64,000 nt of DNA from an uncultured Planctomycetota bacterium (lineage in GTDB: Bacteria; Planctomycetota; PLA2; JAEUHO01): contig CAVVXN010000004.1 in assembly GCA_963752285.1 (NCBI GenBank), positions 128,001 through 192,000 on the forward strand, given 5' to 3'. Numbering within the stretch: position 1 is the first letter of the stretch; each line of letters begins with the position of its first letter. The notes beneath the pieces are model-generated. The model worked only from the letters and a program-made list of their open reading frames with translations. It made no database searches and was not told where the DNA came from. This document shows positions 1-64,000 of the stretch, in pieces. Both the position numbers and the translations under genes were made by a program.

Positions 1-890
1 AGGTCCTCGTCCACCGGCTCGACCGAGGCGAGGGCGAGCCCGCCGTCCTTCGCGGCCTGTGCGAGTCGGTCGAAGAGCCGGTCGGGCTGGGTCGTGCGGC
101 ACTCGACCTGGTCGACGCGGATCTCGATGTGGCGCACACCGTCCGTCTCCGCGAGGAGCGCGGCGAGGCGCCGCGGGGCGCCCGTGCCGACGCGCACCGT
201 GAGCGGCTGGTCGTCGAGGCCCGCGCGGATCTCGGCGACCGTCCCCTCCGCGAGCACGCGGCCCGCGTGGAGCAGGAGTACGCGGCGCGCGAGGCCTTCG
301 ACCTCCGGGAGGATGTGGCTCGAGACGAGTACGACCTTGCCCTCTCGTCCGAGCTCCGAGATCAGCGAGCCCATGTCGCGTCGGCCGGGCGGATCGAGTC
401 CGTTCAGCGGCTCGTCGAGGACCAGGACGTCCGGGTCGTGCGCGAGGGCCTGTGCGAGCTTCGCGCGCTGGCGCATGCCCTTCGAGAAGCCGGCCGCGCT
501 CCGGTCGAGCACGTGCCCCAGCCCGACGCGCTCCAACGCGCGGGTGGCGCGCGCCGCGGCCTCGCGACGCGTGAAGCCCTGCAGGCGCGTCAGATACGTG
601 ACGACCGCGAGGATCGGCACCCCCGCGTAGACCGCATCCTGCTCGGGGCAGAGCCCGAGGCGGCGGAGCACCTCGGGGTTGTCGAAGGGGTCCTCGCCGG
701 CCACGCGAACGCGCCCGAGGCTGGGCCGGAGCATGCCGGTCACGAGCTTCATGAGCGTGCTCTTGCCCGCCCCGTTGGGCCCGAGGAGCCCGTGCACGCC
801 CGGCTCGAAGGTGGCCGTCACCTCGTTCAGGCCGAGGACCTCCCCGTACCACTTGCTCGCGGCCTCGAGGCGGATCTCGGGGGCGCTCAC
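1..890 (-). CDS. ABC transporter ATP-binding protein (3' end runs off the window)
   Basis: Manual translation from GTG 890: VSAPEIRLEAASKWYG...GPNGAGKST (Walker A), FSKGMRQR, LVLDEPLNGLD (Walker B), SSH. Start overlaps the permease stop. Confidence 0.9.
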   Translation of the reverse strand, partial: MSAPEIRLEAASKWYGEVLGLNEVTATFEPGVHGLLGPNGAGKSTLMKLVTGMLRPSLGRVRVAGEDPFDNPEVLRRLGLCPEQDAVYAGVPILAVVTYLTRLQGFTRREAAARATRALERVGLGHVLDRSAAGFSKGMRQRAKLAQALAHDPDVLVLDEPLNGLDPPGRRDMGSLISELGREGKVVLVSSHILPEVEGLARRVLLLHAGRVLAEGTVAEIRAGLDDQPLTVRVGTGAPRRLAALLAETDGVRHIEIRVDQVECRTTQPDRLFDRLAQAAKDGGLALASVEPVDED

Positions 891-1813
891 GAGACGACCT
901 CCACCGAGCGCACGCGGCTCCAGGCGGTCCAGATCCCGAAGAGGAGGAGGCCGAACGCGGCCACCAGGACCTCGGTTCGTCCGAGGAGCGGCTGCCACAG
1001 GAAGGGCGCCGTGTGCTCGCGCGCGTGCCAGAGGAAGGTCGTGAGCGTGTCGCGCGGGAGGTCGAGGAAGAGGAACACGTCCGCGAGGCCGCCGTGCACG
1101 GACCCGCCGGCGGCCAGCTCGCCGAGCATCACGCCGAGGATCAGAACGGCCGCCGCGGAGATCGTCACCGCGGCGCGACGCGTGCTCCGGGACGAGAGCA
1201 CCAGGATCAGGCCCGTGTAGACGGCCGAGGCGACCGCGTAGTGCTCGAAGATGCGGTACAGGACGTCGAGGTGGCCGCCGAGGAAGGGGAGCGTCTCGCC
1301 GGGCGGACGCCAGAGGCCCGTCAGGAGGAAGAGGAACGCCCCGGGGACGAGGATCGCGACCGCGAGGATGCCCGGTACGACGAGCGCCTTCCCCATCACG
1401 TAGCCGATCGCGGAGATCGGCCGCACGAGGTAGAGCGCGAGCGCGCCGGTCCCGAGGTCGTCGGACACCAGGCCGGATCCGACGAAGACGGCCAGCAGGG
1501 CCGTCAACACGGCGACCCCGGTGAAGAACATCTCGAGCGTGCGGTCCAGGTGCAGCAACGCGACCGCGTCGTCCGTGGGCGCGCTGGAACCCCGCAGGCC
1601 GAAGAGCCCACGCTGCATCATGCCCGGCGTGGCGACGCTGAGGTACAGCGTCACGCACGCGACGAAGAGCCAGCCGAGATAGAGCACGCCGAGTCGCCGG
1701 AACGCGCGACGACGCAGGGCGATGCCGAGACCCTGGGACGCGATCACGCCCGTCGTCCACGGGCGGCCGAGCGTGCCGCCGAAGCGCCGGTATCCGCGGG
1801 CGTGGACCGTCAC
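887..1813 (-). CDS. ABC-2 type transporter permease
   Basis: C-terminal part of ORF 887..3127; several hydrophobic helices and DDLGTGALALYLVRPIS motif; lies between two ABC ATPases with 4-nt overlaps. Confidence 0.85.
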   Translation of the reverse strand: MTVHARGYRRFGGTLGRPWTTGVIASQGLGIALRRRAFRRLGVLYLGWLFVACVTLYLSVATPGMMQRGLFGLRGSSAPTDDAVALLHLDRTLEMFFTGVAVLTALLAVFVGSGLVSDDLGTGALALYLVRPISAIGYVMGKALVVPGILAVAILVPGAFLFLLTGLWRPPGETLPFLGGHLDVLYRIFEHYAVASAVYTGLILVLSSRSTRRAAVTISAAAVLILGVMLGELAAGGSVHGGLADVFLFLDLPRDTLTTFLWHAREHTAPFLWQPLLGRTEVLVAAFGLLLFGIWTAWSRVRSVEVVS

Positions 1814-2769
1814 GACCTCCCCTCCGGCCCGGGGGGCGCGAGGAGCTCGTGGAACGCGTGCTCGAGGCTCGCCGCGCTCGGGACCAGGCGGCGCACCCGC
1901 GCGTCGGTCTCCGTCGAGAGACGGAGCACGTCGGCCGGCTGGAGGTCGGGCGGGAGCACGACCTCGACGATCGCGTGCTCGAGGGTGCCCCGAGGGGCGT
2001 CGTCCCTCGGCGCCGCGCGTTCGATGCCGGCGGCGGAGAGACGCCGGAAGAACGCGTCCCGGTCGCCGTCCACCTCGACGAGGCAGCGACCGCGCGCCCG
2101 CTCGAGGTCCGCGAGGCGCAGCGTGCCGCGCGAGCGCCCCTGGTGCAGCACCACCACCTGGTCGGCCACCTTCTGCACCTCGGGCAGGATGTGCGAGGAC
2201 CACACGACGTGCTTCGCGTGGTCGTGGGCGAGCGTGGTGACCAGCAGGAGGAGCTCGTCCCGGCCCTGCGGGTCGAGGCCCCCGAGGGGCTCGTCGAGGA
2301 AGAGCACCTCGGGATCGTGCACGATCGCCTGCGCGAGCTTGAACCGCTGCCGCATGCCCGCCGAGTACTCGCGGATCTCGCGGTAGACCGCCTCGCCGAG
2401 ACCCACGTGCCAGAGGACCTCGTGGGCGCGGCGGAGCGACTCCGCGCGCGACAGCCCCGAGAGTCGGCCCAGGTGGCGGACCGCGCGGATCGCGGTCATG
2501 TCGGCGATCCACGCGTCGGCCTCGGGCACGAACCCGACGCGCCGCCGCACCTCGCGCGCGTCGGCGCGCGCGTCGATGCCCAGCACGCGGACCTCGCCGG
2601 TGAAGCCCCGCAGGAGTCCGAGGACACAGAGGAGGAGCGTGGACTTGCCCGCGCCGTTCGGTCCGAGCAGCCCCGTGACGCCCGGGCCCACGTCGAGCGA
2701 GACGTCGGAGAGCGCGAGCACGTGGCCGTACCGCTTGGTGAGGTGTCGGACCTCCACGACGTTCGTCAC
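1810..2769 (-). CDS. ABC transporter ATP-binding protein
   Basis: GPNGAGKST, YSAGMRQR, FLDEPLGGLD, SSH. Start taken at GTG 2769, overlapping the upstream stop. Confidence 0.92.
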   Translation of the reverse strand: MTNVVEVRHLTKRYGHVLALSDVSLDVGPGVTGLLGPNGAGKSTLLLCVLGLLRGFTGEVRVLGIDARADAREVRRRVGFVPEADAWIADMTAIRAVRHLGRLSGLSRAESLRRAHEVLWHVGLGEAVYREIREYSAGMRQRFKLAQAIVHDPEVLFLDEPLGGLDPQGRDELLLLVTTLAHDHAKHVVWSSHILPEVQKVADQVVVLHQGRSRGTLRLADLERARGRCLVEVDGDRDAFFRRLSAAGIERAAPRDDAPRGTLEHAIVEVVLPPDLQPADVLRLSTETDARVRRLVPSAASLEHAFHELLAPPGPEGRS

Positions 2770-3626
2770 GCGCCGTCCCCCGTCGGGGACGCACCCGGCG
2801 TCGCCGGCACGCCGAATCGCTCCCGGTACGTCTGGAGGATGGCCGCCGCGGTCTCCTCGACCGCGCGGTCGGTGGTGTCGAACACCGTCCACTCGGGGTG
2901 GTCGCGGAAGATGCGGCGCGCCCACGCCAGCTCCTCGCGCACCGCGCGCGGGTCGGCGTACGGGTCGTTGTCGCGCACGCCCAGCGCCTCGACGCGGCGC
3001 CGGCGGATGTTGGCCAGGGTCGCGGGGTCCACGACGAGCGCGAAGACGCGCCGGGGATCGACCTCGTCCAGCTCGTGGGGGGGCGGGATGTCCTTGACGA
3101 GGGGGACGTTCGCGACACGGTAGCCACGGTGCGCGATGTAGTTCGAGAGCGGCGTCTTGCTGGTCCGGCTCACGCCGACGAGGACGAGGTCGGCCTTGGA
3201 GAGGTTCCGCGGCAGGCGCCCGTCGTCGTTGTGTACGGCGAACTCCACGGCTTCGATCCGGCGGAAGTACGCCTCGTCCGTCTCGTGCCCGAGGCCGGGC
3301 ACGGCGAGGGGCTTCCGGTGGAAGTGCCGGGAGAGCTCGAGGATCAGGCCCGAGAGCAGGTCCACCGCGATCACGCCCTGCTTCGGCGCGAGGTCCTTGA
3401 GGAGCGCGCGCTGCTTGGGGTCCACGAGCGTGTAGACGACGATCGCTTCCTCCACCTTCGCCCGGCGCAGGACCGCGCGGAGCGACGCCTCGTCACGGAC
3501 CCGCCCGAACACGAGCGTCCGCACGTCGTCGCGGGCGCCGAACTGTGCGAGCGCCGCCCGGATCGCCTGCTCGGCGGTCTCGCCCGTGGAGTCGCTCAAG
3601 GCGAAGACGACGCCCGGCTCGCTCAT
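2766..3626 (-). CDS. ppsR: PEP synthase / pyruvate,phosphate dikinase regulatory protein (kinase-pyrophosphorylase, DUF299)
   Basis: SDSTGETAE, YFRRIEAVEFAVHNDDG, GVSRTSKTP, ANVPLV signatures. Confidence 0.92.
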   Translation of the reverse strand: MSEPGVVFALSDSTGETAEQAIRAALAQFGARDDVRTLVFGRVRDEASLRAVLRRAKVEEAIVVYTLVDPKQRALLKDLAPKQGVIAVDLLSGLILELSRHFHRKPLAVPGLGHETDEAYFRRIEAVEFAVHNDDGRLPRNLSKADLVLVGVSRTSKTPLSNYIAHRGYRVANVPLVKDIPPPHELDEVDPRRVFALVVDPATLANIRRRRVEALGVRDNDPYADPRAVREELAWARRIFRDHPEWTVFDTTDRAVEETAAAILQTYRERFGVPATPGASPTGDGA

Positions 3627-4057
3627 CCGGCGGGCCTCCCCTGCGGGTCCGCGGGGGTCCCCACCCAGACCGCGCCGTCCTCGAAGTGCTCCTTCTTCCA
3701 GATCGGCACGTCCTGCTTCAGGCGCGCGACGAACTCGTCCACCGCCCGCAGCGCGGCGTGACGGTGCGGCGCGGACGTCGCGACCACGACCGCGGTCTCG
3801 CCGAGAGCGAGAGGTCCGGTCCGATGGACGCACGCGATGGCCGTGAGCCCGTGCCCGCGGGCGACCTCCTCGCCGATCGAGGCGAGGAGGGCCTCCGCCA
3901 TGGGCGTGTACGCCTCGTACTCGAGGTGCGTCACCCGCCGGCCCTCCGTCGCGTCCCGGACCGTGCCGTGGAAGACCACGACGGCGCCCGCGCCGGTCGT
4001 GGCGACGGCGCGGCGAACCTCGTCCGCGTCGATGGGGCCCGGCGTCACCCGGAACAC
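3623..4057 (-). CDS. moaE: Molybdopterin synthase catalytic subunit
   Basis: GAVVVFHGTVRD, LEYEAY, HRTG, LKQDVPIWKKE. Confidence 0.95.
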   Translation of the reverse strand: MFRVTPGPIDADEVRRAVATTGAGAVVVFHGTVRDATEGRRVTHLEYEAYTPMAEALLASIGEEVARGHGLTAIACVHRTGPLALGETAVVVATSAPHRHAALRAVDEFVARLKQDVPIWKKEHFEDGAVWVGTPADPQGRPAG

Positions 4058-4058
4058 G

Positions 4059-4298
4059 TCAACCTCCGCTCACGGGCGGGATGACGGCCACGACGTCCCC
4101 GTCGGCGACCCGCTGCTCGGGGGGCGCGAAGCGCTCGCCGAGGGCGAGTCGGAGCGAGAGGCCCCCGAGGCCGGGGTGTCGCGACGCGAGCGCCGCGCGG
4201 ACGTCGGACAGACGCGCACCCTCCGGGACCTCGACGGGCTCGGAGGCGCGCCCGGCGATCTCCCGGGCGGCGGCGAAGTAGCGGATCGTGAGGTGCAT
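4059..4298 (-). CDS. moaD: Molybdopterin synthase sulfur carrier subunit
   Basis: 79 aa; YFAAARE start, C-terminal PPVSGG; adjacent to moaE. Confidence 0.95.
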   Translation of the reverse strand: MHLTIRYFAAAREIAGRASEPVEVPEGARLSDVRAALASRHPGLGGLSLRLALGERFAPPEQRVADGDVVAVIPPVSGG

Positions 4299-4357
4299 GG
4301 GCGTGGGGAGCGTCGTTCCGATCGGGTCGGGCTCCCGGGAAGACTACCATCGGCGGG

Positions 4358-5359
4358 GTGTCTCCGACCTTCGATCAAGCGATCCGCGAGGTGCGGCAGG
4401 AGATCCGCGAGGCGATCCCCGCGAACGAGCTCCGCCGGCTCCACGGCCGCTCCGGGTTCCGGCACGCGCTCGTCTCCGGCGCCACCTTCGCGGCGCTCCT
4501 CGGCTCGGCCGCCCTCGCCTGGCGGTACGGCGACCGACCGGTCGTGTGGGTACCCGCGAGCGTGGTCCTCGGCTTCGCGGTCTTCGGGATGACCACGCTC
4601 CTGCACGAGGTCGTGCACGGGCTCGTGACCGACCGGCGGCGCCCGCGACTCGACGCCCTGCTCGCCTGGCTCTACGCCGTGCCGAGCGGTCTCGCGCCGA
4701 CGCAGTTCCGGCACTGGCACCTCGACCACCACCACTGGCTCGGTACGTCCGACCTCGACCCGAAGCGGGCGTGGCTCAGCCCGAAGAAGAACCGTCGCTG
4801 GCTGAAGCTCCTCTACGTGACCCCCGCCCTCTTCCCGATCTACTTCCGGGCGGCGGCGCGCGCCGCGGAGGGCTACGCCGACGACGTGCGCCGCCGGATC
4901 CGCCGCGAGCGTCGCGTCACGGTGGGGTTCCACCTCGCCGTGCTCCTCTCGATCGCGCTCGTCGGCGGCCTCGGCGTGGCGTTCCGCGTCTACGTACTCC
5001 CGGTCTTCGTCGTGTTCCCCGTCGCGTTCACCGTGAACCGCCTCGGACAGCACTACGACGTGGACGCGCGTGACCCCGCGCGCTGGGGGACGCTCCTTCG
5101 ACCGAGCCCGTTCTTCTGGGACGTCGTCTACCTCTGGTCGGGCTACCACCTCGAGCACCACTACTTCCCGGGCGTCCCCTGCTACCGCCTGCCCGCGCTC
5201 CGACGCGCGCTCCGCCCGTTCCTCGAGGCCCGCCACGTCCCGGCGCGGTCCTACGCGGGTCTCCTCTTCGACTGGTTCGTCCGGAACCGACCGCCGCACG
5301 CCGACTGGCGCCCCGTGGACCGGGGGACGGGCCCCGCCACGGAAGGCGCGCGCGCCTAG
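4358..5359 (+). CDS. Membrane fatty acid desaturase family protein
   Basis: Three His boxes (HEVVH, HWHLDHH, HLEHH) plus TM segments. Confidence 0.88.
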   Translation: MSPTFDQAIREVRQEIREAIPANELRRLHGRSGFRHALVSGATFAALLGSAALAWRYGDRPVVWVPASVVLGFAVFGMTTLLHEVVHGLVTDRRRPRLDALLAWLYAVPSGLAPTQFRHWHLDHHHWLGTSDLDPKRAWLSPKKNRRWLKLLYVTPALFPIYFRAAARAAEGYADDVRRRIRRERRVTVGFHLAVLLSIALVGGLGVAFRVYVLPVFVVFPVAFTVNRLGQHYDVDARDPARWGTLLRPSPFFWDVVYLWSGYHLEHHYFPGVPCYRLPALRRALRPFLEARHVPARSYAGLLFDWFVRNRPPHADWRPVDRGTGPATEGARA

Positions 5360-5370
5360 CCCGGGGGCCG

Positions 5371-5393
5371 GTGCGGCCCGCGGCGGGCCGCAC
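5371..5393. terminator. GC-rich hairpin between convergent genes, possible bidirectional terminator
   Basis: GTGCGGCCCG-cgg-CGGGCCGCAC, perfect 10-bp stem, no U tract. Confidence 0.45.
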
Positions 5394-5403
5394 GCCGGTA
5401 CCG

Positions 5404-7050
5404 CTAGGGGGCGGTCTCGGGCTCGGACTTGGGGGGCGGCGTCTTGCGCGTCCGCGCGCTCCCTCCGGTCGGGGTCGTGCTGGGCGCCCCGTCGCGGGGT
5501 GGCGCGCCGGCGCCGTCCAGCGTGCCGAGGTAGCCGGGCAGCTCGATCCCAGCCTGGCGGGCGAGCTCGTGCATCGCCGGGAGCGACGCGATGAGGCTCC
5601 TCAGGAAGCCGGCCGTGGAGCCGGTACCGTCGGCGCCGCCCTGCCCCGGGTCCCACACCGTGATCTTGTCGATCTTGAGGTTCTGGATCGCCTTCACCTG
5701 CTCGCGCACGAGGTCGGGCAGCTTCTCGACGACCAGGAGCGTGGGGGCGAGGCGTGCGTCGGCGCCGCACGACCGGATCAGCTCGGCGTAGCCGCGCGCC
5801 TTCGCCTCGAGGATCGCCTGCTGGCCCTCGGCCTCCGCGCGGTACCGGGCGAGGATCGCGTCCGCGTCGCCCCTCGCGATGCGCCGGCGCTTCTCGGCCT
5901 CCGCCTCCGCGTCGATCTCGACCTTCTTCCGCTCGATCACCTGCTGGACGACCTGTTCCTTCTCGAGCCGCGCCTGCTCGCGCTCCTGCTCGGCGATCAA
6001 GACGTCGCGGTCGGCCTGCGCGAGGGCCACCTCGCCGCGCCGCTTCGCCTCGGCGCGCCGCTCGGTCAGCGTGGCCTCGTAGTCGGCGATCTGCGCCTTC
6101 GCCGTGTTCTCGCCCTGGACCGCGGTCGCCTCGTACTCGGCCACCTTCACGCGCTGGTCGCGCTCGGCCTGCTTCTGGCCCTCGACCTTGCGCGCGCTCT
6201 GCTCGGCGACGGAGATGGCCTGCTCGCTCTGCGCGGTCGCCTCGCCCTTCACGCCATCGGCCTCGAGCTTGGCGACGGCGACGCGCTGGTCGCGCTCCGC
6301 CTGCTTGCGGCCCGCGGTGGACGCGGCGGCCTGCTTGGCCACCTCGATCTCTCGGTCACGCTGGGCCGAGGCCTCGCCGATCGCGCCGTCCTTGTTGGCC
6401 AGGGCGACCTCGACCTTGGCCTGGTTCACGGCCTCCGAGGCCGCCTTCTTGCCGATCGCCTCGATGTAGCCGGACTCGTCCGTGATGTCCCGGATGTTGA
6501 CGTTGATGACCGAGAGGCCGATCTTGTTGAGCTCGTAGCCGACGTTCTTCGTGATCAGCTCGAGGAACTTCTCGCGGTCCTGGTTGATCTCCTCGATCGA
6601 GAGGGTCGCGATCACGAGGCGCAGCTGCCCGAGGATGATGTCGCTCGCCGTGCCCGAGATGTCGCGGTCGGCCAGCCCCAGCAGGCGCTCGGCCGCGTTC
6701 TGCATGATGTCGGGCTGCGTCGAGATGCCGATCGTGAACGTCGAGGGCACGTTCACGCGGATGTTCTGGCGCGACAGCGCCTGCCGCAGGTCGATCTCGA
6801 TCGTCATGGGCTCGAGAGAGAGGAAGGCGTAGTCCTGGATGACGGGCCAGACCATCACGCCGCCGCCGTGCACGCACTTCGCGGTGCGCTCGTCGCCCAC
6901 CTTGCCGTACACGACGAGCACGCGGTTCGAGGGGCAGCGCTTGTAGCGCTTCACCAGGAACACCATCATCGAGAAGACGATGAGGACCGGCAGCCCGACG
7001 AAGATGAACGGCTGGTACGGCAGGTCCATCAGGAAGGGGGGAAAGGGCAC
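5404..7050 (-). CDS. SPFH/flotillin family protein
   Basis: N-terminal TM, KRYKRCPSNRVLVVYGK, SPFH domain (NVNIRDITDESGYIEAIG), long AE-rich coiled coil, KIDKITVWD. Confidence 0.92.
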   Translation of the reverse strand: MPFPPFLMDLPYQPFIFVGLPVLIVFSMMVFLVKRYKRCPSNRVLVVYGKVGDERTAKCVHGGGVMVWPVIQDYAFLSLEPMTIEIDLRQALSRQNIRVNVPSTFTIGISTQPDIMQNAAERLLGLADRDISGTASDIILGQLRLVIATLSIEEINQDREKFLELITKNVGYELNKIGLSVINVNIRDITDESGYIEAIGKKAASEAVNQAKVEVALANKDGAIGEASAQRDREIEVAKQAAASTAGRKQAERDQRVAVAKLEADGVKGEATAQSEQAISVAEQSARKVEGQKQAERDQRVKVAEYEATAVQGENTAKAQIADYEATLTERRAEAKRRGEVALAQADRDVLIAEQEREQARLEKEQVVQQVIERKKVEIDAEAEAEKRRRIARGDADAILARYRAEAEGQQAILEAKARGYAELIRSCGADARLAPTLLVVEKLPDLVREQVKAIQNLKIDKITVWDPGQGGADGTGSTAGFLRSLIASLPAMHELARQAGIELPGYLGTLDGAGAPPRDGAPSTTPTGGSARTRKTPPPKSEPETAP

Positions 7051-7068
7051 GTGGCCTCCTTTTCTCCG

Positions 7069-7659
7069 TCAGGCGCGGTCCACCACGAGCGCGCCGTCGT
7101 CCTGCACCGAGAGGACCTTCACGGACACGAACGACTCGATCGGCTCCCCGGGCGTCACCGCCTCGATGACCCGGCGCGTGCCGTCCACGCTGATCTCGAC
7201 CTGTCCCCGTCCGTGGCCGTGCGCGGGGATCCGCATGTAGACGGTCCCGATGTGCCCCACGGCGTGCTGCACGTCCCACCGGCCCGGCTTGCTCAGCTTG
7301 CGCATCTGCCAGAGGCAGAACGACGAGAGCGACATCAGGCCGAAGCCGAAGATCGAGGCGTAGATGGCCGTGAGGAGCGCGCCGAGGTGCCAGTCGAGCC
7401 GGGCGGCGAGGCCGAGCCAACCCGTGCCCATCATGAACGAGAGCACCGAGATCATGCTGAACAGCGAGAAGTCCCCGCCGTGGCCCTCGAGCCCCGCGTC
7501 GGCGTGGAGGTCGTGGTCGCTGATCCCGTCCGCGCCGCCGAAGAGCATCAGCCCGAGGCGGACCGAGAAGAGCAGCGAGCCGACCGCGGCCATCATGAAG
7601 TAGAAGGTCGCGTCGGAGAAGGTGGAGAAGAGGTCCTCGATCCACCCGGCGAGGTACAT
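7069..7659 (-). CDS. NfeD-like (YqiJ-type) membrane protein, flotillin partner
   Basis: TM helices plus C-terminal OB-fold-like GHIGTVYMRIP..GRGQVEI; directly upstream of flotillin. Confidence 0.85.
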   Translation of the reverse strand: MYLAGWIEDLFSTFSDATFYFMMAAVGSLLFSVRLGLMLFGGADGISDHDLHADAGLEGHGGDFSLFSMISVLSFMMGTGWLGLAARLDWHLGALLTAIYASIFGFGLMSLSSFCLWQMRKLSKPGRWDVQHAVGHIGTVYMRIPAHGHGRGQVEISVDGTRRVIEAVTPGEPIESFVSVKVLSVQDDGALVVDRA

Positions 7660-7874
7660 CCGACGGTCCCACCCACGCGCCGCCCGTCGGCGCGGGGGGT
7701 AACGTACGCGCCGGTCGGCGTCGTGGGTAGGGCATTCTGCCCCGCCCGGAACCTCGGCGCCGCTCGGGAGGACGGCCGCCGCCGCGGCGGAGGGGCCCGA
7801 CTCTCGCGCGCAGGGTTCCGACGCGCGCCGCGCGCGGCACAATCCGACGCCGAGGACGCTCTCGGAGGACGCTC

Positions 7875-9401
7875 ATGTCGACGCGACCCGTGCTGGAGGC
7901 GCTGGGCATCGAACCCGTGAACCCCGGCGCCTGCTGGGGACCCGACGGCTGGATCCGGTCCGAGGGCGTCGCCCCGGTGCCGTCCATCGACCCCGCGAGC
8001 GGGGAGGTCCTCGCGAAGGTCGTCCCCGCCACCCCGGCCGCGTACGAGACCGTCGCCGCGCGCGCCCACGAGGCCTTCTCGACCTGGCGCCTGGTCCCCG
8101 CGCCGAAGCGAGGACAGGTGGTGCGCGACCTCGGGCAGGCGCTCCGCGAGAAGAAGGAGCCGCTCGGGGACCTCGTGACCCTCGAGATGGGCAAGATCCG
8201 GGTCGAGGGCCACGGCGAGGTCCAGGAGATGATCGACGTCTGCGACTTCGCGGTCGGTCTGTCGCGTCAGCTCTACGGCCTCGCGATGCACTCGGAGCGT
8301 CCCGGCCACCGCATGGCCGAGCAGTGGCACCCGCTCGGCGCGATCGGCGTGATCTCGGCCTTCAACTTCCCGGTGGCCGTGTGGTCGTGGAACGCGGCGA
8401 TCGCCGCCGTCTGCGGCGACCCGGTGGTGTGGAAACCCGCCTCTCCGGTGTTCCTCTCCGCGATCGCCGTGCAGCGGATCTGCAACGAGGTGATGGCCGA
8501 CCACCACCTGGCCGGGCTCTTCACGCTCGTCGCGGGTCCCGGCGGATCCGTCGGCTCGAAGATCCTCTCGGACCGCCGGCTCCCGCTCGTGTCGTTCACC
8601 GGGTCCACGTCGATGGGCAAGCGCGTCGCCGCCGACGTGACCGCGCGCTTCGGGCGGACGATCCTCGAGCTCGGAGGCAACAACGCCGTCGTCGTGACGG
8701 CGCACGCCGACCTCGCCCTCGCCATCCCGGCCGTCGTGTTCGGCGCGGTCGGGACGGCCGGCCAGCGCTGCACGAGCACGCGCCGGCTGATCGTCCACCA
8801 AAGCGTCGCGGACCGCACGGTGGACGCCCTCGTGAAGGCGTACGCCCAGGTGCGCATCGGCGCCCCGATCGAGCCGGGGACGCTGATGGGCCCCCTCGTC
8901 GAGGACGCGGCCGTGAAGGACATGATGGCCGCGCTCGCGCGCGCCCAGGCCGACGGCGGGACCATCGTCGCGGGCGGGAAGGCGCTCCCCGAGAAGGGCC
9001 CGCGCTTCGTCGAGCCGACGATCGTGCGCATGCCCGCGCAGACCGAGGTCGTGAAGGAGGAGACCTTCGCGCCGATCCTCTACGTGCTCGAGTACGACGA
9101 CTTGGAAGACGCCATCCGCCTCCACAACGACGTGCCGCAGGGGCTCTCGAGCTCGATCTTCACGCGGGACCTCCGGGAGGCCGAGATGTTCGTCTCGGCC
9201 GCCGGGAGCGACTGCGGCATCGCGAACGTGAACGTGGGGACGTCCGGCGCCGAGATCGGCGGCGCGTTCGGTGGCGAGAAGGAGACGGGCGGCGGGCGCG
9301 AGTCCGGCTCGGACTCCTGGAAGGCGTACATGCGCCGCCAGACGAACACGGTCAACGGGTCGGACGAGCTCCCGCTCGCGCAGGGGATCCGCTTCGCGTG
9401 A
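7875..9401 (+). CDS. Aldehyde dehydrogenase family 7 (antiquitin / piperideine-6-carboxylate dehydrogenase-like)
   Basis: SAFNFP, SFTGST, LELGGNN, GQRCT, GAEIGGAFGGEKETGGGRESGSD; GGAGG RBS. Confidence 0.93.
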   Translation: MSTRPVLEALGIEPVNPGACWGPDGWIRSEGVAPVPSIDPASGEVLAKVVPATPAAYETVAARAHEAFSTWRLVPAPKRGQVVRDLGQALREKKEPLGDLVTLEMGKIRVEGHGEVQEMIDVCDFAVGLSRQLYGLAMHSERPGHRMAEQWHPLGAIGVISAFNFPVAVWSWNAAIAAVCGDPVVWKPASPVFLSAIAVQRICNEVMADHHLAGLFTLVAGPGGSVGSKILSDRRLPLVSFTGSTSMGKRVAADVTARFGRTILELGGNNAVVVTAHADLALAIPAVVFGAVGTAGQRCTSTRRLIVHQSVADRTVDALVKAYAQVRIGAPIEPGTLMGPLVEDAAVKDMMAALARAQADGGTIVAGGKALPEKGPRFVEPTIVRMPAQTEVVKEETFAPILYVLEYDDLEDAIRLHNDVPQGLSSSIFTRDLREAEMFVSAAGSDCGIANVNVGTSGAEIGGAFGGEKETGGGRESGSDSWKAYMRRQTNTVNGSDELPLAQGIRFA

Positions 9402-9713
9402 CGCCCGCGCCCGACGGGACCGGTCCTCGGAGGAGCGAGGTCGGCCCGGGGTCCCGGACGGGGGCGGCGCACGCGGACGAGCCGGGCCGCGGGGGCCGTC
9501 CCTGCGCCGGGACCCGCCGCCGTGGCGCGCAGGATTCCCGAGCCCTTGCCGATCGAGTCGAACGCGCGGTCCCGCTCCCTCTCGTTGGCCCAAGCGCCGG
9601 CGACGTCCTCGGCGGCGTCGCGCACGAGGCTCCAGCACGTTGGGGGGCGGGTTCGCCCGGAGGAGGATCGACGCGAGCCAGGCGAGACGCCGGAGAGTAC
9701 GCGGCCGGCTCGA

Positions 9714-10325
9714 TCAGTCGGTGTGGCCCCCGATCCGCGCGCCCGCGGCGCCGGCGGCGGGGGCGCCGGGGCGCTCCGAGCGCGGGACGTAGGACCGAAG
9801 GTAGTCCGACTTGTCCTGGCCCTCGTAGAACGACCCGCCCACCGCGTAGTCCTGCGCCTCCTGGATCGCGCGCTCGGCGTCCCAGCCGTCGTACTCCATC
9901 CGGAAGAGCGCGCAGAGCAGCCCCGTCCGGCCCACGCCGTGCATGCAGTGCACGAGGACGGGGCGGTTCGCCGGGTCGTCCATGATCGCGAGGAAGCGGC
10001 CGATCGTCTCGTCGTCGGGCACCTGGCCCGACGGGAGCTCCACGTAGCGCGCGCCGTGACGTTCGGCGACCGCGCGGTCCGCCGGCACGTCCGTGTGCCG
10101 CATGTTCACGACGGTCTTGATGCCCTTCTCCGTCACCAGCTGATCGAGGCGGTCCTCCGGCAGGGTCGCCGACCGGTAGAGCACGCCCTCGCGTACGGTG
10201 CCGATGCGCCAGAGCACGCGGTCGCGCGCGACGAACGCCACGGTGCCGAGCACGAGGAGGGGAAGGGCGACGGCGACGACGAGACGCAGGGGGGGGCGCC
10301 TCGCGCTGGGGGGCGGCGTGGACAT
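9714..10325 (-). CDS. Membrane-anchored dual-specificity / protein-tyrosine phosphatase
   Basis: C-terminal part of ORF 9714..13112; TM segment, LYRS, P-loop VHCMHGVGRTG (CX5R). Confidence 0.88.
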   Translation of the reverse strand: MSTPPPSARRPPLRLVVAVALPLLVLGTVAFVARDRVLWRIGTVREGVLYRSATLPEDRLDQLVTEKGIKTVVNMRHTDVPADRAVAERHGARYVELPSGQVPDDETIGRFLAIMDDPANRPVLVHCMHGVGRTGLLCALFRMEYDGWDAERAIQEAQDYAVGGSFYEGQDKSDYLRSYVPRSERPGAPAAGAAGARIGGHTD

Positions 10326-10405
10326 GGCCCGAGCATAGCGCCCGGCGGGCGGCGGGGGCGCGGATCCCGCCGGCGCCGTGGCCCCGGCGGGTCCCGCCGG
10401 CCTCG

Positions 10406-13105
10406 TCAGCGTGCCGCCACCCCGGCGGTCGCGGGCGCGACCGGCTCGAATCGTCCCTGGAAGAACCGGAGCTTCTTCGGCTCGTACGTGAACCGGAGTC
10501 CCCGGATCTCGGCGCGGCGCTCGTACACGCGGATGATGCCCTCGGCGACCGCGCGCATGTGGTCGTTCGTGTAGACGCGACGCGGGATGGTCAGGCGCAC
10601 GAGCTCGAGCTGCGGTCGGTAGTTCTCGCCCGTCGAGGGATCGCGGCCCTTCGACACGTTGCCCCGCTCCATCGCGCGCACGCCCGTCTCGACGTAGATC
10701 TCCGCCGCCAGCCGCTGCGCCGGGTACTCGTCCTGGTCCACGTGCGGCAGGAACCGGCGCGCGTCGAGGAAGATCGCGTGCGAGCCCGAGGGCCTGACGA
10801 TCGGCACGCCGGCCTCCTCGAGGAGCTGGCCGAGGAACGCCGTCTGGCGGATCCGCGCGCGGATGTAGCGGTCGTCGAGCATCTCCCGCACGCCCTGGGC
10901 GATCGCCGCGAGGTCGGCCGCGGGCAGCCCGCCGTCGGTGACGTTTCCCTCGTACACGCGGAGCATCTCCTCGGCCTTCGCGGCGAGGGCCGCGTCGTCG
11001 CGGAAGGCGAGGATCCCGCCCATGTTGATGAGGAAGTCCTTCTTGCCCGAGACCGTGCATCCGTCGCCGTAGAGCATCATCTCGCCGAGGATGTCCTTCA
11101 CCGGAACGTTCGCGTACCGCGGGTCGTGGAGCTGGATCATGCACGCGTTCTCGGCGACGCGGGTCGAGTCGAAGTAGACCCGGATCCCGTGGCGCTGACA
11201 GAGCGCGTGGACCTCGCGCATGTTGTCCATGCTGACCGGCTGGCCGCCGGCCATGTTCACGGAGTGCTCGAAGGAGACGTACGCGACGTCGTCCGCGCCG
11301 TGTTCCGCGATCACCCTCTCGAGCTTCTCGAGGTCGATGTCGCCCTTCCACCGGTACGAGCTCTCCGGGTCGTGCGCCTGATCCACGATCACGTCGGCGA
11401 ACACGCCGCCGGCGAGCTCCTGGTGGAGCTTCGTCGTCGTGAAGTACATGTTGCCGGGGACCACCTGGCCCGGCCGGATCGCGATCTGGCTCAGGATGTG
11501 CTCGGCCGCGCGCCCCTGGTGGGTGGGGAGGATGTGCTGGTAGCCGAACACGTCGCGGAGGACCTCGACCAGGTTCCAGTACTCCTCGGTGGCGGAGGAG
11601 GCCGGGCGCGCGCGTTCGTAGGCGGCCCACTGCTCGGTGCTCATCGCCGCGGTGCCCGAGTCGGTCAGGAGGTCGATCGTCACGTCCGCGCTGCGCAGCA
11701 GGAACGTGTTGTAGCCGGCCTTCTCGATCGCGCGGCGCCGCTCGTCGCGCGTGAGGTGGCCGACGTACTCGATGGTGTGGATCAGGAACGGCGAGCAGTC
11801 GAACGTCCACGTGTCGAGGTTCGGGATGATCCACCGGTATCGCATCTGGTCGCGCCAGCGGCACTCGCCGCCGGGCTCGAGCGGGGGGATCCGGTCGCGC
11901 TGGCGGTACAGGTCGATGATCGCGTCGGCGACCTGGTCGAGCTGCGCGTTCGTCATCGCCAGTCGCGGGATCTGCACCGGGAGGATCGCGTCCCGGTCGA
12001 GCATGCCCTGCGCGACCGCGCGCACGCCCGACGTGAGGTAGAGCGCGCAGGAGATCGTGTCCTTCCGGTGCTTCTTCACGTGGGGGAGGAACTGGTCGGC
12101 GAGCAGGTACGCGCCGTCGCAGCCGCGGTCCAGGGGCACGCGGCCGGCGCGCAGGCGCTCCGTGAACCGCTCCGCCTGGTGCATGACCCAGTGCGCCTCG
12201 GCCTCGTTCGTCATCTCCCGGAGGCCGCGGGCGAGCACCTCCATGGTCCGGCCGGCCATCCCGCCGTACGTGTGCAGGCCCTCGTACACCACCACCTCGT
12301 TCATGAATCGCTCGAACGTCGCCTCGTCGTTCGTGGCCAGGAGCGCGCCGACGTTGCTCCGCGCGCACTGCGCGCCGTCTACCTGGAGGACGTCCGCGAG
12401 CGAGGCCATCTCCTTCACGATCTCGGCGACGGTCTGGCCCTGCTGGCCCGCCTCGTGACGTTGCACGTACCAGGCGTTCTCGACGATGCGCGAGCCGTCG
12501 AGGACGAGGGGGAGGCCGTAGCGCCGGGCGAGGGCGCGGGTGGCGCGCAGGTTCTCGATCGAGATCGGGTGGTGCGCATCCGCGAACGTCTCGACGTACA
12601 CGAGCGCGTCCTTGCCGTCCTGGACCTCGTCTTCGAGGCGTAGGAGGTCGATGTTGCCCGTGAACACGGGCTCCCTGCGGTCGCGGATGTCGGGGACGCT
12701 CAGGCCCCGGGGCGTCAAGACGTCCCGGATCACGAGGGCGTTGCTGGGGAACGAGCTCCCCTCGGGCACCATGGTGGCGACCACCAGCTTGATGCAGCCG
12801 AGGAGGTTGTGGGTCGGACAGACGTGCTGGTGGCCGAGCACGTCCGCGACCGCGCTCTCGAGCGCCTCGAAGTTGCGCGCGCCCGCGTACGCCTCGTCGC
12901 CGACGAGGAGCCCCGCGAGCTGCTCCTGGCTCACTGCGCTGCTGCCCCACGACACCATGTCGAAGGTCGTCTGGCGCGGCACCAGGTTCAGCACGTTGAA
13001 CCGGGCGGCGATCAGGTTCTTCTTGCGCTGCTCGACGGACGGGAAGTCCGTGCGGAGGACGGTCTTGATCTTGTGGGGCTCGTGGACCGGCTTCGTGGGG
13101 GCCAT
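10406..13105 (-). CDS. Tandem two-domain tyrosine phenol-lyase / tryptophanase family protein (899 aa)
   Basis: Two beta-eliminating lyase units. C-half has DLLTDSGT, THQGRAAE, NMYFTTT, SGKKD, RLTIPRRVY, LRFF; N-half has GDEAYAG and EGLHTYGG. Confidence 0.92.
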   Translation of the reverse strand: MAPTKPVHEPHKIKTVLRTDFPSVEQRKKNLIAARFNVLNLVPRQTTFDMVSWGSSAVSQEQLAGLLVGDEAYAGARNFEALESAVADVLGHQHVCPTHNLLGCIKLVVATMVPEGSSFPSNALVIRDVLTPRGLSVPDIRDRREPVFTGNIDLLRLEDEVQDGKDALVYVETFADAHHPISIENLRATRALARRYGLPLVLDGSRIVENAWYVQRHEAGQQGQTVAEIVKEMASLADVLQVDGAQCARSNVGALLATNDEATFERFMNEVVVYEGLHTYGGMAGRTMEVLARGLREMTNEAEAHWVMHQAERFTERLRAGRVPLDRGCDGAYLLADQFLPHVKKHRKDTISCALYLTSGVRAVAQGMLDRDAILPVQIPRLAMTNAQLDQVADAIIDLYRQRDRIPPLEPGGECRWRDQMRYRWIIPNLDTWTFDCSPFLIHTIEYVGHLTRDERRRAIEKAGYNTFLLRSADVTIDLLTDSGTAAMSTEQWAAYERARPASSATEEYWNLVEVLRDVFGYQHILPTHQGRAAEHILSQIAIRPGQVVPGNMYFTTTKLHQELAGGVFADVIVDQAHDPESSYRWKGDIDLEKLERVIAEHGADDVAYVSFEHSVNMAGGQPVSMDNMREVHALCQRHGIRVYFDSTRVAENACMIQLHDPRYANVPVKDILGEMMLYGDGCTVSGKKDFLINMGGILAFRDDAALAAKAEEMLRVYEGNVTDGGLPAADLAAIAQGVREMLDDRYIRARIRQTAFLGQLLEEAGVPIVRPSGSHAIFLDARRFLPHVDQDEYPAQRLAAEIYVETGVRAMERGNVSKGRDPSTGENYRPQLELVRLTIPRRVYTNDHMRAVAEGIIRVYERRAEIRGLRFTYEPKKLRFFQGRFEPVAPATAGVAAR

Positions 13106-13214
13106 CGTTCACCTCGGCGCGGGAGGAATCGCTACCGAGGCCGAGTGTACGGCTGGCGCGCCCGGCGTCTCCGCGGTGTCGGAGAGGGTCCGGCGCGCGC
13201 CTCCAAAGACGCGT

Positions 13215-13763
13215 CTACCGGTCCCCGCCCTCCTTCTGGAGCCGCTCGATCTGCTTCGCGAGGGCCGCGCCGTGGTGGATCACGTCCACCTGCTCGTCCA
13301 CGTAACGCACGACGCCGTCGGGGTCCACGACGAACGTCACGCGCTTCGCGTATCGGCCTCCGGGGGCCAGCACGCCGTACTTCGTCGCGACGCTCCCGTC
13401 GGCGTCCGAGAGCACGGGATACGCCAGGTGCTGCTCGTCGGCGAACTTCTTCTGGGCGGCGACGTCGTCGAGGCTCACGGCCAGGACCGTCGCGTCGAGC
13501 TTGGTGAGATCGTCCGCTGCGTCCCGCAGCGCGCAGACCTCGCGCGTTCACCCCGGTGTCGAGGCCTTCGGGAAGAACGCGACGATCGTCCACTTCCCGT
13601 GCCCCGCCTCGGAGCGGCGGACGGCGTGGCCCGACGGGTCGTTGAGACGGAAGTCCGGCGCCTGCTGACCCACCTCCGGACCGGTCGCGGCGTCGTCCCC
13701 CGACGCGAGCGCGACCCCCGCGGCGACGACGGCCGCGGCGATGCCCAGTGCCCATCCTCTCAT
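13215..13763 (-). CDS. Exported BCP/PrxQ peroxiredoxin with probable selenocysteine (UGA at 13550-13548)
   Basis: ORFs 13548..13823 and 13215..13478 are one frame: signal peptide, APDFRL, FFPKASTPG-UGA-TREVCALRD, KRVTFVVDPDGVVR. Confidence 0.88.
13512..13547 (-). promoter_or_regulatory. Bacterial SECIS-like hairpin
   Basis: 3' of the UGA: GTC-tgcg-CGCTGCG-GGA-CGCAGCG-GAC, with a G-starting apical loop about 23 nt after the UGA. Confidence 0.7.
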
Positions 13764-13821
13764 CGAGAACCCTCCTCGGAGTGGCGAACGGGCCGTATCG
13801 TAGCCGCCGCGGAGGGACCTC

Positions 13822-14661
13822 ATGGCACGCGCGACGACCTCGGTGGGGCTCCTGGTCCTCGGCCTCCTCGCGTCGGCCGCCTCGGCGCGCGCGGACGACG
13901 CGGCGCTCGGGGCGCCGCCGTTCCCCCACGTGCGCGCGGAGGGCTACGTGCGCGTCGGTGCGACCTCGGGTTTCCTCCAGACCCCGAAGGGCGGCCAGCC
14001 CGGAACGACCACCGAGCGCCGCCCGGCGCTCGACGAGATCGGCGCGGACCTCGGCGAGGAGATCGGCGTCCGAGCGGAGACGGCCTGGCGGCGTCACGAG
14101 GTGCACCTGGACCTCGCCCTGCTCCTCCTCGGCGGATCCGACAAGCTCCGCGACGGGTTCGTGTCGCAGGGCGCCACCTTTGGCGCGGGCACGTCGATCG
14201 ACTCGTCGTCCTGGATCGGACGCTACCGCCTCGGCTACGCGTACCGGTTCGACCTCCCGCTCGGCCGGGCGGGCTGTCTCGTCGTGCGCCCCGGCGCGAG
14301 CCTCGAGGGCCTCCACGTGCACGACCGGCTGACGGGCGAGGGCGGCGCGAGCGTGAGGCGCACGTATCTCCACGTCGCCCCCGCGCTCGACCTTCGCGTC
14401 GGATGGCGACCGGCGGCCGTGCCGCGCGTCTTCCTCGAGGCCGGCGCGTCCCAGACGCTGTCGTTCCTCTACTCGGACGCGAGCCGGATGAACACGTTCG
14501 AGTCCACGCTCCGCGTCGGCTGCGACCTCTCGTCGCGTACGAGCCTGTACGTCGAGACGGGGTTTCGCCGGAGCGACTGGCGCGACGCGCAGACGGTACC
14601 GAACCACGTCCACGTGACCTTCGGCCCCTGGTTCGGGGTGGGGTTCACGTACCGATTCTGA
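13822..14661 (+). CDS. Putative outer-membrane beta-barrel protein
   Basis: Signal peptide (ASARA), amphipathic strands, C-terminal GVGFTYRF beta-signal. Confidence 0.7.
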   Translation: MARATTSVGLLVLGLLASAASARADDAALGAPPFPHVRAEGYVRVGATSGFLQTPKGGQPGTTTERRPALDEIGADLGEEIGVRAETAWRRHEVHLDLALLLLGGSDKLRDGFVSQGATFGAGTSIDSSSWIGRYRLGYAYRFDLPLGRAGCLVVRPGASLEGLHVHDRLTGEGGASVRRTYLHVAPALDLRVGWRPAAVPRVFLEAGASQTLSFLYSDASRMNTFESTLRVGCDLSSRTSLYVETGFRRSDWRDAQTVPNHVHVTFGPWFGVGFTYRF

Positions 14662-14742
14662 GCCGGGCGTGGTCACCCGCCGTCGCGCACGGGGTGCGCC
14701 CGCAGCCTGGCCCGTCCGGCCCGCCCGCGGTACCCTTCCCTC

Positions 14743-15381
14743 GTGACACGGGTGCTGGGGCTCCTCTTCGCTGCGACCCTGCTCGCCGGGTGCGGTGCCA
14801 CCAGCCTGCACCCGCTGAGCGACGCCACCACGACGAAGCGCGACGACGGCCTCGTCGGGCGCTGGGTCCTCGAGATGCGCGAACGAGGGAAGCCGCCGGC
14901 CGCGGTCTCGCTCGTCGTCGGGCGGAGGCCCGGTGCGCCCGAGGAGCTCGAGGCCGCGTGGGTCGAGCTCGGGCCGGGCGAGACCGTGCGTGTGGTCCGC
15001 CTCCGCCTCCTCCCCACCTCCATCGGGCGTGCGGAGCTGCTGAGCGCGACGTCCGACGACGTCGCGGCCCCCGACGCGGACGGCACGGCGCGCCCCGTGC
15101 CGCCCGCGGCCCCGGGCTCGTGGTTCCTCGGTCGCTACCGGCGCGTCGGCGACGCGCTCCTCCTCGCCGCCCTCTCCGAGGACGAGGTGGCCGCCGACAT
15201 CGAGAGCGGCAAGATCGACGGCCGGGTCGTGCGGCACGAAACCGAGGGGACCCTCCGCGCCACCACCCGGGAGGTCGTGCTCACCGCCCCGACCGAACGT
15301 CTCCGCGCGTGGGTCGCCCGCGAGGGCGACCGCATCTGGTCGCGGAAGTGGGCGCGCTTCCGGCGGGTGTCGGGCCCCTGA
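14743..15381 (+). CDS. Hypothetical lipoprotein
   Basis: Hydrophobic signal with lipobox LLAGC. Confidence 0.7.
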   Translation: MTRVLGLLFAATLLAGCGATSLHPLSDATTTKRDDGLVGRWVLEMRERGKPPAAVSLVVGRRPGAPEELEAAWVELGPGETVRVVRLRLLPTSIGRAELLSATSDDVAAPDADGTARPVPPAAPGSWFLGRYRRVGDALLLAALSEDEVAADIESGKIDGRVVRHETEGTLRATTREVVLTAPTERLRAWVAREGDRIWSRKWARFRRVSGP

Positions 15382-15403
15382 GCGCCGCCGGTAGACTCGG
15401 CGG

Positions 15404-16192
15404 GTGCGCAGCGTGGAGACCCGCCTCGTCCTTGGACGCGACCACGTCCGCTACGGCGAGGTCGCGTCGTTCGCGTTGGGCGCGCGGCTCGGGTGCGCCA
15501 TCAGCGTGGGCGCCGACCCGGAGAGCCCGTCGCTCGAGTTCAAGGGCGACCCGGAGAACCTCCCGAACGAGGACGCCGTGCTCGTGGCGTCCGAGGGGGC
15601 GCGGGTGCTGCTGGCGGTCGCGGACGGCCACCACGGGACCGAGGCGAGCCACGGCCTCCTCGCCGCGCTCCAGGCTTCGCTCCACGACGCCGGGGTGCCG
15701 GCCGACCTCGACGCGCTCTTCGACCGCGTCTCCTCGCTGCCCCTTCCCATCGCGACGTCCGACGCCGACCCGGGACCCGGCGCGGCGCTGTCGGTCCTGG
15801 TCGCCGACGCCGCCGCGGGCCTCGGCGCCTTCACCACGCTCGGCGACACCTCGCTCGTCCGCGTCCACCAGGGACGCGAGCAGGCGCTCGGCCGGAAGAC
15901 GCGTCGCTACGCGAGCCTCGCCGACCCGGAGAGCCTCCGGCCCTCGCGCGCCGTCGCCGGCACCTTCCCCGTGGAAGAGGGCGACCTCCTGCTCGCGTTC
16001 ACGGACGGTCTCGACGAGTGCCACTACGGCCGGCCCAGGACCTCGGTCCAGGCGCGCCACCGCGCCTCCCTCCTCACGGCGGCGCCGACGCCGGCCGCGC
16101 TCGCCGACGCGCTCGCCCATCTCGCGCTCGCCGGCGTGGACGGCCACCCCGGCGGCCAGGACAACGTGGCCGTCGCCGTGGCGCGACCCTGA
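15404..16192 (+). CDS. PP2C/SpoIIE-family protein phosphatase
   Basis: NEDA, VADGHHG, LGDT, FTDGL, GQDNVAV motifs. Confidence 0.85.
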   Translation: MRSVETRLVLGRDHVRYGEVASFALGARLGCAISVGADPESPSLEFKGDPENLPNEDAVLVASEGARVLLAVADGHHGTEASHGLLAALQASLHDAGVPADLDALFDRVSSLPLPIATSDADPGPGAALSVLVADAAAGLGAFTTLGDTSLVRVHQGREQALGRKTRRYASLADPESLRPSRAVAGTFPVEEGDLLLAFTDGLDECHYGRPRTSVQARHRASLLTAAPTPAALADALAHLALAGVDGHPGGQDNVAVAVARP

Positions 16193-16207
16193 CGCGGTCC
16201 GACGGTG

Positions 16208-16231
16208 GCGGGGCCGCGGCGCGGGCCCCGC
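16208..16231. terminator. Hairpin between convergent genes
   Basis: GCGGGGCC-N8-GGCCCCGC inverted repeat. Confidence 0.35.
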
Positions 16232-16249
16232 GCGCACGGGTTCTCGCGG

Positions 16250-16759
16250 TCAGTGCGTGGCGGGCGGCGCCGGCGCGACCATCGGCGCGGGCGGCGGCAC
16301 CGACCGCGGGGTCGCGGGCGCGGGCGCCGGCACCGGCACCACGACCCGTCGTGCGAGCTCCGCGCGGATGCGATCGTGGATCAGCCCGGCGCGCCGCTGG
16401 TGGTCCGCGGTGTCCCACGTCCCGATCTTGACCGCCACGCGCGTCACGCCGCCCGGGTGCTCGGCCATCGCGAGCCTCGCGTCGCCCGCCACGATCTCGG
16501 CCTCGGTCGGACCGAGCGTGGACGTCGTCGCGGCCGGGTAGCCGAGGGCCGGCAAGGCCACGAGCGCCGCCGCGTAGACGTCGCGCACGGAGGCCTGGTA
16601 GTCCGCGTCGGTCTGGTTGGAGAGCACCTTCGCCGTCGCGACGCCGCCGGCCGCACCGACGGCCACGACCGCGCAGCCGCAGAGCGCGAACGCGCCGGCC
16701 ACGAGCCCCAGCGCCGTGGCGCCCACGTCGATCGTCCTCATGGCGATCCTCCCGATCAT
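16250..16759 (-). CDS. DUF3568-like lipoprotein
   Basis: Lipobox LCGC, AVVAVGAAGG, TRVAVKIGTW; C-terminal part of ORF 16250..17494. Confidence 0.7.
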   Translation of the reverse strand: MIGRIAMRTIDVGATALGLVAGAFALCGCAVVAVGAAGGVATAKVLSNQTDADYQASVRDVYAAALVALPALGYPAATTSTLGPTEAEIVAGDARLAMAEHPGGVTRVAVKIGTWDTADHQRRAGLIHDRIRAELARRVVVPVPAPAPATPRSVPPPAPMVAPAPPATH

Positions 16760-17631
16760 CCGTCCGTGCGAGCGACGACGTACGCGACCCACGAGGGGTC
16801 CGCCGTGGCCTTCGTGGCGGGCTTCCACACGCCGTCGCCTTCGCCGGTCTTCTTGTCCGTGCCCTCCCAGTACACCGTGGAGGAGCGAAAGCCCGCCTCG
16901 GCGAGGATCTCGCGGATTTCGGGGATGGTCCAGAACCTCCAACGATACGTGAACGCGCGCTTCATTCGACTCCCGTCGCGGAACTGGAAGTGGATGTGGT
17001 GGACCGCGGCGTGGTCGATCGGGTCGAAGCTCTCGAGCTCCCAGAGGTACGTGAAGCCGTCGAGCTTGCGGCGATCGGGGTGCTTCTCGACGTAGCAGTC
17101 GGGCCCGCCCATCAGGTCGAGCACGAAGATCCCGCCCTCCGCCAGGTTCTGGCGGGCGAACTCGAAGTAGGTGCGCAGCGCGTCCCTCGTCTGGAAGATC
17201 CAGTACGAGAAGTTCTCGGCGCAGAGGACGTCGGCCTTCTCGTCGGCCACGGTACGAACGTCCCGCTGGCGGATCGTCAGGCGCTCGCGCGCGACGCGGC
17301 CCAGCGCCGCGAGGTTGTGCTCGCGACCCCAGGCGAGGGGCTCGGGGTCGATGTCCACGGCCACCGCGCGTCGTCCCGGCCGCCGGACCCAGTCGCAGGC
17401 CACGGCGAAGGTGCCGCAGAAGTCCTCGCGGAGCACGATCGGCCGCCGCCGGTGGATCGAGCGGTAGACCTCGTCGAAGAAGTCCACCTCGCACTCCGGC
17501 TCCTGGACCGAGCGCTGGTACAGGTCGTAGCGGTCGGCCCGGCGGGCGAGGCTCGACTTCTTCCTCTTCTTTGCGTCCTTCCGCTTCCGCGGGGTCTCGC
17601 TCGGCTTCGCGCGCTTCGTCTTCTTCGGCAT
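16756..17631 (-). CDS. Class I SAM-dependent methyltransferase
   Basis: DRYDLYQRSVQ, LREDFCGT, AVDID, NFSYWIF; Lys-rich N-terminal tail. Confidence 0.85.
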   Translation of the reverse strand: MPKKTKRAKPSETPRKRKDAKKRKKSSLARRADRYDLYQRSVQEPECEVDFFDEVYRSIHRRRPIVLREDFCGTFAVACDWVRRPGRRAVAVDIDPEPLAWGREHNLAALGRVARERLTIRQRDVRTVADEKADVLCAENFSYWIFQTRDALRTYFEFARQNLAEGGIFVLDLMGGPDCYVEKHPDRRKLDGFTYLWELESFDPIDHAAVHHIHFQFRDGSRMKRAFTYRWRFWTIPEIREILAEAGFRSSTVYWEGTDKKTGEGDGVWKPATKATADPSWVAYVVARTDG

Positions 17632-17689
17632 GGGGGGGGATCCTACACGTTGGTGCACCGCGCGCGGCCGAATCCTGCGGCGGTACGGG

Positions 17690-18487
17690 TCATCCGGTGC
17701 GCACGCGCGTGCCCGCCGTGGGCGCGGGGGACCGACCGGGACCGCGCGGATCGGCAACGAAGCGGCGCACGAGCAGGTCGAGCGTCACGACGGCGGTACG
17801 CACGAGCCTCATCTTCGACGTGCTCCGCTTGCGGTCGTAGCGCAGCACCAGCGGGACCTCCGCGATCGGGCCCGCGCGCCGCCGGAGCTTCAGGAGGAGG
17901 TCCACCATGACCGAGAAGCCCGCCTGGTTGAGGAACGCCCGGCCGTACCGGGTCCGGCCCCAGCGGAGGAGCCGAACGCGGTACACGCGGTAGCCGCACG
18001 TGTAGTCCCGCGCACCCGGGAAGAGCACGCGGAGGAGCCACGACGCGAGGAGGCTCGTGACGATCCGGGGGCGGTCGAGACCGCGCACCTCGGCCCCGGG
18101 CCGGAAGCGCGAGGCGATCGCGAGCTCCGCGCCGGCGCGCGCGCGGTCCACGAGCGCGGGGAGGAGCTCCGGCGGGTGCGTGTGGTCGGCGTCCATCGTC
18201 GCGAGGAGGTCCACGTCGCGGGCTACGGCGAGGACGTGCTCGATGCCCGTACGCATCGCGACGCCGAGGCCGCGGTTCGTCTCGTGCACGAGCACCGTCA
18301 CGTCGAGCCCCGGCACCGAGAACGCGGCGTCGGCCGTGCCGTCGGAGCTCCCGTCGTCCACGACGACGACGTGGCAGCGGGGGGCCGCGGGCCACGACCG
18401 GAGCGTCCGGGCGAGGTCGGCGAGGAGCGGCGGGAGGCTCTGCGCCTCCTCGTACGCGGGGAGGCACAGCCAGAGGTGGGGTCTCAC
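17690..18487 (-). CDS. GT2 glycosyltransferase (polyprenol-phosphate glycosyltransferase-like)
   Basis: LPAYEE, VVDDGSSDGT, NRGLG, MDADHTH, DYTCGYR. Confidence 0.88.
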   Translation of the reverse strand: MRPHLWLCLPAYEEAQSLPPLLADLARTLRSWPAAPRCHVVVVDDGSSDGTADAAFSVPGLDVTVLVHETNRGLGVAMRTGIEHVLAVARDVDLLATMDADHTHPPELLPALVDRARAGAELAIASRFRPGAEVRGLDRPRIVTSLLASWLLRVLFPGARDYTCGYRVYRVRLLRWGRTRYGRAFLNQAGFSVMVDLLLKLRRRAGPIAEVPLVLRYDRKRSTSKMRLVRTAVVTLDLLVRRFVADPRGPGRSPAPTAGTRVRTG

Positions 18488-19650
18488 GGCGCCGCCCCGC
18501 CCCGCCTCGCGGTCGTCGGGGTCGCCTCCGGCCGCCACGGCGCGGGCGCCTCGCCGGCCAGGTCGGACGCGATGCGCTCCGCCGCGTGGCCGTCCCCGAA
18601 GAGGGAGCGGGGGACCCCGAAGCGCGCGCGCGCGTCCGGGTCGTCGAGGAGGCGCGCGCCCTCCGCGACGATCCGGTCCCGGTCCGTCCCGACGAGCAGA
18701 CCCGCGCCCGCCTCGATCAGCTCGGGACGCTCGGTCACCTCCCGCAGGACGAGGAGCGGTCGGCCCAGGGTCGCGCCCTCCTCCTGGATGCCCCCCGAGT
18801 CGGTGAGCACGAGCTCCGCGCGGTCGAGCAGCCACACGAGCTCCGCGTAGCCGACCGGCGGGACGAGGTGGACGTTCGGCGCCGTGAGCGCCGCGCGCGC
18901 GGGCCCCTCGACCTCCGGGTTCGGATGGACCGGGTACACGAAGGGCAGGTCGGGATGCGTCCGGGCGAGGCGCTCGACCGCGGCGAACACGGCGGCCAGC
19001 GGGGCGCCGAACGACTCGCGGCGGTGCGCGGTCACGAGCACGAGGCGCGGGGCGTCGTGGACGAGGCGCCGGACGGGCAGGTCGAGGGCGCCGACCCGCG
19101 CGCGCACCTCGAGCAGCGCGTCGATGGCCGTGTTCCCGGTCACGAGCACGCGCGCCGAGGCCGCACCCTCGCGTGCGAGGTTCTCGGCCGCGCGCGGCGT
19201 GGGCGCGAAGAGGTGGCGCGCGAGCCGGTCGATCACGACGCGGTTCATCTCCTCGGGGAACGGCGCGTCCATGCGCCCGCTTCGGAGGCCCGCCTCGACG
19301 TGGCCGACGGGCACCCCGAGGTAGAAGGCTGCGAGCGTCGTCGCGAGCGCGGTCGTCGTATCGCCGTGGACGAGCACGACGTCCGTCGGCTCCGCCGCGA
19401 TCGTGTGCGTCATGTGCTCGAGCACGCGCGCGGTCACCTCGGCCGGCGTCTGCCCCGGACGCATCAGGTCGAGGTCCACGTCGGGGAGGACGCCGAAGAG
19501 CGCCAGGACCTGGTCGAGCAGGGCCCGGTGCTGCGCGCTCACCGCGACCCGGACCCGGAACGCGTCCGTGCGGCGCCGCAACGCGGCCACGACCGGAGCC
19601 ATCTTGATGGCCTCGGGACGCGTGCCGAAGGTGACGAGGACCTGTCGCAG
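18484..19650 (-). CDS. wecB: UDP-N-acetylglucosamine 2-epimerase (non-hydrolysing); probable CTG start
   Basis: FGTRPEAIKMAP, HGDTTT, HVEAGLRS, PFPEEMNR, TAHRRESFG, TDSGGIQEE. Confidence 0.93.
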   Translation of the reverse strand: MRQVLVTFGTRPEAIKMAPVVAALRRRTDAFRVRVAVSAQHRALLDQVLALFGVLPDVDLDLMRPGQTPAEVTARVLEHMTHTIAAEPTDVVLVHGDTTTALATTLAAFYLGVPVGHVEAGLRSGRMDAPFPEEMNRVVIDRLARHLFAPTPRAAENLAREGAASARVLVTGNTAIDALLEVRARVGALDLPVRRLVHDAPRLVLVTAHRRESFGAPLAAVFAAVERLARTHPDLPFVYPVHPNPEVEGPARAALTAPNVHLVPPVGYAELVWLLDRAELVLTDSGGIQEEGATLGRPLLVLREVTERPELIEAGAGLLVGTDRDRIVAEGARLLDDPDARARFGVPRSLFGDGHAAERIASDLAGEAPAPWRPEATPTTARRGGAAP

Positions 19651-19740
19651 GGGGTGGGACCTCTCGCGCCGGACCCTCCGGTCGGACGTGCGCCGTCCGG
19701 GAGCGCGAAGGCCCGGAGGCTACGCGGGCTCCGGTCGGGG

Positions 19741-20733
19741 TCAACGGCCGACCGCGCGGGGCGGGCGAAGCGCCAGGAGCAGCGCGCACAGGTCGTGCTC
19801 GAGGAAGCGCAGCCACGCGCGGGCGCGCGCGAGGTGGCGCCGCGCGTCGCCCCGCCGGCCCGCGAGGGCCCGGCCCGACGCTTCCGCCGCGAGGCGCACC
19901 GGCTCGAGGAGCGCGCGGAGCACGATGCCCAGGGCGAGGAGGGCGGCGACCGCGGGACCCTCGCGAGGCCCGAGGTGGAGGCGGGCGTAGCGGAGGAGGC
20001 CCACGGCCATCTCGCGCCGGAGCGCGTCGTCTCGCGCGGCCGAGGCCGCGCCGCCCTCGTGCACGACTGGCGGCCCGTCGGGAACCCACGCGACCCCGTG
20101 GCCCTCCCGGCGGAGCCGCCGGCAGAGGTCCACGTCCTCCCAGTAGAACGGGTAACCCTCGTCGAACCCGCCGAGCGCGAGAAGGGCGTCGCGCCGCACG
20201 ACGAGGCACGCGCCGAGGACCGTGTCCACCTCGCGGGGGGCCGTCGCCTCGACGCCGCGTGTCCACCGCGCGGCCGCGCGCCGTCCGATCGGCGTGTAGC
20301 GGAGCGCCGTGAAGCGGTGCAGGAGCCCGAGGGCCGAGGGGTCGTCGCGCGCGGCGCGCTGCGGACGTCCGTCGGGCGACACGACCCGCGGCGCCGCGGC
20401 GGCGACGGTCGGGTGCCCGTCGAGCCAGCGGACGACGTGGACCAGGGCCCCCGGCTCGGGCCGGGCGTCGCTGTTCAGGAACACGACGTAGCGGCCTTGG
20501 ACGAAGGGGAGCGCGCGGTTGTTGCCGCGCGCGAACCCGAGGTTCGCCTCGTTCACGACGAGGCGCACGTCGGGCGCCTCGCGACGCACGCGGGACACCG
20601 TGTCGTCGTCGCTCGCGTTGTCCACGCAGACGAGCTCGCCCGGGATCGTCGAGAGCTCCCTGCGTGCGGCCGCGAGCGCACGGAGCGTCAGCGCCGCGGT
20701 GTTCCAGGACAGTACGACGACGCTTGCGTCCAC
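19741..20733 (-). CDS. GT2 family glycosyltransferase
   Basis: VVVLSWN, VDNASDD, NLGFARGNN, FLNSD, GGFDEGYPFYWEDVDLC. Confidence 0.9.
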   Translation of the reverse strand: MDASVVVLSWNTAALTLRALAAARRELSTIPGELVCVDNASDDDTVSRVRREAPDVRLVVNEANLGFARGNNRALPFVQGRYVVFLNSDARPEPGALVHVVRWLDGHPTVAAAAPRVVSPDGRPQRAARDDPSALGLLHRFTALRYTPIGRRAAARWTRGVEATAPREVDTVLGACLVVRRDALLALGGFDEGYPFYWEDVDLCRRLRREGHGVAWVPDGPPVVHEGGAASAARDDALRREMAVGLLRYARLHLGPREGPAVAALLALGIVLRALLEPVRLAAEASGRALAGRRGDARRHLARARAWLRFLEHDLCALLLALRPPRAVGR

Positions 20734-20849
20734 GCGCGGGCCACGATACCCGCGCGATCCGCCCGGCCGATCGCGCCCGCGCCGGCCCCTGCTACCCTCC
20801 GGTACCCGGCTCGGGCGACCGCGCCCCGGGCGAACGGGTCGGAGCCCCC

Positions 20850-21857
20850 GTGGAAAGCTCGAGCGCGCCCACTCCCGCCCGGGGTCCCGCCGGCCTCCGC
20901 GGAGATCCGGGCCTGCGCCCGCGACGGGCCCTGCGCCTCGCGTCGCTCTTCCGGCAGGCGCGCCGCCGCTTCCTGGTCCTCGTCGGGCCCTTCCTCCTGA
21001 CGAGCCTCCTCGTCTGGGGGGCGTGGGCCGTGTTCTCGGCCGACGTGGGCTCCGAGCTCCTCCTGATCGCGGGGCTCGCCTTCCTCGGCGCGGGGACCAC
21101 CGTGGTCCTCGCGCCAGCCGCCGTGGGCTCGGGCGTCCCGATCCCCCTGCTCGGGATCACGGTCGAGGTGCACCTCAGCACGTGGCAGATCGCGGTCTGG
21201 CTCATGTACCTGAACGCCGCCTCGGCGCTCCTCTACGCGTACAACCTCGACCTCCTCGAGCGCGTCCCCGGGATCGGGCCGTACCTCCTTCGCGCGCGCC
21301 GGAACGCGGTCAAGAGCCTCGACCGCCACCGGTGGATCCGACGTCTCGCCGGGGTGGGCGTGGGGCTCTTCGTGCTGACGCCACTGCCCGGGTCGGGGCA
21401 GCTCGGGGGGTGCTTCGTCGGGCGCGTCATCGGTCTCTCGAAGCGAGCGACGTTCGCCGTCGTGACGGTGGCCGGCATCCTGGTCGCGGCGATGTACGCC
21501 GCGTTCGGCTCCTACATCGGGCGCGTGCTGAACGACGCGAAGGCCGACCCGCGCTGGCGGGTGCTCGGTGTCGTGGTCCTCTTCGGCGTCGTGTTCTTCG
21601 TCGTGAAGATGCTCCGCTACCTCGGTCGTGACGAGTCGTCGCCTCGCGCGAGGAAGCGGGCGCGGCCCGGACGCGCGGCGCTCGTCCTCGTGCTCGTGCT
21701 CGCGGCGCTCCTCTACGCGCTCTTCGAGGACGAGATCCTCGCGTTCCTGGCGCGTCCCGAATCGAGGCGCTGGGTACCCATCGCCGGGGGGGCCGCCGCG
21801 CTGCTGCTGGGCCTCGCGGTCGTGCGAGCGATCCGGCGTCGGCGGCGCGCGGGCTGA
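20850..21857 (+). CDS. Multi-pass membrane protein, small multidrug export (COG2426)-like
   Basis: Many TM helices, GLFVLTPLPGSG motif. Start uncertain (GTG after GGAG). Confidence 0.65.
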   Translation: MESSSAPTPARGPAGLRGDPGLRPRRALRLASLFRQARRRFLVLVGPFLLTSLLVWGAWAVFSADVGSELLLIAGLAFLGAGTTVVLAPAAVGSGVPIPLLGITVEVHLSTWQIAVWLMYLNAASALLYAYNLDLLERVPGIGPYLLRARRNAVKSLDRHRWIRRLAGVGVGLFVLTPLPGSGQLGGCFVGRVIGLSKRATFAVVTVAGILVAAMYAAFGSYIGRVLNDAKADPRWRVLGVVVLFGVVFFVVKMLRYLGRDESSPRARKRARPGRAALVLVLVLAALLYALFEDEILAFLARPESRRWVPIAGGAAALLLGLAVVRAIRRRRRAG

Positions 21858-21872
21858 GCCCGCGCCGGGCGT

Positions 21873-23030
21873 TCAGGCCGGGCTCGGCTCGGCGCGGACC
21901 ACGTGGCGATAGAGCGTGTCGCGCTCGACCGCGGTGCGTCCCGTCTCCGCGATCAGGCGACGGAGCTCGCCGACGCTCAGCTCCTGTGGGCTCGTGGCGC
22001 CCGCCATGTGGACGATCCGCTCCTCCACGACGGTGCCGTCGATGTCGTCGGCGCCGAACGAGAGGGCCACCTGGGCGAGCTTGGGCCCGAGCATGATCCA
22101 GTAGGCCTTCAGGTGCTCGACGTTGTCGAGCAGGAGACGCGAGACCGCCATCACGCGGAGGTCGGTCTTCCCGGTGGGTCCCGGGAGGTGGGAGAGCGCC
22201 GTGTGCTCGGGGTGGAACGCGAGGGGGATGAACGTCTGGAAGCCGCCCGTCTCGTCCTGCAGCGCGCGGAGCCGGAGTACGTGGTCCACGCGGTGTTCGT
22301 CCTCCTCGATGTGCCCGTAGAGCATCGTCGCGTTCGTGCGGATGCCCATGCCGTGGGCCGTGCGGTGGATCTCGATCCACTCGTCCGCGTCGCACTTGTT
22401 GTCGCAGATCTGCTCGCGGACCTCGGGGTGGAAGATCTCCGCGCCGCCGCCCGGCATGCTGTCGAGCCCCGCCGCGACGAGCCGCTCGAGGACCTCTCGG
22501 TGCGTGAGGCCCTCCGAGCCGGCGAAGTACGCGATCTCGACGGCCGTGAGGGCCTTCAGGTGGATCTCGGGGAAGCGCTCCTTGAGGCCCCGGAAGCACG
22601 CCTCGTACCAGGCCAGGTCGTAGTGGGGGTGCAGCCCCGCCACGATGTGGATCTCGGTCGCGCCGTGCTCCGCGCACTCGGCGGCGCGGCGCCACACCTC
22701 GTCGTGGGTCATCTCCCACGTCAGCGGGTTGCTGCCCTTGATGCCGAAGGCGCAGAACGTGCAGCCCTGCATGCAGATGTTCGTGGGGTTGATGTGGCGG
22801 TTGACGTTGTAATAGACGACGTCGCCGTGCCGCTCGCGCCGAACCCAGTCCGCCAGCCGACCCACGGCGAGCAGGTCGGGGTGCGCGTAGAGCCGAAGGC
22901 CGTCGTCGTGGTCGAGGCGCTCGTGGCACACGACCTTCGCGCCGAGGTCGGCGAGGTCGTCGGGGAGCGACAGGGCGGCGAGCGCCTCGGCCTCGTCCAC
23001 GGGCGCGCGGGGGGAATGCACCTGGCTCAC
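21873..23030 (-). CDS. mqnE: Aminofutalosine synthase (radical SAM)
   Basis: NRHINPTNICMQGCTFCAF, EIHIVAGLHP, HLKALTAVEI, HLKAYWIM. Confidence 0.9.
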   Translation of the reverse strand: MSQVHSPRAPVDEAEALAALSLPDDLADLGAKVVCHERLDHDDGLRLYAHPDLLAVGRLADWVRRERHGDVVYYNVNRHINPTNICMQGCTFCAFGIKGSNPLTWEMTHDEVWRRAAECAEHGATEIHIVAGLHPHYDLAWYEACFRGLKERFPEIHLKALTAVEIAYFAGSEGLTHREVLERLVAAGLDSMPGGGAEIFHPEVREQICDNKCDADEWIEIHRTAHGMGIRTNATMLYGHIEEDEHRVDHVLRLRALQDETGGFQTFIPLAFHPEHTALSHLPGPTGKTDLRVMAVSRLLLDNVEHLKAYWIMLGPKLAQVALSFGADDIDGTVVEERIVHMAGATSPQELSVGELRRLIAETGRTAVERDTLYRHVVRAEPSPA

Positions 23031-24136
23031 AGGACCACCTCCGCCTCGGGCTCGAGGACCTCGTAGAAGGTCGTGCGCCGCCGGGGTTCGTAGCCGGCGT
23101 CCCGGATCAGGGCCTCGATGCGCTCGATCGGCATGCAGAACGACGCCCCGGCCGCCGAGACGACGTTCTCCTCCATCATCGTGCCGCCGAGGTCGTCGGC
23201 ACCGAACTCGAGGGAGACCTGACCGATCTTCGGGCCCTGCGTCACCCACGAGCCCTGCACGTGGGGGAAGTTGTCGAGCACGAGGCGCGCGACCGCGAGC
23301 GTCCTGAGGTAGTCGTAGCCGCCGCTCATGTGGGGGACGCGCTTCTCGAGCTTCGTGTGGGGCGCCTGGTACGTCCACGGGATGAACGCCGTGAAGCCCC
23401 CCGTGCGGTCCTGGAGCTCGCGGAGGCGCAGGAGGTGCTCGACGCGGTCCTCGAGGGTCTCCACGTGGCCGAACATCATGGTCGCGCTGCTCTTCAGGCC
23501 GAGGGCGTGCGCGTCCTCCATGACCCCGAGCCACTCGTCCGTCGTGGCCTTGAGCGCGGCGATCTTCTTCCGGACGCCGTCCACGAGGATCTCGGCCCCG
23601 CCGCCGGGGATCGAGCCGAGGCCGGCCTCGCACAAGCGGCGGATGACCTCCGTCCGCGGCATGTCCCAGGTCTTCGAGAAGAAGGTGATCTCGGGGGGCG
23701 AGAAGCCGTGCACGTTGATGCGCGGGAAGCGCTCCCGCACGTACCGGAGGAGGCCCTCGTAGTACTCGATGCCGAGCTCGGGGTTGTGTCCGCCCTGGAG
23801 CAGGACCTGGCGGCCGTCCACCCGGTCGAGCTCCTCGAGCCGGGCGCCGATCTCCTCGTACGACTGGGTGTAGCCCTCGGCGTGCCCCGGCGGCCGGTAG
23901 AAGGCGCAGAACGCGCAGTACGTCACGCAGACGTTCGAGTAGTTGACGTTCCGATCGACGATGTACGTCACCCGACGGGCGGGGTTCTTCCGCCACCGCG
24001 CGGCGGCCGCGAGCGACCCGAGCTCCAGGAGGTCGGCGTCCCGGAGCAGCACGAGCCCGTCCTCGGCGGACAGGCGCTCCCCGCCGCGCGCCCTCGCGAG
24101 GGCGGAGCGGAGCCGGGGCGTCGAGGCGTCGGGCAT
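23027..24136 (-). CDS. mqnC: Cyclic dehypoxanthinyl futalosine synthase (radical SAM)
   Basis: VTYIVDRNVNYSNVCVTYCAFCAFYR, LLQGGHNP, QGSWVTQG, MMEENVVSAAG. Confidence 0.92.
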   Translation of the reverse strand: MPDASTPRLRSALARARGGERLSAEDGLVLLRDADLLELGSLAAAARWRKNPARRVTYIVDRNVNYSNVCVTYCAFCAFYRPPGHAEGYTQSYEEIGARLEELDRVDGRQVLLQGGHNPELGIEYYEGLLRYVRERFPRINVHGFSPPEITFFSKTWDMPRTEVIRRLCEAGLGSIPGGGAEILVDGVRKKIAALKATTDEWLGVMEDAHALGLKSSATMMFGHVETLEDRVEHLLRLRELQDRTGGFTAFIPWTYQAPHTKLEKRVPHMSGGYDYLRTLAVARLVLDNFPHVQGSWVTQGPKIGQVSLEFGADDLGGTMMEENVVSAAGASFCMPIERIEALIRDAGYEPRRRTTFYEVLEPEAEVVL

Positions 24137-24292
24137 GGAGACCTCCTCGGGGTCCCGGGAAGTGTAGGAGGCCCGGCCGCCCCCGGCGAATCCGAGCCCT
24201 GTCCGTCGCCCGGCGCGCCCCCGCTCGGACCTTTGCCCCGGGTCGTCGCGTCCCCCACCCAACCGCTGGATCGCGGGCAGACTCTCGCTCCC

Positions 24293-24949
24293 ATGGACCT
24301 GGCCATCACCACCCTCGTCGTCGGGCCGTTCCAGCAGAACTGCCGGCTCGTCGCGGACCGCGCGAGCGGCCAGGCCGTCCTCGTGGACCCCGGCGACGAG
24401 CCCGACCGCATCCTCGAGGCCGTGAAGGAGAGCGGGGCGCTCGTCCGCTACGTCCTCGCGACCCACGCCCACCTCGACCACGTGGGCGCGGTCGCGCCGG
24501 TCCAGCGGGCGCTGAAGGCGCCCTTCGCGCTCCACGCGGCCGACCTCCCCCTGCTCCAGGCCCTCCCCGAGCACGGACGGATGTTCGGGATCGGGGGCCT
24601 CGAGGTTCCGGTGGTGGGCATGGACCTCGCGCTCACGCCGGAGATCCCGTTCGCGGACGGGCACATCCGCGTGCTCGCCACGCCCGGGCACACGCCCGGC
24701 GGGGTGACGTTCCTCTTCGGCGCGGACGGGTTCTTCGGCGACACCCTCTTCCGGGGATCCGTGGGGCGCACGGACCTCGGGGGCGACGCGCAGGCGTACG
24801 CGAAGACGCTCCGGGACGTCGTGCTCGCGCTCCCCGACGAGACCGTCGTCTACTCCGGCCACGGTCCGGACAGCACGATCGGGGAGGAGCGCCTGCGGAA
24901 CCCGTTCCTCAACGGAGAGGTCCGGATCGACGACCCGGCCTTCCTCTGA
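24293..24949 (+). CDS. MBL-fold metallo-hydrolase (glyoxalase II-like)
   Basis: THAHLDHVG, TPGHTPG, GDTLF, GHG. Confidence 0.9.
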   Translation: MDLAITTLVVGPFQQNCRLVADRASGQAVLVDPGDEPDRILEAVKESGALVRYVLATHAHLDHVGAVAPVQRALKAPFALHAADLPLLQALPEHGRMFGIGGLEVPVVGMDLALTPEIPFADGHIRVLATPGHTPGGVTFLFGADGFFGDTLFRGSVGRTDLGGDAQAYAKTLRDVVLALPDETVVYSGHGPDSTIGEERLRNPFLNGEVRIDDPAFL

Positions 24950-24997
24950 CGAGCCCCCGCGGCGCGGCGGTTCCGAAGGGGCGCCGTCGCGCGGCCC

Positions 24998-27781
24998 TCA
25001 GCGGGCGCCGAGCGCGGCCCGCACGTCGTCGCGGGCGAGCAGCCGTCCGAGGTCCGGGTCGCGCGTCCACGAGACGTCGGGGCGCAGACCGAGACGGACC
25101 GCCTCGAGGAGCGCCTCCGCGCCACCGTCGAGGTCGCCACGGTGTGCGCGCACGCGGGCGAGGACCAGCCGGACGTCCGCGGCCGCCGGGTCCGAGGCCG
25201 CGGCGTGCTCGAGGCGTTGCGCCGCCTCGTCCCACCGGCCTCGGAGCACGAGCGCCGCCCCCTCGGCGGCGTGGCCGTCGGCGTAGAGCCGGCGCGCCGC
25301 CTCGCCGTCGACCCGCCGTGCCACCTTCGCCGCCTCGAGCTCGATCGAGGCCACGCCGTCGAGCCGGTCCGCGTCGGCCGCGCCCGGCTGCGGCGGCCGG
25401 GACGTCGCCCAGGCCGCCAACGCGCGCCACTCCGCGTAGGCGCGACGGTATCGCTTGCCCTCCGCGTCCAGCCGCGCTTCGGCCGTGAACGACTCGGGCC
25501 CCATCGCGTCGGCGCGCAGCAGGCCGGCGAAGCGAAGGGCGGCCGCCCCGTACGCGCGCTCGGCGTCGTCGATCGGCGTCGCCGCGGCGGCGGGGCCCGT
25601 CCCGCCCGCGGCCTTCTCGCGCCGGCTCCCCGTCTCGAGGAACCGCCTCGCCTCGTCCTCGACGAACCGTCCGAGCGGCGGGTCCACGCGCACGGCGAGC
25701 TCGAGGACGCCCGCCGCGAGGGCGGCCGGCACCGTCTTCTGGAGCTCCGCGATCCGGAACGACTCGAGCAGGATCTCCGCCGTCTCCGGATGCGCGGCGA
25801 GCACGTTCAGGGCCTCGGCCTGGCGGCGCACCAGCTCGCCCACGTCGGACGAGGAGAGCCGCCCGCCGGGCACCGCGGCGCCCAGCGCCGCCGCCGCCTC
25901 GGGCGCGACCTCGTCGAGCGCGCGGTGGACGGCCTCGGCCGCGCCCGAGAGGTCGCCGCGGCGCCGCGCGAGGCGCGAGAGCGCGACGTCGTACTCGAAG
26001 CGGCCCGGCGCCAGGGCGTGCGCCTCGTTGTAGTGACGCAACGCCTCGACGAGGTTCGCGCCGGGGGGGGCCGGATCGCCCGGGACGGGCTCCTCGCCGA
26101 GCGCAAGGTGCCCGAGCCGGAGCGGCAGGTCGAACCGGGTGGGATCGACCTCCCGTGCCGCCTCGAGGCGCGCGCGGGCCGCGTCGGGGTCGCCCGAGAT
26201 CCGGTCGAGCTCGGCGAGGTCGAGGCGTGCCTCCGTCATGCCGGGGTCCGCGCGGAGCGCCTCGGCGTAGGCCTTCCGCGCACGCGCGGCGTCGTGGAAC
26301 CTCGCCCAGTGGACGCCGAGGCGGTACCACGCCTCGGGATGGTCGGGCCGCCACGCGAGCGCGCCCTCCTCCAGGTGCGCCCTCGCGAGCGCGAGCGCCG
26401 GCGCGGGAAGGGGGCCCGTCGCGATCCCGTCGCGGTACGCGCGGAGGTGGCGGTCGGCGGCGGCGTCCCTTCCGAGGACGCTCGCGCCCGCGAGGAGGAC
26501 CAGGCCGAGCGCGCCGAGCGCGAACGACGCCCCGCGCGCCGGACCGGGCGCCCGCGACCGCCGCGCGAGCTCGCGCGCGACGAGGCCGCCCGCGAGGACG
26601 CCCGCGAGGAGCGCGCCCGCCGGGTCGAGGAGGACGTCCTCGCCGAGCGACGCGACGAAGAGCGTGGCCAGGGCGCCAGCGTCCGCGAGCGGACCCGCCC
26701 GCGCGTCCGCGCGACGGGCCGCCCGCGCCGCGCGGGCGCCGACGACCAGGACGCCCAGCGCGAAGACGAGCACCGCGAGGCCGGCGGGCACCCCGCCCTC
26801 CGCGGCGGCGTGGAGGGCGTCGTCGTGCGCGACGCGGGGGCGTGCGCCGCGCGAGACGCGCGCCTCCTCCAGGCTCCGGACGCGGAGCACCTCCGTCGGG
26901 AACGAGCCGAGGCCCTGGCCCGTGAGGGGCGCCTCCACCACGAGGCGAGCGCTCGCGGACCAGAGCCCGAGGCGCACGAGCACCGTCTCGCCGCCGCCGG
27001 GCAGGGGCAGGCGTCCCGCCACGGCCGCGAGCGTGGCAAGGAGCACCGCCGCCGCGCTGCCCCACAGCGCCGCGCGCGCGGCCCGCGCGCGCCCGCCCGT
27101 GGCCCGCGCGCCGAGGACCACGAGGGTGCCGAGCAGGCCTGCGACGAGGCCGACGCGGCTCCGCGTCGCGAGGACGCCGGCCGCGAGGAGGGCGGGGGCG
27201 ATCCAGAGGAGGCGCGGCGCGGCGCGGTTCGCCCTCGCGACCGAGAGCACGAGGAGCGCGGCGAGTACCGGGCCCGCGACGCCGGGGCGTCCGAAGGGGC
27301 CGACGCCCACGCCGCCGCGAAGGACCGCGTCCGCGACCGTCCAGGCGGCGGCGAGCGCGCCCGCGAAGGCGAGGAGGCGCGCGGTGCGGTCCGCGTCCTC
27401 CTCCGTCTCGGTCCGCGCGCACGCGAGCGCGAGGCCCGCGATCGAGAGCCAGGGGGCGGCCTCGCGGAGGCGCGCGGTCCACGTCGCCACGGCGTGCGGT
27501 CCGAGGAGCGCCGTGGCGGGCACGACGAGCGGGACGACGAGCAGCCAGGAGGCCGCGCCTCCGAGGCGCCGCACGGGGAGGACCGCCGCCAACCCCAGGC
27601 CGAGCGCCGCGAGGAGCGGGACGAGGGCGCCGCGGATCACGTCGCCGCGCGTGAAGAGCCCCGGCCCGTCGGCGAGGAGCGCGAAGGCCGCGCCCCAGCC
27701 GATCACCCGGACGGCGAGCGTCGAGCGTCCCATCCCCCCTCCGACGCCGGACGGGGGCCGGGTCCTGCTCGCGAGGTCCAT
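24998..27781 (-). CDS. O-antigen ligase / O-oligosaccharyltransferase (Wzy_C) family membrane protein with C-terminal TPR repeats
   Basis: Multi-TM N-half with TRSR, RLGLW..PLTGQGLGSF, AHDDALH; TPR-like repeats (EAWYRLG, EALRADP). Start uncertain. Confidence 0.78.
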   Translation of the reverse strand: MDLASRTRPPSGVGGGMGRSTLAVRVIGWGAAFALLADGPGLFTRGDVIRGALVPLLAALGLGLAAVLPVRRLGGAASWLLVVPLVVPATALLGPHAVATWTARLREAAPWLSIAGLALACARTETEEDADRTARLLAFAGALAAAWTVADAVLRGGVGVGPFGRPGVAGPVLAALLVLSVARANRAAPRLLWIAPALLAAGVLATRSRVGLVAGLLGTLVVLGARATGGRARAARAALWGSAAAVLLATLAAVAGRLPLPGGGETVLVRLGLWSASARLVVEAPLTGQGLGSFPTEVLRVRSLEEARVSRGARPRVAHDDALHAAAEGGVPAGLAVLVFALGVLVVGARAARAARRADARAGPLADAGALATLFVASLGEDVLLDPAGALLAGVLAGGLVARELARRSRAPGPARGASFALGALGLVLLAGASVLGRDAAADRHLRAYRDGIATGPLPAPALALARAHLEEGALAWRPDHPEAWYRLGVHWARFHDAARARKAYAEALRADPGMTEARLDLAELDRISGDPDAARARLEAAREVDPTRFDLPLRLGHLALGEEPVPGDPAPPGANLVEALRHYNEAHALAPGRFEYDVALSRLARRRGDLSGAAEAVHRALDEVAPEAAAALGAAVPGGRLSSSDVGELVRRQAEALNVLAAHPETAEILLESFRIAELQKTVPAALAAGVLELAVRVDPPLGRFVEDEARRFLETGSRREKAAGGTGPAAAATPIDDAERAYGAAALRFAGLLRADAMGPESFTAEARLDAEGKRYRRAYAEWRALAAWATSRPPQPGAADADRLDGVASIELEAAKVARRVDGEAARRLYADGHAAEGAALVLRGRWDEAAQRLEHAAASDPAAADVRLVLARVRAHRGDLDGGAEALLEAVRLGLRPDVSWTRDPDLGRLLARDDVRAALGAR

Positions 27782-27825
27782 GCGCTCCTCGTCCTCCCGG
27801 CCCCGGCCGACGGCCGCACCCGTCT

Positions 27826-28737
27826 TCACGAGAAGAGCGCGGCCGAGAAGGCCTTCGCGTCGAACGGCTCCACGTCCTCGATGCCCTCGCCCACGCCGAT
27901 GAACTTCACCGGCACGCCCACGACGCCCTGGACCGAGAGCACGGCGCCGCCCTTCGCGGTTCCGTCGAGCTTGCTCACGAAGAGACCCGTCACGTGCGCG
28001 ACCTCGTGGAAGAGCTGCGCCTGGCGGACGGCGTTCTGGCCCGTCGTCGCATCGAGCACGAGCAGCACCTCGTGCGGCGCACCCGGACACGCCTTGCCCA
28101 CGGCGCGCCGGATCTTCCCGAGCTCCTGCATCAGGTTCTCCTGCGTGTGCAGGCGGCCGGCCGTGTCGATGATGACGTAGTCGCGCCCGCGTGCGCGCCC
28201 CGCCGACACCGCGTCGAACGAGACGGCCGCCGGGTCGGCGCCCGTCGGCTGCTTGACGATCTCGACGCCGTTCCGCTCGCTCCAGATCGTGAGCTGCTCG
28301 ACCGCGGCGGCGCGGAACGTGTCGCCCGCCCCGAGCACCACCGAGCGCCCCTGGCGTCTCAGCCACGCGGTGAGCTTGCCGATCGACGTCGTCTTGCCCG
28401 AGCCGTTCACGCCGCAGACGAGCACCACGGTTGGCGGCGCGGCCTCGTGCGCGAGCTCGTTCCCGCCCTGGGACAGCCGCCGCTCCACCTCGGCCTGGAG
28501 GAACGGAAGCACCTCCTCGGCCGAACGCAGGCGCCCGCGCTTCCAGCCCTCGCGCACCGCGTCGAGGAGCGCCGTCGTGACGGAGGGACCGACGTCCGCG
28601 AGGAGCAGCGTCTCCTCGAGCTCCGCGAGCAGATCCTCGTCGATCCTCCGGCCGAGGGTCAGGACACCGCGCAGGCCGTCGGCGAGACGGCTGCGCGTCT
28701 TCGAGAGTCCCGAGCGGAGCTTCTGGAACAGTCCCAT
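27826..28737 (-). CDS. ftsY: SRP receptor FtsY
   Basis: GVNGSGKTT, DTFRAAA, DTAGRL, SKLDGTAKGG. Confidence 0.97.
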   Translation of the reverse strand: MGLFQKLRSGLSKTRSRLADGLRGVLTLGRRIDEDLLAELEETLLLADVGPSVTTALLDAVREGWKRGRLRSAEEVLPFLQAEVERRLSQGGNELAHEAAPPTVVLVCGVNGSGKTTSIGKLTAWLRRQGRSVVLGAGDTFRAAAVEQLTIWSERNGVEIVKQPTGADPAAVSFDAVSAGRARGRDYVIIDTAGRLHTQENLMQELGKIRRAVGKACPGAPHEVLLVLDATTGQNAVRQAQLFHEVAHVTGLFVSKLDGTAKGGAVLSVQGVVGVPVKFIGVGEGIEDVEPFDAKAFSAALFS

Positions 28738-28775
28738 CTCGTCTCCCTGTCCGATCCGTCAGGGGCCGCGCGCGC

Positions 28776-29198
28776 TCACACCACGCCCCGGTCCCGGCGG
28801 ATCCGATCGAGGATGCCGTTGATGAACGCGCCGGACGCCTCCGTCGAGTAGCGCTTGCCGAGCTCGATCGCCTCGTTGATGGCGACCTTCATCGGCACCT
28901 GGTCCTCGAAGAGGAGCTCGTAGCACCCGATCCGGAGCGCGTTCCGGTCCACCACCGCCATGCGTTCGAGGCCCCAGTTCTTCGCGGCTTCGGCGAGGAG
29001 CCGGTCGATCTCGTCCGCATGGAGGCGGACGCCGTCCACGAGCCGGCGCGCGTATTCGGAGGCCTCCTCGGCCCCCGGCTTGCCATGGAGGGCGCGCGCG
29101 AGGAAGCCGTCCAGCTCGTCGCGGCACGACCCGCGGTGCAGGTCGAGCTGGTAGAGGAACTGCAGGGCCAGCTCCCGCGCGCGCGTTCGAACCCGCAT
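28776..29198 (-). CDS. nusB: Transcription antitermination factor NusB
   Basis: RARELALQFLYQ, VDRNALR, VAINEAIELGKRY, FINGILD. Confidence 0.96.
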   Translation of the reverse strand: MRVRTRARELALQFLYQLDLHRGSCRDELDGFLARALHGKPGAEEASEYARRLVDGVRLHADEIDRLLAEAAKNWGLERMAVVDRNALRIGCYELLFEDQVPMKVAINEAIELGKRYSTEASGAFINGILDRIRRDRGVV

Positions 29199-29214
29199 CC
29201 CGTCGTCTCCGCCG

Positions 29215-29718
29215 TCAGGACCGGATCCGCGTCTCGAGTCGGCGGAAGAGGACGGCGAGGCGCACCGCGGCGTCCGCCGCCTCCGCGCCCTTGTTCCCGC
29301 CCTTCTGGGAGACGCCGCCCCCCTCCGTCCCGCTCCGCGCGAGCGCCTGCTCCTTCGTGTCGGCCGTGATCACGCCGAGCCCCACGGCGATCCCGGTCTC
29401 CTGGGCCGCCGCGAGGCACCCGTCCGTCGCGAGGCGGGCGACGTGATCGAAGTGGGGGGTCTCGCCGCGGATCACGCACCCGATCGCCACGACCGCGTCC
29501 GCCATCTGGGCGCGCGCGATCCACATCGCCGCCTGCGGCAGCTCGAACGCGCCGGGGACCTCGAGCAGGAGCACGTCGCCGTCGGCGACGCCGAGCGAGG
29601 AGAGGGTCTCGAGCGCCGCCGCGCGAAGCCGGTCGGTCACGTCCGCGTGCCATCGCGCGACGAGGACCGCGACCTTGAGGCCGCGGCCGTCCGCCTCGCT
29701 CGGGATCGTGTGCGTCAT
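29215..29718 (-). CDS. ribH: 6,7-dimethyl-8-ribityllumazine synthase
   Basis: VPGAFELP, GCVIRGETPHFD, GNKGAEAA. Confidence 0.96.
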   Translation of the reverse strand: MTHTIPSEADGRGLKVAVLVARWHADVTDRLRAAALETLSSLGVADGDVLLLEVPGAFELPQAAMWIARAQMADAVVAIGCVIRGETPHFDHVARLATDGCLAAAQETGIAVGLGVITADTKEQALARSGTEGGGVSQKGGNKGAEAADAAVRLAVLFRRLETRIRS

Positions 29719-29833
29719 GAGAAAGACCCTCGGGGCGGCGAATCGTACCGCCGGCTGCGCGCGCCGAGGCCGAGAGAAGGGGCGCGGACCCGGCACCGGC
29801 CCGCCTGCCGCCCTCCGGGTAGGATCCCGCTCC

Positions 29834-31045
29834 ATGACGTCGGTCGAGGAGGCGCTCGCCGAGGTCGCCCGGGCCCTCCCGGCGGCGACCCCCGCCCGGG
29901 AGGCGGTCCCGATCGACGCCGCGTTCCGGCGGGTCCTCGCCGCCGACGTCGCGATGGACCACGACGTCCCGGGGTTTCGCCGCTCGTCGATGGACGGCTA
30001 CGCGCTCGCCTCGGACCTCGTCCGCGCGGGGGCGCGCGTGCCGCTCTCGGGACGCGTCCTCGCGGGCGACCCGCCGCCGCCGCCGCTCGTGCGGGGGACG
30101 GCGGTCGCGATCACGACCGGGGCGCCGCTCCCCGAAGGCGCGGACCGCGTGGTGCCCGTCGAGTGGACGCGCCGCGAGGGCGACCACGTCGTGGTGGACG
30201 AGGTCCTGGCGGATGCGAGCTACGTCGTCGAGGCCGGCGCGTTCGCGCGCCGCGGCGAAGTGGTGGTCCACGCGGGAACCCGCCTCGGCGCGGGGCACCT
30301 CTCGGCGCTCGCGACGGCGGGCGTCGCCGAGGTCGCCGTGTTCCGGCGGCCCGAGGTCGCCGTGCTCGGGACCGGAAGCGAGCTCGTGGACGTCGGCGCG
30401 CCGGTCCCGCCCGGTCACGTGCGGAACTCGAACGGCGTGATGCTCCGCGCGCAGGCGCGGTCCCGTGGCGCCGAGGTGCTCGACCTGGGGATCGTCCCCG
30501 ACGACCGCGAGCGCCTCGGCGCGGCGGTCCGCGCGGGCCTCTCGGCCGACGTGCTGGTCCTGTCGGGCGGCGTGAGCCTCGGCGAGGCGGACCTCGTGCC
30601 CGCCGTGCTCGAGGCCGAAGGCGTGACGTGTCGCTTCCACCACTGGGGCGTGCAGCCCGGCGGTCCCCTCTGGTTCGGCGCGCGCGGGGAGACGCTCGTG
30701 TTCGGGCTCCCCGGGAACCCCGCCGCGTCCTTCGTCGGGTTCGTGCTCCTCGTCGCACCCGCGATCGCCGCGCAGTCGGGGACCCCGTTCGCGCCGCGCG
30801 AGGTCCGCCGCGCGCGGTACGAAGGGACGTGGGGGAAGCCGATCCACCGGCGTCGATTCCGACCGGCGCGTCTTCGGACCGGCGACGACGGGACGCTCGT
30901 GGCCGTCGCAACGCCGTGGCGCGGCTCCGGCGACCCGCTCGTCGCGGCGCCGGCCGACGCGCTCGTCGTGCTGCCCGAGGACGCGCCCCGACCCGCGGAC
31001 CCCGCCCCCCTCGTGGACGTCGTGCTGCTCGAGGAGGGGACGTGA
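29834..31045 (+). CDS. moeA: Molybdopterin molybdotransferase
   Basis: SSMDGYA, TGAPLPEGAD, TGSEL, SGGVSLG, GLPGNP. Confidence 0.94.
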   Translation: MTSVEEALAEVARALPAATPAREAVPIDAAFRRVLAADVAMDHDVPGFRRSSMDGYALASDLVRAGARVPLSGRVLAGDPPPPPLVRGTAVAITTGAPLPEGADRVVPVEWTRREGDHVVVDEVLADASYVVEAGAFARRGEVVVHAGTRLGAGHLSALATAGVAEVAVFRRPEVAVLGTGSELVDVGAPVPPGHVRNSNGVMLRAQARSRGAEVLDLGIVPDDRERLGAAVRAGLSADVLVLSGGVSLGEADLVPAVLEAEGVTCRFHHWGVQPGGPLWFGARGETLVFGLPGNPAASFVGFVLLVAPAIAAQSGTPFAPREVRRARYEGTWGKPIHRRRFRPARLRTGDDGTLVAVATPWRGSGDPLVAAPADALVVLPEDAPRPADPAPLVDVVLLEEGT

Positions 31046-32961
31046 GCGGGGAGACGTCGCCGCGAAGGAGCCTCGCGCGGCGGACCCTCCTCCTCTACGC
31101 CCACCCGGGCGCGGGAACGGGGTGGCTCCTCCTCCTCGCCGGCCTCGTGCTGGAGACGCTCTCGCTCCCCCCCGGCCCCGCGCCCGTCCTGGTCCTCGCG
31201 GCGGACGTCCCGTTCCTCTGGCTCGCGGGCGGCGCCGCGAACGGACGCTGGCGGCGTTGGACCCTCCTCTACGCGCTCCTCCACTTCGGTCTCGCCCTCC
31301 GCTGGCTCGGCGAGGTCCACCCGGCCGAGGTCCTCGGCGCCGCGGTCGTGCTCGCCCCGGTCCTCTTCCTCGCGGCGGCGCTCCTCCGGGTCGCCGTCCG
31401 ACGCGGCGCGCCCTACCTCGTCGCCGTCCCCTCGGTCTTGGTGCTCGAAGAGCTCCTCCGCACGGTCTGGTTCGGGGGCATGCCGTGGCCCTCGCGTTCG
31501 CTCGCCTTCGCCGAGCTGCCGGCGCGGCTGGGGGACCCGCTCCTCGCGTCCACCGCGTACGTCGGCGGCTACGGGCTCGTCTTCCTCGCGGCGGCCTCGG
31601 GCGCCGCGCTCGCCGCGCTCCGGCCCGCCTGGGCGCTCCCGCGGCGCGTCGTCCCGCCGGCGGCTCCCTCGCGCGCGGCCTGGGCCGGGCTCCTCCTTCC
31701 GGCGCTGGTCCTCGCGGCGCTCCTCGGGCTCGGGGCGCTGCGCCGGGCCGACGTCGCGGGGCGTCTCGCCTCCGGCGAGATCCTCGACTCCGGCGGCGCG
31801 CGGCTCGTCGCGGCGCAGGGCGCGATCCCGCAGGACCTGAAGCACGCCGATGCGAGCGACGCGCCCATGCGGATCTACCAGACGCACCTCGGCCTGACGA
31901 GGGACGCGCTCGACGCGGAGGCGCGCGCGGGCCACCGCGTCCTGGCCGTCCTCTGGCCCGAGACGATGATCCCGTGGATCTTCCTCACGAGCGAGCTGGC
32001 GCACCGGTTCCCCGACGAGTGGGAGAACGTGCTCCGGATCCTCTCGCACCTCCGGGCGCTCGCGGACGACCCCGCCGACGTCCCGCGTCTCCTCCTCGGC
32101 GCGATCTGGCAGTACCGCCGCGACGACGAACGCCACGCCCGCGTCACCTCGTACGGGACGCACGACAGCCTGCTCGTGATCGACGCGGCGAAGATCCCCC
32201 CGACCGGCGCCGAGCCCCCGCCTCCGCCGCCGCCGGGCGCGCCCTACCCCTGGATCCTCGCGCGCCACGACAAGGTGGTGCTCGTGCCGGGAGGGGAGTA
32301 CACGCCCCTCGGCGAGCTGTTCCCCCCGCTCCGCTGGTTCCGGAACCTGGTCGCGGTGATCCCCGAGCTCGACCCCGGCGCGCCCGACCAGGCACCGTTC
32401 GTGCTCGCCGAGATCCCCTCCCCGGCGGGGCCCCGCGCGGTCCACGCCGGCACGGTGATCTGCTTCGAGCTCCTCTTCCCCGCGACGTGCCGCGGCTGGC
32501 GGCTCCGCGGCGCCGAAGTGCTCCTCAACGCCGCGAACTACGGCTGGTTCGGCCCGACCGGGTTTCGCGCCCAGATCCGCGCGGCCGCCGCGCTGCGCGC
32601 CGCCGAGACGGGGCTGACGGTGGTGATGGCGGGCAACACCGGACCGACCGCCTTCTGGGACCCGCTGGGCCGCCGATACGGCCTCTTCACGGACGAGCGG
32701 GGGCGGACCCTCCCTGCGGGCGGCGACGAGACGACCTTCGAGCCCGGCTGGGCGGCGGGACGCGTCCGCGCGGACCCGCGCCCCACCCTCTACGCGCGCC
32801 TCGGCGACCTGCCCTGGGTCCTCCTCGGGCTGGGCCTGCCCCTCCTCGGGATCGTCTCGTGGCACGTCCGTGACCGTTCACGCACAATGACCTCCCGCCC
32901 CGCCGGCGGCGGGTCGCATCCGGGGGGCGAGGCCGCCCGTCCGGAAGGTGAAAACCTTTGA
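31042..32961 (+). CDS. lnt: Apolipoprotein N-acyltransferase
   Basis: TM domain plus nitrilase triad WPE, HDKVVLVPGGEY, ICFE; GNTGPT. Confidence 0.88.
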   Translation: MSGETSPRRSLARRTLLLYAHPGAGTGWLLLLAGLVLETLSLPPGPAPVLVLAADVPFLWLAGGAANGRWRRWTLLYALLHFGLALRWLGEVHPAEVLGAAVVLAPVLFLAAALLRVAVRRGAPYLVAVPSVLVLEELLRTVWFGGMPWPSRSLAFAELPARLGDPLLASTAYVGGYGLVFLAAASGAALAALRPAWALPRRVVPPAAPSRAAWAGLLLPALVLAALLGLGALRRADVAGRLASGEILDSGGARLVAAQGAIPQDLKHADASDAPMRIYQTHLGLTRDALDAEARAGHRVLAVLWPETMIPWIFLTSELAHRFPDEWENVLRILSHLRALADDPADVPRLLLGAIWQYRRDDERHARVTSYGTHDSLLVIDAAKIPPTGAEPPPPPPPGAPYPWILARHDKVVLVPGGEYTPLGELFPPLRWFRNLVAVIPELDPGAPDQAPFVLAEIPSPAGPRAVHAGTVICFELLFPATCRGWRLRGAEVLLNAANYGWFGPTGFRAQIRAAAALRAAETGLTVVMAGNTGPTAFWDPLGRRYGLFTDERGRTLPAGGDETTFEPGWAAGRVRADPRPTLYARLGDLPWVLLGLGLPLLGIVSWHVRDRSRTMTSRPAGGGSHPGGEAARPEGENL

Positions 32962-32986
32962 CTCGCCATGGCGGCTCTGCCATAAC
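32958..32986 (+). promoter_or_regulatory. Sigma70-type promoter for the coiled-coil gene
   Basis: TTGACT-N17-CATAAC; the spacer contains the palindrome CGCCATGGCG. Confidence 0.55.
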
Positions 32987-33092
32987 CCGTGACGCCCGCG
33001 CGACCTGGGGCGGTCCAGGAGGGTGGCGCCGCACGAGGCGGGCGCGTTCAACGGACGCGGTGTCCCGAACGGGGGCCCGCGAGGAGTAGCGC

Positions 33093-33941
33093 ATGAGCAC
33101 CGTCGCCAAGATCCTCGTCGTCGTGAACCTCGTGCTGGCCGGCGCGTTCCTGGCATCCGCCTCGAACCACCTGGGTCAGCAGGAGACCTGGAAGACCAAG
33201 CACGACGCCGCGGTCGCCGACTACGAGCAGAAGCTCGCCGAGAAGGACAAGGTCAACGCGAGCCTCAAGGCCACGAACGACGCCCTCGTCGCCGAGGACA
33301 ACGACATCAAGCAGTCGAACAGCGCGCTGAAGAAGGAGAACGAGACCGTCCGCGCGCAGAACGACCTGCTCAAGACCGGGATCACCGAGTTCCAGAGCCA
33401 GAACGACCGTCTGACCGCAGCCGTCCAGACCGCGCAGGAGACGATCAAGTCGCTGCGGGACATGAACGCGGGGCTCCAGAACGAGCGGGCGACCCTGGCC
33501 GACCAGGTGCGTGCGGCGCTCGACCAGAAGGAGGCCGCGATCCGCAGCCGGAACGAGACCGAGGTCCAGAACGAGACCCTCCTCGCGACGAAGCAGCAGC
33601 TCGAGAGCAACATCGAGGACCTGAAGACGCAGCTCAACAGCGCCCACCTGACGGCCGAGAACGCCCTGTCCAACGGTGGCGGCGCCGCTGGGACCGCGAT
33701 GGACCAGCCCGCGCAGACCGGCATGGTCCTGATGAGCGACCCCTCGACGAACGTCGCGGTCATCTCCCTCGGCGCCGAGGACGGTGTCCGCCGCGGCTTC
33801 CGTTACACCGTCTCGCGCGGCAGCCAGTACGTGACGACCCTCGAGATCACCGACGTCGAGGCCAAGCAGTCCGCCGGTCGGTCCGTGAAGGACCTCCAGA
33901 AGAGCCCGATCCAGAAGGGCGACCGGGTCATGAGCCGCTGA
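33093..33941 (+). CDS. Membrane-anchored long coiled-coil protein with small C-terminal beta domain
   Basis: N-terminal TM, roughly 170-aa heptad-rich region, C-terminal VAVISLGAEDGVRRGFRYTV; GAGGAG RBS. Confidence 0.85.
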   Translation: MSTVAKILVVVNLVLAGAFLASASNHLGQQETWKTKHDAAVADYEQKLAEKDKVNASLKATNDALVAEDNDIKQSNSALKKENETVRAQNDLLKTGITEFQSQNDRLTAAVQTAQETIKSLRDMNAGLQNERATLADQVRAALDQKEAAIRSRNETEVQNETLLATKQQLESNIEDLKTQLNSAHLTAENALSNGGGAAGTAMDQPAQTGMVLMSDPSTNVAVISLGAEDGVRRGFRYTVSRGSQYVTTLEITDVEAKQSAGRSVKDLQKSPIQKGDRVMSR

Positions 33942-33966
33942 CCGAGGCCGCGAAGGAGATCCCCCC

Positions 33967-34155
33967 ATGGCACGTGACGTGTACGAAGACTCCGACGCCG
34001 CCGACGCCGAACCGCAGCGCGACGCGCTCGGCAACGCCCTGGTGGTCCTGACGACGATCCTCCTCCTCGGCGCCCTGGTCGTGATCCAGCTCTCGCTGAA
34101 GGACCACTTCAACGCCGGCATGTTCGGCGGTCCCCCGCAGTCGTCCGGCAGCTGA
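33967..34155 (+). CDS. Small single-TM hypothetical protein (62 aa)
   Basis: AAGGAG RBS, acidic N-terminus, one TM helix, GC3-rich codons. Confidence 0.72.
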
Positions 34156-34190
34156 CGCCGAGGAATTTCGGCGACACCCCCCGGCCTCCC

Positions 34191-34242
34191 GACGCCGGGC
34201 GCGGGCATCCCGAGCACGGGACTCGCGCCCGGCGTCTCGTTT
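34191..34242 (+). terminator. Long hairpin / intrinsic terminator before mreB
   Basis: GACGCCGGGCGCG...CGCGCCCGGCGTC 13-bp stem with inner TCCCG/CGGGA stem, followed by TCGTTT. Confidence 0.55.
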
Positions 34243-34357
34243 CGGGGGAACCCCCGGTCCCTCGGCGCGTGTATCTTCCCGCCCGGAGGCGCGTCGCGGG
34301 CAGGACAGAGGGTTCGGTTCACCCCGGGGCCGCCACCGAGAGGACGGGACCTCGACC

Positions 34358-35410
34358 ATGGCGAAGGTGCTCGAGTGGCTGATCGGGAAGTTCTCCGTAG
34401 ACATGGGGATCGACCTCGGGACGGCGAACACCCTCGTCTGCGTCCAGGGCCAGGGGATCATCCTGAACGAGCCCTCGGTGGTCGCCGTCAAGAAGGGCAC
34501 GAACAAGGTCCTCCTCGACGGGCGCGCGGTCGGTGACACCGCCAAGGAGATGCTCGGGAAGACCCCGGGGAACATCGTCGCGATCCGTCCGCTCAAGGAC
34601 GGCGTGATCGCCGACTTCGAGATCACCGAGGCGATGCTCCGCTACTTCATCCGCAAGGTGCATGACCGCACCTGGGCGGTGCACCCGCGCGTGGTGATCG
34701 CGATCCCGTACGGCATCACGCCCGTGGAGAAGCGCGCGGTGATCAACAGCGCCGAGCGCGCGGGCGCCCGCAAGGTGTTCCTGATCGAGGAGCCGATGGC
34801 CGCGGGCATCGGCGTGGGGCTGCCCATCACGGAGCCGCAGGCCTCGATGATCGTGGACATCGGCGGCGGCACCACCGAGGTCGCCGTCATCTCGCTCGCC
34901 GGCATCGTCACGGCCCAGAGCGTCCGCGTGGCGGGCGACGAGATGGACGAGGCGATCATCAACCACATGCGGAACACGTACAACCTGCTCATCGGCGAGC
35001 AGACCGCGGAGAAGATCAAGATCGGGATCGGCAGCGCGTACCCGCTCAAGCGCGAGATGACGATGGACGTGAAGGGCCGCGACCTGAAGCAGGGCCTCCC
35101 GCGCAAGGTCGTCGTGACGAGCGAGGAGATCCGCGAGGCCCTCCAGGAGCCCGTGCGCGGCATCGTCGAGACCGTGAAGGCCACGCTCGAGGCGACCCCG
35201 CCCGAGCTCGCCGCGGACCTCGTGGACAGCGGCATCGTGATGGCCGGCGGCGGCGCGCTGCTCCGCGGCCTCGACCGGGTGATCGCGGAGGAGATCAACC
35301 TCCCCGTGCGCGTCGCCGAGGACCCCCTGACCGCCGTCGCGCGGGGTACGGGCGTGTTCCTGGAGAAGATCCGCGACCTCAAGGTCGCGCTCGACGCCGG
35401 CGAGGACTGA
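34358..35410 (+). CDS. mreB: Rod shape-determining actin homologue MreB
   Basis: [40 protein letters not shown]. Confidence 0.97.
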
Positions 35411-35516
35411 CCCCGGGCGCGCCGAGACGCGAGGACCCGGATCGTTTCGCGCGGCGGACCGCCCCCGCGCCGCCGACGCCGCGAACCGCTCCCTCACACC
35501 CTCGGCGAGAGCGCCC

Positions 35517-35544
35517 TTGACGCGTCCCTACTCGCGGCTTCAAT
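35517..35544 (+). promoter_or_regulatory. Candidate internal sigma70 promoter upstream of mreC
   Basis: TTGACG-N16-TTCAAT within a 330-bp intergenic gap. Confidence 0.45.
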
Positions 35545-35739
35545 ACCACCAGTGGGGGAGGATTCCCGCCTTCTCCCCCCCGGGTTGAGGTCGGCGGCCG
35601 TGGGGCCGGCGAGGTGATGTCCGAGGTGGCCGGCGGGGCCCGGTCCGACGCCGTCGGAGGGGGCAGGCATCCTGGGCCCGACCTGCGCGGGACCCGGGAT
35701 GGTGGTCTCCGCGCCGCGTCGGTCTCGAGGAGGACGGCG

Positions 35740-36579
35740 ATGCGGTTTCGGCGACGACACGCGTGGGGAGCGATCCTGATCGCGCTCTTCGCGCTGCCGG
35801 TGCTCCGGCCGCAGGGGATCCCGTTCCTCGAGCGACCGGTCGCGTCGTTCTTCGCCTGGTTCGAGGCGGTCCCGGCGCTGAACCCTCGCCTCTGGTCGGG
35901 GCGCGACGCGGACGACGAGTCCGACGGACCGCGCGCGCGCGCCCTGGCGGTCGAGAACGCGTTGCTGCGCGAGCACTTCGCCGAGCGCCTCCAGGCGCAG
36001 CAGGACCTCGGCCGGACCCTCGAGGCCCTGCAGGACGCGGGGCTCGACCGTCTGCCCCGTGCCGTCTCCGCGCGTGTGCTCCGGTCCACGGACGCGTCGG
36101 GCTGGCGCCAGAGCATCCTCATCGATCGAGGCGAGGACGACGGGCTCGAGCCGGGCGTCGTCGTGGTGTCGGGACCCGTCCTCGTCGGCCGCGTGGAGGT
36201 CGTGGAGGGCCGCTCGGCGCTCGTGAAGCTCTTCACGGACCGGCAGAGCCGCCTCGAGGTCGCCATGCGGTCGGACCGCGGCGTCCGCCTGACCGGGTTC
36301 GTCCGCGGCGAGGGCGCGGCGCGGCCGGGCGACGACCTGCTCGTCCGCGACGTCCGGGTGGGGGAGGACGTGGGGCGCCTGCTCCCGGGCACGCCGGTCG
36401 TCACGTCGAACGAGGACGTCCGCGTTCCGGCGGGGCTCCTCGTCGGCTGGATCACCGAGGTTCGCGACAAGGACCTCGACGGCCTGCCGACCGTGCGCCT
36501 GCGTCCCGCGTTCGACCTCGCCCGGACGACGCGCGTGTTCGTCCTGCTCCCCCCGACGGGCGCCAGCGCCCCCAAGTAG
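35740..36579 (+). CDS. mreC: Rod shape-determining protein MreC
   Basis: TM, ENALLR coiled coil, IDRGEDDGL, LVGRV, VVTS, PAGLLVG. Confidence 0.88.
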   Translation: MRFRRRHAWGAILIALFALPVLRPQGIPFLERPVASFFAWFEAVPALNPRLWSGRDADDESDGPRARALAVENALLREHFAERLQAQQDLGRTLEALQDAGLDRLPRAVSARVLRSTDASGWRQSILIDRGEDDGLEPGVVVVSGPVLVGRVEVVEGRSALVKLFTDRQSRLEVAMRSDRGVRLTGFVRGEGAARPGDDLLVRDVRVGEDVGRLLPGTPVVTSNEDVRVPAGLLVGWITEVRDKDLDGLPTVRLRPAFDLARTTRVFVLLPPTGASAPK

Positions 36580-36593
36580 CGAGGGAGGGGGAG

Positions 36594-37100
36594 ATGTCGG
36601 TCTTCGTGCTCTGGAGCCTGATCCTCGTCGCGGTCGTCGTCCCCGACATCGCCCCGCACGCGCTCGGGATCGGTTCGCACCCGCCGGACGTGTGGGTCCT
36701 CGTCGTCGCGTACCTCGCGATCCGAGGCAAGGGCTACTCGGCCGTCGGCTGGGCCATCGTCCTCGGCCTCGTGCGCGACAGCCTCTCGCTCGACCCGCTC
36801 GGGACGCACGCGTTCGTCCTGGGCACCGTCGCCTTCCTCTTCTGCGAGGGTCCTCGCCACCGCGGGCGCATCGACGGCGTCCTCGCGCTCGTCGTGACGC
36901 TGGCCGCCGGGCTCCTCGCCGGGTGGATCTACGTGCTCCGCGTGCTCCCGCTCGGCGGCCCGCCGCCGTGGGCCGCGCTCTGGCACGCGATCCCCGTCGC
37001 CGGCTTCACCACGCTCCTCGCGCTCGGGCTGTTCCCCTTCCTCGATCGCCATCGTCTCCTCGACGATCTCGTGGGCCGCACGCGTGGCCTTCCAGCGTAG
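36594..37100 (+). CDS. mreD: Rod shape-determining protein MreD
   Basis: All-hydrophobic; PD..VLVV, GLVRDSLSLDPLG; follows mreC. Confidence 0.82.
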   Translation: MSVFVLWSLILVAVVVPDIAPHALGIGSHPPDVWVLVVAYLAIRGKGYSAVGWAIVLGLVRDSLSLDPLGTHAFVLGTVAFLFCEGPRHRGRIDGVLALVVTLAAGLLAGWIYVLRVLPLGGPPPWAALWHAIPVAGFTTLLALGLFPFLDRHRLLDDLVGRTRGLPA

Positions 37101-39675
37101 GCTCCGGATCCTGTTCCTGATCGCCGCGGCCTCGGCCGTCGTGATCTGGCTCCGCCTGCTGGAGCTCCAGGTCGTCGAGCGCTCGACGTGGGTGGCCGAG
37201 GCCCAGGCCAAGCGGCTCTGGATCCGCGACCTGAGCCCGCCCCGCGGCCGGATCCTCGACGCCGGCGGCCAGGTCGTGGCCCACGACGTGCCCGTGCCCG
37301 AGCTCGCCGTCGTCGGGTCGGAGTGGCGCCGGCGCGCGCGGGTCCGGTGCGAGGCGTGCGGGTCGATCTACTACTACGACCCCTCGAGCGCCCGGGCGGA
37401 GCGTCGCACCCGGCCTCGGCACTGCACCTGCGGCGCGCCGCCGGGCGCCCTGGTGCCCCTGCCGCCGGCCGACCTCTCGCCGCTCGAGACGGCGCTGGGG
37501 TTCCCGCCAGGGCGCCTCGCGGAGCTCGCCCAGAGCCGGGTGGCCGAGGTGGACCGGCTCACGCGCGACTACCGCCGGGCGCTCGTGGCCGGCGGCGAGT
37601 ACGAGTTCCTGATCGACGACGCCGTGGACCAGCGGCGCGACGACCTCCTGCAGCGGCCCGTGGTGATCGTGTCCAAGGTGACCGACGAGGTCGTGCGGCT
37701 CCTGGAGCTCGACGACGTGGGGCGCTACCGGGGCTTCGAGATCCGGTACGCGGAGCATCGCACGTACGCGCCGGACGGCCCCCCGGGCCAGATGCTCGGC
37801 TACGTCAGCGTGGTCGAGGGCGAGGAGGAGCTCGAGGCGCTTCGTGCCCGCTACGGCGACGACGTGAACCTCGACACGCGCCGCGGGCGCTGGGGCCTCG
37901 AGCGCGCCTCGGACGACGCGCTCCTCGGCAAGCACGGCGCGGAGCGCCTCGCCCGGGACGAGGCCGGCGCCTTCACGGTGGTCGTCGGCGGGTCGCCGCC
38001 CGCCGCCGGGAAGACGCTCCGGCTCGCGATGACGTCGGAGGCCTGCCGCCAGGCCGAGGAGGCGATGCGGGCCGAGGCCGATCGCGAGGGCTACGCGCCG
38101 CACGCGAGTCCCTCGGGCGGCTTCGTCGCGATCGACGTGGCAACGGGGCGCGTCCTCGCGTGGGCGGAGATCCCCCGACTGGTCGTCGGCGACGACCTGG
38201 CGCGCCTCTTCGATCCGGCCGACACGACCGCGACCTACGACCCGTCGATCGGCCAGTGGGTGCCCGCCGAGGGCCATGCCCCCCCCGAGGGAGAGAGCCG
38301 CGAGGCCTGGGCGCTCCGCCTGTCGAAGCCCGCGCCGATCTACCTCTCGCGCGTCTCCCAGATCGCCGTGGAGCCCGGCAGCACGATGAAGGTGCTCGTG
38401 GGGCTCGGGATGCTCGAGGGGCTCCACGCGATGCCGGCCGGGACGCTCCTCCCGCTCGACACCATGTACCCCTCGGGGTTTCCCTGCACGCAGTTCGCCT
38501 TCCAGCCGCACTGCCACATCCACGGCCCCGTGGACTTCGCGGAGGCGATCCAGGTCTCCTGCAACCGCTACTTCGCCCTCTCGCTCCGGCAGTACCCGGC
38601 GTGGTGGAACGTGTACCGTCACTCCGTTCCCGCCCTCCTCGCCCGGCTCGGGCTCGGACGTCCGAGCGGCGTGGACGTGTACGGCGAGCGGACGGGGACG
38701 TTCCTACGGGACTGGATCGACTTCGACCCGCGGGTCCCGGTACGCGAGGCCGTGGCCGCCCTCGAGGCGACCGGTCTCCACGTGGCGCGCGTGGAGGACC
38801 CCACGCTCCCCTCCAAGGTCGCCGGTCGATCGCCCGCCCGGCTGAAGCAGGCGCTCGTCGAGGCGACGCGCGAGATCGCAGCGGCCTCCGGCTCCGAGGA
38901 CGCCCTCCTCCGCGTGGGGGCGACGCCCGCCGAGGGACGCTACCTCGACCTCCACGTCGTGCTCGCGTTCCGCCGGCACCCCGAGGGACCCGTCCCCGCC
39001 CCGGACGTCGCGGTCGCGGTGAGGCCCGTCCTCCGACGCGTGTTCGGGCCGCTCGGCGGTGTGGCCGAGCCGGTCGAGGCGCCCCGGGACGCCGTCGCGT
39101 TCGGCATCCGGCTCCGTTACCACGAGCCGATCGGTCGGGAGGCCGGCGACGGTTTGGTGATCCTCCCGGACGACGGCCGGAACGTGGCGATCGGCCAGGG
39201 CCCGGTCGCCGTGACGCCCCTCCAGATGGTCCGCGCCGTGGCTGCGCTCGCGAACGGCGGACGACTCGTGACGCCGCACGTGGTCGGCTGGGTGGACGAC
39301 GTCCCGGTGCGGACGCCGAGCGAGGACCTCCACCTCGACCCGGCGGACGTCGCGCGCATCCGGGAGGGCATGCGGCGCGTGATCGAGGAGCCGGGCGGCA
39401 CCGCGTACTCCGCTGGTTTCGGGAGCGTGCCCGCCACGGTGTACGGCAAGACCGGGACCGCGCAACCCGGCACGTGGTGGATCGCCGGCGAGGCGCCGCC
39501 GCAGGGGCCCTGGCACCACTGGTTCGTCGGGTTCGCGACGAAGCCCGGTCGGCCGACGATCGCCTTCGCGTGCGTGCTCCACGCGCGAACGGAGGGCGCA
39601 GCCGGCAGCACGGCCGCGAAATCGTGCGCGAGATTCCTCACCTGGTGGTTCACCGAAGGCCCGGGCGCGGGATAG
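37084..39675 (+). CDS. mrdA: Class B penicillin-binding protein (PBP2-like) with insertions
   Basis: TM, RGRILD, STMK (SxxK), SCN (SxN), KTGT, IGQG; lies between mreD and rodA. Confidence 0.88.
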   Translation: MAFQRRLRILFLIAAASAVVIWLRLLELQVVERSTWVAEAQAKRLWIRDLSPPRGRILDAGGQVVAHDVPVPELAVVGSEWRRRARVRCEACGSIYYYDPSSARAERRTRPRHCTCGAPPGALVPLPPADLSPLETALGFPPGRLAELAQSRVAEVDRLTRDYRRALVAGGEYEFLIDDAVDQRRDDLLQRPVVIVSKVTDEVVRLLELDDVGRYRGFEIRYAEHRTYAPDGPPGQMLGYVSVVEGEEELEALRARYGDDVNLDTRRGRWGLERASDDALLGKHGAERLARDEAGAFTVVVGGSPPAAGKTLRLAMTSEACRQAEEAMRAEADREGYAPHASPSGGFVAIDVATGRVLAWAEIPRLVVGDDLARLFDPADTTATYDPSIGQWVPAEGHAPPEGESREAWALRLSKPAPIYLSRVSQIAVEPGSTMKVLVGLGMLEGLHAMPAGTLLPLDTMYPSGFPCTQFAFQPHCHIHGPVDFAEAIQVSCNRYFALSLRQYPAWWNVYRHSVPALLARLGLGRPSGVDVYGERTGTFLRDWIDFDPRVPVREAVAALEATGLHVARVEDPTLPSKVAGRSPARLKQALVEATREIAAASGSEDALLRVGATPAEGRYLDLHVVLAFRRHPEGPVPAPDVAVAVRPVLRRVFGPLGGVAEPVEAPRDAVAFGIRLRYHEPIGREAGDGLVILPDDGRNVAIGQGPVAVTPLQMVRAVAALANGGRLVTPHVVGWVDDVPVRTPSEDLHLDPADVARIREGMRRVIEEPGGTAYSAGFGSVPATVYGKTGTAQPGTWWIAGEAPPQGPWHHWFVGFATKPGRPTIAFACVLHARTEGAAGSTAAKSCARFLTWWFTEGPGAG

Positions 39676-39683
39676 GAGGGCCG

Positions 39684-40823
39684 GTGCGCGATCTCACGCT
39701 CGGCGATCGGGTCAAGCGTGCGAACTGGGGTCTGTTGGGCCTCGGCGTCGCACTCTCGGTCGCGGGCGTCGTGCTCGTCGGGGTGGCGTCGCGGGACTCG
39801 TCGGCCGACTACGCGCACGATCAGATCCGCTGGACCGTCATCGGCGTGGCGGCCTGCCTGCTCGTGCTGGCCGTTCCGTACGAGCGGATCGTCCGCTGGC
39901 GGTACGTCGCGTACGGCGGCGGCATCCTGCTCCTCCTCGCCGTCCTCGTGGCGGGCGCGGGCGGTGGCGGCACGGACGTGCGGCGCTGGATCCGGCTCGG
40001 TTCGTTCAAGGTCCAGCCGAGCGAGTTCATGAAGGTGGTGATGGTCCTGACGCTCGCCGGGTACATCCGCTACGAGCGCTCGTACCGTCGCTTCAAGGGC
40101 CTCGCACTGCCGTTCGGGCTGACGCTCCTCCCCGTGTTCCTCATCATGAAGCAGCCGGATCTCGGGACGGCGCTGCTCCTGATCCCCATCCTCTTCGTCT
40201 TGCTCTACGTCGCGGGGGCGAAGCCGCGCCACCTCGGCGTCGTGGCCCTCGGCGGCGCGCTGGCGGGCACCGTCCTCTACCTGGTCCCCGGGCTGCTGAA
40301 CGAGTACCAGAAGGACCGCGTCCGCGCGTACGCGTACCAGGACAGCGGAAACGCCGCGCTCCTCCGCGACAAGGGCCACCAGCTCTGGAACGCCAAGATC
40401 GTCGCGGGCAGCGCGTCGTTCTTCGGCGACGGGACCGGCGAGGAGGCTTCCGAAGACGTCCGGTTCCTCTCGCAGCGGCACACCGACTTCATCTTCCCGG
40501 TCCTCGTGGCGTCGTTCGGCACGTTCGGGGCGACGATCTTCCTCGGCCTGTACCTGCTCTTCGTGTGGGGGATCCTCCAGACCGCGCTGCGGGTCCGAGA
40601 GCCATCGGGGAGGCTGCTCGCGGTCGGCGTGGCCGCGCTCTTCGCCGGTCAGGCGCTCATCAACATGGCGATGACGCTGGGCCTCCTGCCCGTCGTCGGC
40701 ATGCCGTTGCCCTTCATCTCGAAGGGCGGCTCGAGTCTCCTCACGTCGTTCGTGGCCTTGGGCCTCGTCCTGAACGTGGGCGCGGATCACCCCGTCGAGT
40801 TCGGCCGCGGCGACTTCGACTGA
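39684..40823 (+). CDS. rodA: SEDS peptidoglycan glycosyltransferase RodA
   Basis: RRWIRLG, QPSEFMK, QPDLGTA, HTDFIF, LPFISKGGSS. Confidence 0.92.
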   Translation: MRDLTLGDRVKRANWGLLGLGVALSVAGVVLVGVASRDSSADYAHDQIRWTVIGVAACLLVLAVPYERIVRWRYVAYGGGILLLLAVLVAGAGGGGTDVRRWIRLGSFKVQPSEFMKVVMVLTLAGYIRYERSYRRFKGLALPFGLTLLPVFLIMKQPDLGTALLLIPILFVLLYVAGAKPRHLGVVALGGALAGTVLYLVPGLLNEYQKDRVRAYAYQDSGNAALLRDKGHQLWNAKIVAGSASFFGDGTGEEASEDVRFLSQRHTDFIFPVLVASFGTFGATIFLGLYLLFVWGILQTALRVREPSGRLLAVGVAALFAGQALINMAMTLGLLPVVGMPLPFISKGGSSLLTSFVALGLVLNVGADHPVEFGRGDFD

Positions 40824-41053
40824 TCCCGCGTCGATCGCGCAGGCGTCGCCGGCGGCCCTCCGTCCCCGCCGCGGCGACGAGACCGGCGACCGGATCGTCC
40901 GCCAAGGAGCATGGAACCAGACCGCGAAGAGCCCGCGCTCGTCGCGGAGCCGCCGCCTCGATCCCGGAGTCCGGGCGCGCACGATCCGCGTCCCAGCGGC
41001 CCGCCGGGTGACGAAGCACGAACAAAACGTGCGGGGCGGGCGCGGGCGACGCC

Positions 41054-41512
41054 TCAGGGGGGGTACGTGCGGGTGCGGATGCCGTCCGGCGCGCTCGCGG
41101 CGCGTCGTTCCCGGGTCTCCGGGCGCTTCGCGCTTCCGACGTACTCGGCCCAGGCCCGCCGAAGGGACGGCGCCAGGGCGTCGAACGCCGCCGCGAGGCC
41201 CGCGTCCTTCCCGAGCCGGGCACGGAGCTCGGCGGGGACCTCTACCGTGCGAGGTTGCGGGTCACGCTCGAGAGAGACCTCGACGCGGTCGCCCCGCCCG
41301 ACCCCGGCACGCACGAGGAGCTCTCGGACCACCGGGACCCGCAACACGCCGTTCGATCGACTCGCCGTGCCCCGGAAGGGCGTGCCGGCGAGCGTGCCTC
41401 GCACCGGGCCGTGCCCGAGCGAGGCCGCGACCGTGGCGGGCACCTCGATGAAGGTCCAAGACGTGTAGGGCGCCCTCCGCCCGCCGACCAGGACGACCTC
41501 GAAGCGTTCCAT
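41054..41512 (-). CDS. DUF1905 + YdeI/OmpD-associated (OmdA) domain protein
   Basis: WTFIEVP, VRGTLAG, VEVPAEL..AFDALAPS, AKRPETRERR. Confidence 0.85.
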   Translation of the reverse strand: MERFEVVLVGGRRAPYTSWTFIEVPATVAASLGHGPVRGTLAGTPFRGTASRSNGVLRVPVVRELLVRAGVGRGDRVEVSLERDPQPRTVEVPAELRARLGKDAGLAAAFDALAPSLRRAWAEYVGSAKRPETRERRAASAPDGIRTRTYPP

Positions 41513-41665
41513 GCGCCCGCCAGGATAGTTCGAGCGGCGCCACCCGGCGCCGGGACGCCCTCGCCCCGAACCGCAGGGCACGGGAGGACGCCGGCTCTCC
41601 CTCGGTCGCGGCTCGCCCTCGGGCCCGGCGCTATCCTCCCGCCTTCCCTCGCCGGAGACCGCCGC

Positions 41666-43054
41666 GTGAAGCCGACCACCGCGATCGCCGTGATCCTGCC
41701 GCTCGTGGTCACCGTCACGGCGTTCGTGCTCGTCAGCACGCGGGGCGCCGGCGCCGGCGCCAGCGAGAACGGGATCTGGTGGGACGAGCCGATGGCCCGC
41801 TTCGTCCGGGAGAAGGTTGCGAACGCGTACGTGGACCCGCTCGACGACGCGCGCGCGTCGGAGGCTTTCTACAAGGCGCTCGACGCGTACGTCCACGACC
41901 TCGACGAGTACTGCGACTTCATCCCGCCGGACGAGCACAAGAAGTGGCTCGAGGACACGGCGGGCGAGTACGCCGGGCTCGGCGTGAAGGTGCAGGACGT
42001 CCCGGAGGGGCTCTGGATCGTCGGCGTCCTGCCCCAGGGACCGGCCGCGAATGCGGGGATCCACCCGGGCGACACCATCGTCGCGGCCGCGGGGCACCGT
42101 CTCGCCAACCTGGACCTCGACACGATCGAGGCGACGAGGCTCCTCAAGGGCGAGGCCGGAAGCCGAGTGAACCTTGGCGTGATCTCGGGTCCCCGTCCCA
42201 AGGACGGGCCCGCGACCGGTCCCGAGCGCGAGGTCGTGGTGCAGCGCGCGGTCGTGCGTCCGCCCTCGGTGTTCACGCGACGCGTGGGGCCCGACGGTCT
42301 CTATGGCGTGGTGCGGCTCACCGAGTTCGTGGAGGCGACCGAGGAGGACTTCGACGCGGCGGTCCGCCAGCTCCTCGCGCAGGAGGTCAAGGGGCTCATC
42401 CTGGACCTTCGCGACAACGGCGGCGGCGTCCTGGCGACGGCCGTGGCGGTGGTGGACCGGTTCGTCCGGAGCGGAACCATCGTCCGGATGGAGGGCCGCG
42501 CTCCGAACGCGACCCGCGTCTACGAGGCGCGCGCGGACAACACGCTCCCCGACACGATCCCGTTGATCGTGCTCGTGAACAGCGGCAGCGCGAGCGCGAG
42601 CGAGGTGGTCGCCGGCGCGCTCCAGGACCACCGGCGCGCGCTGCTCGTCGGAGAGCGCACCTACGGCAAGTTCCTCGTCCAGCAGGTGCTCGACGTGCCC
42701 GGGCGTGACGCCGCGGTCCAGCTCACGACCTCGCGCTACTACCTTCCCTCGGGGCGCTCGTACCAGCGGCCGCGCCGCGCACCCGGAGCACGGGGCCCCG
42801 CGGCCTCGCAGCCCGGGCCGAACGGGAGCGAGACCGTCGGGGGCTGGGGGCTCCTCCCCGACGTGATCGTTCCTCTCGACAAGGCCGCACGCACGAAGCT
42901 CGCGCAGCGTTTCGCCAACGAGGAAGCCGTGCCCTGGCAGGAGGAGACGCCCTTCCCCGAGGTACCGACCACCGAGATGGACGCGCAGCTCGAGCGCGCG
43001 ATCGACCTGCTCCAGGGGGAGCTCGTCCTTCAGAAGATCCGCGCCAGCCGGTAG
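41666..43054 (+). CDS. S41 carboxyl-terminal processing protease (CtpA/Prc family)
   Basis: PDZ domain (GLGV, PA..AGI.PGD), LDLRDNGGG, SASASE, GERTYGK. Confidence 0.92.
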   Translation: MKPTTAIAVILPLVVTVTAFVLVSTRGAGAGASENGIWWDEPMARFVREKVANAYVDPLDDARASEAFYKALDAYVHDLDEYCDFIPPDEHKKWLEDTAGEYAGLGVKVQDVPEGLWIVGVLPQGPAANAGIHPGDTIVAAAGHRLANLDLDTIEATRLLKGEAGSRVNLGVISGPRPKDGPATGPEREVVVQRAVVRPPSVFTRRVGPDGLYGVVRLTEFVEATEEDFDAAVRQLLAQEVKGLILDLRDNGGGVLATAVAVVDRFVRSGTIVRMEGRAPNATRVYEARADNTLPDTIPLIVLVNSGSASASEVVAGALQDHRRALLVGERTYGKFLVQQVLDVPGRDAAVQLTTSRYYLPSGRSYQRPRRAPGARGPAASQPGPNGSETVGGWGLLPDVIVPLDKAARTKLAQRFANEEAVPWQEETPFPEVPTTEMDAQLERAIDLLQGELVLQKIRASR

Positions 43055-43075
43055 GGCGGCGGGATCGGAGCGGCC

Positions 43076-44131
43076 GTGCGGATCCTCGGCATCGACACGT
43101 CCTGCGACGACACCGCCGCCGCCGTCGTGGAGGCACCGCGCCGGGTCCTCTCGAACGTCGTCGCGAGCCAGTTCGACCTGCACGCGCCGTTCGGCGGGGT
43201 CGTGCCCGAGATCGCGAGTCGGGCCCACGCGGAGCGCGTCTCGGCGATCGTGGACCGCGCGCTCGCGAACTCGGGCTCGACGCTCGACGACCTCGACGCC
43301 GTGGCGGTCACGAACCGGCCCGGTCTCATCGGCTCGCTGATCGTGGGCGTGGCGGCGGCGAAGGCGATCGCGTGGTCGCGGGATCTTCCGCTCGTCGGGG
43401 TCGATCACATCGAGGCGCACGTCGTGTCGGCGCTCGCTGACCATCCGGACCTGGAACCCCCGTTCGTGGCCCTCGTCGCCTCCGGCGGCCACACCTCGCT
43501 GTACGCGTACCGCGACGCGACGCGACTCGAGATCCTCGGCCAGACGATCGACGACGCCGCGGGCGAGTGTTTCGACAAGGTCGCGGTGCTCCTCGGGCTG
43601 CCCCAGCCCGGCGGCCCGGCCGTGAGCCGGCTCGCCGCGACCGGCGACCCGACCGCCGTACGCTTCCCGCGCTACCGCCCACCGGACGACGCGCTCGCGT
43701 TCTCGTTCTCCGGTCTCAAGACGGCGGTGCTCTACCACCTGAAGGGCCCCGGCGGTCGCCGCACGGACCCCGACCGCGCCGACCTCGCGCAGAGCCCCGC
43801 CGACGTGGCCGCTTCGTTCGAGCGCGCCGTCGTGGACGTCCTCGTGGACCGCGCGCTCGAGGCCGCGCGGCGCGAGGGCGTCTCGGACCTCGTGGTGGGG
43901 GGCGGGGTCGCCGCGAATCGCGAGCTCCGTCGGCTCCTGGCCGAACGCGCCCCGGCGGGCCTTCGCGTGCGCTTCCCCACGCCGGCGCTCTGCGCGGACA
44001 ACGGCGCGATGGTCGCGATCCGCGGTGCCGCGCTCCTCGCGCTCGGGCAGGTGGACGACCTCGACCTCGACGTCGTCGCGACGGGCATCCTCCGGGGCGG
44101 CGTGCGGAGGGCGCCCCCCGGCGGCCGATGA
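43076..44131 (+). CDS. tsaD: tRNA N6-threonylcarbamoyltransferase TsaD
   Basis: ILGIDTSCDDT, GGVVPEIASRAH, HIEAH, SGGHT, DDAAGECFDK, CADNGAM. Confidence 0.96.
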   Translation: MRILGIDTSCDDTAAAVVEAPRRVLSNVVASQFDLHAPFGGVVPEIASRAHAERVSAIVDRALANSGSTLDDLDAVAVTNRPGLIGSLIVGVAAAKAIAWSRDLPLVGVDHIEAHVVSALADHPDLEPPFVALVASGGHTSLYAYRDATRLEILGQTIDDAAGECFDKVAVLLGLPQPGGPAVSRLAATGDPTAVRFPRYRPPDDALAFSFSGLKTAVLYHLKGPGGRRTDPDRADLAQSPADVAASFERAVVDVLVDRALEAARREGVSDLVVGGGVAANRELRRLLAERAPAGLRVRFPTPALCADNGAMVAIRGAALLALGQVDDLDLDVVATGILRGGVRRAPPGGR

Positions 44132-45150
44132 TTGCGGCGCCGCCCGCGCCGTGGTCCGATGGACCCGTGCGGCGAAGACCTCCTCTTCCCGGCCTCGCGA
44201 CAAGCGGGCTCCTCGCGGCGCTGGTCCTCGTCGGCGCGGGCGTGCGACCCGCGGGGGTCCGCGCGCAGGACGAGGGGCCGTTCGGCTGCCCGATCCGCGC
44301 GATCCTGCTGGAGGAGAACGAGATCCTCCGCCGCGTGTACGACGGCATCCGCAAGGGGCTCGAACAGGCGCAGCTCCCGCGAATCTGCCTCGAGCTCGCG
44401 TCGGGACCGCGCGAGGCGAACAAGATCTACGAGCGGCTCGCGTCCTCGCCGCCGCCGCTCCTCTTCGTGCTCGGCCGCGACGCGGAAGCGTCGCTCGGCG
44501 CCCACTTCGCCACCGTCCCCCGCGTCTACGTGGACACCGCGTGGCTGGTGAACGGCGCGCCGCTCCCCCCCGACCCGGACGTACGACCGCCCGCCGCGAT
44601 CGTCCGAGGCGAGGTGAGCGCGGCCCACGTGGCCGAGGCGCTCCGCGAGCTGGACCTCCGTTCGAGCCGTCCGGTCGCCCGCCTCTCGTGGATCGATCCC
44701 GACGACGCCCTCCAGGCCGTGGCCCGGCGGCTCGGCGATGCCGCCGGCTTCCGGCCCGCGTTCGCGCCGGCCGACGGGAACCCCCAGGTGCTCCTCGACC
44801 TCGGCGTGGGCGCCGGGGAGCACCGGCAGAAGCTCTCGCGCCTCGTCACGGCGGCCGAGAAGGAGCGGGTCCCGCTCGTATCCGACGACCGCTCGGCGTG
44901 GGGCCGCGGCGCCGCGGTCGTCGTGATGCCCGACGCGTTCCTGCTCGGTCGCGCCGCCGCCGAGGAGGGACGCCGCCTGCTCCTCGAGGACCGGACACGG
45001 GTGCTTCGACGGACGGTGGGGGCGTTCGAGGTGGGGGTGGACCTCGGCGCGGCGGCGCGCGAGGGGCTGGACGTCCCGCTCGGATTCCTCGCCCGCGCCG
45101 ACATGATCCGCCGCGGGCCCGCGCGGCCCTCGCCGGAGGGCGGGCGTTGA
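44128..45150 (+). CDS. Exported protein, ABC substrate-binding-like, upstream of a sensor kinase
   Basis: Signal peptide (VRA-Q); C-terminal GRAAA...VDLGAAAREGLDVP resembles the ABC_sub_bind ending; coupled to both neighbours. Confidence 0.6.
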   Translation: MIAAPPAPWSDGPVRRRPPLPGLATSGLLAALVLVGAGVRPAGVRAQDEGPFGCPIRAILLEENEILRRVYDGIRKGLEQAQLPRICLELASGPREANKIYERLASSPPPLLFVLGRDAEASLGAHFATVPRVYVDTAWLVNGAPLPPDPDVRPPAAIVRGEVSAAHVAEALRELDLRSSRPVARLSWIDPDDALQAVARRLGDAAGFRPAFAPADGNPQVLLDLGVGAGEHRQKLSRLVTAAEKERVPLVSDDRSAWGRGAAVVVMPDAFLLGRAAAEEGRRLLLEDRTRVLRRTVGAFEVGVDLGAAAREGLDVPLGFLARADMIRRGPARPSPEGGR

Positions 45151-46700
45151 CGCGCTCTCTCGTCGGCCTGACGCTCCTGCTCGTGGGCGGCGTCGTGCTG
45201 GCCATGGGCGCGGGGGTCGTGGTGTGGGTCACGAACGAGGACCTCGCGCAGGCCGAGCAGGACGCGCGGCTCCAGCACGAGGCCGCCGAGCGAGAGATGC
45301 GCGAGCTGGCGCGCGCGGTCGTGACCGAGGCGCAGGAAGCCGCGCACGGACTCGTGGACGGCGCGGACCGCCGACTGCGACTCTGGATCGCCGACGAGCC
45401 GCTCTCCCTCTACCGCGATCCCGTGCCGCCGCACCCGCTCGACGTCGAGGCGCTCCGGTCGGGGCTCGCCGCGGAGGTTCGCGGGCGGAGCCTGGCCGAG
45501 CAGGAGCACGTGGAGGTCGTGACGGGGATCATGTCGGAGCACGCCGAGGCTCGGATCGACCGCATGACGGCCGAGCTCCGCGCCGACGCCTCGCTCCAGG
45601 CGGAGGCCGCGGCCCGCGCGCGGCGCGACCGCCTCTCCACCCGCCTCGCGATCCTGCTCGTGGGCATGGCGTTCCTGCTCGCCGGGACGCTCTACGCGCT
45701 CGTGATCCGCCCGGTCGCGCGCCTCAGGCACGCGGTCAACCGCATCGCCGCGGGCGATCTCGATACCCCCGTCGAGGCCGCGCGGTGGCCGACGCGCGAG
45801 ATGGCCGGGCTCGCGCGCGAGGTGGACCGGATGCGCGAGCAGATCCGCGGCGCGACGAGCAACCTCGAGCGCGAGGTGGCGCGCAAGACGCAGAGCCTGG
45901 AGAAGACCCTCGCCGAGCGGACGGAGGCCTACGAGGAGCTCCGCGCGGCGCGCGACCGGCTGGTCCAGGCCGAGAAGATGGCCGGTCTCGGGACGCTCGC
46001 CGGGGGCGTCGCGCACGAGTTCAACAACCTCCTCGGCGGCATCCTCGGCTGTCTCGAGAACGCGCGCGCCGGCGTGACCGACGCGTCCGTCCTCGAGGAC
46101 CTCGACGTCGCGAGGCGCACCGCCGGCCGTGCGACGCAGATGATCCGCGCGCTCCTCGGCGTGGCACGTCCGGGCGAGCGCACGTTCAAGCCCGTGCACC
46201 TGAGACTCGTGCTCGAAGACGTGCTCGGCGCCGCGCAGGCGACGATCCGACGGCGCGAGATCCGCCTCGAGCAGAGGCTCGTCGGCGACCCGGTCGTGGA
46301 CGGCGACGAGGCGCAGCTCCACCAGGTCGCGCTGAACCTCGTTACCAACGCGCTGCAAGTCGTGGACGACGGGGAACGGATCGCGGTCGAGCTCCGGGTC
46401 GAGGGCCGTCACGCGGTGCTCGAGGTCCGCGACGAGGGCCCGGGCGTCAAGCCCGAGGAGCGGAGCCGGATCTTCGAGCCCTTCTTCACCGGTCGGAGCG
46501 AGGGAACCGGCCTCGGCCTCTTCGTCTCGTACGGCATCGTGGAACGCCACGGTGGGCGGATCGAGGTGGGGGACGCGCCCGAAGGGGGCGCACGCTTCAC
46601 GGTCCGCCTGCCCCTGGAGGACCCGACGGCCGCCGCGCGCGCCGCGGAGGGCGGGGACGCGTCCGGGCCCCCCCCGGCCGAGGCCTCCCCCTCCGTCTGA
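45147..46700 (+). CDS. HAMP-domain sensor histidine kinase
   Basis: Two TMs, HAMP, H-box AHEFNNLL, N-box NLVTNA, DEGPG, FEPFFT, GTGLGL. Confidence 0.93.
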   Translation: MTRSLVGLTLLLVGGVVLAMGAGVVVWVTNEDLAQAEQDARLQHEAAEREMRELARAVVTEAQEAAHGLVDGADRRLRLWIADEPLSLYRDPVPPHPLDVEALRSGLAAEVRGRSLAEQEHVEVVTGIMSEHAEARIDRMTAELRADASLQAEAAARARRDRLSTRLAILLVGMAFLLAGTLYALVIRPVARLRHAVNRIAAGDLDTPVEAARWPTREMAGLAREVDRMREQIRGATSNLEREVARKTQSLEKTLAERTEAYEELRAARDRLVQAEKMAGLGTLAGGVAHEFNNLLGGILGCLENARAGVTDASVLEDLDVARRTAGRATQMIRALLGVARPGERTFKPVHLRLVLEDVLGAAQATIRRREIRLEQRLVGDPVVDGDEAQLHQVALNLVTNALQVVDDGERIAVELRVEGRHAVLEVRDEGPGVKPEERSRIFEPFFTGRSEGTGLGLFVSYGIVERHGGRIEVGDAPEGGARFTVRLPLEDPTAAARAAEGGDASGPPPAEASPSV

Positions 46701-46755
46701 GCGCGCGCGACGCGCCGGGGCCGCGGATCCGCCGCCTCGGACCCGAGGACGCGGA

Positions 46756-46771
46756 GGGCCCGCGGCTTGCT
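46756..46771 (+). promoter_or_regulatory. Candidate sigma54 (-24/-12) promoter
   Basis: GGGCCCG-cggc-TTGCT versus consensus TGGCACG-N4-TTGCW; immediately followed by the palindrome TACATATGTA. Confidence 0.45.
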
Positions 46772-46784
46772 ACATATGTATCCC

Positions 46785-47516
46785 ATGGGTGACACGGCGG
46801 CGACGCGGGGTCGGATCCTCGTCATCGACGACGAGGAGTCGATTCGTCACGCGCTGGCCCGGGCGCTCCAGCGCGCGGGATTCCAGGTCTCCGAGGCCGC
46901 GACCGGTCGCGAAGGCGTGGACCGCTTCGGCGCCGGGGGTATCGACGCGGTCGTCTGCGACCTCCGGCTCCCCGACCTGGGCGGCCTCGACCTCGTCGCG
47001 ATCTTCACCGAGATGCGACCCGAGGTGCCCGTGCTCGTGATGACGGGCTACGGCTCGCTCGGGAGCGCGCTCGAGGCGATGCGCCGCGGCGCGAAGGACT
47101 ACCTCCAGAAGCCGTTCCCGATGGAGGAGGTGGTGCGCCTCCTCGAGCGCGCTCTCGCCGAGCAGCGACTGCAACGCGAGAACCGCCACCTCCGTGCGCT
47201 CGTCGAGCGGAAGTTCTCGCCCGAGGACTTCGAGCGCGTCGAGCAGGAGCTCAAGTCGCTCGAGCCCGAGCCGGAGGCGAGGGGCGATGTCGCGCGCTCG
47301 ACCGACGGGAGTCCGCCGCCCCTCGAGGAGGCGCGCCGCTCGTTCGAGGTCCACTACGTGGAGGACCTCCTCGCGCGCACCGGCGGGAACGTCGCGGCCG
47401 CGGCGCGACTGGCCGGCATCTCGCGCCCGAACTTCCACAAGAAGCTGAGGACCCTCGGCATCGACGCGTCGCGGTTCAAGGAAGCCGCGCGCCGCGGGCG
47501 GACGGGGAGCCTCTGA
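46785..47516 (+). CDS. Response regulator, REC + Fis-type HTH, no AAA+ domain
   Basis: IDDE, CDLRLP, MTGY, KP; C-terminal GGNVAAAARLAGISRPNFHKKL. Confidence 0.9.
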   Translation: MGDTAATRGRILVIDDEESIRHALARALQRAGFQVSEAATGREGVDRFGAGGIDAVVCDLRLPDLGGLDLVAIFTEMRPEVPVLVMTGYGSLGSALEAMRRGAKDYLQKPFPMEEVVRLLERALAEQRLQRENRHLRALVERKFSPEDFERVEQELKSLEPEPEARGDVARSTDGSPPPLEEARRSFEVHYVEDLLARTGGNVAAAARLAGISRPNFHKKLRTLGIDASRFKEAARRGRTGSL

Positions 47517-47594
47517 GGACCCCGCCGTGGCCCGCGCGTCCCTCTGGCCGTCGTGGCGTTCGTGTTGCCGCCGAGATCCCCGAAAGGAGCGCTG

Positions 47595-48656
47595 GTGAGA
47601 GCCGTCGTCCTCCCCCTCGTGATCCTCGCCGTCGCCGCGGTCGTCGCGTGGGTGTTCTGGCCCGAGCCCGCGCCCGACGTCGTCCTCTACTGCGGCGTGG
47701 ACCAGGACCAGAGCCGCGGCATCACGGACGAGTACGAGAAGAAGACCGGGCAGGAGGTCAAGTTCGTCCCCGAGAACGAGCGCAACCGCTCCATCGGATT
47801 GCCGCAGCAGCTCCTGCAGGAGCGTTCGCACCCGCGCGCGGACGTGTACTGGTCGAACGAGAACATGCACATCGTGGACCTCGGCCTGCGGGGCCTCCTC
47901 GCGCCGCTCCCGCCGGGTCTCGCGGAGCGCTTCCCGCCCGAGTGGCGTGACCCGAAGGGCCTCTACGTGGCGTTCGGCGCGCGGGCGCGCGTGCTGCTCG
48001 TCAACACGAAGCTCCTGCCCGACCCGAAGGACCGGCCCACCTCCGTGGACGACCTTCTGAACCCCAAGTACAAGGCGATGGGCTTCCAGACCGCGATGGC
48101 CGAGCCGTTCGTCGGCACGACCTTCACGCACGCCGTCGTGATCCTGACGCGCGACGAGGCGAAGGGGAAGGCCTTCTTCGAGGGCGTGGTCGCGGCGATG
48201 GACGACGGCTTGCTGCGTCTGACGCCCGGCAACGGCGAGGCCATGCAGCTCGCCCGTGACAGCGAGAAGAAGGTCGCGTTCTGCCTGACCGACACCGACG
48301 ACGCCTGGGGCGCGGTGCAGCAGGGCTTCCCCGTCGAGATCGTCTATCCCGACCAGGGCGAGGGGCAGGTGGGCACGGTCGTCATGGCGAACACGGCCGC
48401 CCTGGTCCGGGGCGGTCCGAACCCCGAGAACGCGGCCCGGCTTCTCGAGCACATCGCGAGCCCCGGGGTGGAGCTCGAGCTCGCGAACGGCCCGAGCGCG
48501 CAGATGCCCCTGCGGACCGAGAACCAGGATGTGAAGCTTCCCGAGCACGTGAAGCGGCCGGGGAAGGACTTCCGCATGGCGAAGGTGGACTGGGCCCAGG
48601 TCGGCGCGAACCGGGACCGCTGGACCGACTGGCTGAACCACGTCTTCCGGAAGTAG
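47595..48656 (+). CDS. ABC-type extracellular solute-binding protein (Fe3+/thiamine-like family)
   Basis: AAAGGAG RBS, TM anchor, ADVYWSNE, RARVLLVN, LTDTDDA, YPDQ, NTAALV. Confidence 0.85.
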   Translation: MRAVVLPLVILAVAAVVAWVFWPEPAPDVVLYCGVDQDQSRGITDEYEKKTGQEVKFVPENERNRSIGLPQQLLQERSHPRADVYWSNENMHIVDLGLRGLLAPLPPGLAERFPPEWRDPKGLYVAFGARARVLLVNTKLLPDPKDRPTSVDDLLNPKYKAMGFQTAMAEPFVGTTFTHAVVILTRDEAKGKAFFEGVVAAMDDGLLRLTPGNGEAMQLARDSEKKVAFCLTDTDDAWGAVQQGFPVEIVYPDQGEGQVGTVVMANTAALVRGGPNPENAARLLEHIASPGVELELANGPSAQMPLRTENQDVKLPEHVKRPGKDFRMAKVDWAQVGANRDRWTDWLNHVFRK

Positions 48657-48677
48657 GACGCGTCCCCGCGCCCGGGC

Positions 48678-49592
48678 TCATCCGAGGTCCCCGTCGAGCT
48701 TCTCCAGCGCGTCCTGGCACCAGGATCGCGTGTCCTCGTCGTCGATCCGACCCAGGCAGGTCGAAGCCTCCTCGCGGGCGCGCCTCGCCGCGCCGTGGTC
48801 CCCACGCGCGTGCGCGACCCGGGCTCGCGCCTCGTGACAGAAGAAGGCGTCGCTCGGACCGCCGTCGTTCGCCCGGCAGATGGAGAGCGCGTTCTCCGCG
48901 TGGCGCTCGGCGTCGTCGATTCGGCCCAGCGCGAGCATCGTCATCGCGAGGCGGTACTCCGCGATCTTCACGTTCTCCCAGTTCCCCGCGACCTCCCAGT
49001 ACGTGCGGGCCATCTTCGCCGCGCGCTCGAGGAGGCGGTCCTCGTCGGGGGTCCGGTCGCCCTTCTCCTCGAGCGTGCAGGCGAGGTTGTTGCCGGTGAT
49101 CGCGAGAACCCGTGCGGCGGGATCGCCCTTCCCGGGACCGTAGGCCGCGAGGGCCTCGCACTCGGAGACGAGGCCCGCGCAACGGTCGAGTGCGCCCTGC
49201 TGTGCGAGCGCCTGCGCCGCGAGCCCGAGCACGCGGATGCGGCTCGACGCCTCGCTCCCCTGGATCCCGCGCTGGAGCAGCGGCTCCCAGTCGCCGCCTG
49301 CGCAGAGCTCCAGGATCGCGGCGTAGCGCCAGAGCGACCGGTCCGCGTCGCTCCCGGCTTCGACGCGGGGCCGGAGGCTCTCGACGAGGCCTCGTCCCGC
49401 GGCCCAGTCGCCGAGGTGGTCGCCCGCGACGTGGGTCCCGAGCGCCGCGAGCTGGAGCACGTCGCCCGGACCCTCCGTGCGCGACACCGCGTCCACGACC
49501 CGGGCGAAGACGCCCTTCGGGTCGTCCGCGTGCTCGGCCCAGCCCTTCCCGGCCAGGTCCGCGATCGTGGAAGTGGTCGTGTCCGGCGCCAT
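48678..49592 (-). CDS. Hypothetical all-helical (TPR-like) protein
   Basis: GAGGAGG RBS; helical repeats (GNNLACTLEE, AEYRLAMTMLALG). Confidence 0.72.
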   Translation of the reverse strand: MAPDTTTSTIADLAGKGWAEHADDPKGVFARVVDAVSRTEGPGDVLQLAALGTHVAGDHLGDWAAGRGLVESLRPRVEAGSDADRSLWRYAAILELCAGGDWEPLLQRGIQGSEASSRIRVLGLAAQALAQQGALDRCAGLVSECEALAAYGPGKGDPAARVLAITGNNLACTLEEKGDRTPDEDRLLERAAKMARTYWEVAGNWENVKIAEYRLAMTMLALGRIDDAERHAENALSICRANDGGPSDAFFCHEARARVAHARGDHGAARRAREEASTCLGRIDDEDTRSWCQDALEKLDGDLG

Positions 49593-49675
49593 GCCTCCTC
49601 CTCTCCCGCTGGGTCTTCCGAGGGACGGGGGCCGCCACTCGAAAGGAATCGCACCGTACGGGGCCGTCGGCGTTC

Positions 49676-49704
49676 TTGACAAGGCCGATGTCCGCCTCGA
49701 CCCT
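49676..49704 (+). promoter_or_regulatory. Probable tRNA promoter
   Basis: TTGACA-N17-GACCCT about 55 nt upstream of the tRNA. Confidence 0.5.
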
Positions 49705-49759
49705 CCGTCGCAGCGCCGACCCGGGCCCCAGGCCCCCCGCGGCACCCGAGATCTAGCCC

Positions 49760-49837
49760 GCCCCTATCGTCCAGCCTGGTCCAGGACACCGGCCTTTCAA
49801 GCCGGAAACACGGGTTCAAATCCCGTTGGGGGTACCA
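49760..49837 (+). tRNA. tRNA-Glu (anticodon UUC)
   Basis: Acceptor GCCCCTA/TGGGGGT, anticodon arm CCGGC-CT TTC AA-GCCGG, T-arm ACGGG-TTCAAAT-CCCGT, encoded CCA. Confidence 0.96.
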
Positions 49838-50017
49838 CCCCTCCCGTGGACTACCGGCTCGGGGAGTCGGTCCCGAGGGGTCGTCCCTGTCGCCCGTTGA
49901 CGCTGGCGACACGGGCTCGCGCGGCGTCCATCGCCTTGCACTCCGCTCCGTGCGCGCCTCGTAGGTGTTTGGGCCCCATCCGGGGAGCCGGCCCCGGGCG
50001 CCGCCACTGGTCCCGGC

Positions 50018-50413
50018 TTAGGACGCCTTGAACCGGAGCGTCAGCACGCGCTGCTTGCCCGCGTCGTCGTAGTAGGACTCGAGTTCCATGTTGCGCGCGC
50101 GGGAGATGGCATCGGCGATGTGCTGCGCGTGCTTCTCGGTTTCCGTCTCGACCCAGAGACCGTCCTTGTCGCTCCCCATGTCCAGGACGCGCGAGTGCTC
50201 GTCGCGCTCGTGCTCGGTGACGTTCTTCACGATGTTCCGGATCTCCGCCTCGTGATCCGGTTCGAGCGTCGCGAGGATTTGAACCAGGCCGTTGGCGATT
50301 CCGTCCGTAGCGCCGTGCTTCCGCTGGCGGTTCTTGCGCTCGAGCCGTTCCTCGGCGTCGTTCAGGTGCGACCGAGCGTTCGGTGCGTTGCCCGGCTGGT
50401 ACGGCTGGCTCAT
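50018..50413 (-). CDS. BCAM0308-like (NMD3-related) small protein
   Basis: EIRNIVKN..EHERDEH..RVL..GLWVETETEKHAQHIADAISRA..LESYY resembles the BCAM0308 C-terminal domain as recalled from memory. Confidence 0.6.
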   Translation of the reverse strand: MSQPYQPGNAPNARSHLNDAEERLERKNRQRKHGATDGIANGLVQILATLEPDHEAEIRNIVKNVTEHERDEHSRVLDMGSDKDGLWVETETEKHAQHIADAISRARNMELESYYDDAGKQRVLTLRFKAS

Positions 50414-50912
50414 TTGCGTCGCTCCACGGGTGACATCTGTCCATGGACGTTACAGCGGCTCCGGGGGTACAAAGCGAGAGCACCCGTTCTGGCGGCACGC
50501 ATCGAGAGCCAAGTCCGCAGCAACCAGCCCCGGGGGAAGACAGGCCCCGGCGTCCCGCGCGGGGTCGAGCGCGGCTGAGCGACGGCGCTCCCGCGTGCCG
50601 CTGCGCGGTGGACGCGCGCCGCGTGAGCCTCGCTCGACTATTTCGAGCCGCACGCCCGGGCCCCGGCATCTAAGGGGTGGCCGCCCCACTCTGGCCGCGG
50701 ACGCCCCCGAGGGGTCGGGCGGGAAGGACCTGTCGCACGTCGCCCATGCCGCGGTGGCCGGTCGTGGGGGGACGATGCTGAACGAGGTCGAGCGCATGTC
50801 TGGTCGTACCGGCGTGGCGGCGAGTCTTCGTCATGGATTTGACGTCGCGGTTGCTTCGTCCTGAACGCCGCGCCGCGCGTCGCCGGTGCTGGCCAATCCG
50901 ACAGGAGACCCG

Positions 50913-51278
50913 ATGCACATCCAACTCAATACCGACGTCCACATCGACGGAACCGAAGCGCTGGCCGCGCATGTGGGGACCACGATCAAGCAGGTGCTGA
51001 AGCGCTTCAGTGAGCACATCACCCGGGTGGAGGTTCATCTCCGAGACGAGAACGGGGAAAGGAGCGGGCAGCAAGACCAGCGCTGCATGCTGGAGGCTCG
51101 TCTCGAAGGCCGGCCGCCCGTGGCGGTGACGGACCACGCCGCGACGCTGGAGCAGGCGGTGGACGGCGCTGCGCACAAGCTGGCGCGCCGGTTGGAGAGC
51201 ATGCTGGGAAGGCTGCACGACCATCGCGAGAGAGCTTCCGAGCCGCGCTTGCCGGGGACGGAACGCGCAGGGTGCTGA
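50913..51278 (+). CDS. HPF/RaiA family ribosome-associated protein
   Basis: MHIQLNTD, RFSEHITRVEVHLRDENG, RCMLEARLEG, AVDGAAHKL; AGGAG RBS. Confidence 0.9.
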   Translation: MHIQLNTDVHIDGTEALAAHVGTTIKQVLKRFSEHITRVEVHLRDENGERSGQQDQRCMLEARLEGRPPVAVTDHAATLEQAVDGAAHKLARRLESMLGRLHDHRERASEPRLPGTERAGC

Positions 51279-51639
51279 CACGGCCACGAGCGCGTTGCGT
51301 CGCCAGATCGGCTGGGTGACACGGCGACGCCCGGTCCGGCCCGACGATTTCGAGACTCGCGAACCGCCCACAAAAGGGCGCAGGACGCGCGCTCGGCGCG
51401 GCGCGGGAGGCACGGCCTGGCGGAGGTCGTGCGGGGCCCAGGAGATCTCCCGTGGCGGCGCGCGACCGGTGTTCCGGCAAGGACGGTGCGGTACCATGCC
51501 AGTGGTGCGCCGACATGAGACCCACCAAGACCGTCCGCCGGGCCGCGAGCGCCCCGAGCTCGCCCGCGTCTCCCTTCACCAGCCGCCGGGGCGGGAGGAC
51601 TTGCTTGCACCCGCACAGGCGTGAACCGGCGGTGGACTT

Positions 51640-52050
51640 TCTCTCGCATAGGCTCGCGATGCGGGCGCCGATTGGAGCCGCGGGTCGATGAATTCCGGTC
51701 AGGGGGTATTGCGGACGCCAGCACATGGAGACGTTCGTCTACGGCAATCGGCGCGCGAGCGACGAGGTCGGTGCGAACGAATTGGGTCGCGTAAGACGAA
51801 CGATCCATGAACTCCTTCGTCCCGCTCGCCACCGGGGGGAGGAAGCGCATCGGGATCGGATGCAGATCCGCGCGCGCAGTGGGCTGGTGCGATCGCGGAC
51901 GAGGTGGGTGAACGCGCTCCGCGGTTGGGTCCAGCCGCGCGGGGTGCGTGTGAAGAAGCACGCCGCGAAGAACGTGGGAGCGGGATCCCTGCATCCCCCT
52001 GGTCCTGCCCCCCCCCCCGCGCGCGGGGTCAGCCAGGAGATCGAGCGCTA
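51640..52050 (+). pseudogene. Degenerate IS110-family transposase fragment
   Basis: YGNRRASDEVGANELGR..LLRPARHRGEEAHRDRMQIRARSGLVRSRTRWVNALRGWV resembles IS110 K.D..DA..LAR...RAR..LV..RT..N..RG. The catalytic DxxD is eroded and the C-terminal half is missing. Boundaries approximate. Confidence 0.68.
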
Positions 52051-52138
52051 CCAAGCGTGGGGCCGCGGTGGTCGCGGGAGGGTGAAGACCGAAGGTGCGG
52101 GCGACGCCGGTCCCGCAGGGCGCCGCGCGGAGGGCGAC

Positions 52139-53539
52139 ATGAGCGTACGCGGAATCGGTACGGGCGGTTGGCGGAGAGCCGTTCGCACGGCGATGGGAGC
52201 CGGCATCGGCGTGCTGCTCGCCTCTTCACCGGCTCGTGCGGAGGAGCCCGTCGTCCTCGTGGTGGGGCCCGTCCACCTCGAAGTGCACGTCTCGCGGACC
52301 GCGCACCTCTTCCACGTCGTGGATCAGCTCTCGGGCTGGAGCCCGTTCTGTCACGCGCAGTACCGCCGGGCCTTCGAGGCCGACGAAGGCCTGTCCGCGG
52401 ACGACCTCGCCGCGCTCGCCCGGCACGCCGCCCTTCGGAAGCGCAAGGGCTGGGGCCAGGGGCTGGAGCAGACCTTCTACACGCCGCTCCCGCTCGCGCA
52501 GGCGCTCGCCGCGGGCGTACGGGCCGGTCGCCTCACCGCCGCCGAGGCGGAGGCGGAGGGGGAGGTCCTGTCCCACTTCGGGCCGCGCGTGGACGCGTTC
52601 ACGAGCCGGCGGCGGTCGTCCGTCCTCGCGTTTTGCGACCGCGTGGTCGCGTGGCGCGAGCGCCTGACCGCCGACTTCACGCCGCTGGCGCGACTCTGTG
52701 CCGTGCGCGATCTCGAGGTGCCGATCTACCTCATCGCGAACCCCGTCGGGTCGGCGCTCGGCGGCGGCTACAACGGCGGCCGCGTGGCCTTGGAGGTGGG
52801 GGAAACGGAGGACACGTACGCGACGCTCCTCCACGAGCTCTTCCACGCCCTCCTCGCGCCGCGTCACGAGGCCCTCGAGGAGGCCGCCCGGGGCGCCCCG
52901 AGCCTCGACGCGGAGACCGTGGGCGAGGGGCTCTGCTACGCGCTGGCCCCGGGCCTCGTGCACGACGGACCCGATCGTCTCGCTCGCGTGGCGAGCCGGG
53001 ACCTCGCGGCCGGACGACGGTTGTGGGACGCCTACGTTCGGTTCAACCGACTCGGGCTCTGTGTGCGCCCCATGCTCAGGGAGGCGCTCCAATCCGAGGA
53101 CGCGACGCTCGACGGGCTGCTCTCGCGCGTCGTAGACGCGTGGGTCGCGCTCCTGGAGCTCGAGAGCGCGAAGCCGACCGCGTACGTGCTCGGCCCCGCC
53201 TGGAGGGCCGCGACGACGCGGCTGCGCGACGAGCTCCACGTGGACGTCTTCTCCTTCCACCACGACGCCGGCGCCTACGAGAAGTCCCTCTTCTACCCAC
53301 GGGGTGGCGTGGTCGTGCTGCTCTTCGCCGCGGACAGCCCCGATCGCGACGTCCCCGAGAACGTCCGGGACCTCCTCCCGATCCCCTGGGCCCAATTGCT
53401 GGAGGATCTCCAGCGCGGCGGGACGCTGGAGAAGGAAGGGCACGCGCGCGGCCGCCGGGTGGTGATGCTCCTGGCGCCCACGACGGCGGCGCTCGGCGAG
53501 CTCGTCGGGAAGACGGCGCTGCTCGCGCGTGCGGACTGA
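52139..53539 (+). CDS. Exported hypothetical protein with HExxH (zincin-like) motif
   Basis: Signal peptide ending PARA-EE; LLHELFH with a downstream Glu (VGEGL). Confidence 0.7.
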   Translation: MSVRGIGTGGWRRAVRTAMGAGIGVLLASSPARAEEPVVLVVGPVHLEVHVSRTAHLFHVVDQLSGWSPFCHAQYRRAFEADEGLSADDLAALARHAALRKRKGWGQGLEQTFYTPLPLAQALAAGVRAGRLTAAEAEAEGEVLSHFGPRVDAFTSRRRSSVLAFCDRVVAWRERLTADFTPLARLCAVRDLEVPIYLIANPVGSALGGGYNGGRVALEVGETEDTYATLLHELFHALLAPRHEALEEAARGAPSLDAETVGEGLCYALAPGLVHDGPDRLARVASRDLAAGRRLWDAYVRFNRLGLCVRPMLREALQSEDATLDGLLSRVVDAWVALLELESAKPTAYVLGPAWRAATTRLRDELHVDVFSFHHDAGAYEKSLFYPRGGVVVLLFAADSPDRDVPENVRDLLPIPWAQLLEDLQRGGTLEKEGHARGRRVVMLLAPTTAALGELVGKTALLARAD

Positions 53540-53584
53540 CGCCCCGGAGCCCGATCGGGCAGGCGAGATCCACGGCGCCGGCGC

Positions 53585-55918
53585 TCAGCGCGTGCCCGCG
53601 GGGCCGTCGTCGTCGAAGACCAGACGGATCACGCGCGTCTCGCCCGGACCAAGGACGATCGGGCCGGGGTCGCGGAGGGCGAGGCCCGGCGAGCCGGGCA
53701 CGTCCGCTTCGACGTGGTAGGCGCCCGCGGGGACGCCGTGGAGCAGGAGTCCCTCTTCGTCGAACCCGTCCGGCTGTAGGGGGCCGCTCTCCTCGCCCCG
53801 GAGCTCGAGCGCAACCTCTTCCGGCGCGAGCGGGCTCGGCGCGACGATCACGACGCGAAGGGTCGCGGAGCGAGAGAGCGCCAGCCGGACGTCGTGACGC
53901 CGCTCTCCCGCCTCGATCTCGACGGTCGTCGTGGCCCGAACGAAACCCGGGGCCGATACGGCCAGCTCGTACGTCCCGGGCCGCACCCCGCCGACGACGA
54001 CGGCGGCTCCGGTCTCGTCCGGTGCGGTCTCGCGGACGAGGGCGGGTCCCATCGACACCGTGAGCCCGCGCGCGGGGAGGACGTGGCCCTCGGCGTCGCG
54101 CGCCTGCACGTGCAGGTCGCACGTCGGCTCCGGTCGCTTCGTGTCCGACACGCCCGAGGGCTCTGCCTCTCGGCTCTCGGGCGCCCCGATCGAGAGGACG
54201 CTGCCGGCGAATCGGGGGACGACCCGCGTCCACGCCAGCGATCGGCCGCCATAGCAGCGGTGAGAGCGGCGCCAGCGCCTCGCGATCACGTGGACGGGAC
54301 CCGGCGGGACCTGCCGGAGCTCGAAGCGCCCCGCGGCGTCCGTCGTGGTCCGGTCGAGGAGCTTTTGGGCCGGCTCGCGGGGGACCGCGGTCTCGGGCCC
54401 CGCGCCGGCCGCGCCCGCGGGCCGCGGGTCGTCGGAAGCGCGGAGGAAGGGCGGAAGATCCTCGTCGTCCTCCGCGAGGTCGTCGGGATTCCAGGCCGCG
54501 TCGTAGACGGTTACCTCCACGCCCTCGCTCCCCCGTCCGTCGTCGCCGTGCACCTCGCCGCGGATCGTCCGCGCGGGCCCGAGGACGAGCGTGATCGGGC
54601 CCGTCTCGTTCGGGCGGCACCACGTCGCCGCGCGCGAGTACCCGGGGAGGTCGGCGGAGAGCCGAAACGGCGGGCTCTCCCACGCGCGGATGGCGAAGCG
54701 GCCCTCCGAGTCGGTGAACGCACCCTGACCCTGGATCCCAGCGCCGCGCGCAGGCCGTCCGCCCGGGAGCAGCACGACGCCACGGACGTCCGGGCAGAAG
54801 ACCGGAAGCGGGGCCGGCTCCGGGTCGCCGGACGGATCGACGAGGCCGATCCCGAAGCGTTGGACTTCTCCTTCGGCGAGCGCGTCGCAACTCTCGGTCC
54901 GGGGTCGGTACGGGGGCAGCGAGACCCGGAGCTCGAGGCCACCGTAGGCCCGGTCCGTCGGTGCGCGCTCGATCCGGAAGCGTCCGTCGGGACCGGAGGC
55001 GCCCGAGGCGAACACCTCGTCCTCGAAGGGATCGGCGCCGTCGAAAGACGCGTAGCGCGTACCGCGGGCGACGACGAGTCGAGCTCCCGATCGCGGCTCC
55101 CCCGTCTCCCCGTCGTAGACGCCGCCGACCAGGGTGGCGCCGGCGCCCATCTCGACGTCCACGTCTCGTCCGTCGCCGGGACCGGCGAGGACCTCCCGGG
55201 GCGCGAAGCCCGCCGCCCGCACGACGAACGTGCCGACGCCGTCCACCGGCAGGCCCTCGAGGCGCCAGCCGCCCGCGCCGTCGGTCCTCGTCTCGACCTC
55301 GAGGGTCGCGAGGCGCGACGCGAGCTCGTAGCAAACCGTCGCGTCGGCGATCGGCTGGCCCGCCGCGTCGTGCACGCGACCCTGGAAGGTCACCCCAGGA
55401 CCGAGGGGCACGTCTACGAGGTGCCCTGGGAGGAGATCGGGGATCGTCGCCTCGCCGCGCGCGCCGGCGTAGACGAGGAGCCGGAACGACGACGCCGCCG
55501 GTGGCGCCGAGACGTCGAGGGTGCCGTCGGATCGCGTGAGAAGGCCCAAGACCTCGGGCCGGAGCTCGGGCGGAGGCCCCGCGAGGGACGGGGCGATGGC
55601 GACGCGCGCGGCCGCGACCGGACGTCCCCCCGCGTCGATCACGCGGATGCGGACCCGCTCCGGGGGCACGGCGCACGTCGCGCCCTTCGGCGGCACGCAT
55701 CCGCGAAGGCGCGGTTCGTCGTCGGGGCCCGCGCGCGGCCTGTGGGAAAGGACCCGGACCGGCGTCCGCGCGGTCCCGACCCCGTCGCGCCCCGAGGGCC
55801 CATGGCCGCGCGACGCCTCCACCGCGTCGTAGCCCACGGTCATCGTCGCGAAAGCCGCGCCGGTGAGGAGCGCCGCGACCGCCACCGCGCCCAGGCCGCT
55901 CCTCCGCCGCGTCGCCAT
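53585..55918 (-). CDS. Exported protein with carboxypeptidase-regulatory-like (CarboxypepD_reg) repeats
   Basis: N-terminal TM; repeated G.V.D..G.P...A.V and TD..GRF units. Confidence 0.8.
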   Translation of the reverse strand: MATRRRSGLGAVAVAALLTGAAFATMTVGYDAVEASRGHGPSGRDGVGTARTPVRVLSHRPRAGPDDEPRLRGCVPPKGATCAVPPERVRIRVIDAGGRPVAAARVAIAPSLAGPPPELRPEVLGLLTRSDGTLDVSAPPAASSFRLLVYAGARGEATIPDLLPGHLVDVPLGPGVTFQGRVHDAAGQPIADATVCYELASRLATLEVETRTDGAGGWRLEGLPVDGVGTFVVRAAGFAPREVLAGPGDGRDVDVEMGAGATLVGGVYDGETGEPRSGARLVVARGTRYASFDGADPFEDEVFASGASGPDGRFRIERAPTDRAYGGLELRVSLPPYRPRTESCDALAEGEVQRFGIGLVDPSGDPEPAPLPVFCPDVRGVVLLPGGRPARGAGIQGQGAFTDSEGRFAIRAWESPPFRLSADLPGYSRAATWCRPNETGPITLVLGPARTIRGEVHGDDGRGSEGVEVTVYDAAWNPDDLAEDDEDLPPFLRASDDPRPAGAAGAGPETAVPREPAQKLLDRTTTDAAGRFELRQVPPGPVHVIARRWRRSHRCYGGRSLAWTRVVPRFAGSVLSIGAPESREAEPSGVSDTKRPEPTCDLHVQARDAEGHVLPARGLTVSMGPALVRETAPDETGAAVVVGGVRPGTYELAVSAPGFVRATTTVEIEAGERRHDVRLALSRSATLRVVIVAPSPLAPEEVALELRGEESGPLQPDGFDEEGLLLHGVPAGAYHVEADVPGSPGLALRDPGPIVLGPGETRVIRLVFDDDGPAGTR

Positions 55919-56092
55919 GGCGTACCGGTCGCAATCGACGTGCCTCGGGCCGCGGCCCCAAGTAGGCGCTCCTCCGTTCCCGCGACGCCGCGCACGTGGC
56001 GAGTCGGTGACGACGAGGGCCCCACGGCGGGGGTTCGAGGTCCCGCGCGGCGGTAGCATCTCGGACCGCGCTGCCGGGCGGGAGGAGGAGCG

Positions 56093-56902
56093 ATGCTCGC
56101 CATCGAGGTCGAGGGTCTCTCGTTCGCGTTCCCGGCCAAGCGCGTCCTCGAAGACGTGACGTTCTCGGTCGGGGAGGGCGAGGTCGTCGGCTACCTCGGG
56201 CCGAACGGCGCCGGCAAGACCACGACCCTCAAGATCCTCCTGGGCCTCCTCCGCCCGGAGGTGGGGCGGATCCTCGTCGCGGGGCTCGACCCGCGCCTCG
56301 ATCCGGTCCTCGTGCGGGGCCTCGTCGGCTACGTCCCCGAGTCGGGCGCGCTCTACGAGACGCTGACGCCCGTCGAGCACCTGACGCTCGTCGGACGCCT
56401 CCACGGGCTCGACCCGGCGCTCCTCGACGTCCGGATCGACGAGCTGCTCGAGTCCTTCGGGCTCAGATCCGTGGCGTCTCGCCGGATGGGCGGATTCTCG
56501 AAGGGCATGAAGCAGAAGGTCGTGATCGCCTCGGCGTTGCTGCATGCGCCGCGCGTTCTCTTCCTCGACGAACCCTTGAACGGCCTCGACGCGAACGCGA
56601 CGGTCACCGTGAAGGAGGTGATCCGCGGCCTGGCGGCGGGAGGCACCTCCGTCGTCTACTCCTCGCACCTGATGGACGTCGTCGAGCGGGTGAGTGACCG
56701 GGTGATCATCATCGACCACGGGCGTGTGGTCGCCGACGGCCAGATCGCGGCGCTCCGCACGCGCTCCGGCGACGCGACGCTCGAGGCCCTGTTCCAGCGC
56801 CTCACGGTGGGGGAGCAGACGCACGCGCAGGCCGCACGCATCCTCGGTGCGGTCCAGTCCGGGGGCGGGTCGGCGCAGGGTGGGGGCGAGCCGACGGCAT
56901 GA
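56093..56902 (+). CDS. ABC transporter ATP-binding protein
   Basis: GPNGAGKTT, FSKGMKQK, FLDEPLNGLD, SSH; GGAGGAGG RBS. Confidence 0.93.
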   Translation: MLAIEVEGLSFAFPAKRVLEDVTFSVGEGEVVGYLGPNGAGKTTTLKILLGLLRPEVGRILVAGLDPRLDPVLVRGLVGYVPESGALYETLTPVEHLTLVGRLHGLDPALLDVRIDELLESFGLRSVASRRMGGFSKGMKQKVVIASALLHAPRVLFLDEPLNGLDANATVTVKEVIRGLAAGGTSVVYSSHLMDVVERVSDRVIIIDHGRVVADGQIAALRTRSGDATLEALFQRLTVGEQTHAQAARILGAVQSGGGSAQGGGEPTA

Positions 56903-58587
56903 CCCTTCCGTTCCTCCGGGCCTTCGGGGTCGATCCCGGGCGTTTCCAGGTGCTCCGGCGGGCCTTCTGGACGCTCTCGCGGAGGGAGCCGCCCGGGCTC
57001 GTCCAGGCGAAGGCGAACCGCCGCGGGTGGTCGATGGGCCAGGCCACGTGGATCTACGTGCTCTACGGCGGCCTGGTGGGCATCGCCGCCGCGTTCCTCG
57101 ACTCGCGGATCTTGTTCGGCGTGACGTTCCTCACGATGGCCCTCGTCATGCTCCTGCTCGCGGTCGTCGCGGACTTCGCCAGCGTGGTGGTCGCGCCCGG
57201 CGAAGACGAGATCCTCTTCCACCTCCCCATCACCTCGCGTACGTATCTCGCCGCGCGCCTGACCGTGGCGGCGCAGCACACGGCGGTCGTTGCGCTGGCG
57301 CTCGGCGCGATTCCCTCGGTGGTCGCGGCCGTGAAGTGGCGAAACGCGCTCTGCGTCCCTCTCTACCTCGGGGCGACGGTGTGGACGGGCTGGTTCGCGC
57401 TGGTCCTGGCCTTCGTCGTCTATCGGGCGGCGCTCCGGCTCCTCGGCGGCGAGCGGCTTCGCACCTTGCTCGCCCTCCTTCCCGCCTTCGTGAGCCTCGT
57501 CTTCGCGCTCGGTCCCCAGATCCTCTTCGCCGGGAGAACCCAGGTGGTGGCTGCGGGCTCCGTGTCCGCCTGGATCGACCGCTACGGCGTGTTCGTCCCT
57601 CCCGCGTGGTTCGCCTCGATCGTGGAGGCGGCGTTGCTCCGAACGGACGGTCCGAACCTCCTCCGTGCAGCGATCGGGCTCGCGGCCGTGCCCCTCTCGG
57701 CGTGGATGCTCGTCGTGGCGCTGGGCCGCGGGTACCTGCAGGACCTCCAACGACTCGTCTCGGGGCACGACGCCGGACGGCCGTCGAGGACCGGGCGTCC
57801 TGCCGTCGCGCCGCGCCGGCCCTGGAAATCCCTGCCGGGCCTCGAGACCGCGGAGGCGCGTGCGGGTTGGCTGCTCTACGCCGGCGCCATGCGGAGCCGG
57901 GCGTCGCTTGCCAGGGCGGTCCCGAGCCTCGTGACGCCGGTCGCGTTCCAGGTGTTCGGGGTGATCCAATCCCGGCAGGACGGCGTGAACGCCTTCTCGC
58001 CCATCGTCCCCTACCTGGTCGCGTCGGCGCCGGCCATGCTCCTCATGCTCCTCCCGTATCACGAGGACCACGACGCGGTGTGGTGCCTCCAGTCGTCCCC
58101 GATGCGCCGCTACGGGCGGTTCTGGCTCGGAATCGTGGGCGCGATGCTGGTGCGACACGTGCTCGTGGCGGCCGTCGCGGTGACCGCCATCGCGCTGGCG
58201 TTCGACCCGCGCTGGACGACGCTCGCGGGTCTGGTCCACGCGTTCGTCGGCGCGCTCCTGACCGTGTGCGTCGTGGGCGCGGTGACCTGGAAGCGACTGC
58301 CGTTCTCGCGCGCGTTCACGGGGAGCCAGGCCGCGGAGGGGATCGGCGTCACGTTCCTCGCGCTGCTCGTGCTGGGCGTTCTCGGCGGTCTCCACGCGCT
58401 CGTGCTCGCCTACGCCCCGTGGGCGTTCCTCGTCACGATCCCCGCCGCGACCCTCCTCGGGCTCCTCTGGCTCCGTAGCCTCGCGAACGAGCTGGACCGA
58501 AACCCGCCGGCGGAGCTCGCCCTTCGTCCGTCCGGCCTCCGTCCCGCGCGGGTCGGGTCGTCGCGCACCGGAAGCCGCCGATCGTGA
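56899..58587 (+). CDS. ABC exporter permease (multi-TM)
   Basis: About 12 TM helices, ILFHLPITSRTYLAARL; coupled to the ATPase. Confidence 0.8.
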   Translation: MTLPFLRAFGVDPGRFQVLRRAFWTLSRREPPGLVQAKANRRGWSMGQATWIYVLYGGLVGIAAAFLDSRILFGVTFLTMALVMLLLAVVADFASVVVAPGEDEILFHLPITSRTYLAARLTVAAQHTAVVALALGAIPSVVAAVKWRNALCVPLYLGATVWTGWFALVLAFVVYRAALRLLGGERLRTLLALLPAFVSLVFALGPQILFAGRTQVVAAGSVSAWIDRYGVFVPPAWFASIVEAALLRTDGPNLLRAAIGLAAVPLSAWMLVVALGRGYLQDLQRLVSGHDAGRPSRTGRPAVAPRRPWKSLPGLETAEARAGWLLYAGAMRSRASLARAVPSLVTPVAFQVFGVIQSRQDGVNAFSPIVPYLVASAPAMLLMLLPYHEDHDAVWCLQSSPMRRYGRFWLGIVGAMLVRHVLVAAVAVTAIALAFDPRWTTLAGLVHAFVGALLTVCVVGAVTWKRLPFSRAFTGSQAAEGIGVTFLALLVLGVLGGLHALVLAYAPWAFLVTIPAATLLGLLWLRSLANELDRNPPAELALRPSGLRPARVGSSRTGSRRS

Positions 58588-59552
58588 ACCCCCTCGCCCG
58601 CGGCTGGTCCCGGCTTCGCGCGCTCGCCTCGCGGTCGCGTGCGCGGGTCGTAGACACCTGCATGTGCCTCAACGAGCTCGACCTGCTCGAGCTGCGGCTT
58701 CGGGAGCTGTGGGACGTCGTCGATCGGTTCGTCGTCGTGGAGGCGACCTTCACGCACGCCGGCGTCGAGAAGCCCCTCTTCCTCTCCGCGCACCGGTCCC
58801 GATTCCAACCCTATCGGGAGAAGCTCGTCGTCCACACGCTGACCGATTGCCCCGTGGCGTCGCCGCGGGACGAGGCGGAGCGGGCCGAGATCGAGCGGCA
58901 CCAGCGGGAGTCGATCGGCGAAGCGCTCCGGCCGCTCCACCTCTCCGGCCGCGACGTCGTCCTCGTGAGCGACGTAGACGAGATCCCTCGCGCATCCGAG
59001 GTCGCGGCCCTCGACCGGCGCCTTCACGACGCGCGGTTCGCCGTGTTCGTCGAGCGTCACTACCATCGCTACGTGAACCACGCCTGGCCCGACGGCTCGG
59101 GGCCACCCGCGTGGCTCGGAACGGTCGCGTGCCGGTACGCGACGCTTCGTCGCATCGGCGCTCACGAGGTGCGCCTGGGGAAGGGCCGTGCGGGCCGGCT
59201 CCTCGAGCGGAGAGACCCGCGGTGGAGCTACGTGGAGGAGGGCGGGTGGCACCTCACGTGGATGGGGGGCGCCGAGGCGAGCTGGCTCAAGGCGCAGCAC
59301 GTCCTCCACGTCCTCCCGGCCGCGTCGGGCCTGCGCGACCTCGGGCCCGAGATCCCGATCCAGGTCTTTTCGACCGACGTGTCGCGCGCCGAGTGCCGCG
59401 CCCTCCAGGCGGAGTACCTCGCGGAGGCCGAGGACCCCCGCTTCACGTCCCTGGACTTCGACACGTTCGAGATCGAGCAGGACGTCCCCCGCGTCCTGTG
59501 CGCGGACCGACGGCGGTATCGAAGGTGGTTCTTCTTCACGAGCGGCGTCTGA
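58584..59552 (+). CDS. GT17 family glycosyltransferase (MGAT3/GnT-III-like)
   Basis: NELDLLELRLREL..VVDRFVVVEATFTHAG..KPL, SDVDEIP, GGWHLTW. Confidence 0.85.
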   Translation: MNPLARGWSRLRALASRSRARVVDTCMCLNELDLLELRLRELWDVVDRFVVVEATFTHAGVEKPLFLSAHRSRFQPYREKLVVHTLTDCPVASPRDEAERAEIERHQRESIGEALRPLHLSGRDVVLVSDVDEIPRASEVAALDRRLHDARFAVFVERHYHRYVNHAWPDGSGPPAWLGTVACRYATLRRIGAHEVRLGKGRAGRLLERRDPRWSYVEEGGWHLTWMGGAEASWLKAQHVLHVLPAASGLRDLGPEIPIQVFSTDVSRAECRALQAEYLAEAEDPRFTSLDFDTFEIEQDVPRVLCADRRRYRRWFFFTSGV

Positions 59553-59595
59553 CGGCGGGAGGGGCCGACCCGCCTCTCCGGTATCCTCGCGCGCC

Positions 59596-60546
59596 GTGCC
59601 GCTCGCTCGTGCGCCCGCCGCAGAAGACCTCGCCGCGCCCCGACCGCGGGGGGGCGAGCCCGTGCTCTTCGTCGGGCAGCCGCGGTACTTCCGCTCGTGC
59701 TACGAGGACGCCGTGCGCCAGGGGTGGGGATACGCCTACGAGGTCCGCTTCGGCCAGAAGGACCTTCTCGAAGGGCTTCCCGAGCGCGTGGCGGCCACGG
59801 GCGCGCGGACGTGCGTCGTCTTCGAGCCCTGGATGCTGGCGGACCGCCCCGAGCACGCGCGCGCCCTCCGGGCGGCGGGCGTGCGCCTGGTCGCGTACTC
59901 CACCGAGCCGCTGCCGCACCGACGCCGCGGCGCGCACAAGGACACGAAGCGGCGGCTCGCGAACGTGCGCCGCGCGCGCCGCCTCGACTGGGACCTCTGG
60001 ATCCACCACGACCCGTCGTCCGAGGCCCTGCTCCGCGCCGAGGGCTGCGAGCCGCTCGTGATCCACCCCCTGCCGGTGAGCGAGTGCCTGTTCTTCCCGG
60101 AGGCCGTCGAACGCGACGTCGACGCGTGCTTCCTCGGCTGGAGCTCGCCGCACCGGGAGGAGTTCCTCGCCCTGCTCGAGGCCCACCTCCACGTCGTCCA
60201 CGTGGCCCACGGCTTCTTCGACGAGGACGCGCGCCGCCTGATGAATCGCTCGAGGGTGGTGCTGAACCTCCACGCCCACGCCTTCGAGAACTTCGAGAAC
60301 CGGTGCGTGCAAGCTCTCTTCTGCGGTCGGCCGCTCGTGAGCGAGGCGCTCGCCGGCGGCTACCTCGCGCCGGGCCGGGCGTACGCGCTCGCGAGGACGC
60401 CCCGGGAGATGCTGGAACGGGTGAGGAACGTCCTCGCGGCGGGCGACGGCGAGACGCGGGAGCCCACGTTCGACCGCTCGCGTTTCCTCGTGGCCTCGCT
60501 CCGCGCGGTCCTCGCGTGCCCGTGGCCCGGGGCGGTCCCGCCGTGA
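59596..60546 (+). CDS. Glycosyltransferase (CgeB / Glyco_trans_1_2-like)
   Basis: DACFLG...RE, SRVVLNLH, FENRC..ALFCG..LVSE. Confidence 0.72.
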   Translation: MPLARAPAAEDLAAPRPRGGEPVLFVGQPRYFRSCYEDAVRQGWGYAYEVRFGQKDLLEGLPERVAATGARTCVVFEPWMLADRPEHARALRAAGVRLVAYSTEPLPHRRRGAHKDTKRRLANVRRARRLDWDLWIHHDPSSEALLRAEGCEPLVIHPLPVSECLFFPEAVERDVDACFLGWSSPHREEFLALLEAHLHVVHVAHGFFDEDARRLMNRSRVVLNLHAHAFENFENRCVQALFCGRPLVSEALAGGYLAPGRAYALARTPREMLERVRNVLAAGDGETREPTFDRSRFLVASLRAVLACPWPGAVPP

Positions 60547-61757
60547 CCGCGAAGGAGAGCGACTCGGTTGCGCGCGCCGAGGTGAAGGACGCGATGCGCG
60601 TCGCGTCCGACGCCGCGCGGCGACATCTGCGCCATCTCGAGCGTCTGGTCGGTACGGCGTCCGACCTCGAGGCCCCGTTCTCCGCGCGGCTTCGCCGGCG
60701 GCTCGCCCGCGTCGTCCCCGGCGGACGTCGCCGCGCGCTCGTCCGCCTCGTCGCGGGGTTTCGCGCCGTCGTCGAGGCCACCGAACGCGCGGCCGACTGG
60801 CAGGACGCCCAGGCCACGTACGCCCAGGCGCTCGCCGAACGCGCGGCGCGAGGCGCACCCGCCCGATCGTGGGAGGGCCCTCGCGAACGCCCCGCGCTCC
60901 TGGTCGGGACGGGCGGCGGCGGAACGCGACTCCTCGCCGACCTCGCCGCGCGTCTCGGGCTCTTCCTGGGGCCGCGCGTCAACGAGAGCTTCGACTCCGT
61001 GGCCCTCGCGCCGCTCGTCTACGAGCTCGTCGAGGAGCGCGGCGACGCGGTGGACCTGCCGGAGGGCGACGGGGCCCGGGCGAGGATCCTCTCCACCCTG
61101 GAGGCGGTGTACGGCGACTGGCTCCGCGAGGGCGAGCCCTTCGGCTGGAAGCTCCCCGAGTCGATCCTCGTCCTCCCGCTCCTCCTCGACGCGTTCCCGG
61201 ACGCGCGCGTCGTGTTCCTCGTGCGACACCCCGTGACCGCCTCGCTCCGACGCCCGCACGTCACGACGCTCCCCGAGCACCCGCTCGGTCGCGCGGTGCT
61301 CGCGGGCGCGTACCGCGCGGTCGGCCGCCCGCCCGGGCGGGTCCCGACCGACCCGCCCTACGTGCGGCACGCCCTCGTCTGGCGACACGAGGTCGGCCGT
61401 GCGCACCGGTGGCTCGCGCGAAGCGTCCCCGCCGAGCGCGTGCTCCGACTGCGCTACGAGGAGCTCGCGCTGAGCCCCCGGCGGTGCGCCGAGCGTCTCG
61501 CCGGGCACCTCGGCCTCGCCCCGCCGGGACCCGGGGACGCGAGCGGATTCGACGTGCGGCGCATCCAAGCGCCCGGGGACCGCGCGCGCGTGCGGGAGGT
61601 CCTCGCGATCTGTGGCGACGTCGCCGCCGAGGTCGGCTACGCGGACGGCTGGCTCGACGGCCCGTGGGAGCGGCCCGAGCGGCGCGACCTGTTCGCGATC
61701 CCGTCCGGACGCGCGTCGGGGACCTCCGGGCCGGGCCGGCGACCCGCCCCCACGTAG
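60543..61757 (+). CDS. Sulfotransferase family protein
   Basis: LVGTGGGGTRLL (5'-PSB-like), GWKLP, FPDARVVFLVRHP, LRYEEL. Confidence 0.8.
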   Translation: MTAKESDSVARAEVKDAMRVASDAARRHLRHLERLVGTASDLEAPFSARLRRRLARVVPGGRRRALVRLVAGFRAVVEATERAADWQDAQATYAQALAERAARGAPARSWEGPRERPALLVGTGGGGTRLLADLAARLGLFLGPRVNESFDSVALAPLVYELVEERGDAVDLPEGDGARARILSTLEAVYGDWLREGEPFGWKLPESILVLPLLLDAFPDARVVFLVRHPVTASLRRPHVTTLPEHPLGRAVLAGAYRAVGRPPGRVPTDPPYVRHALVWRHEVGRAHRWLARSVPAERVLRLRYEELALSPRRCAERLAGHLGLAPPGPGDASGFDVRRIQAPGDRARVREVLAICGDVAAEVGYADGWLDGPWERPERRDLFAIPSGRASGTSGPGRRPAPT

Positions 61758-62338
61758 CGCGGGGGCACGAGGACCGTCCGCACCTCGACCTCCTCGAGAC
61801 CCGCGAGCAACACGTCCCGCACGGCCTGCTCCCCGAACCGGTAGTAGTCGCCCGGGAACCGGTGCACCACGAGCGTCGGCGTCGAGGCCGAGAGCGCGTC
61901 GGCCCAGGCGCGGAGCGGTCGGCCGAGCAGCGGCACGCTGGCCATCGCGCCAACGAGACGGGCGCCGCGCGTGAGGCGCCTGGGGCCGTAACCCGGCACG
62001 CCGATCGCCACGAGCGCGCCCGGACGCGCGACGCGTCGGATCTCGGCGAGCGTCAGCCAGAAGCGGGGGTCGTGCTCGAGGACGGAGTTCGTGAGCACCG
62101 TGTCGAACCGTGCGTCCTCGAAGCAGGAGAGGTCGTTTGCGTTCGCCCGCAGGATCTCGAAGTCGGCGTGGCGGGAGGGACCGTCGAGGGCAACCCCGAC
62201 CTTCTCGGTCGCGCCGGCCAGGGCGGGCAGGCAGAGGAGGGCTTCGGGGCCGGGCACGGCCCCGATCTCGAGGACCGCGCCGCCCGCGCCCCGTGCGCGA
62301 CAGACGCTCTCGAACTCGGCGAAGACCCTCTCGTGCAC
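61637..62338 (-). CDS. Class I SAM-dependent methyltransferase
   Basis: VLEIGA, FDTVLTNSVLEHD, VHRFPGDYYRF. Confidence 0.85.
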   Translation of the reverse strand: MHERVFAEFESVCRARGAGGAVLEIGAVPGPEALLCLPALAGATEKVGVALDGPSRHADFEILRANANDLSCFEDARFDTVLTNSVLEHDPRFWLTLAEIRRVARPGALVAIGVPGYGPRRLTRGARLVGAMASVPLLGRPLRAWADALSASTPTLVVHRFPGDYYRFGEQAVRDVLLAGLEEVEVRTVLVPPRYVGAGRRPGPEVPDARPDGIANRSRRSGRSHGPSSQPSA

Positions 62339-62451
62339 GGCCGCCCCCGGGCCCGCGGAGCATACGGGAGCGTGCACCGCCCGACAACGCGACGTGTCGT
62401 CCGGCCCGGGTCCTTGCCGGAACGTCCGCGCGACGCGATGATCCGCGCTCG

Positions 62452-63555
62452 ATGCGCTTCCTCTTCGCCACCGGCGAGCGATACCCGCCCGAGGTCCACG
62501 GCGGCGCCGAGGTGTCGATCGACGAGCTCGTGGGCGCGCTCCTCGCGCGGGGCCACGGGTGCGAGGTCGTCGCGGGCCTCGGTCGCGGGCTTCGCCGGCT
62601 GCGCTACCGCCTCTGGCGCGCGCGGACCGGCTTCGCCCGGGTCGGCCGCCGGGACGCGGCGAACGGCTACGGCACGGTGCGCGCCCGCCGGCACGACGTC
62701 CGGGCGGCCCTCGCGGAGCGCCTCGGGGCGTTTCGCCCCGACGTCGTCCTGGCGTGGAACGCGTGCGGGCCCGCGCTCGCCGCGGACGCCGCCGCGGCCG
62801 GCGCCCGCGCGATCCTCTGGCTCCCGGACGCGACCCTCCGCCCCGAGGCCGGGCCGGTCCCGCCCGGGGCCCTCGTCGCGGCGGCGTCCCGGTTCGTCGC
62901 GGAACGGGCCGAGCGACGCCTCGGCCGCCCCGTCTCCGTGCTGCGACCGCTGGTTTGCCGGGAGCGTTACCGGTCCGCCCGGCGGTGGCCCGAGATGGTC
63001 ACGCTCGTGAACCCGCTCCCGACGAAGGGCGTCGAGGTGGCCCTCGGCGTCGCACGCCTGCTGCCCGAGCGCGCGTTCGCTCTCGCCGTGCCCCGCGGCT
63101 TCCCGGGCGGGGCCCGCGCGGTCCGACGGCTCGCGCGGCGCAGAGCACGAAACGTCCGCGTGATCGGGCCGTTCCTCGACATGCGCGAGGTCTACGCGCG
63201 CACGGCCGTGCTGCTCGTCCCCTCGCAGTGCGAGGACGCGTCCCCGCGTGTCGTGCTCGAGGCGCACGCGAACGCGATCCCCGTGGTCGCGAGCCGCGTC
63301 GGTGGGATCCCCGAGATCGGCGGCGACGCCGCGGTGCTCCTCCCTCCCGACGCGCCGCCCTCGGCCTGGGCGGAGGCGGTGGAGCGACTGCTCTCGGACG
63401 AGGCGCATCGCGAGGACGTCGCGCGGCGCGGCCTCGAAAACGTGGCGCGGGCCGAGCTCCGCCCGGAGGAGGTGGTCGAGTCGCTCTTGCGGCTCGCGAC
63501 CGCGCCCGTCGGCTCGTCTCGCGACGCGGCACGGGCCCCGGTGGGCGGCGCGTGA
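62452..63555 (+). CDS. GT4 family glycosyltransferase
   Basis: GGAE, KGVE, LVPSQCEDASPRVVLEA, ASRVGGIPE. Confidence 0.88.
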   Translation: MRFLFATGERYPPEVHGGAEVSIDELVGALLARGHGCEVVAGLGRGLRRLRYRLWRARTGFARVGRRDAANGYGTVRARRHDVRAALAERLGAFRPDVVLAWNACGPALAADAAAAGARAILWLPDATLRPEAGPVPPGALVAAASRFVAERAERRLGRPVSVLRPLVCRERYRSARRWPEMVTLVNPLPTKGVEVALGVARLLPERAFALAVPRGFPGGARAVRRLARRRARNVRVIGPFLDMREVYARTAVLLVPSQCEDASPRVVLEAHANAIPVVASRVGGIPEIGGDAAVLLPPDAPPSAWAEAVERLLSDEAHREDVARRGLENVARAELRPEEVVESLLRLATAPVGSSRDAARAPVGGA

Positions 63556-64000
63556 ACCTCGAGGGCCGCACCGTGCTGGTGACGGGATCGGCCGGGTTCA
63601 TCGGCAGCCACGTCGTCGAGACCCTCGTCTCCCGCGGGGCGCGCGTCCGCGCGTTCACGCACTATCGCGCCCTCGGTTCGCGGGGCTGGCTCGACGCGCT
63701 CTCGCCCGCGACGGAGGACGCGCTCGAGATCGTCGCCGGGGACGTCCGCGACGGATTCTCGCTCCTCGACGCGACCGACGGCGCGAGCGCGGTCCTCCAC
63801 CTCGCGGCGCTCGTGGGCGTGCCGTACTCGTACGAGAGCCCGGCGTCGTTCGTCGCGACGAACGTGACGGGCACGCTGCACGTCCTGGAGGCGGCGCGCC
63901 GCCGCGCGGTCGAGCGGGTGGTCGTGGTCTCGACCTCCGAGGTCTACGGCACCGCGCGCCACCCGCCGATCGACGAGGACCACCCGCTCCAGGCCCAGTC
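63552..64000 (+). CDS. NAD-dependent 4,6-dehydratase/epimerase (LegB-like), truncated by the window end
   Basis: Manual translation: VLVTGSAGFIGSH, HLAALVGVPYSY, TNVTGT, STSEVYG, IDEDHPLQAQS. Confidence 0.88.
   Translation, partial: MNLEGRTVLVTGSAGFIGSHVVETLVSRGARVRAFTHYRALGSRGWLDALSPATEDALEIVAGDVRDGFSLLDATDGASAVLHLAALVGVPYSYESPASFVATNVTGTLHVLEAARRRAVERVVVVSTSEVYGTARHPPIDEDHPLQAQ

Follow-up and report, generated by a model that had tools for sequence, protein, structure and literature searches.

The 899-residue protein P0001, encoded within the 64,000-nucleotide stretch of uncultured Planctomycetota DNA analysed here (the window), is quite probably a tyrosine phenol-lyase (TPL)-type PLP enzyme that carries its catalytic subunit pair in one chain and forms one composite active site. 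Fold-type-I PLP enzymes are classically symmetric dimers with two shared sites. The features of the gene are listed below in window coordinates, with equivalents in TPL numbering and frequencies from a typed sample of 237 two-unit proteins, which are related cluster representatives and not independent samples; the main group comprises the 220 of these with the full reciprocal pattern, that is, with the same-chain residues in the C-unit and the partner-donated equivalents of Glu69, Tyr71 and Tyr291 in the N-unit.

10406..13105, minus strand: whole gene of P0001, a two-unit beta-eliminating lyase of 899 aa (ATG start; TGA stop at 10406-10408)
11885..13105, minus strand: N-unit, residues 1-407, degenerate TPL-like, without the PLP lysine (alignment to TPL 1c7g)
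12881..12901, minus strand: N-unit GDEAYAG loop, predicted to be lent to the partner unit; Glu71 and Tyr73 correspond to TPL Glu69 and Tyr71
12365..12379, minus strand: N-unit DGAQC, where the SGKKD PLP-lysine motif would stand
12260..12283, minus strand: N-unit EGLHTYGG loop, likewise predicted to be lent; Leu277 and Tyr280 correspond to TPL Met288 and Tyr291
11804..11884, minus strand: junction of residues 408-434, short, with W417, R418, D419 and Y423 conserved at 90% or above
10409..11803, minus strand: C-unit, residues 435-899, a complete TPL-type catalytic unit lacking both partner-donated tyrosines (alignment to TPL 1c7g)
11594..11617, minus strand: C-unit ERARPASS, where the DEAY loop would stand; Glu69 is replaced by Pro501 and Tyr71 by Ser503 (Tyr in 0/220 of the main group)
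11432..11452, minus strand: C-unit NMYFTTT, TPL-type, with the Phe123 and Thr124 equivalents (220/220)
11036..11050, minus strand: C-unit SGKKD with the PLP lysine, Lys689, equivalent to TPL Lys257 (Lys in 237/237)
10928..10951, minus strand: C-unit EGNVTDGG, where EGxxxYGG would stand; Tyr291 is replaced by Asp724 (Tyr in 0/237)
10664..10672, minus strand: C-unit Met812-Glu813-Arg814, with TPL Met379 and Arg381 (Arg 220/220, Met 218/220)
10460..10471, minus strand: C-unit LRFF, equivalent to TPL Phe448 and Phe449 (220/220)

Two unlike lyase units in one chain

Pfam model PF01212 matched P0001 in two stretches (333.9 bits against a gathering cut-off of 27), placing it in the Beta_elim_lyase family, and each half aligned with TPL 1c7g over its full length, residues 9-407 with TPL residues 6-435 (E 3e-56) and residues 435-887 with TPL residues 3-454 (E 3e-166). 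These matches corroborate a reading of the DNA made from the sequence alone, which had recognized two lyase units in the 899-aa open reading frame, and each motif that it named was found in its place when the coordinates were checked. The N- and C-units share just 27% identity (E 2e-41), so the duplication that gave rise to them is old rather than recent. Compared with two 456-aa units joined head to tail, the junction of P0001 is longer by 4 residues, an excess found in 165 of 233 relatives and ranging from +4 to +16 in 231 of the 233.

At the position of TPL Lys257, the C-unit contained Lys689 and the N-unit Gln246. The further same-chain motifs DLLTDSGT, THQGRA and RLTIPRR were intact in the C-unit of P0001, and throughout the main group (220/220) the C-unit kept the equivalents of T49, G52, Q98, R100, F123, T124, N185, D214, R217, S254, K256, K257, N262, R381, R404, F448 and F449, with that of M379 kept in 218/220. 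We take the roles of the T49, G52, E69, Q98, R100, F123, N185, D214, R217, S254, K256, N262 and R404 equivalents to be those described in the TPL structural literature. The Tyr71 and Tyr291 of TPL have their counterparts in the N-unit alone (Tyr73 and Tyr280).

In the N-unit of P0001, other same-chain motifs had degenerated to DMVSWGS, THNLLG, NALVIRD and PVQIPRL, with K257 replaced by Gln246, R100 by Leu102, S254 by Asp243 and R404 by Pro376, and with the positions of T124 and N185 deleted in the alignment to TPL. The lysine position was occupied in the main group by Gln (169/220) or Glu (42/220), and by Lys in none of the 220. The DEAY-loop Tyr of the N-unit was present in all 237 two-unit proteins and the Glu of this loop in 219 of the 220 main-group members, the loop being kept in 120/120 close relatives; the YGG-loop Tyr was likewise invariant (237/237), accompanied by Leu at the M288 position in 220/220 of the main group.

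Proposed composite site, pairing of the units and the dead pocket

That the Tyr of DEAY and the Tyr of YGG come from the partner subunit, as the sequence-only reading had noted, is stated for E. coli tryptophanase, in which the PLP phosphate accepts hydrogen bonds from Tyr74 and Tyr307 of the adjacent subunit and the Y74F variant has negligible activity (PMC2770544, excerpt). Tryptophanase Phe304 corresponds to TPL Met288 (PMC5805759, excerpt), and therefore Tyr307 corresponds to TPL Tyr291. Given that the C-units have lost both partner-lent tyrosines, C:C pairs would be without either.

That N-units pair with C-units, that each chain binds a single PLP and that L-tyrosine is the substrate are inferences from the sequences. 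In the proposed mechanism, the C-unit would bind PLP at Lys689 and supply all the same-chain residues that bind the cofactor, K+, the carboxylate and the phenol, while the N-unit, as a pseudo-enzyme unit unable to hold PLP in the usual way, would reach across the catalytic interface and complete the C-unit site with Glu71, Tyr73 and the loop of Leu277 and Tyr280. A chain would thus hold a single functional site beside a dead pocket, two chains would probably assemble as in the canonical tetramer, and the predicted reaction converts L-tyrosine to phenol, pyruvate and ammonia.

Pairing within one chain, which the sequence-only reading had proposed, and pairing between two chains are equally possible, because the junction adds only ~4 residues and the N-terminal arms of TPL interlock between two catalytic dimers (PMC10170061, excerpt). 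A swapped obligate dimer, in which each C-unit site takes its missing residues from the N-unit of a different chain in the same one-site design, is a realistic prospect given this short junction and these arms; residues 12-17 of tryptophanase, moreover, join a beta-sheet with the subunit that is not the catalytic partner (PMC2770544, excerpt), and in view of such arm contacts the start of the C-unit may sit on the non-catalytic neighbour, but the data favour neither topology.

The earlier reading had also suggested a regulatory or ligand-binding role for the dead pocket of the N-unit, which we regard as improbable. The former PLP pocket, retained as a cavity with the conserved residues Asn100, Asp203, Arg206, Asp243 and Gln246 in its lining, would then bind a metabolite and control the neighbouring catalytic site, an equally doubtful proposal that, if true, would make P0001 a lyase whose own dead active site has turned into an internal allosteric sensor. 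Several pocket positions were retained in the main group (the D214 equivalent in 214/220, Asn at Q98 in 177, the R217 equivalent in 176 and Asp at S254 in 171), but apart from the D214 equivalent their conservation (~0.74-0.80) modestly exceeds the regional averages of the N-unit (0.60 and 0.68), and the segments around T124 and N185 are missing. In addition, the parts that would close the pocket over a ligand were the least conserved of the N-unit, with 0.50 for the small domain (346-410) and 0.19 for the C-tail, which disfavours the suggestion.

Conservation and spread of the two-unit form

The division of labour between the units and one composite TPL-type site per chain, both proposed in the sequence-only reading, are supported in silico by the pattern in 220/237 proteins and by mirrored conservation. 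What is observed directly is the pattern of residues and how well it is conserved, the mirror-image constraint, and the joint divergence of the N- and C-units. Conservation was higher in the N-unit than in the C-unit for three regions only, the N-terminal arm (0.67 against 0.49), the loop region of DEAY (0.82 against 0.64) and that of YGG (0.83 against 0.67); outside these regions the N-unit was always the less conserved, and it evolved faster in 129/129 comparisons. The N and C subtrees were congruent, each unit group forming one side of a branch (SH-aLRT 97-99), and the polarity, with a degenerate N-unit and a catalytic C-unit, was identical in 237/237. The expectation that homologues conserve the reciprocal loss held for the main group and not universally, since the N-unit lysine was retained in 17/237 and the C-unit Tyr71 in 9/237; because of the former, one site per chain is not valid for every fused lyase. 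These 17 less degenerate relatives apparently preserve a stepwise record of the passage from a symmetric dimer to an obligate asymmetric dimer; P0134 and P0133 are examples of proteins that keep the lysine.

Another 119 cluster representatives, 67-82% identical, share this architecture, as do 11 more distant ones. Among the best 80 loci from named genome records, 23 carried the two-unit form (21 complete and 2 partial) across six phyla, and the layout is common in uncultured bacteria. We attach a vanishingly small probability to the fusion being an artefact, whether through misassembly, the erroneous merging of two genes or pseudogene decay, as a single open frame and a conserved junction recur in 237 representatives, the 21 complete and 2 partial loci lie in independent assemblies, and the N-unit has long been under constraint. 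Six DNA sequencing runs, each with a small share, and no RNA run were listed as containing this DNA. Contigs from four runs were short and of low depth, and none extended across the junction near 11800, which is a blank for both junction and expression and not evidence of an artefact; misassembly, which the earlier reading had named as something that would overturn it, is effectively refuted by the independent assemblies with the same architecture.

A search for shorter proteins carrying the N-unit found, with the one query used, no split two-gene form and yielded ~45 N-unit-like pieces of 184-461 aa, many of them labelled partial or located on contigs of 1-3 kb. P0131, P0124 and P0129 were rejected as split N-units, as each enters the C-unit and then stops, and so was P0243, which appears frame-shifted. 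Nine loci that looked fused by their span were of the Bacteroidota type, in which intact genes for tryptophanase and TPL lie side by side without being joined (8/9 read). The ESM Atlas returned single-unit TPL and tryptophanase clusters only and contains no model of P0001.

Around the gene, no conserved partner or operon was detected, as tblastn of nine neighbouring proteins against the best 80 loci matched the closest relative (L012) only, and promoter/terminator, Rfam and tRNA scans found nothing nearby. As a separate observation, an upstream peroxiredoxin gene has a conserved in-frame TGA at the catalytic cysteine, and selA is encoded in the genome; the RNA fold downstream of this TGA did not surpass those of shuffled sequences (z -0.33).

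Substrate and relation to known systems

Against TIGR02618, the NCBIfam equivalog for tyrosine phenol-lyase with a cut-off of 720.7 bits, whole P0001 scored 856.8 bits, a sum over two units of which the C-unit alone scored 631.2 and the N-unit alone 231.3, and the stand-alone relative P0135, which has the same EGLHTYGG loop, scored 733 bits, above the cut-off. The tryptophanase equivalogs left whole P0001 below their cut-offs (TIGR02617, 611.4 against 825.8; NF053783, 665.3 against 750), and the C-unit scored 452 and 434 bits with the tryptophanase models against 631 for TPL. Equivalog cut-offs that are passed by adding the scores of two units constitute an annotation blind spot, and enzyme-mining length filters of 400-600 aa drop such two-unit proteins (PMC12980246, excerpt).

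Thr124, Met288, Met379, Arg381 and Phe448 discriminate TPL from tryptophanase (PMC5805759, excerpt), the role of Thr124 in TPL being described in the same paper and in PMC10170061 (excerpts). Four of these five were TPL-type in the C-unit (Thr556, Met812, Arg814 and Phe881), and Leu277 stood at the position of Met288, which the N-unit would supply. The tryptophanase motifs N-x-H-F-D-T-T and L-R-H-F were absent from P0001, which reads NMYFTTT and LRFF; the sequence-only reading had classed both as TPL-type. Met288 apart, the discriminators were TPL-type in 218-220/220. In the tree, the C-units and stand-alone TPL-type proteins grouped in one clade.

These discriminators, the rank of TPL as top equivalog for the C-unit and this grouping argue against a one-site lyase of the family that has a physiological substrate other than L-tyrosine, or that works in the synthetic direction. 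We consider such an enzyme rather unlikely, although another beta-substituted amino acid could serve as substrate, the C-unit alone lies under the TPL cut-off, Leu replaces Met288 in 220/220, and the gene neighbourhood, not being conserved, offers no pathway hint.

P0001 shares with canonical TPL (EC 4.1.99.2; Citrobacter freundii, Erwinia herbicola; PDB 1c7g, 2ez1, 1tpl) the fold and PF01212, a C-unit that aligns end to end, the PLP lysine, the Thr124/Met379/Arg381/Phe448/Phe449 equivalents, the K+ ligands and a site predicted to need partner-unit residues. Canonical TPL assembles identical chains of ~456 aa into a homotetramer whose four sites are equivalent, an arrangement that the P0001 sequence does not match: by contrast, P0001 has two unlike units per chain, one of two possible sites intact and Met288 changed to Leu. 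Tryptophanase (E. coli TnaA, Proteus vulgaris; PDB 2oqx, 1ax4) belongs to the same family as P0001, but its specificity residues Asp137, Phe304, Val394, Ile396 and His463 (PMC5805759, excerpt) differ from those of the C-unit. A canonical gene of the tryptophanase type (L010) is present separately in the genome.

A natural and widespread single-chain form with one site abandoned would offer a test of the role of the second site, of half-of-the-sites behaviour and of which residues truly act across the interface. TPL is an industrial L-DOPA catalyst, and the two-unit form may provide TPL engineering with an asymmetric scaffold in which each half of the site can be mutated without changing the other.

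The P-protein of glycine cleavage (GLDC/GcvP; a ~1000-aa chain or GcvPA plus GcvPB; PDB 4LHC, 1WYT) likewise contains two homologous units of the fold-type-I PLP class, of which the N-terminal unit has Gln in place of the lysine and the C-terminal unit is catalytic (PMC7259800; PMC6522883, excerpts), the same polarity and the same Lys-to-Gln change as in P0001 (Gln246). It differs in belonging to another family, the GcvP models in Pfam having no match to P0001, in catalysing decarboxylation with lipoyl transfer, and in being known also as a split two-gene form, for which the search for N-unit proteins, made with one query, found no counterpart. The earlier statement that no characterized example was known must therefore give way to this analogue (PMC7259800, excerpt); for the family itself, our literature searches turned up no paper describing a two-unit TPL or tryptophanase. 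Judged by its sequence, P0001 qualifies as a single-chain pseudo-dimer of the P-protein type, a likeness of design and not family-level homology. GLDC has been called an unusual exception among fold-type-I enzymes (PMC7259800, excerpt), and the dimer asymmetry proposed for P0001 would be a second case beside it.

A two-unit lyase in a single open frame

The lyase gene lies between two genes on the same strand:

9714-10325, minus strand: membrane-anchored dual-specificity/tyrosine-phosphatase-like gene with an HCMHGVGRTG motif
10406..13105, minus strand: two-unit lyase gene (protein P0001), a single open frame of 899 aa that starts with ATG and stops with TGA
13215-13823, minus strand: AhpC/TSA (Bcp-like) peroxiredoxin gene, directly upstream of the lyase gene

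A GAGG motif lies a few bases 5′ of the lyase ATG, and a Pfam profile search placed Beta_elim_lyase (PF01212) in two stretches of the 899-aa protein. Residues 435-887, in the C-unit, aligned to residues 3-454 of Erwinia herbicola tyrosine phenol-lyase (TPL; 1c7g) with an E value of 3e-166 and no large gaps, and N-unit residues 9-407 aligned to TPL residues 6-435 with an E value of 3e-56, the two halves sharing 27% identity. The two lyase units proposed by the sequence-only reading were thus borne out, and a coordinate check located all the motifs it had quoted where it had placed them.

That reading had also considered a misassembled junction. The fused lyase is real rather than an assembly artefact, as the two-unit architecture recurs in protein searches and at 23 loci. 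Searching 5.8 billion clustered proteins returned 1279 matches, the best 120 of which were all 782-920 aa long with 67-82% identity, and 11 more two-unit proteins, 37-53% identical, came from 1.84 billion 50%-identity representatives. A one-genome-per-species scan yielded 600 confirmed stretches; the best 80 loci included 21 complete and 2 partial two-unit frames, from Gemmatimonadota (8), Acidobacteriota (3), Eiseniibacteriota (3), Pseudomonadota (3), Planctomycetota (2), Myxococcota (2) and records without a phylum (2). None of the public contigs mapped to the lyase gene crossed the junction, which is neutral on the assembly either way. Among 40 relatives searched, 5 carried N-unit-like genes, as did 1 of another 300 genomes from the phylum (E 1e-100 or better); this patchy occurrence, along with an identity of 62-70% to proteins from other phyla, suggests lateral spread.

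Nine loci spanning 2.3-2.8 kb were rejected as fusions, being adjacent, separate, intact tryptophanase and TPL genes in the eight of nine that were read. In these eight (L034, L035, L036, L042, L056, L062, L072 and L079, records mostly labelled Bacteroidota), the TPL gene directly follows the tryptophanase gene in an unfused frame 0-70 bases away.

The source genome (4.64 Mb, 89% complete) yielded no other TPL-type gene, and it carries a canonical stand-alone tryptophanase-type gene (L010, G000:C5:245922-247265, minus strand) with all motifs intact (NTHFDTT, SAKKD, GDESY, TYGG and LRHF). The neighbourhood of the lyase gene is shared by its closest relative, locus L012, only, and a phosphatase-like gene beside the fused gene, here 80 bases downstream, was absent from all 80 related loci. 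The peroxiredoxin has an in-frame TGA (13548-13550) at the peroxidatic cysteine position (FFPKASTPG-TGA-TREVC), its L012 orthologue has a TGA at the identical position (FYPKAATPG-TGA-TREVC), and selA is present in the genome (507 bits, exceeding its cut-off). The protein is probably a selenocysteine peroxiredoxin; the RNA that follows the TGA downstream folded no better than shuffled sequences. Window positions 21873-24862 (minus strand) hold two adjoining radical-SAM ORFs whose C-terminal regions are of CofH/MqnC kind (F420 or futalosine-pathway type).

Reciprocal retention of active-site residues

In E. coli tryptophanase, the Tyr74 and Tyr307 hydroxyl groups form hydrogen bonds to the PLP phosphate carried by the adjacent subunit within the catalytic dimer, and the Y74F variant has negligible activity (PMC2770544). 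TPL Met288 is the equivalent of E. coli Phe304 (PMC5805759), and therefore Tyr307 corresponds to TPL Tyr291 and Tyr74 to TPL Tyr71. In TPL, Tyr71 is the general acid and Arg381 the base, the Schiff base is formed by Lys257, and the phenol hydroxyl is held by Thr124 (PMC10170061), and Thr124, Met288, Met379, Arg381 and Phe448 tell TPL from tryptophanase (PMC5805759).

Using a unit profile built from 14 stand-alone family members, we typed 239 proteins of 840-1000 aa, 237 of which resolved into two units. For T49, G52, E69, Q98, R100, F123, N185, D214, R217, S254, K256, N262 and R404 we assumed the roles assigned from TPL structures, and we took the K+ site to comprise Gly52 and Asn262 of the same chain and Glu69 of the partner. 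All 237 share one polarity, with both tyrosines in the N-unit, the lysine in the C-unit and no Tyr291 in the C-unit. The reciprocal pattern of the sequence-only reading is conserved in full in 220 of the 237, P0001 among them, the N-unit lacking Lys257 and keeping Tyr71 and Tyr291, and the C-unit keeping Lys257 and lacking either tyrosine; it does not extend to the 17 that keep the N-unit lysine, whose C-unit retains Tyr71 without Tyr291 (9/237) or lacks both (8/237).

In the C-units of this main group, 17 same-chain positions are kept in 220/220 and Met379 in 218/220. Their N-units retain both tyrosines in 220/220 and Glu69 in 219/220, with Leu at the Met288 position throughout (220/220). The Lys257 position of the N-unit holds Gln (169/220) or Glu (42/220), Arg100 is replaced by Leu (168/220), Ser254 by Asp (171/220) and Arg404 by Pro (164/220), and the Thr124, Asn185 and Phe448/449 segments are missing from most members. 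A complete predicted K+ site is thus retained only at the site of the C-unit.

The second group (P0133, P0134, P0138, P0272-P0279, P0283-P0285, P0287 and P0288; some labelled cyanobacterial (Pantanalinema, Stenomitos) or Sericytochromatia by their sources) retains in both units the PLP lysine together with most cofactor residues, with specificity residues of neither TPL nor tryptophanase type; these lyases may have two cofactor sites. Four stand-alone proteins of ~450 aa in the TPL-type clade (P0144, P0217, P0244 and P0258) lack both partner-donated tyrosines, P0144 also lacking the lysine motif; they are orphan units, which would require a partner or serve some other function.

Constraint, pairing and history of the two units

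Across the 220 main-group proteins, the N-unit was the better conserved of the two in just three regions and the less conserved in all others.

Conservation per region in 220 main-group proteins (TPL numbering)
N-terminal arm: N-unit 0.67, C-unit 0.49
DEAY loop region, 58-80: N-unit 0.82, C-unit 0.64
YGG loop region, 271-300: N-unit 0.83, C-unit 0.67
Small domain, 346-410: N-unit 0.50, C-unit 0.86
C-tail: N-unit 0.19, C-unit 0.82

Similarity to P0001 was likewise lower in the N-unit in 129/129 aligned relatives (means 0.61 vs 0.73). Such mirrored conservation and N-unit divergence would be expected of an N-unit maintained for its partner-directed loops and its role as dimer partner. They argue against pairing of C-units with C-units, under which nothing would maintain the N-unit tyrosines, yet these are conserved.

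The junction of P0001 has 4 residues more than two 456-aa units joined directly would give, as in 165/233 typed relatives, and the excess is +4 to +16 in 231/233; it is thus short and length-constrained, and contains conserved residues. The N-terminal arms of TPL interlock from one catalytic dimer to the other (PMC10170061). The two units of a chain may therefore be neighbours without being catalytic partners, each site then being built by two chains.

In a tree of 102 units, from which P0136 was excluded for its long N-unit branch, the N-units and C-units of the two groups (four sets) each formed one side of a branch (97-99 SH-aLRT), and the N and C subtrees were congruent branch for branch. 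The C-units shared a clade with stand-alone TPL-type proteins, and all N-units lay on one side of a branch (92), where long N-unit branches may attract one another. A topology with all C-units together was not rejected (p-AU 0.55), so that a single old fusion is compatible with the data. The 17 less degenerate two-unit proteins suggest that fusion was followed by loss of the C-unit Tyr291, then of Tyr71, and then by decay of the N-unit PLP site.

Substrate class and likeness to known systems

All same-chain TPL markers are present in the C-unit, and of the equivalog models that of TPL fits best. On its own, however, the C-unit scored 631.2 bits, short of the 720.7-bit cut-off, and the whole protein passed it (856.8) only because the N-unit adds 231 bits. 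Leu at the Met288 position is shared with the stand-alone P0135, which passes the TPL cut-off at 733 bits. Judged by these residues and scores, P0001 is likely of TPL-type design, and its predicted substrate, a little less confidently, is that of TPL.

No two-unit chain was found among solved structures (26 distinct family sequences matched, the longest 569 aa), nor, in the literature, a description of a two-unit enzyme in the TPL/tryptophanase family. A recent tryptophanase-mining study was restricted to sequences of 400-600 aa, a filter that would discard two-unit proteins (PMC12980246). The two-unit TPL-type protein is a well-supported and, it seems, hitherto undescribed form of a known kind of enzyme, of clear interest for PLP enzymology. 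The sequence-only reading knew of no characterised example, which is right for the TPL/tryptophanase family and fails for the fold: the closest design is the glycine-cleavage P-protein, described as the exception among fold-type-I enzymes, in which a degenerate N-terminal unit with Gln in place of the lysine is joined to a catalytic C-terminal unit (PMC7259800).
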